Notes under the pieces: generated by a model
Seen by the model: the letters and a program-made list of their open reading frames with translations, nothing else
Told to the model about the DNA's origin: nothing
Databases searched by the model: none
Shown: piece by piece, positions 1 to 64,000 of the stretch
Numbering within the stretch: position 1 is the first letter of the stretch
Layout: each line of letters begins with the position of its first letter
Made by a program: the position numbers and the translations under genes
Source: Iphione sp. A-MEVVRFRX5
Taxonomy: Eukaryota
Reading direction: 5' to 3'
NCBI GenBank assembly: GCA_976226885.1
Contig: OZ320313.1
Coordinates: 52,204,001 to 52,268,000 of the forward strand
Length of the DNA: 64,000 nt

Positions 1-11864: not shown

Positions 11865-13469
11865 AACTCATGTGAACAGTGCCTAACAGAAACAACACGA
11901 GTAAACAAACACAATCTGTCAACTAAAATCAACACCAGTTGAATTCCCTTCAGTGATATCCTTGATGTCTGATGAGTCTAATTTGGCAGAACCACAGTCC
12001 CCAGACTGAATCCATTTCAATTCCTTAGCAGAACTAACACTTAGTGCTTGCATAAGGTGATCAAAAGGACATATTCCCATATTTAACAATTTGTTGATGA
12101 TCACCAAGAGGACACCTATAGCAACAATTATGACATCAATGCTTTTGTTACCTCACCACGGTAATGACAGCCCAATGGAACATATTCCATTTATAAACGT
12201 AACATCTGGCTTGGTAAAACGACTTCATCGTCTCAAATACAGAGTACAAGTTTAAGAAACACTTACGAAAGGATCCAAATTCCTTTAGTGAAAGAAGAAA
12301 AACTTAGAACAAGAGGGTGGACCTTTGAGGTGTACTGTGCACTACCTCTGCCACCTGACACCGCACTTGAATAATGAACTGGCTGTCTGAGTGTTGTATC
12401 CCACACACTATATGAGTGTTTGTGTTGTTGAGCAGAATATACTGAAATGTAGGCTAACAATATCAACCGTAGATTACTTCGGATGAAACAGATATACGCT
12501 GTAGCATATGTCCATATGAGTGAGTTATCATATCAGACTGCCAGTCCACTTGACCTAAGGGAATGGAAGTTATAAGACCCGCAAGGTTGTGACAGAAGGT
12601 TGGATGGTTGGACAGCAGTAATCCTAAGGTGCCACTCCTCTCGAAGTGAGGAACAAAAAAACCCTGAAAGTAGCAAAAACTCATCGGTGCAGCCCTAGCT
12701 AAAGATTTTTTGATCAGATAACGCCTTTCGGTACAGAAGTTACGAGGAGAGCTACAAGCCTCCAACTCCACATATTCCATGAAAATGGTGTAGGGGCTGA
12801 AAAAGTATTCAAAATTAACATACGTCTGCACATGCAGTATGCTAATTTACACTGGGAGATACACCCCCAAATCCCGAACGTATTTGAACTCTCGTTGAAA
12901 CTCTGACAGTTTTCCATTCTTAGCTGTTCTTTTATACGGTATACACCACTGACAAAACGAAGATATATACTGGCACTGTGGTCAAATTGATCGAACAGAA
13001 AAAAAACTGATGCGTGTGACCAAGCAATTGGGAGATGCTAGGTCCGATTCACCAGGGGGCAAGAACCATCTAGCACTGCGCGAAGCACGCTTTTAAGAGG
13101 CAGCGCATTAAAAATCACCATAAAGGAGGAATAGTTCAGTATCTTCCACGTCGATCCACCGCGGCCAGAATATCGATCGATCATCGGTCGATGGACAACC
13201 TCGTGGCAGCTGACACCTTTGATCTGTTTTTAGACGAGGTGCTTTCCCTTTCCACGGTGCTATCTCTCTCCAATCTCGCCCTCCGTGCAGTTGTTGCTAC
13301 GACTACCGCCACCGCCTTCACTACGTCTCTAGACATCATAAGAAAGGCCAAAGTGGCGGTAATTCACTCCGCCTCGTTTTCTTCCCTTTCTTTTTACGCG
13401 GAGATTTTCTTATTTTGTGCCGACTGGGTGGACATCCGCATGAGAAATTGCGTCTGATTGCGGCGACTG

Positions 13470-13690
13470 ATTAGTGGGCGGAGCAAGCCGCCGAATGGCG
13501 TCTGTCACGTGACTGACACGTGACTGACAACAAGGCCCCCCCTCCTCTGGCTTCGTTTGGAGTTTTGAGTTGGCAATGGTAAACGGAGTGGAGGCTGAGG
13601 CCGTAACAGGAAGTGCGAGTAAGGGAATTTGGCGTTGCACCGCTGCGCTAGACAAGAAAATCGCCGCCATTTGTTATATTGAACCGTCAA
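13470..13690 (-). promoter_or_regulatory. Housekeeping-type promoter motif cluster (E-box/CLEAR, GC box, ETS, YY1)
   Basis: GGGCGG near 13476, GTCACGTGAC (13504-13513), second CACGTG (13517-13522), ACAGGAAGTG (13606-13615), and CGCCGCCATTT (13662-13672; reads AAATGGCGGCG on the minus strand). A further GTCACGTGAC lies at 14365-14374. No recognisable protein is attached. Confidence 0.4.
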
Positions 13691-13955
13691 CTTAAAAAGA
13701 AGGTAGAGAATACAGACTGTAGTTAGAACAACCTACTGCCATGCCTGTGCGAAAGGCGGGGAGAGGGGGCACCAGAATAAGCCAAGGCTCCCAAAGCCGA
13801 GAAACGGTCAGAAAGCAGATATGGACATTGGAAACAAAATAACGAGGAGGACAAGCAGGTGAACGGATACACGGTGATGTTATGTAAATGTATGAATTAC
13901 GTATCTGTGTATGTAGATTAGTGTGCATGTTTGCAGTATGTACCCATGTTTGTAC

Positions 13956-13959
<4 letters not shown>

Positions 13960-14009
<50 letters not shown>
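13960..14009. repeat. (GA)n microsatellite
   Basis: Pure GA run seen directly. Confidence 0.97.
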
Positions 14010-14013
<4 letters not shown>

Positions 14014-14084
14014 CATTGCTGAATGTATGATAGGGTAAAACGTGAATAATACTGGTTCAAGACTGCTCCCCTCCCAATGTTCGA

Positions 14085-14230
14085 NNNNNNNNNNNNNNNN
14101 NNNNNNNNNNNNNNNNNNNNNNNNNNNNNNNNNNNNNNNNNNNNNNNNNNNNNNNNNNNNNNNNNNNNNNNNNNNNNNNNNNNNNNNNNNNNNNNNNNNN
14201 NNNNNNNNNNNNNNNNNNNNNNNNNNNNNN
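14085..14230. other. Assembly gap (N run)
   Basis: Run of N. Confidence 1.
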
Positions 14231-14855
14231 AGGCTGGGCGATAATTCATCTCAGCCGCGGTTCCAGCCGCTCGCCACCCGGACAGGCGTGAAGAGCTGGC
14301 GACCTGCAAGCACGCCACCTGTTGGACGTGAGCGTCAACTGGAACGTCACGAGCATACGTCACTGTCACGTGACTGACATCATTTGACCAGCGTTCCGCT
14401 AGGGCAACAACTCCCACGGGGAAGGCTACAGAAGTTGCGAAGTGTTTCCTCTCGTACCTTGAGGCAGACCTTGCCTCTTTTTTTTCCTACTCTTGACACA
14501 AAACTTACTTGTGTGGATGACGTAGCAAAACACGATGATCATGTCATGAATACTATGATGCGAAAGCTATATAACGCGGTTACATGAGAGAGAGCTAAAA
14601 ATCGATGGCAAAAGTGACGCACATCGCATATGCATCTTGGCACAGCGGCTAAGATCACTTAGCATTCAAGTATGTTTCTACCTTTTATGCCAGCTATGAA
14701 AGCCAGGCACGACAGAAATCAGACCACACCAGGCCCCAGGATAGTTATATCAGAACAGAAAACTGTCCTTCTAATCAGTAGTTGACATGAAATGCGGACA
14801 GACCAGAAATAAGGATCAAGAATGAATCCCTGGATTCTGGCGTTCAACTGTATAA

Positions 14856-15021
14856 CAGTCGAAGACCTATTTGCGACCAGCCCTTTGATCACAGCTAAAA
14901 TGGTCAGATTAGTGAAAATGGTCCCAAATTGGTAAAAATCGTGACTTTTGCGCCCAGCTCAAGTGGTCGTATTTGCGAGAATAGTCGCAATTCGGTTTGG
15001 TTGCAAATAGGCGTTTGACTG
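14856..15021. mobile_element. pogo/Tigger-type MITE
   Basis: Left end CAGTCGAAGACCTATTTGCGACCA. Right end TGGTTGCAAATAGGCGTTTGACTG is an imperfect inverted copy. Shares the TTTGCGACCA core with the Tigger TIR at 34874-34897. Flanks are AA on both sides, so the expected TA TSD is not preserved. Confidence 0.65.
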
Positions 15022-17149
15022 AATTTTAGTTCATGCACCAAAAGACATATGGGAAGCACCACAGTGATCACCTTGTCACTGTTCTCAGAACTACATGCAT
15101 ATACGTAGTTCAGTTCAGTATTTATGTGATTGTTGATAGGCGGCGTAAGTCAGACGACCTGTGAAGTGAGACGAAGACGTACGAGGTCACGAGTCGTGGG
15201 GTCAGTGGCCGCGCTTTCACAGCACGTCTGTCGGAGGCACCGAAGGACAGCATATCAGTACGGCCCAGACTAATTACCTTCATTCAGCCTGGCGTCCTCA
15301 CTCGAACAACTGTTCATGCTAAACATTTTGCAGCGTTATTTGCCAGCAACACAGCCTAAGACCTATGCTGCTTGTCGTCCGACCGCATTTGCAATACATG
15401 TAGGTTGCTGCCAATTCTAGATGAGGCATTTAGAAGCAGGTCAAAGCCGTCCTTCCGGGGTATGTCTGGCATAGTGCCACGCCTCTTTCTGCCATTTTCA
15501 CTTAAACTAATATCACAAACGTTGGATTATACGACCTAGTGGACTATACAATTTGATGGTCATCTAGATAAATGCATTTACTAAGGGGCAAACACTGTGG
15601 TCTCAAGAATTCTGTAATAGAGGATTGGGAGGATATACACTTTAGATACAGAAAACTCGGGACGGGGAGGACACAAATCTGGGATATATATTGAAAACAC
15701 AGCTCCTGAGAAGAAATATTGAATTGACATTCATCCTTCTTCTTTCTACTGAATACTATCGATACTTCTGGATACTGGGCTGCTCCTGCCAAAGTATGCT
15801 ACGCACAGTGGGTGAACTTCTAGTCACATGTGTTGCACCGGTAGATGTTACACATTTCCCTCTAGCATATACATGTATTCAACACTTTTCTTGATGATAT
15901 CATTAGTTCTAGACATATTTGTTTCCAGACGTCATGTCCTCATTCATTTTGCGAGGTAATAAGGTCATTATGGTCGATGATGCTACTGCTGGTATGACAG
16001 ATGATTGGTTTCGTCATTTTTTAGACTGACCTTTGCAACTTACACGGCTAATGACACAGTCCCTATTACCATGCACCAGCAAATCATGGTTTAAAGTACA
16101 TGTAACTTAGACGACATGTATATATATTGTTCATTGATTGTATATATGGTGAAATACTTAGGTGTGCTATGTCTCTTACAGGCACAAATTATAAATTTCT
16201 CTCATAGAGGACCAAGAATATATACAGTCGTGATTCATCAACCGGACAACCACCATTCCCGCCGAAATTATGCAGATACCAGATAATCTGGTTGTTGAAT
16301 GGGCACACTTGCACCTCCTGGTGGGGAAATGTTGTACAGTAGTGAACATTCTGGGAGTGGGCAATCCGGGCACTTCAGCTAGTAACATGTAAACAAACAG
16401 CTGACAGGGTTGATTTCTTATATATTTAAATGGCATTATATGATTCCATTGTGAAAAATGTATAATTTAAACCTTAATGTAAATGATCATATTACTGTAT
16501 AAATTTAAATCATTGTCTAAAAGTTTTTATCTAGCAAAAATACTGCAGAGGTGAAGAGTGAGTGATAATCAGGGAGTACCTGCACATTCTAATATAAACT
16601 CTAAAGCCTGGTGAAAACAAACTAATGATAATTTTAATGTATGTAATTAATCTAGAGTACATTTGTCCTCACTATAATATCAGTGTTATCTTTGAAATCA
16701 ATGCCAACTGATTGTTGTAGGCATAAACATTATAAAAGTTCAAAGAGAGAAACACACTTCCTTTCACCTCCACCCTGGGCAACTGTGACGTCATGCCGAC
16801 TTGAAGAATACGTAATTTGAAATAACAAAGTGTGTCTACACCAAAGGGACTATCACATACAGGCAACATGCAGGCTGTGACCTCCTAACCATAGAAACAA
16901 CACAGGCTGTCCACATGGCGGGAGGGGTTCTCTTTCAATTCAACCCACCTTTGTTATCCCTTGGGCTCGAATGGTCCAGTTAAAAACATTAAGGGTCGGT
17001 TTCCTTGCATGCACTGATTGTGTTCACATGCGTTTGCTGTCCATATGTGTTAGGCTGGTTTTCCTTTTGTTTGCATAGGGGTGCGTAGAAAAAAGGTCGA
17101 TTTTCCGTCCTGCTCTGCACCACCACACAGGGGTGTTTTCCATATGTGC

Positions 17150-17153
<4 letters not shown>

Positions 17154-17224
<71 letters not shown>
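17154..17224. repeat. (GA)n microsatellite
   Basis: Pure GA run seen directly. Confidence 0.97.
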
Positions 17225-17227
<3 letters not shown>

Positions 17228-17242
17228 GACAGACAGAGACAG

Positions 17243-17341
17243 AGAAATTGTGCAGTTTTTCATGGAGGTTGAAGCATATCAGTAGAAATTGTGCAGTCTT
17301 TCATGGAGGTTGAAGCATATCGGTGGAAACTGTGCAGTTTT
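17243..17341. repeat. 41-bp tandem repeat, about 2.4 copies; a related sequence lies inverted at about 27225-27322
   Basis: AGAAATTGTGCAGT.TTTCATGGAGGTTGAAGCATATC starts at 17243 and 17284, with a partial copy at 17325. The reverse complement of 27225-27322 shares GTAGAAACTGTGCAGTTTT and AATGATATGCAA. Confidence 0.85.
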
Positions 17342-17556
17342 TATCCAAATGATATGCAAATTATCAAAAAAAATCATAGCATCTGACATATGTTAAGCAA
17401 TGTTTTACCTTCTTAAAATAGCCACTTCAGTATCCTAATGGTGAGTACATGTGCATGTGCGGAGAATTTTACGGCCCAGGTCTGTGCTGCCCACGCAACT
17501 CTCCGCACCACCCAACACGCACCTGCATGCATGGAAAGACAATCTACCACCCCTAT

Positions 17557-18516
17557 CAGGGTTCCCAGCATTTCAAGAAAACAAAATTCCCTGATTTTTC
17601 CCTGATGAAGTCTCAAAATTCCATGATAATTACTTCAACTCATTTCCAGTTTCATGGTTTCTATGTTGTTGCAGTGAACTATGTGCAGTATAAATCATTG
17701 TAATGTAAAACAAATTTTCACTATTACACAGGCATGTAATGGCTTCCCTTCCCCCCTTACAGCCATCCTTTCCTCACCTTATGCAGATAGAGGTTGATTC
17801 AAGGTAATTCAAGTACACATCATTCAATCACAGCACACTATGTTAAAGATGCCAATTTCAATACTGGTTTGCACTGGAATGTGCAAAGACGTGAAGATCT
17901 ACATGTCATAGAGGGTTTTAACTGGCACAACTGTATTTACAATGATACCAAAAATTACTGAATTCTCTTAGCATTTAGAACCATTTTTAATACATAAAAG
18001 TGTGAATGGAGAAAAATGAGGATATCAGAAAAATTCTGTACACAGATATATTGTTTTATAGTACATCATGATATCACAAGCCTACCTCAAATTTGAAAAT
18101 GATGGCTGCAATGCTTCCTAGGATTAAACTGAATCAACCTCTGTTATGGAATAGCCTGTGTGAACAGTATGTCAAAACTACATTGAAACACTAACTTATA
18201 ATCCTCAACCTTGAACAAGTAATGGGGGATAGATGAGCTTTCAAATTATATTTAAATCAAGTATAACTGAAAAGCAACTAAAAAAATATTTAGTGTCCAA
18301 GTCGAATTGCAGAACTATTTTTGAGGGGTTTATGGATGTTGTTTTGATGTACAACAAAATATAAGAGTTTGACTAACCACTTTTGACTTTTGGGCCAATC
18401 AAAATTCCCTGATTTTTCCCTGATTTGAGGCATTTTTATCAAATTCCCTGATTTTTCCCTGACTGGAAAAGAGTAAAATAATTTTCCCTGATTTCCCTGA
18501 TGGGCTTGGAACCCTG
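17557..18516. mobile_element. Non-autonomous DNA transposon with CAGGGTTCC termini (hAT-like) and 5-bp TSD
   Basis: Left end CAGGGTTCCCAG; the reverse complement of the right end is CAGGGTTCCAAG. CCTAT is duplicated at 17552-17556 and 18517-18521. Subterminal ATTCCCTGATTTTTCCCTGA motifs occur once on the left (about 17585) and three times on the right (18403-18500). No ORF. Confidence 0.85.
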
Positions 18517-18668
18517 CCTATACTGCTATTATTTTACACATCTGCAGGTGCATTCTGTGGAAAAAGTCTCCATGCATGGAAAGTGAGCCTAAGTATGCAT
18601 TTTACATGCATTTTCTATTAACGCAGGCTCACAGATAGGGGTGTCTATTGACTGCGTTTAGTTGCATT

Positions 18669-18810
18669 AATGTCACTGGAAAAGACTAAAAACTGGCAAC
18701 TTTCACTACGAAAAGTATAAAAACTGGTAAATGTCACTGGAAAAGGAATAAAAACTGGCAAATTTCACTGGGAAAAAGTATAAGAACTGGTGAATGTAAT
18801 TGAAAAAGTA
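18669..18810. repeat. About 31-bp degenerate tandem repeat, about 4.5 copies
   Basis: AACTGG recurs at 18691, 18722, 18753 and 18785 within units like TGTCACTGGAAAAG..TAAAAACTGG.AA. Confidence 0.85.
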
Positions 18811-19571
18811 CATTTTTCATACATCTATCATAGATTTCACCTCGTTCTAAGGCCATCTCCTCTATGCTACTGTTCGTTACCATCCATTTGCATTAAATTA
18901 TTGGTCTGGGACCGTCAATGGACTCACAGATGGTCACGGACAGTCATTGATGGTCGGTCACAGACACAGATACATTTGGCACCCTCCATTACAATCAACA
19001 GGACCTATAAAAATGGATGGGAATGGAGGGGAAACGGAGGGGAATGCACACGGACAACAACAGATGTAAGGTGGTCTTTCCATACACACATAGTTTACAC
19101 ACACAGAACCAGGGTCATAAGTGCATGATAACCGAGCTCACTGTATTTCAGTGCACCATACCCATGTGTGTGTACTTCACGCACCCGGACCATAGTGCAT
19201 GAGTCAAAACCAGCAAGGTCCCGTCTGCCCGGACACGGATCCATGTGCATGGTGCATGATGCATGATGCTATCATTTTCTACAAATATTAGTTCTCAGCA
19301 GTACCCCTAGGGTTCGCTTGATCTATTGTTTTTATCACGTATACATGACAAGGCCCTCACACACCCTGTACTGGGTTTGTCCCTACCCCACACACCCACT
19401 GCAGAACTTTCATATGTATGAAAATACCAGCTTAGGAAACAGACCCTAATTCAAAGTCCCTCTAGAAGTAAAAAAATATACTCTGGATACAGATAATGAT
19501 GTCCGCACAAATAGTACAAATTATAGTGAAAAGACCTTGGTTCTTTTATTCACATACATATAGTAGTAAAC

Positions 19572-19574
<3 letters not shown>

Positions 19575-19604
<30 letters not shown>
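19575..19604. repeat. (TA)n microsatellite
   Basis: Pure TA run seen directly. Confidence 0.95.
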
Positions 19605-19605
<1 letters not shown>

Positions 19606-19840
19606 GTATACAACTACGAAGAATAAGTTGGAACTGTTTTAGTGCGATAGCAATATCAAGGCAGGGTTTGACCTTTGAAGAAAAAATATCGCTGCTTTAA
19701 TCTCAACTCAGTTTAACGTTGGCCCGACAAGCAAAAGGGTTTCTACTGCAGGGCCGCCAAATAAAACTGAAGTTATCAACCGACTCCAGTTGTCTGTTAT
19801 CCTAAGCATCAGCACGGGGAGTCCACCGCAGAGTACCATC

Positions 19841-19880
19841 TATCGGCGAACCAAGCCTGATATCGGCGGACCATGCCTGA
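19841..19880. repeat. 20-bp tandem duplication (18/20 identical)
   Basis: TATCGGCGAACCAAGCCTGA followed by TATCGGCGGACCATGCCTGA. Confidence 0.85.
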
Positions 19881-20344
19881 CAGCTCACACTAGGATGTTC
19901 TATCAGCTGAGGGACGTTCGCTTACAACATTGGACAATAGGTTTAGTGGGCTAAAAGTCAACTAACAGCTGGAGAAGACTACACTTTTTAACAAGAGCAT
20001 ACAAGAGACCTCAAGCGTATGTGGTTACTTTTAGTTTAAGTTTTAACAGGTCTCACTGGTGTCATTCTTACGAGATAGAATGCGGTAAATCATATTCGAT
20101 CCTTTAACAAGTATACAGAGGTACAAGGTGTCACCATTAACTTTTGTAAGTAATGTCCTGAACAATGGAAGCCCCATTGGTCATCTTTCTTCAGCATTCA
20201 TAATGCTAGTCCTCCATAAATGAAAGTAAGCGACTACATCTCTCCACATTAGTGTGACAGCAAAACTAGCCCTTCATGGTATTTAATCTGAACTGCAATT
20301 GCATGGCTAGTACTGATCTTTCATGGCCCTAAACCCATGTCTGA

Positions 20345-20652
20345 GGCGGTGTTCACATGCATCCTGATTTTTCCACTCCATGTCCACTGACAGGTGCGTA
20401 CAATTTTCCAGCCTATTCTAAGCAGTACAGCACTTCAGATGCATCATGATTTTTCCGCATCCACAGACGGGAGCAGATGTCAAACCATGTGGCATGGATA
20501 TTCTCTGGATCTGCATACGGATTCCATAGAATACAATTATAAGAGACATCTGCAGACCATATGTTGGCAATTATCTAATGATCTCTACAGGGGGTTTCTC
20601 CGCGTCTGCACACGGGGCTGGTTTATTGGTCAGGATGCATGTGAACGTGGCC
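20345..20652. mobile_element. PIF/Harbinger-type (Tourist-like) MITE
   Basis: 23-bp TIR: GGCGGTGTTCACATGCATCCTGA versus the reverse complement of the right end GGCCACGTTCACATGCATCCTGA (20/23, inner 17 bp perfect). Flanks TGA and TAA fit a decayed TWA TSD. Confidence 0.75.
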
Positions 20653-23529
20653 TAACTGTGGTACTGGGTTGGGGGGGGGGGGGTGTTCGTCCTACTTTCC
20701 TGGTTCTCTCCACTGACATATATTTTTGGTGTGTGTCTTGACAGCTCAGTACGGCGTGAGTGAAGTTTCAGCCAGTGTGATGCAGTGCTACATATACATG
20801 TACATGTGCATTATTTCTGAAAATCCTCTTGCAGTTTGATTATGCTCAAAAACATTGTAGTTAACATATCACTGGGTCTAGCATACGACTTGGAAGAACT
20901 ATGAAGCAATATATGCTTCACTGAACAGAATTGTGTCACCGTGTTTACCACCAGCTCATTTCAGCAGATTTGCATCACAAAACTTTAAATTTCACATTTT
21001 CCCATATATATTTTCACATTTTCCCATATATAATATAAGACTCTCACAGCCTATGGCCGGGTTTCCATGTGTAGGATTTTGTAAAATGTATCGCAGATAC
21101 ATGTGTACAGGAAATTATTATATTCTGACAATGAACTATACCTTGTCCATGTGTGCAGAATTGGAGTCCAGAATCCATTGTCTGGAAACAATGTCCTTAC
21201 ATTTCCCCTGTACAACAGACTCTAGACATAATACATGTAGTAGCATAGCAAATGAGTCTTTCGTACAGGGAAAGATGTGATAAGATGTATGAAAACAAGG
21301 TTGATTTGCATATCATTTCAATAAAAAACCGTCAGCACAAATTTGGCAGGAATTTCTAAAGATCTGCGCAAAAAAAACATACAGTTTAACCAGATTTCGC
21401 AGGAATTCCTTTGAGATCAGATACACACACAGACACAGACACACACATGCATATCTATATGGTACATAGACAAAAGGAAAGAAAGAGATGAAGAGAGAGG
21501 AAAGGACAGAGAATGCACCATTTACATGTACGTGGAATACAGCCATCCATGAGGGTCAGGAGACAGATGTTTAAACCACAATAATTCCCACATTGACACC
21601 ATACACGTCTTACAAAATCATACCCATGGAAATCAGACCTAATATCCATGCCAACTGATACTAAAGGCCTTTGTCAGATTTACCAGCATCTTACCCGTCG
21701 TTTTGCTGTCTTAAAATCGTGATAATCACCTCTAACTTGGGGACTGCACCCACTCTTGTTCATATGCATACGGGAGGCTACTTACCGTTACCACTACTGA
21801 TGTACAACGCTGGCCCTTCGTTGGGACGCTGGCCAGACCTCCTCGCATCGTGCACACTCATTACGAACCTGTTCCTCGCCATAAAGCTTGGCCCGATAGC
21901 AGGTGCTAAAAAAAGGGCTGTGTCAGGTTGTCCAGACATAGTGTTGGCGATGGCCTCTGTCGCTCGTGGCCCGACCTTCCCATCCCTCCTGCCGTCTACT
22001 CGCCTCAACAGCAGGGCTGATTGAAGAGGCCAATCTATCAGCACCCTGCGCTCATAATGATAAATAATGACGAGCGGGGGCTAGATTGGGGTGAGGGTTA
22101 TCGCACCTTTAGCGGCGGACGGCGCTGCTGGCGAGAGGGTCCAGGTTAGACTAGAACAATGTGCAGCCATTCAGGGTCAACTTGTAAAAGATAATCGAGT
22201 GGGCGAGGTTGCCGAAGGGGGAAGGCGAACCAGGCAGGAAATGGGGGCTGTCTAATAGAAGCCTTGAGGACAGGAAGTTAGGTGCAATAAATAGGTACAT
22301 ATATTGCAATAACCAGGAGCCATCTCCAGCAATGACGGCGGGTTGTGTGTGAGGCGAGATGACCGATCTTATTACCGTTATAAATTGCGGAAAACTGAAT
22401 ACTGAAAACGTGCTTACATAGTGTATCAGTCCTCTTTGTACATATTCAAGACAATGATCGACTTCTGCTCTTTGAATTATTTTACCACTTCACTTATTCT
22501 GACTTGGCTGTTTTATCGACCAGTTGTACCGTTTACATAGAACCAGCCCCTATCTGCAAGAGAAAATTCAAGCTGCGTAAGGTCCGTCAATACCACCCAC
22601 CACAACCACCCGCCTCATACACTACTGCAGGCCCTTCTCATTCATGGGGTGCTGGCAGGCCCTATTGGCGTATCAATCCGTCTCCTCAACCCAAGCCGTT
22701 GCCCCACCAACAGGCCTTCCAATCTCCAGGCTCATCACCTGCAAAACTGACCCCCATCATAATCCGACCCCCGCCACCGGCCACACGCTAACGCCCCGAC
22801 CCCTCACCCAGCCGGCGCCGATAGATGTGCCTGGTCACACCTATTCCCAGGCTGGGCGCCGCCCCTGCCGTGAGGTCTAGGCGCTGGCCTGACGCTGTCA
22901 GGCCGGGCGTCGGCGCCAATGACTCAGGGAGCTGCGAGCGCCGCCTAAGGTGTGGCCGCCTGCACCCTGATCAGGCCAGATACCCTCATTACCAGCCAGT
23001 GCTATCTCTGAGGTGGAGGGTTCAATGTGTGAAGCAGCGAGGGTGCAAGTCGGAGAAGGCCATGTGTTGGCAGAGGGCTATTCATCGGAGAGCTGGGGGT
23101 CCCACTACCGTCATGGGCATTGACCCCCTATCGATCTGCCAGAGGCTCCTTAAATAGTAGAAGAAATGACTGGGTTCACCTAACCCTCAGTTCTATGGAA
23201 CGTGTATTCAAATACTGATGACAGACGGCTATATGACCTCCTTTACTATCCTATCCTTTGAAACAAATTAAAGAGCACAATGCTACAGAAGCAACAACAA
23301 ATCCCATGCTACATCAGCCTGACCCTAAATTCTGCCATGCAGCGGCGAGTAGTCTGATCAATCGGTATGGATATATAACTGTGACATTCAGAACTTAAAT
23401 ACCATTAGCACCGCGCCAAAGACGTCAAAATTCCCAGGAATTAAAGGCAATTTAAAACGCATTGGTTGCCGATATCTCCCTCCATTATCGCGTGGGCAAA
23501 AGCGTAAACAAGATATGAAAAAACACTGC

Positions 23530-23610
23530 ACTTACCATAATGCTGGTTTGAAGCGTAATTGCAAGAAAACCGCTTAACTCACCTGCAAAAAAAAACACAT
23601 GAAAATGCTT
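23530..23610 (-). other. Candidate recursive splice site (AG|GTGAGT) with a 47-nt RS-exon
   Basis: Minus strand reads CATTTTCATGTGTTTTTTTTTGCAG|GTGAGT (junction between 23583 and 23582), then 47 nt, then ATG|GTAAGT (donor at 23535-23530). Confidence 0.55.
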
Positions 23611-25747
23611 TATTGACCACAGGTTTCCATACAACAAATAAACATAATGGAGAACCGTCAGAAAGTTAACGCGAATAAAAACCAACACACGCGGCCACTG
23701 AACTGATTAAGAACATCGGAATATGGCTGACGAAATGGTATAATGGACAAAAAGGTAACCTATGAGTGACGGACTGGTATTGATTTTTCTCGTAAATAAT
23801 CAGAAAAGCAGCATCTAACTAATTTAGATATTGATCAGGCTACATCATGCTTGACTGGCGAGGACGCTGCGGTTTCCTCCTGGCGCGCCGACGTGCCGCT
23901 CCATTGGTGATGGATGACGTCAGCATAAGTGATGCGTGACGTCATGTTCAGTATGTATACCTCGTAGCATGGTCCGTCACGCATCACGATCTTCCCGGAG
24001 AGAAACACTCGTGCCTTCCACTGCTTACCAGGGAAGGGATAGTCTAGAGGGCAAATGTGAGCAACAGCATGTGAAATATGGCTCCTGGGGGGGAGGGGTG
24101 CTGCTAGTCTGAGGACGCATAGGGCCACTTTAAAACAAAATGTCTAGGGAGCAAATCACCTCAGCCCCCCATACGGCGCAATCCGTCATAATTAGTCCTA
24201 GGGTTTAACAAGTCAACAATGAATTCGAAAGGTCCCTGCCTAGCGCACAGACATCGTTCCGTTATCAGTTCGAGAAGACCAAAAAACATCACAAATGAAA
24301 CGACCTAGCCCTGCACAAATTAGCCACATTGAAATGACATCAACGGCAAAACAATTCATGGCTTAATTAACGATCACTTTTAGCGAAAAGGAAAACAGTT
24401 AATGAGGTTTCTTTTACTGTTTGGTGGCCTTGAATTATCCTCCTGACGAGGGTTAACGTACTGCTACGCTTCTGTAAGACTAGAATGGATGTATTGATGA
24501 CTTGCAGCATTTGTATTCGACAAAAGTAACTCGAAAGAGATTTGGATACTAGAATGATATAATAGTGACGAGGAAATGACCTCCAGTCATGACGTTTCCC
24601 CTTGCTGGAGTTGGAAAAAGAGATCCAAAGATTTTTCAATTAAACAATTACGTTTTTCTGATGGTTCACATTTAATATCTGCACTTAATTAAGCAGAAAA
24701 AGGTAATGGGGGAGCCGTAAAGACGAGGAGAACAGAAAAGACAAATGTCCATTTTCGTTTCGTTAGACGTGAACAGGTTCAGTTTTTGAGAAAGATTATT
24801 TTAAAGTTTGTAGTGGGCAGCGGCGCATGCTAAAGCTGCTGTGTGCCCGTCGCTGAGGGCGCGCGGGTTTCAGATGGTTGATCGCTGACAGAATGACTGA
24901 GAAGCAGCTGGCTGGTGACATTCAAGTCGACTAGATGGTCTGCTCCTTCTCCTCCAGGTGTCATGCTGGCTCCCCCAGCCCCGATGGCACCGTCAGCAAT
25001 GCTTCTTCAAATCTCTGACTAGCGAGCCCCGCGTGCCCACTCACGCGGCTAGGTAAACAAGGCATTTGCACCTTCCCGGCTAAAAGCAACCATTTCCTGT
25101 CAGACGGTTTATGGGGAAGCGTCCGGTAATGACAAACTGGGCACAGGCCGGCCGCTTTATATTCAGACCACGCCGTGCTGGTGCCTGCCTCTCCCTCCCT
25201 CCAAACCACCTTCATCCCACCTTCCCTTTTCACTTCACTCGCACCTCCACTTTTAGTTTCCTTCTGAGTTTAAATATATTTGACTTTCAACATTAAACGC
25301 CGACTATTCAACAAGCTACACCCGGTTTATTAAGTTATGATCCAGCAAAAAATTGTACGTTGAGTCAAGTTCGACACGGTGGGTAAATATATTTAAAAGA
25401 GAGAGAACAATAGCAACACTTATCCTTTAGTTTTCTAAGCCACGTACATAATGGTGTACTTATACACAAACTCACTCTATAGATTAGTGATGGTTGCAGG
25501 TTTTTTTTACACTAGCAACGCGAAGGGACTAGGCATGCATCGACGTACATATTAGCGTTTATGTTTGACAAAAGGACATAGCAGAAAAGAGGGCTTTACA
25601 GTGGGTCGGATTGCACGCGGGCCTTCTACTTTTAAAGTGCTTATAACGCACATTTCGCTGGAGAGCGTCTCCCCTCCTTCCTCAGCAACCCCGACGTCTC
25701 ATTTACATGGAAATGAGCCTCCAACAGAACGCCAATTAAAGGTGTGA

Positions 25748-25783
25748 CTGCAGCTGCTAGATAGTGGCCACCAGGCGGCGTCT
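25748..25783 (+). promoter_or_regulatory. Candidate CTCF site with upstream (U) motif
   Basis: TGGCCACCAGGCGGCGTC (25765-25782) has 2 mismatches to CCASYAGRKGGCRS. TGCAG lies 11 nt upstream (25749-25753). Confidence 0.45.
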
Positions 25784-26948
25784 TTATGGGTCATTCGGGG
25801 CGCTCCCTGGTGATGGCTTCAGCCAAGTGAGGGCTTCTGCGCCGAGTTGTCGGGCAAAGATAGCGCGCAGCGTAACGTCATGTGCTGCTGCCGGTTGTCC
25901 GGGATATTTACAAAGGAAGTGCCTTTGGGTTCTCAACCTCAGCTCTGAATGACAGTTGTTTCTTTTCTTTTTTCACCTTTTTTAAAGACACCCCATCTCG
26001 ACGTCCTTGGTATCAACTGCCAGATCTCTTTTTTGCTGGTTTCTGTTTGCCGTTGCGCTTGAGATAAGTTAAGGCCATATGCAAATGCGATTTTCTTATA
26101 CTACTGGCAAGGCCAAGGAAACGTTCGTCTTCAACTTGCTTTCTAAGCAGACACTGCAAGCAGGTTTACGGGTCTCGCTCATGAATAACGGAAAAGGTTA
26201 CGAGGTATGGCGAAGCCGCAAGCGACTCGGCCTTCGGAGCATGTAAAGTGTCTGTCACCTCGCTTCTTTAGAAAATTAAAAATCAATGGAAGCCTGCCAA
26301 AACAATCTTGTGGATGCAGACTATAAAAACAACATACCTGGCTGAACTATTAATAGCTCGGTAAATGATGAATAGCTCGGTTATCTATTTTAGGACGCTC
26401 TCTCATTAGAAATATCCCGGTGATTTGTGTGATTTCGACTCCTGTTTCGGTCTGTGATGGCAACAAAAACGTTAACAAAACGTGATCAGCGACAAGAGTC
26501 GTGTCAAGTCATTATCGAAACTATTCCCTTTCACTGAACACTACAAAAAGTTAAGTCAACAACACACAGACAATGAAGTAAATTTAAATTCACAGCATTT
26601 ATACTATGTTATCAAATGCCACCGAGTCGGACACGTAAATTGTCAACATCCTCCGTTATTTCTTGTGGCTGGCTGAGAAGGTCGTCGACACCTGGTTGCA
26701 ACCCCATACCTTTGAGTCGGGAGCTACGTCCCTCCGCACCAGGAGTGAAGGCGGTTAGCGTCATTTAGGGGCAATCAACCAAATGAGTTTAGCTAAACTG
26801 GAATGGCTGCCCGGATCTTCTTAATCTGAAGGCGGAAGGAATCATGACATCGGCCCTGTCTAGAGCAACTGCGAAATCGGGTAGGTCAATCTATGCACAT
26901 ATGAAAGCAGGCCATCAACCATGTGCAGTGCGCCCTGATTTCTCCTTC

Positions 26949-26951
<3 letters not shown>

Positions 26952-26983
<32 letters not shown>
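26952..26983. repeat. (GT)n microsatellite
   Basis: Pure GT run seen directly. Confidence 0.95.
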
Positions 26984-26985
<2 letters not shown>

Positions 26986-29900
26986 AGAAATCTTAAAATG
27001 TTACACACTGTCTTAGGCCTAATTTCAATGTACCCATATTTTCACGGCCATATCTGGCACAATGTATCCATGTTCTTTGATATTTATTTATAACAATGAG
27101 TGATTCCATGGAGCTGTGAATAGCCATGGCTCTGTGTCAAATCCAAATTTTCAGTTCCCATGCAACTAGAAGTACACGAAACAGGATCTAGGCCCTGAAC
27201 AGGGAAGCATACTAAAGGTGTACCTAACTTGCATATCATTAGGACAAGCATAAAACAACTCCATTAATGTAGGTCAATTTCTACAAATTTCCACCAAAAC
27301 TGCACAGTTTCTACAATGGGCTCAGTTTATAGGCTGATTTCTAGAAATAAACCAGGAAATATTCATTCTCATAGCACCAAAGAGAAGACTCAAACATGGG
27401 TGTGGAAACACGCGTGCATTGATGCACATTAAGTAAAACATTTGTCTGTGTTTCACTCTGCCCTCTCTACGCGGACAAGCACGGAACACACATGAAATGT
27501 GTAACCACAGGCAAACATAATCATGTAAATCGAAATTCAGCTTTAGATGGATTTCATGCATTTATACCTTCAGAAATGGCACTTCTCACGAACAGCAGAC
27601 GACATACATTGTGCTGGTTTCATCCTCGTGGAGAACCACGAAATGAGCTGCGTATTTATGGGGTTAGAGCTTACAAACAAATGGCTGTCCTCTTCAAGTT
27701 TAAATCTTCATCGTAAAAATCAAGAATGTATGAGCCAGAAAACAAAATGAGCGATGTAAATATAAATTGAAACTAAAGAAAGAAGAGAAAGATATGGCAA
27801 AAGAATGGAAGAACAACAGAAACAACTACAGAAACAGAAAGAGAATAGAAAAGCATGCACCTATGTACATGTATATATATGTACATGTCTAAAGGTGCGA
27901 ACAAACATTTATTTCGTCCAACGTTTCGGGCCCTTGGCGTCTCTGCGAACTCGAAATGTGGGCGCCCACCCTTAGATCAAGCATATGGCCCAATATAGCA
28001 CCGCTCCGTCAGTATCCCCTTCATGTAGACTTTAGATTGTACCCACCCCTCCGTGGTTAAGAAACAGCCACTAGCCATATACTTAACGGATGGGCTAAAC
28101 CAATAATCTCTTGAGGTTTGCAATATGGGCAGCACCCGTATAGTCCCATCTGTCGCACGCCCTGGGGTACAGCTGCACCCACTTGTTGGCCGTAAAGGCA
28201 ATTATGTTGCAACAACGCCTGTAGTTCCAGCAAGTATAGCGTCCAATTGTTTTGGACAATAAATACGAATATTCGTGCCGGCTGTTGAAATTATGTCTCA
28301 TTGTCGTGGGCCCTGTTAGGTGTGGTAAAGAAAGATCTTACGGTGCTTTTTCTTAATTTCACAACGATTAACAATGATGCCTGCAATGGTTCCAAAGGGT
28401 TTCTGATCGATGGGAAATTAAACATCTGCAGAGACCAGCTTCAGACGTAAAAAATAAAAGGGCTGGAGTTTCTGAGGGAGCGAAAAGGAGAAACAAGTGG
28501 CAAGGACAATGTATTAGACAGACCTCTGTCGGAAAACAGCAGTGGGTAAGTACGGAGATGTTTCCAATAAGCATTCTTTATCGTATCAATTTTGGGCCTG
28601 TGGAGGAGGGGGTATTGCATTATTTTATCCCCACGGACCATCCATCCAAGCGCCACACGTAACCACCCGACCTCACGTCACCTCTTCCTCTGCTTCCATA
28701 GATGCAGATGGCCTCGCCATCACATGTCGACAGATCAATCATAATAAGGGCACGAGCAGCTCAATGACTGCAGCTCCCGCCTACTTCAGCTGCCAGCTCG
28801 GAACTGAGGCATCTCTGGCTCGGACGCGTGTGACGAAGAGCAACAAGTATAATACAGCGGAGGGCACCTTCTCCGCGTGGACCACCGAACGTGTGTCTCC
28901 TACCGTCTGGCTCTGCTGATCGGTCTGTTTCTACGCGACCCATCTAAATATGGCTGTAGGGGAGTCGTTTTTTGTTTCTGCTGAGCTCGCCGTCCACCAC
29001 CCAAAACCTCTCCAGCCAAGCCAAGCCCCCCCTTCCCACCCTCAGTCATTGGCAGCCGTGGTGGCGCCTTCTAAACGACACTTTTGCATGCTGAGCCTAA
29101 TAACGTGCTATCACATGCGCCACGAGACCTGCGCAGAACACTAGCGACACCTGTCGCGTTCTCAGAGAACCAGTCTACAGTGGATTGGCCATCGTGGGCA
29201 ACCGGAGTGAGAGACAAACAAATGCCGGTCGGTTTTCACTACAGCTATTATCTATTTGCCCCCATCCTCACAATCCACAACGGAGGCTTGCAAGACAGAA
29301 CGACGACAACGTTTGAAAATAAACATAATCTTAAGTCAGACAACCATTATCTTTATAGATATGTACATGCATCTCCTTTTTTGTTGTTGCACAGGCTAGA
29401 AATGGTTTTCTAACTTAACACAACGTTGTAAAAGAAAACCTCAAAAATACACCAACGTCATTCTATGACAACGCCTGATTGTGACTGGTACTTAGACGAA
29501 TTAGTGGCCGTCAGCTGGAGTTAGTCACATCATTAAAAGGAGGGATATACAGGCATGCACCATAAGAAAAGGACGCTCCATGCGGCTTGGAAACCTATGT
29601 TCGGCATTGTAATTAGGTAATGGGGGAAGCGTGCGGAATAAAAAGAAACCTTGCAAAATATAGTCTTATCCACACACACTATAGGTAGACATACTACCGA
29701 CAAGAATCTACCGTACCGTCGTGTGTGGCCAGTGTGAGACAATGGGCCCATTTTTACGCCACCTATTTTTTCCGCGAGCCTTCCCTTATGAATATGTATG
29801 TGAGATAACAAGACGTCTAATCTCAAGAGGATAGGGACTACTAGATTTTTTTTCTATTTCGGGGGGGGAGGAAGCAATTCAGATTACAGCGGAATGGTTG

Positions 29901-30875
29901 ACTGCCTCTAGTGCAATGATACATGTACATGATATAGTTGTAAAATGCTCCCTGGGACAAAGTCATTCTTTTAAAAAGGTACAGAGCTCGGGTGTCTCGA
30001 ATTCTGTGGTCAAATTTCCCAAATGTGCGGGCGGGCAGACAACTGCTATAAGGAATTCCACATACGATTCCGACACGTGCATGATGCAATGAAAAGTATC
30101 TCCTCCTGTGTTGATAAAGCACTGTCCATAACAGGCCTGAGATGCAGTCTTTTCAAAACACTAGAAGCCTCCTTCGCCCCATATGCTAGCCTCCGTAATC
30201 ACCTTTTCTATACGGAAGGTTAGGCAGCGGCATGGCAACCGTGGCAGCATATAGATACACCTACCCATCTAGCAAGATAAATCAAGCCACATTCCTGGCA
30301 TTGCTTTTAGTTTTTTTTGCACGTCAGTTTTTTTCTCCCCATTTGCCTTCGCCGTTTGGTGGTTTTTTGTGTCGGTTGCTTTTGTCGACGCAAACTTCGG
30401 AATGCGGAAAGCATGTGGACGATGGGCTAGGCAGGCCCGTCCAGGGTTCCTAATGAAAATACTAGAAGGCCGCGGCTCGTGGGTCATTCAAGACAGGCAC
30501 ACATTGGCTAGAGGCCAGGTGCAAGGGCGGCGACTAGTAGCTCATATACAAGGCTCCAAGCTGAAGTTTCTATATTGCAAAGCATACAGGAAAGCTATGC
30601 CGACTACATACTGTATATATGTACATGTATATAATATAGTATGGTTACAACATTTGATGGCTAATATACACGTATGTACCAACTTTTGACATTGACACTC
30701 TACTTACTTATTCAAAGGATGCAAAGGATGTTTTTGCGGTAGAAGTATTCGGTTTAGTCTTGGCAAACAGCAGTAAACCAGCATTTTCATAGGTAATCAT
30801 TATTTTAGAGCCCTCTTTGGAAATCGAGGACAAGAGCGCCGAACGATCGTATCTGCACGGTACCAATTTAAATGT

Positions 30876-30889
30876 GTTACCATGGTAAC
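30876..30889. promoter_or_regulatory. Perfect palindromic X-box (RFX-type site)
   Basis: GTTACCATGGTAAC is a 14-bp perfect palindrome matching GTYNCCATGGNAAC. Confidence 0.45.
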
Positions 30890-31304
30890 CAAAGGGCTCG
30901 GCCTTAAAACACTGCAAGAGATTCGAGGCTTTCTTAGGGTAGAGACCAACTCGCTGAAAATCTCCTTCGGCATACTCCAGGGTATAAATACAGTAGACAT
31001 CTAAATGCTGCCATGAGGATGATTTTCTTCAGTCCCAAAGAATATAAGCTACAGACAGGTGTACCTTCCTCCACTAACGTAACTCCTGGCCAGCGACGTC
31101 TAATGGCGACTCCAGCAAACGACCAACCACACAGGACTTCCAAATGGTGTTGGTGAACGTGTGGCGGCTTCAGCTAGTAACAGGGCCACGGTGGTGATGT
31201 GGGGCATTGTGTTCGGAGACGATCAGCATTTCTGGTCATGCTAACTGCCCAGGTCACGGCTCTTTCATAAGCTGGCCTACTCCTGGGGTAAAATCAGGCG
31301 TAGA

Positions 31305-31448
31305 GCTGGGACACTCTTGGTTCCGAGTGAAACTGTCCCCATTCAGAGGGTGTCCCCAGTTCTGAGAGGTTTTTTGGTTGCAACAAAATTTGTCACAGTT
31401 AGCGAGATGGCCCTTGTTCTGAGGTGGCCCAATAGAGTGGTTCTACAG
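31305..31448. mobile_element. One end of a pogo/Tigger-type MITE (truncated)
   Basis: Ends in GAGGTGGCCCAATAGAGTGGTTCTACAG followed by TA, with repeated GTCCC/GGCCC subterminal motifs. The partner TIR was not found. Confidence 0.45.
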
Positions 31449-31657
31449 TATATTCCTTCACTACTAAGACATAACCGCACTGAAATGACTCACTCTTCTG
31501 GGTGACTGTTTAGGTAAATACAACAAATCACATGATATGAGGAAGTGCATTCGTTGCCTTATATTTTCTGTGGGGAAGAGATGATGCTGCCTAGAATCTC
31601 TTGTGGTTCTCTATTGAGCATTTTGTCCGGGGGGAAAGAACAATGGAAATCAAAATA

Positions 31658-31760
31658 CAGTCGACACTCCTCTTAAAGATCAACTCGCAGGGGAGACCAA
31701 CCCTGGGGAGAGACAAAATCCTCTAGTCCCAAAGTCGGTCTCCAATATGAGTTTTGCCTG
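31658..31760. mobile_element. Small old pogo/Tigger-type MITE
   Basis: TA|CAGTCGACACTCCTCTTAAAGATCA ... CGGTCTCCAATATGAGTTTTGCCTG|TA. The TIRs are degenerate, TA is present on both sides, and there is an internal GAGACCA motif like the Tigger core. Confidence 0.55.
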
Positions 31761-32308
31761 TAAAGGAAACTAATTTTAGAGCGTCCACAATGAAATGAGT
31801 ACGATCCTGGTAAACGATAGAAAATATCAAGACACTGAAATGTACTGACATCCTTATCGTTATTGTAAGTACTGCAGGAAACGCTAATCTCCTGACATTC
31901 TTCTGAACTTACTCTTAAAAATCAGACCACGACGATTTTTTAATCTCTTGAAACATCAGACCAAAAGACAAAACATCTTAGCAACTTTGTCTCGGTACAT
32001 GTGTGTAAAAATGGAGGTCTGACTACGCCTCAGCACAAAAAGAAATCTAAATCCTGTCAAATATATGTACTGTTAAGCAATATTTTCATTAATACATGTA
32101 CAGGAAAAACTCGCTTTGAGACCATCTCACTTTCCGACCAAATCCACTATTACGACCATTTTGGGTCGGAACGGAATTATTTTTAGTACATTTCTATAAT
32201 GGTAGAATCTTACTTTGCGACCATATCACTTTCCGACCAAATTCGCCATACGACCATTCATCTTTGGGTCGTTTTCAATATAATTTATTATCACTTTGTG
32301 ACCATCCC

Positions 32309-32965
32309 CGACGACTTTGATGGTCTCTCACCTTGGAGGGGTAGCCCGAGAGTGGTCGCGGGATGTCAAGGCGACGTCTCTGATGTTCCTCACACCGTGG
32401 AGGGGTTGGCCGGCAGTGGTCGCGGGATGTCGAGGCGTAAATTTCGACGACTTTGATGGTCTCTCACCCTGGAGGGGTGAGGCCGAGAGTGGTCGCGGGA
32501 TGTCGAGGCGTCAACTTTGACGACTTTGATGGTCTCTCACCCTGGAGGGGTGAGGCCGAGAGTGGTCGCGGGCGTCAACGGCGACGTCTCTGATGGTCTT
32601 CGCACCTTGGAGGGGTAGCCCGAGAGTGGTCGCGGGATGTCAAGGCGACGTCTCTGATGTTCCTCACACCGTGGAGGGGTTGGCCGGCAGTGGTCGCGGG
32701 ATGTCGAGGCGACGTCTCTGATGTTCCTCACACCGTGGAGGGGTTGGCCGGCAGTGGTCGCGGGATGTCGAGGCGTCAATTTCGACGACTTTGATGGTCT
32801 CTCACACCGTGGAGGGGTTGGCTGGAGTGGTCGAGAGCGTCAACGGGGACGTCTTTGATGGTCTCACACGTTGGAGGGGTGAGGCCGGCAGTGGTCGAGA
32901 GCGTCAACGGGGACGTCTTTGATGGTCTCTCACCTTGGAGAGGGTCGGCCGGCAGTGGTCGAGGG
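32309..32965. repeat. GC/CpG-rich minisatellite inside the Tigger element, 10 units of 62-74 bp
   Basis: TGGAG(G/A)GG anchors at about 32334, 32398, 32470, 32543, 32608, 32672, 32736, 32810, 32872 and 32936. Each unit contains GTGGTCG plus GATGGTCT or GATGTTCC. Confidence 0.95.
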
Positions 32966-33093
32966 TGGGCGACCTGGCCCCCTACCTCTACCATACATAA
33001 GGAGGTCCAGACAGCCCCACAAATCACTCTTCTCCTGGATTCCAGTGAGGACACACATCTCCAGTTCCAGCTCCTGATCCAGCTCCAGCCAAG

Positions 33094-34635
33094 ATGCCAA
33101 GAAATGAACTCTCCCTTGGTGACAAGGTCAAGCTCATCAAGGTCTCCACTGGAAGAAGCCAGAGAAGCCTTGCTGAAGAATTCAAAGTGGGCAAGACTCA
33201 AGTCCAGGGTATCCTCAAGAGAAAGAGGGAGATCATGGAGCAGTATGAGAAAACACCAGACCCCTCAGTCAAGAGGCACCACTACTCCACTGACCTCTCT
33301 GACCTGGATGAAGCCTGCTACAAGTGGTTCTGCAGGATGAGGTCAATGAACATCCCCATCTCAGGGCCTGCCATCCAGAAGAAGGCCCTGACCCTGAGCA
33401 AGGAGCTCAACCTGCCAGAGTTCAAGGCCTCAGTGGGGTGGCTCCAACGCTTCAAGACCAGACACTCAATTGGGGCCTTGAAGGTGTGTGGAGAGAGTGG
33501 AGCAGTGCAGGACTCCACTGTTGAGGACTGGCTGCAACATCTGCCTGAGAAGCTGGAAGGCTACAGCCCTGCCAACATCTACAACATGGATGAGACAGGG
33601 CTGTTCTACAGGATCATGCCTGATAAGACCCTTGCCACCAAGGGATCTTCAGCCACTGGTGTCAAGAAGTCCAAGGAGAGAATTACAGTGTCCCTCTGTG
33701 TAAACATGGAGGGAGACTTTGAAAAGACACTAGTGATTGGCAAGGCAGCCAAACCAAGATGCTTCAAGCACATAGACATATCATCCCTCCCAGTGACTTG
33801 GAAATCCAACACCAAGGCTTGGATGACAGCATCAGTGTTTGAAGAGTGGCTGCACACCTTCAACAATAAGATGAAGAGGCAAGGGAGGCATGTGCTGCTA
33901 CTTCTGGATAATGCCCCATCACACCCACATGGTCTCAAGTTGAGCCATGTGAAGATGGTCTTCCTTCCTCCACAGGCCACTTCAGTACTGCAGCCACTGG
34001 ATCAAGGAATTATCCAGAACATCAAGATGCACTACAAGACTAAGTTGTTGGAGTACTTCCTCAACAAGGCTGAGAGCATTCAGGGAGATGGTCCTATTGA
34101 CATCCAGTCCCTGATGAAGTCAGTGGATCTCCACAGAGCTATCCACTGGCTGAGAGACTCCATCAACCAGGTGAAGCCAGAGACAGTCCGCAAGTGCTTC
34201 ATCAAGGCTGGCCTGAAGGTCCCAGACCAGCCCTGCCAAATGGAGGAAGAGGAGGATGAAGATGATCTTCCTCTTGCAGAGCTGGTGAGGAGGACACAAA
34301 CACTGCTCCCTGTGGCTGACCCATGTCTGCCTGATGAGTATTGTGGGCTGGATGATGCTCTTCCAGCTCACAACCAGGATGTTGATGATGCTGATCTTCT
34401 GCCAAGGAAAGATGAGGAGGAAGAAGAGGAGGAGGAAGAAGATACACCAGTGTCTACTTCACTCTCCCATGCCAAGGCCATGGAAATGATGGAACAATTG
34501 AGGGATCACTTCCTCCACCATGGGGCAAACACCAGTCTGGAGGACTTGATGGCCACCATGAATTCCTTTGGGAAACACATCCAACAGGCAAAGAAGATTC
34601 AACCAACTATTGACTCTTTTTTCAAGCCAAAATAG
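33094..34635 (+). CDS. pogo/Tigger transposase (CENP-B-type HTH domains plus DDE_1 domain, DD30D), 513 aa
   Basis: N-terminal LSLGDKVKLIK..SQRSLAEEFKVGKTQVQGILK and WF...PISGPAIQKKA...FKASVGWLQRFKTRH (CENP-B/Tc5 HTH). Catalytic motifs NMDETGLF, LLLLDNAPSH and LQPLDQGII, with 30 residues between D2 and D3 by manual count. Acidic tail and C-terminal QPTIDSFF. No stops or frameshifts. Confidence 0.97.
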   Translation: MPRNELSLGDKVKLIKVSTGRSQRSLAEEFKVGKTQVQGILKRKREIMEQYEKTPDPSVKRHHYSTDLSDLDEACYKWFCRMRSMNIPISGPAIQKKALTLSKELNLPEFKASVGWLQRFKTRHSIGALKVCGESGAVQDSTVEDWLQHLPEKLEGYSPANIYNMDETGLFYRIMPDKTLATKGSSATGVKKSKERITVSLCVNMEGDFEKTLVIGKAAKPRCFKHIDISSLPVTWKSNTKAWMTASVFEEWLHTFNNKMKRQGRHVLLLLDNAPSHPHGLKLSHVKMVFLPPQATSVLQPLDQGIIQNIKMHYKTKLLEYFLNKAESIQGDGPIDIQSLMKSVDLHRAIHWLRDSINQVKPETVRKCFIKAGLKVPDQPCQMEEEEDEDDLPLAELVRRTQTLLPVADPCLPDEYCGLDDALPAHNQDVDDADLLPRKDEEEEEEEEEDTPVSTSLSHAKAMEMMEQLRDHFLHHGANTSLEDLMATMNSFGKHIQQAKKIQPTIDSFFKPK

Positions 34636-37600
34636 CAATTTTCATTGATTTCAGTGTATATAAATGTACCTTGTATTTATTTACATGCATTGATCTAATG
34701 TATATACATTTACTTGAATAAATAATTATTTGTCTATTGAAGTATTAATATGGATTATTATTGATTTGTAGAGAGAGAGAGAGAAAGGGATATGATTTCA
34801 AGCCCAGACCCCCATACAAAATCACTTTGAGACCATATTCGCTATTAAGACCATTTTGGGCCGGCCCAAGTGGTGGTCGCAAAGTGAGTTTCTCCTGTAT
34901 ATTCATGGATGTCTATAGTTTCACTAAGTTTGGGAGCAAAAGTTTGGCGCGTGGACTTCCTCCAGACGAAAAGCAGACGCATAAAAACATTAGGACCTCG
35001 TCTTACTAGGTGCTAGTTGGGCGGGGTGTTTTTTAGAGCAAGAAAAGAATTAAATTTCTCATGCGTTTCTCAATAAGCATCTCAGGTTTCGTGTTGCCAA
35101 CTGATGAATGCGCCGTCACTTTGTAATTGATGAGCTCCAATGTGTGTGGAGGCAATGGGGTCTGAGTGTCTAGAGAAAAGGCTGGTCCCTTGAGGACGTC
35201 TTTCTGGTATCCTTTGATGCGATTTATTTCATTGGGTTTCCATCGACGCTAAGAGCACTAACTGTAAGATTCTCAACGGGAAAAGAATATCGTCTATCAC
35301 AGAACATAATAGCATCCTCTATCTGATGAGAATTACGTACTGAAATGAAACAAATTGTACGGGATAACCCCGCACGTTTACTTCTTTCCTTGATCCAAAA
35401 GAATTGAAAGTCTGTTTACGAATGTACATACATGTACACACTGTGGAACGACTTCCATCTGTTCTGCTTCAATCATAACCAATAACGTAAGCATTAATAA
35501 AACTGTGCGAGCTAAACTGAGTGTCTGCATGACTGTGTGCGTTTGATGACTGCTCTACGGCTTACGCATGACAGAGGCCTCCTGATTTCATCACCTTGGC
35601 TCTCTATGTTAACAGTCTGAGTCCAGTTGAATAGCTGGAGACACGTGACACATTGTAAAAAGGCGTTCGTCTGAAGGCCACAGAAGAGTCGACTTTTGTT
35701 GACTGTTGGAGGCCAAGATCCAAGGCAATAATCGCCCTTAATGAGATACCGATATGGCCCAGATAAGGAGGACTAGGTGGGCAGTCGGACCCACTGAGCT
35801 CCTCACTTAGGGCGCGTTCTTTGATGTCAGGCGGGCGCCGAATAATACGCCGTCAACCTATTCCAGTGGAAGATCCACCCTCTCCGAAGCTTACAACTGA
35901 GCGACGCGGCCGATAAAAAAAAGGATAAAAAAAGCAAAGATCTCTTTGTATCTTTCCTGCCGACGTTAACGACTTTGACACGGAGCCGCCGTCATTCCCC
36001 TATCACCTTGCAGGGCTTTCTCGTTGAGTTCGCCCCAAGTGCTCCCGGGTAATAATGACAAAGTGCTGAGATGGCAAACGCCAACTTCATTATTTCTGTT
36101 TGAATTTCGTCACATCGTGCAAATGAAAGAATTTTTGTTTGACTGTTGCTTGTTCATCAGTGGTAGCAGCCCGGAACAAGAAGACATAGAGGCGCGATAT
36201 GGTCAAACACATGTGTTTCTAAACACCTAGTACAAGCTTCGTCTTCCACATCATTGAGTTGATGAAATGAGTGGTTGACGATTGTAAAGAGGCCTTCACC
36301 TCCTACGTTAGGAATGAACATCTAATCAGAAAAGTGTCACACATTCAATTTACGAGAAGAAACTGTACTACACTTACAGTTGGATCACTTGTTCTAATTT
36401 TTATAAATTCAAAATTCAACTTTGGTTGCTAGACACCACTTGGCATTTATGGCCAGCAACGACGCACAGCGGCTACCTGTGTCCGCCTAATAATAGATCG
36501 AGATTGTCACACAAAGCAGGCCGGCTGGCACTTTTGGCGTGGCCTACTACCGAACGTCGACGATGAATTACCATCGGCGCCGGAGCAGCATCCGGCCGCG
36601 CCCTTCCAGCTACTTCCCGTCTGCGGCCTTTCCTGTTCCGGAGGTCAAGGACGCGACTGAAATCACATGATCCTGTTGGTGAAGGGTGGACAGGTAGGAA
36701 GGCGGTGGTGCAGAGGGGGGTGCGCGGCGCAGGAGGTTGACGTGCCAATTTTGCCGGACCATCCTCTGCCCGCATGAATCTGACATTTGCGTATGCTACT
36801 CATCCCCTTTTGATCCACTACATGCTTTGCTAGCATAAACCCCGTGCTTTATTATGGCTGTTTTATTTCGTGTAGGCTAACAACAGCTGGATCAATTTCA
36901 CATCATTTTTTTAGTTTCGCCCGTGGGAAAATGCGTTTCATTTTTTGTGTGCCAAATATACTTAACAAGTCTAGGGCGGCACGCAATTTTTCATCACATT
37001 CATAAGGACCCTTCTGCCGGCCGTAATCATCCTAGATAGAAATGTAGTTTAGAGACTAGGAGGGGGGATGGCAAATGACGTATTATCGCCATGTGTTGGA
37101 AATAATCCGCTACTTTCTACACTATACCGGCTTCTCAGCCGGGCCGTAACCTTTGTGGTGTGGGTAAATGCGCTAGGGACGCCCCAGCCTCACAGGGAGG
37201 AAGGGCGGGGACTCTAAGTGCCCGCAGCCCTAGTGATTAAACTCTCCACTAATGGCCCGATCCCATGTCAGCTCTAATTTAATATGACAGCCGCTCTTAC
37301 ATAATGTCCAAGATAAGACGTGTGCGGCAAGCGAGAAAAAAAACCCATCCATACAACCATCGACGGCGGTTCTAATGACTAGTCAGCACGGAAAATGATA
37401 ATGAATCATGGCTAAATAGGAGGAGAGGTACAGAGGGGGCTGGGTAGGAAAGGAGACGGCTCCCCTGATAATGACGAGCGATGAAACAACATACATAGGA
37501 AGAAGGCGAAATCATCTAGAGAGGAGGTCAGATTGGAAAAGTCGTTCATTCTTTAGAATAAAAACAGTATCTGTGGAGGTAAAAAAGTAAATAACTTGGA

Positions 37601-37845
37601 CCATTGGGTGTTTTCGTTAGCATTTAGAAAATCGATCGTAGTAAAAAGCCAGTGACCTGCCGGATGAATAGGATCAACAGGGTAAGACACACACGGACCG
37701 GTTACAGAGGCCAACACGTGTGCCTGGGCGTGAGGGTGATATACATGTACATGTATATATATGAATATACATGTACATATATCGAGAGATAGAAAGAGAT
37801 AGAATACAGAAAGAGAAAGATGAAATCATATAGATGGACAGACCG

Positions 37846-37846
<1 letters not shown>

Positions 37847-37896
<50 letters not shown>

Positions 37897-37907
37897 CAGA
37901 TAGATAG
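37847..37907. repeat. (GATA)n microsatellite
   Basis: GATA tetranucleotide run seen directly. Confidence 0.95.
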
Positions 37908-38524
37908 AGAGAGAGGGGGGTAAACAATGATGAATAAGATATAGCAGCTCCAAAGTAAGAAATGTGACACAGTAGCGGGAATCTAATTTTTAATAATCTA
38001 ATATTTACATGTCTAAAGGCATTACCCTCACTCATGGAATTAGACGGTCGATAGTATTCCCATGAAACAAAGAAAAAAAGAGTGATTAACACCATACGAA
38101 ACAAAACGCCTTCAACAGAGAAAATTAGAATGTGGCACGTCAACATGAGTATAGATTCATAGTTCTTGTAACTGTATTGTATGTGGACGAAATGAGGAAA
38201 CACGTTCTCAATGGTGACTAACATTGGTACGATATCATGAAATTCAACACTTTGTGTTATGTACAATTTACAAGTACATTTGTATATAAAAGGCAAATTT
38301 GATGGGGCGCAATTATACAGTCAAATCTGCTCATCAGGAGCTTCAGACCCGGATTTACTAATTATCCGGATCAATTTTTACACATGTATGTATAAGATGC
38401 CAGAAAATGTAATGTGTATTAGTCTGACAAGAATCTATAATTGAGATAATATGGTTAAAATTTGAAAAAGAAGAGAAAGGGGAGGAGTGGGGCTCTCCCC
38501 CCACAGTAATGCAAGGAAAAAAGG

Positions 38525-38675
38525 AATACTTCTGGAGGCTATACTTAAGATGCATCTGATTTATGAAAAAGGGACCAAATATTTCTGGAGGTAGCAGTAA
38601 AGATGCATTTAATTTCTGAAAAGTGAGAAATTTTACTGGAGGTTTGGCTAGAGATGCACTGAATTTATGAAAAAC
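38525..38675. repeat. About 52-bp degenerate tandem repeat, 3 copies
   Basis: CTGGAGG at 38532, 38585 and 38636, each followed by AGATGCA..(A)ATTT.TGAAAA. Confidence 0.8.
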
Positions 38676-39248
38676 CAGCAAGCATTTCCAGAGATCTTGT
38701 TAAAGAGGTATGGAATTCATGAAAATATGTGAAAGAAAGGGGTCGGGGTCGCCCCCACATTAATTGAAGATAGGATGTGTGTATGAGCTCTCCCCTACAT
38801 TAATTAAAGAAAATATTTAACCTCTAACAATGATTCATCTTTAATCTTGCAATGAATAAAAGAATGAATTTTTACCCTACATGGATAAAATGTTGCCGTA
38901 AAGTAGATCAGCCTATTTGGGAGGAAACCTCAGACATGTGATTTGAGAAAGGTCAATGGTTTATTACATTTGGTTAGATCTTTAGTAAGAATATTGAAAT
39001 ATGAGACAATTGTCATGTACGTTGTCTTGAAAATGAGTACTTTAAGTAAAAACAAGGAAAACATTCGACTATTTTTTCAGTTAGGTACAGTGGAACCTTA
39101 GGGTACAGTCAGCTCAGAAACTCAAATAACAAGGGATTAGCGGCAGTTGGAGGCTTGTCAGACAATTCTTCAATGATTGTGTTCAGTTGGCAAAACCTGA
39201 TTCTAAATAGTTATTAAATGTTATAGACACCATGAAAAGCATTGATAT

Positions 39249-39872
39249 AACAAGAGTGTGGACCTGTGAGGTCTATTGTCCCCTGCCATGAACTGCCCAG
39301 AGAGAGAGGGCAGAGGGGGGGGGGGAGAGAGAGAGAGAGAGAGAATGAGTATGTGTATGTGTGTGTGTGGTGTCTCTCTCTTTACAACCACCTTGATTGG
39401 TACCTAATTTCAGGGTGGTTGGCTGGGCTTAAGTCCTTCAGGTTTACAACTCTTGGTTTTGCCTCACTGAGCACCAGACTGCTACAAACCCTCGGTTCTT
39501 CATGACTGAGCACAGCTCTCTTGGTTCTGCCTCAATGAGCACCAGACTGCTGGTAGAAGGGAGATATTGTTAAGTGTGTATGTGTACATGTATGTGCATT
39601 GTCAGACCTAGGAACCCCTAAACCAAGTATGTATGTTTGTAGGTGTGTTAGCAAATGAGTAAAATTGGTATAATTTCACTCTTAAAATACTTGAATTATG
39701 ACCAAAATTACACAGTGCCATGGGGCAATGTACACAAATATTATATCTTAAAATCAGGTCTTTTGAGTCAATGGTTTAAGACTTATAAGACCCACAAGAG
39801 TGTGACGGATGGTCGGGACAACAGCTCATAGCATTCCTAATGTCCCCCCCTCTATGAGGCGGGGGACAACAA
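39249..39872 (+). mobile_element. DINE-1/HINE-like non-autonomous Helentron element, copy 1
   Basis: 5' end AACAAGAGTGTGGACC, internal microsatellite and short tandem core repeats, 3' hairpin TGTCCCCCCC-TCTATGAGGC-GGGGGACA followed by ACAA. Colinear with 56942-57544. Confidence 0.75.
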
Positions 39873-40119
39873 GGGATTAGTGCCAGTGTGGGCTTAACTG
39901 ACAGTTTTTCAATGGCCACACACCTGGCACACACTCAGAAATAAGGTCGACAGGCTACTGTGGCCACTTTAGATCAGTAGGTGACCGAGGCCTCACTGTA
40001 CTGGGATATGATAAGGAGGAATTCCATAGTGGTGATGTCATTACAGGGACAACCCTTCTTATCAGTGGTTTGTGTGCAGTCAAGCAGAACTAAAGAAACT
40101 AACCTACTACCGCTTACTG

Positions 40120-40144
40120 CTCTCTCTCTTCCTTTCTCTCTCTC

Positions 40145-40192
<48 letters not shown>

Positions 40193-40317
40193 CTCACACT
40201 CATTTTCTCTCTTTCTCGGTACTCACACTCAACTCTTTCTCTGTGTGTGTACCCACACTTACTCTCTTGTTCTCCCTCCTTCTCGGTATGTATACTCACA
40301 TACATACTCTCTCTCAG

Positions 40318-40352
<35 letters not shown>
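40120..40352. repeat. (CT)n microsatellites with a CT/CA-rich spacer
   Basis: CT runs at 40120-40189 and 40320-40352. Confidence 0.95.
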
Positions 40353-40355
<3 letters not shown>

Positions 40356-40522
40356 CTGACAAAACCTCAAAGTGAAAATGCCGAGGGCACTTGTCATGTA
40401 ACAAAGCTTCACTTTCCTATACACTCATATTTTTAAAAATCTGATTGGTACTGTACAAAACCTTCTTCGTGGGGCGTCATATATGTATAGTTTAAACATC
40501 TTTTCATTACAAGACACTGTAG

Positions 40523-41269
40523 TGTGATAAAGTTAGGAAAATATTTCTCTCCATATACATTATATTTCTATTCAATACATATCAATTCTATATTCCTTTA
40601 TAATATTATATTCTGTAAGCTAGCTACCCCCTTGCATATCATTAGCCTCTCTGAGCTGGTGTCAGCTCATGGGCCAGACTGACACTCAGCTGAGTGAAAT
40701 ATATGTTTGTTGATGGGAAATCTCACTAAGGAATTGCATTGCTGAAGATCATGCTTATGGGAGATGGTGGTTGGTGCGTCAACTGTCCCTTCAACTCGTT
40801 GTTTTTGTTGATTCACCCTCATATCTTTTCCAGGCTTGCTGAGATGTGGAATGGTGCTGTTGTAACATCACATGAGCACTATTTGTTTTCTAAATGCATT
40901 TTAATTACTTAAATTGTTTAATTCTTGTCATATTAATCTATACATAGTGATAGGTCTTTTACTTTTCTCTTCTCATATCATTTCTTCCATTATATGGTAT
41001 ACTTTACATATGTCAATAGACATATGTAATTTATGAAAATGTAAGTCAGCAGAACTTTTACTTAGAAATATTTCCTCTTTTTTATAACCAGTTCCTTCCT
41101 TAAAAGTGTGTTCCAGACTTGGGGGGAGAGGGGGATATATGTTATAAAGTTAGGAAATATTTCTCTCCATATACACTATATTTCTATTGAATACATATCA
41201 ATCCTATATTTCTCTTTATATTATATTCTGTAAGCTAGCTACTCCCTTGCATATCATTAGCCTCTCACA
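40523..41269 (+). repeat. About 125-bp direct repeat pair spaced about 617 bp apart
   Basis: ATAAAGTTAGGAAA.TATTTCTCTCCATATAC...GCTAGCTAC.CCCTTGCATATCATTAGCCTCTC at 40527-40651 and 41144-41266. Both are preceded by TGT, and a purine tract precedes the second copy. Confidence 0.85.
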
Positions 41270-41851
41270 CCCCTATTTGTGTACAGTGACCACATTGGTC
41301 AGAACCACTCTGACCACTGACCTAAATAAATCAGTCTGCTCCCTACATTTAACTCTTTCCAGTCCGCACAGTAGGAAATCATCCACATATGGCGAACTGG
41401 AAGGAGTTAAGCTGTGTGGACCTGTTTCTTCATCCCTCATCTCATTTCATATCAGTAAAATAAGCTGCAATTAGTTGTTCAACAATGTCGTTTGTGGAAG
41501 ATCAGCCTATTTTTATCCTCTTTATGTCAGGGGACCAGTGGAAACCACTACGTCCAACAGGTACACATATGATAATGTTTATAAAAAAAACTATGACTGT
41601 TTTAATACAATATGAAGCTTTGATACGACACCAAATTACACTTCGCACCTTCAGGTGGAGGGGGAAGTTATGTAAAGGGATCAATACAGGGACGTGGAAG
41701 AGTCTGTGCTTGTGATGCTTATATTGCACATCTCTCTCAGTCTCATACATAAGACACCCCTCAGAAATGCTACCTTCTCTCACATGACGTAACCGTCGAA
41801 TTTCTATAGGCCAGATTAGATTAGTCCAGATGTGAGACCCTATAGATCGCT

Positions 41852-41946
41852 TGACCTTTATTGACCTTAATAGAGGATGACTTAAGCTGCTGGTTGCCGG
41901 ACAGGGATGCCCGCCAGAAAGGGTCAAACGAGAAAGGTCAGGGTCA
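41852..41946. promoter_or_regulatory. Cluster of nuclear-receptor half-sites including a perfect DR4
   Basis: TGACCT-TTAT-TGACCT (41852-41867) is AGGTCA-n4-AGGTCA on the minus strand. GGGTCA-n8-AGGTCA-GGGTCA lies at 41921-41946. Confidence 0.4.
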
Positions 41947-42196
41947 GTGTGTCTGCTATTTATTCGTAATGAAGTGGCCGCGGGTTTGACGTGGAGCCGC
42001 CGTGACTTCTAGGGAAGAATCCCACGGCACTCACCCCGACTCGAATTGTGCGTGCCCTCAGGCGTCATAACATGTCCAACGCACAAAAGTAACGGGCCCA
42101 TAAGGATTTGAACCAATCATCTCATAGCATCTCAGCGGGCACACTGCTGTCATGCTGAAGAATGGTGCTCTCCAGGGAGACCTGGTGTCGGCGCTT

Positions 42197-42352
42197 NNNN
42201 NNNNNNNNNNNNNNNNNNNNNNNNNNNNNNNNNNNNNNNNNNNNNNNNNNNNNNNNNNNNNNNNNNNNNNNNNNNNNNNNNNNNNNNNNNNNNNNNNNNN
42301 NNNNNNNNNNNNNNNNNNNNNNNNNNNNNNNNNNNNNNNNNNNNNNNNNNNN
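42197..42352. other. Assembly gap (N run)
   Basis: Run of N. Confidence 1.
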
Positions 42353-44649
42353 GCAATTTTTCACTGATGCTACTCATAAATATCTCGTTCTGCTGCGGTT
42401 TCTAAACTGCGGCAGTTTTCCACTAATGTTACTGCCAGCTGCTGTCATTGGTTTGGTAACAACTGCGTCAAATTATTTATTGTTAACCGTAAAGTAACCA
42501 GTGTACACCAAAATCTTGGGATGAGCATATCTTTTCTTTCCTGTGTTCCTACCGTTACAAATATTTCCATACATGATTCCCTTCAATTGATTTCTCCTCA
42601 GATGGAATAATCCCACCGAAAGGGAAATGTAAACTGGACTCTTAAAGGACCTGAAGGAAGAGAATCCTTGAAATTCCACGGAAAGTCCTCGCCAACCAAA
42701 CACCTTTCTCATCTGTCCTCCTTCCATTACATGAAGGCAACTCACAGACTGGATTAATGCCATTTATGCTAAACTGCTACAATGTGGGAAATGTGATCAC
42801 GTCGCGGTCATGGAAATAATTTAATCTGGACTGGTTCCCTAAATACTCGAGTGGTGATAAAATTCTGCATTTGAGGGATGACCGGCGCCAAAACGTGTTG
42901 ACTTATTAATGCTGACGTTAATGACGTGTCATCCACTAGCAAAACACGGCAGACGCGCCCGCTGCGGTTCTTATGATGTATGGTATTAACCGTCCTTTTC
43001 TTTTCTAGATTATCAAGAGCTAATTAGAGGCCCTGGTTCTAGCGAATGTTTATCACGCTCGCGTGCCATTTGTCAGCGTGAGAGTGCCGATAACGACGCG
43101 ACATCTTGTACGTCTGCTTTTCAGCTGAATATGATATCTGTCCGTATCTGTTTGGCTGTCTACCGCCTCATCCCCCAATGCCTCTCTGCAGAAATCGTCC
43201 ATATATACATGTATAAAGTATGACGTCGGTGCTTCTCGCTGATAGTTCCCTGACCGGTCCATCCAACAGTCTGAAAAAAAAGTATTTTTGTCCCGTGTTT
43301 TAACCTCCACTAATCACTGTTCATCTTTCACCCGGTCACCGTGTACTATCGAGCAGTGAAATGGGGGGGGGGGCGCAAGGTGTATGGAAATGTTGCGAAC
43401 TATTCCATCAGGGCTTCCACCCTATCCACCTTACAGCCATCACCACCACCGCCGTCTCCCAGGGATAACCAACGACAAATACAACAGCAGACACGCTCGG
43501 CCTTTGCTGACCAGGATTAACAGTCCGTGGCCTGCCAACGGCCATTTAGTCCCTTTTGGTGAATCCTGCGAAGCTAGTTTATCTCTACCTAAAGCACATT
43601 TAAAGGCTTCCAGCGGTCGTTTGCCTTGCGAGCAACGATGTGAGAATGGCTGAGGTCCGAGGATTTATCATCCACCGGAGCTTTGCTCTCATTTAATACG
43701 GAGTCATGAATTTCTCACGGTTAACTGATCGTAAATCTGCGGGCACCTGCACCTATCTCCCCATCTCCAACGGGACTTGCTACAGGCAGGAGGCTACTGC
43801 CCTGCCCAGTGTGGCTGCTCGCCCTGTCTGCCCAGCCCACCATTGGCTACCAAGAATGACACGAAGGAAAAAGCAAACAGACCAGATTGACCGGCAGATG
43901 GAATGAGAGAGGTGAGGAGAGAGGGAAGGACACCATATACATGGAAAAGGACTGTCTGTGAGGGTGTGCAAACAGGTGTTTAAAAAACATAAATTCCCGC
44001 AAGGACCCTGTATATGTTTTCAAAAATCAGACACATGGAAATCCAGTCTAAACATCATATTCAAACAGAGCAATCTGAAACGCACATTGTTTTGGAAAAC
44101 GACGGTTGACTGTACATGTATATGTGGTTCTCTAGAGCATTCTTTGGCTAAGTACTGTATTCATTCTTGGCCCACACATCTGACAAAGGCGCTCTGGGAT
44201 CTCAATATTTGATTAGAACAATGTCATTCAACATCTGTCCACTTTAGTGATAATTACCTCCTTTACGTAGTCCCTTGTCTAAGATACCAAAATGTATATC
44301 TAGACCTTTAAAAGTACAAAAATACATTTCATTACAATATAATAATCTTAATACTGACAAAGTTTCGACAAATAAAATGTTCAGTAATGTGTGAAAAAAC
44401 GTAAAAGTCGCTCCTTGTACAGATGTCGTCTACAGGACAGAATGGCGGGGATGCGGTGTAGCCCGTCGTGCAACCTCAATGGCTTGATGACGTCACGTCA
44501 CATCACTATATATTCTTCTTTTTCATGTGACATATGAACATGTACAGAGTTTGAATGATATGTGTGATGCTTGAAGATCCTCACCATCCCCCCCTCCGAA
44601 AAGAAAAACAGTATAGTCAGACGTACGGTAGGCGGGACACATATAGACA

Positions 44650-44945
44650 AGGACAACATGTTCAAATGTATTAATGACAGGTTCCTGAAGTCAGTAAAGG
44701 ATTTAGTTACAGGTTCTACCCATGTAGCCCCACTGAAAAGAAATCCTCCCTATAAGCCAATTACTGTATTTGATGAAGTAAGCTATGAACAGGTCTACAT
44801 GGTCTACATGGTCATTAAGAAAATAAAAATAAATAAGCCATCTGGGGTGAAAGGTATTTGCATGGCAGTGTTAAAAGACTTATTATTGATAAAGCTGTAG
44901 TATTTCCTGATAGTAGGATGTACCATAACAGCTTTATTACCAGGT
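44650..44945 (+). pseudogene. Decayed non-LTR retrotransposon ORF2 fragment (just N-terminal to RT; CR1/L2-group-like)
   Basis: INDRFLKSVKDL..FDEVSYEQV..VIKKIKINKPSGVKGICMAVLKD followed, after a stop and frameshift, by VFPDS..TITALLP. This resembles the LINE motif EV..I..LK..KSSG.DGI...LK...G.FP.SWK.A.ITPL.K. A 9-bp tandem duplication GGTCTACAT explains the extra YMV. Confidence 0.65.
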
Positions 44946-57544: not shown

Positions 57545-58640
57545 GATCCAGACAGATGGTTGATGTAGATGTTGATGTTGATGTAGAAGACTACCTACAC
57601 GTTCAGAGTTGAATAAACAATGGTGTGTCAAGTCATGCACACGTTTGGAAATCACTCAGCTATATTTCAATACAGGAACCTAGTTTTTTATTTCAAGGAC
57701 TTAGATGTTTTTATCTTTATACATTTGTGATATATATATATATATATTTATGATATATGTATTCGGAAATGAGGGCAGTGAAGCTTCAGGAGAAGGACAG
57801 GCGGGCTGATTCTATTCAGGCAAAATGTGTACAGAGTGGTTGACTCTGATTGGTTGAGTAATAAATCAATAATCAAGCAGAAAGCACAGGTAAAGGAGGA
57901 AGTGAGAGAAGAAGTGTACCTGTGGACCAGACATACTCATACAAAGTGCAACTAAGAATCCAGACATGTAGGTCCAAGGTATAGCAGATAGGGACGTGGC
58001 AAAGGGATATCAAAGAGACGTGGATGCTATTACAGAGGTGGAAGTACCATGTACAGACAAGCAGTTAAAACGGCGAAGATATGATAACGGTATGGAATAA
58101 ACGTATAGATATGAGAAGGTATAGTATCGGGTATAAAAATTAATGAAGGATACTGAAAGATACAAACACTGTAAAATATTGTTGATCCCCCTGAATTTTC
58201 TTAAACGTTTACGTATTGCTCTAAACATCTCTTGTATTTTGTTTGATACAATGGTTACCTACAAGTTTTCACCTCCAAGGTTCATGCAAACACTAACCAA
58301 ACTGAACTTCTGAGACGTTCCACGGCCCGGTTTCCATACCTGCGTTGCTGTCAATGTGCGTGACTGTCCATGACCATGCCTTTTTATTGAACATGTTGAT
58401 ATCAATGAGGGCTGTCTTTTGACTGCGAGTTCAGGAGCTTGCTGGAGCCATCCCATTTTCATATTCATTTTCGGTACTTGCTCAATAATTTCCACAAACA
58501 TGCACACTAACACACAGTAGTATACTGCAGACTATCTTTGAATCAGGTGAAAATAAGTTTTCAGCTGAATAGACACTGTCTTTTATATGATAGATGGTAT
58601 GAAATTTTATCTCATGTGCATATAATTTGCATAAATAACT

Positions 58641-58765
58641 CAGTTTACACAGATTTAGATGATATTCCTTGAGATCTACACATAAAACTCAGTTTACAAA
58701 GCACTGGACAAAATTCCTTGAGATCTTTGCAAACAAATCCTTGCAGTTTACACAGATTTGAACAG
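58641..58765. repeat. Degenerate about 50-bp tandem repeat; a related array lies at about 21335-21420
   Basis: CAGTTTACACAGATTT and ATTCCTTGAGATCT recur here. CAGTTTAACCAGATTT and ATTCCTTTGAGATC occur at 21380-21419. Confidence 0.65.
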
Positions 58766-58789
58766 AAAAAAAGACCTCCCTCTCTCTCT

Positions 58790-58813
58790 CTCCCCTCTCT
58801 CTCTGTCTCTGTT

Positions 58814-58850
<37 letters not shown>
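58790..58850. repeat. (CT)n/(GTCT)n compound microsatellite; similar runs at about 59790-59848 and 62877-62935
   Basis: Seen directly. Confidence 0.9.
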
Positions 58851-59816
58851 GTTTTCTGCAAGTTTGTTTTTGGCTATGCAGTGCTGAATATTGCGATAGA
58901 GAACGGGATTGGGAATTTATCATCGTTTCTTTGGTATTTCCGGATGTTTTCACGGTATGTTCTCTAAATACTACAAGTTCTTAGTGTGGAACTTTACCAG
59001 TAATTGCTCCCAATGATTTCTGTCTTTTAAGATGTCTGCTACAATGCCAAGTAAGCTTGGTTGTTAGCCCTACGATAGGTATACCTCTGTTAACGAAAGA
59101 GATGCGTTGCTTGATATCACTTCATCGTGGGAAACCTTCTTATGAAAAGTACACTCTTACAGCATGAATATACATGGCCACCCATTTGGTATTTATTCCT
59201 AAATTGTTTGTCCTTACAGAAGTACGTCTCCATTGTTCTCCTTCCTTTACATTCAATTTCTTTCGGAAAGGTTCGAGGAAAGTCGTTTTGGGCCGCAAAC
59301 TCTCTATAAAATTAATCTTTGTTAGAAAAGAGCTCAATTCTCAGAGGATTCGTTAAAACTAATATAGCTGTATTTGTAAGCCCCACAGGACTCCGTCTAC
59401 TAAACAAGAATGACTGATGACTGTCATGTTCTAATGCACATGTCGCTTACTACGTTACTAGATATGCAGTGGTGCAAACCGCCGAAAACGTCACCAAAAT
59501 ACATGTACAGTAGTGAATGGAGGGATGAAGTCATGCACTCCATGTGTATCAGGAAGAGTGTTCCTGATACATCAGGATGAAGTGTTCTTGATATATGAAC
59601 ATATAGTCAACTGAGTTTATCTAGATGAAGTGTTCCTAATGTTTCAAGATGAAAGTAGTATGCATTCATTGTCAATGACTTATTGGCAGGTTCATGTCAC
59701 ATGACTGTGCTATACTAGCTTATAAACAGCACTGTTTTGTCATATAAAGGGGGAGACACCCTACAAACTAACACACATACACACACACTCTCTGTCTCTA
59801 TCTGTCTCTGTCTCTC

Positions 59817-59847
<31 letters not shown>

Positions 59848-62539
59848 GTGCAGTTGACATCTAAGTAAATATAACACTAGTGTGGACAAAATGTCCATCA
59901 GGAAATGTCTGTCTTCATTCCCGAGGAAATCCCAATCCCTGTGTCTAATATAAGACACTGAGCTGTGGTCTTGTGTCGGAATCGACGGTGGACAGGAGAC
60001 TGCTGTAACGTACTGGTTACAGGCATTATAGTTGCATATATGCCCAGAGATGCCTTGATTCTATATCACTGAGACATACCCCGGTACTATCCACGCAATA
60101 TGAGACGCACGGGCATAAGGAAACTGATCGGTTGTTTCCGATTTGAATTTCAATATCATACGTGGAATATGGATATCAAATGACTCCAATGTTTGTCTTG
60201 CAGGAGGCCCTGTTTTCGTCCGGCTTGATTATCCTCTGATTAATTCTGTTGTAAGCTGATTCTCAAACAACATCCATTACACAGTCGGCGAGTGTGCCTC
60301 TCCGTCTTATCTTCTGCGTACACAAGAGGACTGGTCAGCACCGAGGTTCCATTGCTAAAGCATTTCGTGGCCGACTAGTGTAGGTGACGGTGAAGGCTGC
60401 TGCTCTGCGGTGACTGCGTCATGTGTGAAGTGATTAAACATGCAAGCTATGCATCAAACTGTCTGTGTGTCTGGACCAACAGACCACTCGCCGATCAAAA
60501 AGTATCCCTTATCAGTATGTATTACTTAAAAGTTTCTATGGACAACTATAACACATGATAAAAACAATTCTTTGTATGTTTCTGAAGGGTACGTGTATTT
60601 CATTGATACTATGGCTTTTGCATGTACTATGGCAAGTATATCTGTCTATACAGATAAGTATGCACACGATCCAGACCTTTCAAGGTAGCTTTGCTAATAA
60701 TATCAAAATACTTTGTTTTTTTTTATAATTTCATCTCTAACATTTATTCTCCAGAACTGAACGAGCAATATATTTGAGATGTTATCACAATAAGCTAATA
60801 GTATCACGACGAGTCCAAATAGCTAACAAGCAGCTGGGAAATAACTGGACGAGGAGTCCCTTCCTGCCCTCGAACATCAGGTGAGACATCATCCTGGAGT
60901 GGGCGTTTGAAGATAGCTAACCTCTACCCAAAGGTCTTCTCGGTGGACAGCGTCTATTGAACGATGGGGCATATCACGCCACCTGGCCAGCATCGACTGC
61001 ATCACGTCAGACACGGGCACTTTTGCGACCATGGTAAAACCAGAGTGGGCGTGCGTAGCCTTTGTAGCCTTTCTGGCCCTGCCGACTGGAAGCCTCAAAA
61101 GGGCAGTACACACCGGATGAGATGACAGGCACTTGGCGGTAGGGCGGCTATCTTCAGAGTCTTCTCACCTTGTGTCTCCCAAACTACACTGTACTGCATC
61201 GCCAATGCCTACTATAGAAAAATTCCAACTACGGCCAAATGCTGTTTCTGTTGTTCGATACCTATCCCGTGGCATGCAACTGTAAGAAGATTTCAGTCGA
61301 ACCAAATTCATCTCCCAACCCGATCCGTTTTTTAAATACATATATATATATACAATATGTATACATGTGAAGGAGTCACTAAACCACTCGACAAGCTGTA
61401 TTGTCATGTCCTTACAATTGACCCATCGCTGGGAGGCTTCGACACTATCTCTCGCTTGTCTCTGATTGCAGACACTGCTAAAATCCTTAAGATTGTAAAT
61501 GAAAGTGTGATTGATACAATACAAAAAGTTCTGTGTTTTGGTTTTGCTTTACTAAGTCACGCTAAAATCCTTGTACATTCTCAGCTGAGTATTTGTACAC
61601 ACAAAAATTCAAGCTCGAAGACCCTTTGCCGAGGGGTGACCAGTTTTTCCAGGCAATGACAAGGGAGAGTTGGACAATAATATCCAAGCCTCACAACGAT
61701 GGGTGAATTAAGTCTATCTGCGCCACACCGCTACAGCTCAGGAGCAAGTTGTCCCTTTTGAGTGTCTCTGAGCTGGGCGTACCCAAATTTTGTGCATAGG
61801 CATAAACACACTGTAGACCCAGAGGCATTGCGAGCATACCACAGATCCAGAGGGCTATCGCCTCCTTGGTTCACTCAAAAGGCCTGACAGGGTATAGACC
61901 CTTCGTTCCCGCGGGGGGACGAAGGGCGACTGACATCTCACACTCAATCGACCCTGGAGGGGACGCCAGTCAAGGGCTGACGCCAGGTGTGTAAACCCTC
62001 CATGGCGACTGGGCCGGGAGGATTGCCACCTGGGGCATCTCTGTTGTTTGATCCAGTTGCCGCCTCATCCAATCAGACAGCGAGTGTCTTCTGAGACGGA
62101 GCCCAATCGTCTGTGGGGAGCACCCCAGTGGCAGCATGCAGGTTAGCCTTTAAAGAGGGCAGCTGCAGGGCTGTCGCCTGTCGGGGGAGGGGGACCACGG
62201 AGGATTAACCGCCGAACCATGGCTGCTTGTAACCTGGCTCTTCAGTGAGCTGCGGTGCACCTTTTCCCTAATGTCTAACACGTATAACCTATTAGGTAAT
62301 GAATACAGATGAGGTCCGTTTCTCTCAAACTGGGCGGGAAAGCAATTTATTGCACACGAGTTCGTACATATATGAGTAGGTTCTGGTGTAGGTAACGCAT
62401 ATAAACTAATGGTGGGGGGAAAACAGCTCTAGATGGGGCTGACCTTTTATTCGCCATGTATTTCGGCTCAGTTGGAAACTTTGCTAAAAACTTGAAAACC
62501 TAATAAAAGATGATAACGACGACGCGGACAACGACGACG

Positions 62540-62670
62540 NNNNNNNNNNNNNNNNNNNNNNNNNNNNNNNNNNNNNNNNNNNNNNNNNNNNNNNNNNNNN
62601 NNNNNNNNNNNNNNNNNNNNNNNNNNNNNNNNNNNNNNNNNNNNNNNNNNNNNNNNNNNNNNNNNNNNNN
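62540..62670. other. Assembly gap (N run), preceded by an (ACG)n-like repeat
   Basis: Run of N. Confidence 1.
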
Positions 62671-62877
62671 GGCTACAAAATTCAGTACATAACCCTCCAA
62701 ACGAAGCGCGAACGATAGGCGCGAGTGTGAATGCTCGGCAAAAAGACTGGCAGTACGTGATGAAATAAAAAAAACAGAGTCAAAAACATCTAACCCGAGC
62801 TCGTTCCCAACTACCAAGTGCTATGATTCCTTTCCCTCTAAGGCAAACCAAATCACTGGATCTTCAGTGCACGCCTT

Positions 62878-62912
<35 letters not shown>

Positions 62913-64000
62913 AATGTCTGTCTATCTGTCTGTTCGTCCACCTCTATCCATCCCTTTCACACACATACGTACACACACACGCACGCAGGCACAGACAATT
63001 GTCACACAGATAGTCAGCGTTTAATACCAGCGTTCACATGCCGGCCGGGCGGGGATCGTCGACGTCACCTTGCTTTGAAGAAGTCACCGGCGGCTGTGAG
63101 AAGGCTATTAGGCAGCTGACTACACAGACTTCAAACCCTTTGTTGCCGTCAGGTATCCGTAGGCAGAGAAAGAGATACTATGATAGACGGATGCAGTACG
63201 CAAACGCGGCAGCAGGCACAGACAACAAGCAAGAAAGCGGACAATCAAGAGCGCGAGACAGACCGACCGACATTCAGACAGAAAGATACAGATAGACAAA
63301 GGCAATATGTTTGGGAGTGTGCTTATGTCTGTCCCCTGGTGTCTTGACGTTTGAGCCTGGGCAAAGAGAACGATGTCTTTCTTGCATAGGGCATCAGCTT
63401 CCTCAGACAAAGGGTAGTCTTCTAGAATACCACATTTGCAATTTTAATTTGCCCACTGCGATAAGCTTTCTTGTCCCCTCCCCCTCCCTCCCCACCCAGA
63501 GCCCGAAATGAACGACCCCCAGCTCACCCACCCCATAAAGTCCACTATTTTCTATCCGTGCTATCTCCTATCTGCCTGAAACCGCGTTTCATCTCTTCCT
63601 CGCTTTCATCAAGGTACGCAAACTCACTACTTCCTGAAGACCGCCCCATCCCCCCCAAACCTCCCAGCCCTCAGGAAAGCAGGTCCTTCTGCTACACACT
63701 ACAACGACTGCTGAGGGCAACCAGAGAAAGTTCTGGGAAGAGGGACATTGGGCGGGTGATGGGGTTGAGGTCAGGGGGCCCCAGGTGGGTTCCAACGATA
63801 GGGGAATGACTGAAGAGAGCACGCCGAACCATGCCGGGGATGCAATAGGAGAGAAGGCAGTCGGGGGTGGTGAAGGGCAGACTGGGAAACTGGGGCTGGT
63901 CTTTTTGTTGGACGTCTACGGCGGCAGCTAGCGGCTGTCAAGTCGTCTGGTACCAAGGGACTGTATGAATCAACTACTTGACTGGCGGATGATGGATGGC

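What the first reader, a model, noticed from the sequence alone, without database searches (positions are those of the whole stretch)
23530..23610. Textbook-like recursive splice site with a poison RS-exon
Seen on the minus strand: a polypyrimidine tract (T9) and GCAG immediately followed by a consensus donor GTGAGT, i.e. a zero-length exon at 23583/23582. A second consensus donor TG|GTAAGT lies 47 nt later. The 47-nt interval is not a multiple of 3 and begins GTG AGT TAA. Established: ratchet points in long Drosophila introns and RS-sites in long vertebrate neuronal genes have this AG|GT architecture. In vertebrates they are defined through an RS-exon with a downstream competing 5' splice site, usually carrying a premature stop. 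Inference: recursive splicing of a giant intron in this invertebrate; I am not aware of it being documented outside flies and vertebrates for such a lineage. An alternative is a 5'-UTR exon of a transcript from the CRE/CCAAT cluster at about 23900-23945.
Basis: partly seen in the sequence, partly recalled or inferred. Interest (0 to 1): 0.8.

Follow-up and report, generated by a model that had tools for sequence, protein, structure and literature searches.

The report
Candidate recursive splice site, untested
On the minus strand an intron-end signal is fused to an intron-start signal, with a second intron-start signal 47 bases later; this is the layout used to remove giant introns in steps, but no RNA data, host gene or related genome could be obtained to show that it is used.

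Summary
On the minus strand a T9 tract and GCAG end at 23583. GTGAGT starts at 23582. ATG|GTAAGT follows, with its GT at 23535. The 47-nt interval has stops in two frames.

The site is the clear outlier of the window: the best of 7,615 GT sites, an acceptor in the top 0.06%, and a fused score of 13.4 bits against 7.8 for the runner-up. About 0.003 such sites are expected per window. The second donor adds roughly a 0.4% coincidence. A chance origin is therefore unlikely.

Whether the site is recursive could not be tested. No RNA run was listed, no host exon was found in 64 kb, and no orthologous DNA was reachable.

A strong rival remains. Two perfect CREs and a CCAAT box lie 320-360 nt upstream, in the most CpG-rich 500-bp bin of the neighbourhood. 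The two donors could therefore close a first exon, with the pyrimidine tract incidental (a 1-5% coincidence).

My odds:
- RS-exon module in a long minus-strand intron: about 0.42
- Promoter-proximal first exon: about 0.25
- Ordinary included short exon: about 0.18
- Chance: about 0.12

The novelty claim is overstated. Ratchet-site enrichment in long introns was already reported for sea urchin, bee and beetle (PMC2773006). This scan holds 21 earlier notes on candidate recursive splice sites, and those shown came from other parts of this genome.

The parts
23587..23595 (-). T9 polypyrimidine tract of the candidate 3' splice site
   Evidence: Read. Tract score is in the top 0.9% of 14-mers (T-favouring) or top 5% (C=T). 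Only 2 runs of T>=9 occur on the minus strand of the window.
23599..23603 (-). Possible branch point UUCAU (A at 23600, 17 nt before the AG). There is no AG between it and the acceptor.
   Evidence: My reading against the yUnAy consensus. This is inference only.
23583..23586 (-). GCAG acceptor; the intron would end at 23583
   Evidence: Acceptor score 9.4 bits, top 0.06% of 7,971 AG sites.
23577..23582 (-). GTGAGT: recursive (regenerated) 5' splice site, or alternatively an ordinary first-exon donor CAG|GTGAGT
   Evidence: Best donor of 7,615 GT sites on both strands, 8.5 bits.
23536..23582 (-). 47-nt candidate RS-exon. Not a multiple of 3, stops in two frames, ends in ATG.
   Evidence: sequence, length and three-frame translation.
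23530..23535 (-). GTAAGT: downstream competing 5' splice site (ATG|GTAAGT)
   Evidence: Score 6.5 bits, top 0.09% of GT sites.
23609..23614 (-). AATAAA, 26-31 nt upstream of the acceptor AG. The only A[AT]TAAA on the minus strand between 23900 and 21900.
23903..23944 (.). Promoter-like cluster: two palindromic CREs (23937-23944, 23915-23922) and CCAAT (23907-23903, minus). GGCGCGCC and an ETS-like core lie just downstream, at 23889-23873.
   Evidence: 5 CREs in the window against 0.68 expected, two of them 22 bp apart. (motif inventory). CpG o/e is 1.21 in 23501-24000.
23372..23465 (-). Second, weaker motif cluster downstream of the module: CCAAT 23465-23461, TGACGTCT 23427-23420, GGCGCG 23417, TATATA 23377-23372
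   Evidence: Motif matches only.
24029..24084 (-). Possible upstream 56-nt exon: C-rich acceptor (AG 24086-24085) and donor CTG|GTAAGC (GT 24028-24027)
   Evidence: The donor is in the top 0.4% of GT sites. Its use is unproven.

Best explanation
The stretch 23530-23603 on the minus strand is a genuine exon-definition module of the recursive-splicing type. It has a branch point and T9 tract, and an acceptor whose AG abuts a consensus donor (GCAG|GTGAGT). A second donor (ATG|GTAAGT) lies 47 nt downstream.

Inferred mechanism:
1. The window lies in a long minus-strand intron.
2. The spliceosome first defines the 47-nt unit by pairing the acceptor with the downstream donor.
3. It then joins the upstream exon to 23582. 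This rebuilds a 5' splice site from the exon's last bases plus GTGAGT.
4. That rebuilt site is used to remove the rest of the intron, so the 47 nt normally disappear.
5. If the downstream donor wins instead, a frame-shifting, stop-carrying 47-nt exon is included.

What is shown: the sequence architecture and its statistical exceptionality. What is inferred: transcription of the minus strand, the existence of a host gene, use of either junction, and the outcome of the donor competition.
For: - Architecture is exact.
- The fused-site score is the outlier of the window: 13.4 against 7.8 bits, 0 of 200 simulations, 0.0028 expected per window.
- The two best-placed donors of the whole window lie 47 nt apart on the same strand.
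- RS-exon length and properties match the fly description in PMC8605326: about 50 nt, generally out of frame, flanked by a downstream donor. They also match PMC6224609, where most fly RS sites have a 5'ss less than 100 nt downstream.
- The only protein-family matches in the window are two transposons, both on the plus strand. No phase-0 coding exon was found in the 23.5 kb downstream.
- A exceeds T on the plus strand in 27 of 32 2-kb bins, on both sides of the site. From memory, this is the direction expected for introns transcribed from the minus strand.
- Ratchet sites are enriched on the sense strand of long introns in another invertebrate deuterostome, the sea urchin (PMC2773006).
Against: - No RNA evidence of any kind: none was listed.
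- No host gene was identified, so 'inside a long intron on the sense strand' is unproven.
- Conservation was not tested.
- There is no second RS-like site on either strand of the 64 kb. The next best scores are at chance level.
- GTRAGT and AATAAA strand counts do not support minus-strand transcription once composition is controlled.
- A CRE/CCAAT cluster in a CpG-rich patch lies 320-360 nt upstream, with no other donor in between. This is what a first-exon donor would look like.
- Given a real consensus donor, the acceptor half rests only on a tract that 1-5% of positions match.
- In deuterostomes, exons beginning with a 5'ss-like sequence are mostly included rather than removed (PMC6224609).
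Confidence: 0.42

Rival explanations
1. Promoter-proximal first exon. The CRE/CCAAT cluster at 23903-23944 drives a minus-strand transcript that starts around 23860-23800. CAG|GTGAGT (23582) and ATG|GTAAGT (23535) are alternative donors closing a first exon of about 270-320 nt. The T9 tract in front of the first donor is incidental and no acceptor is used.
For: - Two perfect CREs 22 bp apart (5 in the window against 0.68 expected), with CCAAT, GGCGCGCC and extra CRE half-sites.
- CpG o/e of 1.21, the highest 500-bp bin between 14.5 and 42 kb.
- No donor scoring 4 bits or more lies between the cluster and 23582, and the window's best donor sits just where a first-exon donor is expected.
- The plus strand has no comparable donor nearby.
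- A G-rich sense-strand block lies downstream at 22600-22900.
- The pyrimidine tract is only a 1-5% coincidence once a donor is given.
Against: - The putative 274-nt first exon has 7 ATGs against 5.4 expected, so there is no uATG depletion. It also has an AATAAA 26 nt before the donor.
- No coding exon was found in the 23.5 kb downstream.
- The second strong donor is about a 0.4% coincidence by chance.
- A>T skew on the plus strand continues upstream of the cluster, with no step at 23900.
- The orientation and activity of the motif cluster are unknown.
Confidence: 0.25
2. Ordinary included short exon that happens to begin with GTGAGT (an 'annotated RS-exon' in the sense of Blazquez et al.). 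It would be a 47-nt 5'-UTR, alternative or poison exon, spliced in from an upstream exon. That upstream exon could be the candidate 56-nt unit at 24084-24029. The 47-nt exon might supply the start codon through its terminal ATG (A at -3). Recursion would be at most a minor by-path.
For: - Acceptor and downstream donor are both strong.
- A further exon-like unit with donor CTG|GTAAGC lies 446 nt upstream on the same strand.
- The exon ends in ATG with A at -3.
- Frame 2 is open throughout.
- Such exons are common and mostly included in deuterostomes (PMC6224609).
Against: - On the weight matrix used, ATG|GT is expected at about 4% of donors, so the ATG carries little weight.
- No continuation of a reading frame was found downstream.
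- The 67-aa ORF over the site has no homologue.
- If the upstream exon ends in AG, the regenerated donor would be at least as strong as the exon's own donor. In flies this predicts skipping (PMC8605326).
- Both flanking introns would have to be very long, or the neighbouring exons undetectable.
Confidence: 0.18
3. Chance juxtaposition of splice-like motifs in untranscribed or non-spliced DNA, with no function.
For: - The window was picked by eye from a very large scan.
- About 0.003 fused sites of this strength are expected per window. That is tens per genome if the genome is about 500 Mb, a size I give from memory.
- No independent evidence of transcription exists.
Against: - Adding the second donor at 47 nt (about 0.4%) brings the joint expectation to about 1e-5 per window. 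That is well under one per genome.
- Three of the 18 minus-strand donors scoring 5 bits or more in the window fall within 500 nt here.
Confidence: 0.12
4. Spliced-leader trans-splice acceptor in front of a short 5' UTR ending in ATG.
For: A U-rich tract plus AG lies 47 nt before an ATG.
Against: - From memory, SL trans-splicing is known in tunicates but not in cephalochordates.
- Earlier scan notes place this genome in a lancelet; I did not check this.
- The ATG is followed at once by a consensus donor and not by an ORF.
- No SL RNA or any other Rfam family was found in the window.
Confidence: 0.03

Closest known systems
Drosophila intronic ratchet points with cryptic RS-exons (Ubx, kuz, Bx; Hatton 1998, Burnette 2005, Duff 2015, Joseph 2018/2021; PMC8605326)
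   Same: Fused (Y)nNCAG|GTRAGT. Short cryptic exon of about 50 nt closed by a second donor. Exon out of frame. Gene-poor long-intron-like surroundings.
   Different: Fly sites are proven by saw-tooth RNA-seq, intermediates, lariats and mutagenesis, and their SA|SD core is ultraconserved. None of this could be tested here. Only one site was found in 64 kb. The host gene is unknown. A promoter-like cluster lies 320-360 nt upstream.
Vertebrate RS-sites with RS-exons in long neuronal genes (Sibley et al. 2015, as summarised in PMC5126111 and PMC6224609)
   Same: RS-exon definition, competition between the regenerated and the downstream 5'ss, and premature stops in the RS-exon. From my memory of that paper's abstract, RS-exons are included when preceded by cryptic promoters or exons. 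That would give the adjacent CRE cluster a role.
   Different: The vertebrate cases lie in introns of more than 100 kb in identified genes and have RNA support. Here the gene and the RNA are both missing.
Annotated (expressed) RS-exons of deuterostomes, kept in by the exon junction complex (Blazquez et al. 2018, PMC6224609)
   Same: An exon whose first bases regenerate a 5' splice site. The class is reported from sea urchin to human.
   Different: Those are annotated, mostly constitutive and mostly coding exons. This one is 47 nt with stops in two frames and no known transcript.
Computationally predicted RP-sites in long introns of non-fly invertebrates (Shepard et al. 2009, PMC2773006)
   Same: The same motif definition. 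Enrichment on the sense strand of introns over 50 kb in sea urchin (0.54 against 0.066 per 100 kb), beetle, bee and mosquito.
   Different: That work is statistical and did not include cephalochordates. It gives a prior, not evidence for this site.

Membership tests
Recursive splice site (ratchet point) with cryptic RS-exon | Juxtaposed 3' and 5' splice sites, (Y)nNCAG|GTRAGT | tested here: met
   T9-GCAG|GTGAGT at 23595-23577 on the minus strand. It is the unique match in the window against 0.01 expected. It scores 13.4 bits against 7.8 for the runner-up, with 0.0028 expected per window.
Recursive splice site (ratchet point) with cryptic RS-exon | Downstream 5' splice site within about 100 nt that defines a short RS-exon (about 50 nt) | tested here: met
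   ATG|GTAAGT lies 47 nt downstream, in the top 0.09% of GT sites. Criterion taken from PMC8605326 and PMC6224609.
Recursive splice site (ratchet point) with cryptic RS-exon | RS-exon out of frame and/or carrying a premature stop | tested here: met
   The exon is 47 nt, with a stop at codon 3 of frame 0 and codon 1 of frame 1. Frame 2 is open but shifts the frame. The host reading frame is unknown.
Recursive splice site (ratchet point) with cryptic RS-exon | Regenerated 5'ss at least as strong as the RS-exon 5'ss (predicts skipping) | tested here: inconclusive
   The intron-side scores are about equal (GTGAGT 5.0 bits; GTAAGT about 5.1 on the same matrix). With exon sides included the scores are 8.5 against 6.5 bits. 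The real exon side would come from an unknown upstream exon.
Recursive splice site (ratchet point) with cryptic RS-exon | Lies inside a long intron, on the sense strand of the host gene | tested here: inconclusive
   No host exon was found in 64 kb. T>A on the minus strand in 27 of 32 bins and antisense transposons fit. GTRAGT and AATAAA strand counts do not help. The host gene was not identified.
Recursive splice site (ratchet point) with cryptic RS-exon | Evolutionary conservation of the SA|SD core and of the downstream donor | not testable with these tools
   No collection with related animal genomes could be reached from non-coding DNA. The ORF over the site has no homologue on record, and the transposase ORF is not on record.
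Recursive splice site (ratchet point) with cryptic RS-exon | RNA evidence: saw-tooth coverage, exon-to-RS-site junction reads, lariats | not testable with these tools
   The look-up of sequencing runs listed no RNA run.
Promoter-proximal first exon with alternative donors | Core or proximal promoter elements upstream, at a suitable distance and orientation | tested here: inconclusive
   Two CREs, CCAAT and GC-rich elements lie 320-360 nt upstream of the first donor, and CpG o/e is 1.21. These are motif matches only. Orientation is not determined and there is no clear TATA or Inr.
Promoter-proximal first exon with alternative donors | 5' UTR-like first exon (uATG depletion) followed by coding exons | tested here: not met
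   There are 7 ATGs in 274 nt against 5.4 expected. No downstream coding exon was found in 23.5 kb. A non-coding transcript is not excluded.
Spliced-leader trans-splice acceptor | SL RNA genes and SL-bearing mRNAs in the lineage | not tested
   No Rfam family was found in the window. That the lineage lacks SL trans-splicing is from memory only.

The most novel reading that the evidence does not exclude
The module and the adjacent CRE cluster form one device in a cephalochordate giant intron. Transcripts coming from the distant upstream exon rebuild a strong donor at 23582 and splice the 47 nt out recursively. Transcripts started by the cAMP/activity-responsive internal promoter, 270-360 nt upstream, cannot rebuild that donor. 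They either use 23582 as a plain donor or include the 47-nt stop-carrying exon. The RS-exon would thus act as a promoter-dependent binary switch or quality filter, the logic proposed for vertebrate RS-exons, here at the base of the chordates.
Probability: 0.1. Interest if true: 0.6.

Novelty: new member of a known kind. Interest (0 to 1): 0.3.

Why it matters
If it is used, this would be one more sign that stepwise removal of long introns through RS-exons predates the split between flies and chordates and operates in cephalochordates. So far only sequence predictions exist for that group. One unverified site adds little by itself.

The real value lies in the series of similar candidates this scan has noted in the same genome. 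A single stranded total-RNA data set could test them all at once. The pairing with a CRE-rich promoter-like element would also make this site a convenient test of the 'cryptic promoter decides RS-exon inclusion' model.

Tried and rejected
- **RNA evidence.** The look-up of sequencing runs on 21500-25500 (kind rna) listed nothing.
- **Orthologous DNA through spurious ORFs.** The 67-aa ORF spanning the site found no candidate at all. I therefore did not spend further searches on the 97-aa ORF.
- **Annotated context through a transposon protein.** The 513-aa transposase is not on record in the look-up of encoding contigs. The reverse-transcriptase ORF is 5'-truncated with no early ATG, so I did not try it.
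- **Host exons.**
  - A codon-usage ranking of 590 stop-to-stop ORFs gave only transposons.
  - Pfam scans of 20 ORFs also gave only transposons.
  - A search for a phase-0 exon following the terminal ATG found nothing convincing.
  - A bZIP motif scan, testing a CREM/ICER-like internal-promoter idea, found nothing.
- **Ladder of further RS sites.** None was found on either strand.
- **U1-site and poly(A)-signal strand asymmetry.** The raw GTRAGT count of 32 against 15 looked promising. It comes from depletion on the plus strand (15 against 24.7 expected). AATAAA is not depleted on the minus strand. I rejected it as evidence.
- **Repeat origin.** The 23300-24100 stretch is not repeated in the window, and the findings index has no look-alike (a blank there means nothing).
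- **Known RNA families.** None in the window.
- **Terminal ATG as start codon.** I judged it uninformative. On the weight matrix used, ATG|GT is expected at about 4% of donors.

Full report
**1. The observation.**
The minus strand reads exactly as described. A run of nine T (23595-23587) is followed by GCAG ending at 23583. GTGAGT begins at 23582. After 47 nt (23582-23536) comes ATG|GTAAGT, with GT at 23535-23534. The 47 nt start GTG AGT TAA. Frames 0 and 1 stop at once and frame 2 is open. TGACGTCA lies at 23915-23922 and 23937-23944, and CCAAT at 23907-23903.

**2. Is it more than chance?**
- The strict pattern YYYYYYNCAGGTRAGT occurs once, with 0.01 expected.
- The core CAGGTRAGT alone occurs at its chance rate, 1 against 1.1.
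- I scored all 479 AGGT sites of both strands with a simple weight matrix.
  - This site scores 13.4 bits and the next best 7.8.
  - None of 200 first-order Markov simulations of the window reached it.
  - An exact convolution gives 0.0028 expected sites per window.
- Scored separately, the donor at 23582 is the best of 7,615 GT sites. The donor at 23535 is in the top 0.09%, and the acceptor in the top 0.06% of 7,971 AG sites.
- A donor as good as the second one falling 20-100 nt downstream is about a 0.4% coincidence.
- The joint expectation is about 1e-5 per window, which is less than one per genome of this size class. Pure chance is therefore unlikely (my estimate: 0.12).
- One reservation matters. 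A consensus donor already contains CAG. If the GT is simply a real donor, the only extra 'acceptor' evidence is the pyrimidine tract, which 1-5% of positions match.

**3. Surroundings.**
- The window has no detectable host exon. Among 590 stop-to-stop ORFs, only two have coding character and Pfam domains:
  - a pogo/Tc5 transposase (33094-34632, +);
  - a 5'-truncated non-LTR reverse transcriptase with RNase H (52118-54763, +).
- Both transposons are antisense to a hypothetical minus-strand gene.
- A exceeds T on the plus strand in 27 of 32 2-kb bins, on both sides of the site. This is the direction expected if the minus strand is the sense strand of a long intron. I hold that rule from memory, for mammals, so I give it little weight.
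- CpG o/e is mosaic. Much of the window is undepleted and the two transposon ORFs are strongly depleted.
- GTRAGT and AATAAA strand counts do not help once composition is controlled.
- There is no second RS-like site on either strand.
- The stretch 23300-24100 is single-copy in the window.
- No Rfam family matches.

**4. The promoter-like element.**
- Five full CREs occur in the window against 0.68 expected, and two of them are 22 bp apart at 23915-23944.
- Beside them are CCAAT, GGCGCGCC and an ETS-like core. Five further CRE half-sites are spread from 23979 to 23427.
- The 500-bp bin holding them has CpG o/e of 1.21.
- Between this cluster and 23582 there is no minus-strand donor scoring 4 bits or more. 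The plus strand has none of note.
- The window's best donor therefore lies about 270 nt after a plausible start site, which is what a first exon looks like.
- Evidence against that reading:
  - the 274 nt hold 7 ATGs against 5.4 expected;
  - they also hold an AATAAA at 23614-23609;
  - no coding exon follows in 23.5 kb;
  - the A>T skew shows no step at 23900.
- A second, weaker motif group lies downstream of the module: CCAAT 23465, TGACGTCT 23427 and TATATA 23377.
- A possible 56-nt exon (24084-24029, donor CTG|GTAAGC) lies upstream.
- Three of the 18 minus-strand donors scoring 5 bits or more fall within 500 nt here.

**5. What could not be done.**
- No RNA run was listed for 21500-25500, and the single search was then spent. 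No reads could be laid on the site.
- Orthologous DNA could not be reached. The ORF over the site has no homologue and the transposase is not on record.

**6. Weighing the readings.**

| Evidence | Favours | Rough factor |
|---|---|---|
| Second donor at 47 nt | true RS-type module | tens |
| Pyrimidine tract | true RS-type module | tens |
| Gene-free surroundings | true RS-type module | several-fold |
| CRE cluster | first exon | perhaps 5-50 |
| First-exon donors outnumber ratchet sites in any genome | first exon | about 100 |

These are rough personal estimates. With mid-range values the module reading comes out ahead, but the range spans both outcomes.

Within the module reading, the literature cuts two ways. 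In flies such short out-of-frame units are cryptic and removed (PMC8605326). In deuterostomes, exons that begin with a 5'ss-like sequence are mostly kept in by the exon junction complex (PMC6224609).

My odds:
- recursive RS-exon module in a long intron: 0.42
- first exon with two donors: 0.25
- ordinary included short exon: 0.18
- chance: 0.12
- trans-splice acceptor: 0.03

**7. Comparison with what is known, and novelty.**
- The layout is that of fly ratchet points and vertebrate RS-sites. Four sequence-level criteria were tested. Three are met and one (relative donor strength) is inconclusive. Location is also inconclusive. Conservation and RNA could not be tested.
- I found no paper on recursive splicing in amphioxus.
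They reported sense-strand RP-site enrichment in introns over 50 kb of sea urchin (8.2-fold), beetle, bee and mosquito (PMC2773006).
- It also overlooks Blazquez et al. 2018, who counted RS-type annotated exons from sea urchin to human.
- Earlier notes of this scan say the genome is a lancelet and list 21 recursive-splice candidates, none with RNA data. They are unchecked, and I did not verify the species. I use them only as leads.
- At best this site is a new member of a known kind.

**8. Verdict.**
Interest is modest (0.3). One more untested candidate adds little, and a simple promoter-plus-first-exon reading is not excluded. A single stranded total-RNA data set, or the public gene annotation of this locus, would settle it.

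Noticed in passing
window 24029-24084 (-): Exon-like 56-nt unit. A C-rich acceptor (AG 24086-24085) is followed by donor CTG|GTAAGC (top 0.4% of GT sites), 446 nt upstream of the RS-like acceptor on the same strand. Read with the 31-aa ORF from ATG 24120, splicing to 23582 would give TGG TGA, a stop at once.
   Followed up: partly
window 23372-23465 (-): Second motif group downstream of the module (CCAAT, TGACGTCT, GGCGCG, TATATA). Five extra CRE half-sites are spread over 23427-23979. The 47-nt unit therefore sits inside a CRE-rich stretch of about 550 nt.
   Followed up: partly
window 22600-22900: GC-rich block (60-68% GC) with strong strand skew: GC skew down to -0.45 on the plus strand, so G-rich on the minus strand. 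It lies 700-1000 nt downstream of the CRE cluster and contains another TTTTGCAG|GTGA junction (near 22740) with a weak donor.
   Followed up: no
window 33001-34500: The pogo/Tc5 transposase ORF (DDE_1, HTH_Tnp_Tc5, CENP-B_N) has CpG o/e of 0.00-0.03, while the 1 kb in front of it (32001-33000) is at 1.0-1.1.
   Followed up: partly
window 51893-54763 (+): 5'-truncated non-LTR retrotransposon ORF (RVT_1 plus RNase_H). It is 957 codons open with no ATG in the first 181, and CpG o/e is about 0.27.
   Followed up: partly
window 38942-39873 and 56942-57545: Two copies of one repeat, 79-94% identical in pieces, 17.7 kb apart in the same orientation (families D5, D8, D9, D11, D14). Both lie in CpG-depleted DNA.
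   Followed up: no
window 1501-2200: GC-rich patch (64% GC, CpG o/e 0.92) with another perfect CRE at 2162-2169. It could be another regulatory element or an exon of a neighbouring gene.
   Followed up: no
whole window: GTRAGT is under-represented on the plus strand (15 against 24.7 expected under a second-order Markov model) but not on the minus strand (32 against 29.3). Unexplained.
   Followed up: partly

Follow-up and report, generated by a model that had tools for sequence, protein, structure and literature searches.

A copy-number-variable minisatellite with the end-site core of its own Tigger transposon upstream of the transposase gene in Iphione sp.

Our analysis of a 64,000-nucleotide stretch of the genome of Iphione sp. 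A-MEVVRFRX5 (contig OZ320313.1, positions 52,204,001 to 52,268,000; referred to here as the window) raised the question of why a DNA transposon should carry, between its left end and its own gene, a minisatellite in which every unit contains a core also found at the element ends. A first-pass annotation, made from the letters of the window, had suggested that this minisatellite was built from the core motif of the terminal inverted repeat (TIR) of the element and could act as an array of transposase sites. The best explanation of the 865 bp concerned (positions 32101-32965) is that they constitute the 5′ non-coding control region of a Tigger/pogo transposon, which is organized as follows (window coordinates).

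32099-32100, unstranded: left TA target-site duplication, read directly
32101-32124, plus strand: left TIR, 24 bp, with a 21/24 match to the right repeat and the first GACCA site at its inner end
32101-32308, plus strand: left end with seven direct sites in two 99-bp blocks, family consensus TCACTTTGCGACCA, variant ATTRCGACCA
32309-32965, plus strand: minisatellite array of 10 units of 62-74 bp, delimited by TRF and fixed-anchor cutting, with GTGGTCGC or GTGGTCGA in each unit
32966-33093, plus strand: linker, in which the core promoter and the 5′ leader probably lie
32996-33002, plus strand: TATA-like CATAAGG within the linker
33024-33030, plus strand: Inr-like TCACTCT within the linker
approximately 33050-33089, plus strand: degenerate 10-bp microsatellite within the linker
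33094-34635, plus strand: transposase gene, 513 amino acids, a single long open reading frame with only 2 CpG in 1542 bp
34717-34722, plus strand: putative AATAAA polyadenylation signal, inside the CpG-free zone
34815-34897, unstranded: right end, with direct GACCA at 34831 and 34849 followed by the inverted terminal repeat at 34874-34897
34898-34899, unstranded: right TA target-site duplication, read directly

The element at 32101-34897 is an intact Tigger/pogo transposon. These positions are the true bounds of a complete DNA transposon with TA on either side, and TA likewise occupies both flanks of all 10 complete full-length copies and of 23 short copies. Both TIRs begin with CAGG, positions 1-19 of the left one are invariant among 29 copies, and the inner part of the right one reads CACTTTGCGACCAC on the minus strand. 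The assignment to the pogo/Tigger group, already proposed in the first-pass annotation, was borne out by the domains of the transposase, which comprise CENP-B_N (PF04218, E value of 1e-5), HTH_Tnp_Tc5 (PF03221, E value of 1e-18) and DDE_1 (PF03184, E value of 2e-44, with the full profile covered). The acidic triad, assigned by motif, consists of D166, D272 and D303 within NMDETG, LLDNAPSH and QPLDQG, respectively, and about 30 residues separate the second and third D, as in pogo/Tigger transposases. The element belongs to a young, recently active, multi-copy family, the genes of which are approximately 99.4% identical between full-length copies (99.0-99.5% between different copies). The copy in L002 (2484-3855) is a chimera. 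From the left end through the array and the linker to codon 104 it matches the window copy closely or fully, with no difference in the predicted protein over these 104 codons, while the remaining gene, still open, shows only approximately 80% DNA identity overall. Near 38.64 Mb of C22 (L004, L005, L034, L039 and L065), two copies lie head to head, one apparently inside the gene of the other, and near 52.87 Mb of C13 (L010 and L024), two copies lie in tandem approximately 3 kb apart.

The sites at the element ends provide the reference against which the minisatellite has to be judged. Seven direct sites had been counted in the left end, and GACCA is indeed found there on the plus strand at 32120, 32136, 32154, 32219, 32235, 32252 and 32300; the two further direct sites at the right end (plus-strand GACCA at 34831 and 34849) and the inverted end at 34874 are likewise as annotated. 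The family consensus of the left-end site is two-part, with CACTTT followed by GCGACCA. As subterminal repeats do, the left-end sites duplicate inner sequence of the inverted end and persist across copies: 28-29 of 29 copies have them at the same positions, while the intervening spacers fall into several diverged haplotype blocks, and variable positions amount to 3 of 42 in the left-end cores versus 36 of 109 in the spacers (Fisher p 0.0008). The seven left-end sites are the likely primary transposase-binding cluster. As a separate observation, the left ends of the copies are only 83-99% identical, being mosaics of a few diverged haplotype blocks between the conserved sites, and this mosaicism next to near-identical genes points to recombination between lineages or to a recent sweep of the gene.

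Four related Tigger families of other organisms, whose transposases are 42-52% identical to that of the window element, follow the same plan. The ends of these relatives begin with CAGT; at the left they carry 4-7 direct sites (GACCA, GACCAC or GCGACCAC), and at the right the inverted end is accompanied by two direct sites. In the relative L073 (42% identical transposase), the end contains CTCACTTTGCGACCACC, as does the inner right end of the window element, and the inner 17 bp of this L073 end equal that inner right end (L073:2272-2300 and 4175-4202), so that end recognition is seemingly much better conserved than the overall protein. Given this common plan and the reported binding of end and subterminal repeats by Lemi1 (PMC1636448), the GACCA-type end sites are very probably genuine transposase sites. 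None of the relatives with recognisable ends contains an array, and the distance from the end to the ATG is 205-484 bp in these families versus 993 bp in the window element. Since the end core recurs in relatives that lack the array, it is defined independently of it, and the array constitutes a derived feature of the family of the window element.

Within the array, TRF detected a period of 64 bp with 9.9 copies (32309-32965), and cutting at a fixed anchor yielded 10 units of 62-74 bp, of which units 1-7 contain GTGGTCGC and units 8-10 contain GTGGTCGA. Every unit had been said to carry the core in the orientation opposite to that of the left-end sites; this was upheld by 17 minus-strand GACCA between 32321 and 32960, which are not independent because they all stem from one or two sites of a single unit, and by the lack of any plus-strand GACCA in the array. 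Together with the 7 left-end sites, these also bear out the earlier total of well over 20 GACCA upstream of the open reading frame. The higher-order duplication described before is evident from TRF periods of 201 and 265 and from the identity of 32331-32437 to 32605-32711 (107 bp, 100%). A second site, TGGTCTC, ascribed to most units, is present in 6 of the 10, with TGGTCTT in 1 and the mutated TGTTCC in 3, so that seven units have it intact. Among 238 units, this second site (GATGGTC) represents a G/T dimorphism and is lost in 34%, and every unit contains GCGACCAC on the minus strand within an invariant 12-bp block. Other blocks of the unit, such as TGGAGGGG and CTGATG, are equally invariant in the 238 units, and conservation of the core is not significantly higher than that of the rest of the unit (0 of 8 versus 17 of 65 variable columns, p 0.11). 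A coding repeat was ruled out, as the unit lengths (62-74 bp) do not keep to multiples of three and the array is crossed by open reading frames in mixed frames. The hairpin or cruciform potential of the array is no better than that of shuffled sequences (z +1.1), and none of the known RNA families came near its gathering score.

As regards the claim that the array is built from the TIR core motif of the element itself, the units have the core in common with the end sites and do not match the complete site. The 8-bp core GCGACCAC, common to the array units, the right end and the end sites of the relatives, is found in every unit; the CACTTT half of the site is absent. According to statistics that are partly post hoc, dinucleotide shuffles of one unit produce at least one GACCA with a probability of 0.28, at least two with 0.048, GCGACCA with 0.016 and GCGACCAC with 0.006, and GCGACCAC occurs 9 times in the window versus 0.91 expected, of which the array accounts for 7 and the right end for 1. 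The unit can be aligned to the inner right end, where GGCCGGC is followed by GTGGTCGC (p ~0.02), and its alignment to the left end is not significant in two of three units (p 0.17-0.67), the third giving 0.044. When an 18-bp model of the left-end site was applied, the best score in the unit was −6.6 bits (p 0.5) versus 19-29.5 bits for true sites; the model fails on the units because they lack the CACTTT half, which is invariant in the left-end sites. An in-place inversion of the core, suggested by CTTTGA and TCTCAC flanking it both at the unit start and at the left end, was judged an over-reading, as the end sequence there is itself a near-palindrome.

To follow the array through the family, the 1.18-Gb host genome was searched with the 865-bp stretch as the query, which gave 2418 first-look candidates, and all 40 of the candidates scored contained the array. 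With the left end plus the array as the query, all 29 of the other copies that were retrieved had the array. As the 865-bp query favours array-bearing copies, a second search was performed with only the last 119 bp of the element; it returned 30 loci, comprising 5 full-length and 25 short non-autonomous copies, and each of the 25 short copies retained at least one unit. That the array could be an unrelated insertion, missing from other copies of the family, is contradicted by its presence in all 54 other copies examined, in which the unit number, whose comparison the first-pass annotation had proposed, ranges from 1 to 14. The array lies between the ends and varies in unit number across these 54 copies, as expected of a transposon-borne minisatellite. 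The arrays of ten full-length copies measure 379-720 bp, and short copies of 457-991 bp keep the array as well.

The array is 62% GC, with a CpG observed/expected ratio (o/e) of 1.06 and a GC skew of +0.26 (G-rich coding strand). The CpG o/e is 1.41 in the left end, 0.11 in the linker and 0.02 in the gene (50% GC), the window average being 0.67. Of the 79 CpGs of the element, 74 lie in the 870 bp before position 32971, the last of them at 32970, 2 in the 1869 bp of 32971-34839 and 3 in the right end. The array thus ends at the switch from CpG-rich to almost CpG-free DNA, approximately 30 bp upstream of a conserved TATA-like box. In the 10 full-length copies, an invariant block follows the array and includes the TATA-like CATAAGG and, 30 bp further on, the Inr-like TCACTCT; this arrangement suggests that transcription starts downstream of the array, which adjoins the putative core promoter. 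The presumed transcription unit (32971-34839) is almost CpG-free, and CpG has likewise been purged from the diverged sister gene in L002 (o/e 0.04) but not from the relatives of other organisms (o/e 0.36-1.13). In other copies (L063-L072), a 10-bp microsatellite of 2-5 units, CTCCAGACCT, which once more includes GACC, directly precedes the ATG; it is degenerate in the window copy. In L064 and L067, an alternative 30-bp segment with CCAAT and the E2F-like TTTCCCGCC replaces that of the window copy between the last unit and the TATA-like box.

What is established is the anatomy of the element, the family-wide presence of the array, its copy-number variation, the clade-wide core and where the array lies with respect to CpG boundary and TATA-like box; the following explanation is built on these points. 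The first 208 bp constitute the standard end cluster of the clade, that is, the inverted end and six more direct putative transposase sites, and the next 657 bp are a family-specific minisatellite filling the gap from the end cluster to the likely core promoter. This array probably originated by tandem duplication of a segment with one end-site core (GCGACCAC) and later grew and shrank by slippage or unequal exchange in gap repair. Each unit could then serve as a secondary, lower-affinity site for the N-terminal helix-turn-helix domains of the transposase, providing each element with approximately 10 extra sites in the right-end orientation directly upstream of its own promoter. Transposase bound there would be retained at the array, so that both gene transcription and the pool of unbound transposase would be affected, and the size of the effect would follow the unit number. 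That the units are secondary transposase sites of this kind, keeping transposase close to the promoter and off the ends, is the reading that we favour, albeit tentatively; autoregulation by transposase at the array is plausible.

Ranking close behind, and nearly as good, is the explanation that the minisatellite is a functionless passenger, made and resized by slippage in double-strand-gap repair after excision and tolerated in non-coding DNA, with the core retained by descent or present by chance. We regard this as a real, if doubtful, possibility. It would readily explain why the unit number ranges from 1 to 14 among copies whose genes are 99.4% identical, and it agrees with the higher-order duplications within the array, with a core that is conserved no better than the rest of the unit and with relatives that function without any array. 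The family also contains three other tandem repeats, namely the 10-bp leader microsatellite and two repeats that occur in short copies and not in the full-length element: 4-5 units of a 31-bp AT-rich repeat (e.g., L017, L016 and L036) and 2-3 copies of an 82-bp right subterminal piece, 34745-34827 (e.g., L019, L025 and L028). As the 31-bp array and the 82-bp duplications contain no core, they point to a general slippage habit of the family. Furthermore, several sizes of short copies were found repeatedly at separate loci flanked by TA duplications (five times for 964 bp and twice each for 891 and 731 bp), and the 731-bp variant, found at two such loci, has only 2-4 units; copies with so few units have therefore transposed, and a long array is not needed for movement. 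On the other hand, the exact 8-bp end core in every unit, with its shuffle probability of 0.006, is not what a passenger would be expected to show, and if the transposase does recognise the core, some binding would follow whether it has been selected or not.

The short copies bear on the same alternative. Among 34 of them, at least 10 different internal-deletion junctions were found, and in each case the left breakpoint lies inside the array and part of the array is kept. The left breakpoints are scattered over many different positions within the units, which suits a passenger, and the right ones cluster near 34745-34765, many of them inside a stretch of approximately 20 bp in the 3′ untranslated region, some with TGG microhomology. 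If the array is functionless, its universal presence in short copies would reflect tandem repeats acting as hot spots of aborted repair rather than selection; given that the array makes up only approximately 27% of the internal DNA, the retention of units at at least 10 independent junctions would require a strong hot-spot effect. The pattern of the junctions fits both selection and a repair hot spot.

Alternatively, the units could be sites for host transcription factors, forming a tandem promoter or CpG-island module whose unmethylated, CpG-rich DNA would drive or protect transcription of the transposase gene, with GACCA being incidental. The base composition of the array, its G-rich coding strand, its end approximately 30 bp before the TATA-like box and the near absence of CpG from the 1869 bp that follow are all in line with this idea, as are the CCAAT and TTTCCCGCC motifs found between array and box in some copies. 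It could also account for the invariance in 238 units of blocks unrelated to the end motif (TGGAGGGG and CTGATG), although invariance within a concertedly evolving array is no proof of constraint, and it has a parallel in mouse L1, the promoters of which are tandem monomers with CpG islands (PMC9022269, PMC2894050). We nevertheless consider it a less likely, though serious, rival, as short copies without a gene keep the array even though a promoter is useless there, and the genes of the relatives have 205-484 bp of upstream DNA with no array in it.

The first-pass annotation had also seen in the array a possible route from transposon to satellite. A search for the exact unit pattern gave 1812 matches in the 1.18-Gb genome versus 0 for the reversed control, and the first 100 matches listed cover 47 Mb in clusters of at most 8; as their density equals that of the genome-wide count, there is no room for a large free-standing array. 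Free-standing arrays were thus sought and none was seen, within a search for exact units that diverged arrays would escape. In metagenome contigs, the unit gave 15 single matches and no array, which we took as chance, and the CENP-B box (TTCG N4 A N2 CGGG) has no match in 32101-32965, even with one mismatch. Although some copies have up to 14 units and transposon-borne arrays have given rise to satellites in other animals, such as Tetris (PMC4079207) and DTC84 (PMC3879986), the dispersal of the exact units, the single chance matches in metagenomes and the absent CENP-B box make it highly improbable that this piece of a transposon is on the way to becoming an independent satellite bound by protein, in the manner of alpha satellite and CENP-B.

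Returning to the reading that we favour, namely that the units are secondary transposase sites, its strongest form would make the array a working, copy-number-tunable operator, with transposase on each GCGACCAC, with the unit number setting both self-repression and the soaking up of transposase, and with the thousands of array-bearing short copies forming a genome-wide sink. We consider this form distinctly unlikely. If it were true, the Tc1/mariner/pogo group would have its first case of a self-made minisatellite of binding sites that plays a regulatory role. Should the units merely be bound, the family would offer a natural series of 1-14 units, in autonomous and non-autonomous copies, for studying how surplus sites tune a DNA transposon, a question recently raised by work on piggyBat. 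If they are not bound, the array would be one more transposon-borne minisatellite, of use mainly as a marker of slippage in gap repair. As the family is young, with dozens of open genes that are 99.4% identical, these alternatives are directly testable.

Several known systems share parts of this organization. In the maize element En/Spm, repeated end sites for TnpA extend into the promoter, a GC-rich region comes next, and the promoter is regulated by the element's own protein; En/Spm is, however, a plant element of the CACTA superfamily with a separate binding protein, unlike the Tigger element of the window. The pogo-like Lemi1 of Arabidopsis with its MITE Emigrant belongs to the same superfamily as the window element, and its transposase binds the inverted end and, cooperatively, subterminal repeats (PMC1636448). 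These repeats copy the inner half of the end and are kept in non-autonomous derivatives; Lemi1 lacks a minisatellite, however, and each of its ends has two or three subterminal sites, whereas the window element has seven left-end sites and a one-sided array of 10 units with the core only. Surplus binding sites within tandem repeats have a precedent in Galileo, an element of the Foldback type, in which the repeats hold secondary THAP sites and binding has been demonstrated by EMSA for two repeats (PMC3688188). As in Galileo, the candidate core of the window element lies in element-internal tandem repeats, but Galileo is a member of the P element superfamily with repeats in both of its long inverted ends, whereas the window array is confined to the 5′ side, outside the inverted end and near the promoter.

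Self-limitation by surplus sites has been demonstrated experimentally for piggyBat, in which an internal subterminal transposase site restrains the element's own activity (PMC11707139); this involves a single site in an element of the piggyBac superfamily, compared with many candidate sites in the window element. Short arrays of variable unit number between non-autonomous ends are described for DTC84 of Donax (PMC3879986) and for Tetris (PMC4079207), and the passages considered on DTC84 characterise no autonomous partner and mention no motif shared between unit and end site. The window family differs from DTC84 and Tetris in having an intact autonomous Tigger partner and the end core in its unit, with no derived satellite seen. 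Mouse L1 likewise has a variable number of CpG-rich tandem units just upstream of the coding region, which there affect promoter strength and bind the host protein YY1 (PMC9022269, PMC2894050); L1 is, however, a retrotransposon with a promoter internal to its transcript, whereas the window element is a DNA transposon, the array of which probably precedes the transcription start. Minisatellites borne by transposons, binding repeats in subterminal position and secondary sites within tandem repeats have all been described before, and what is new here is an example of this kind in a Tigger element.
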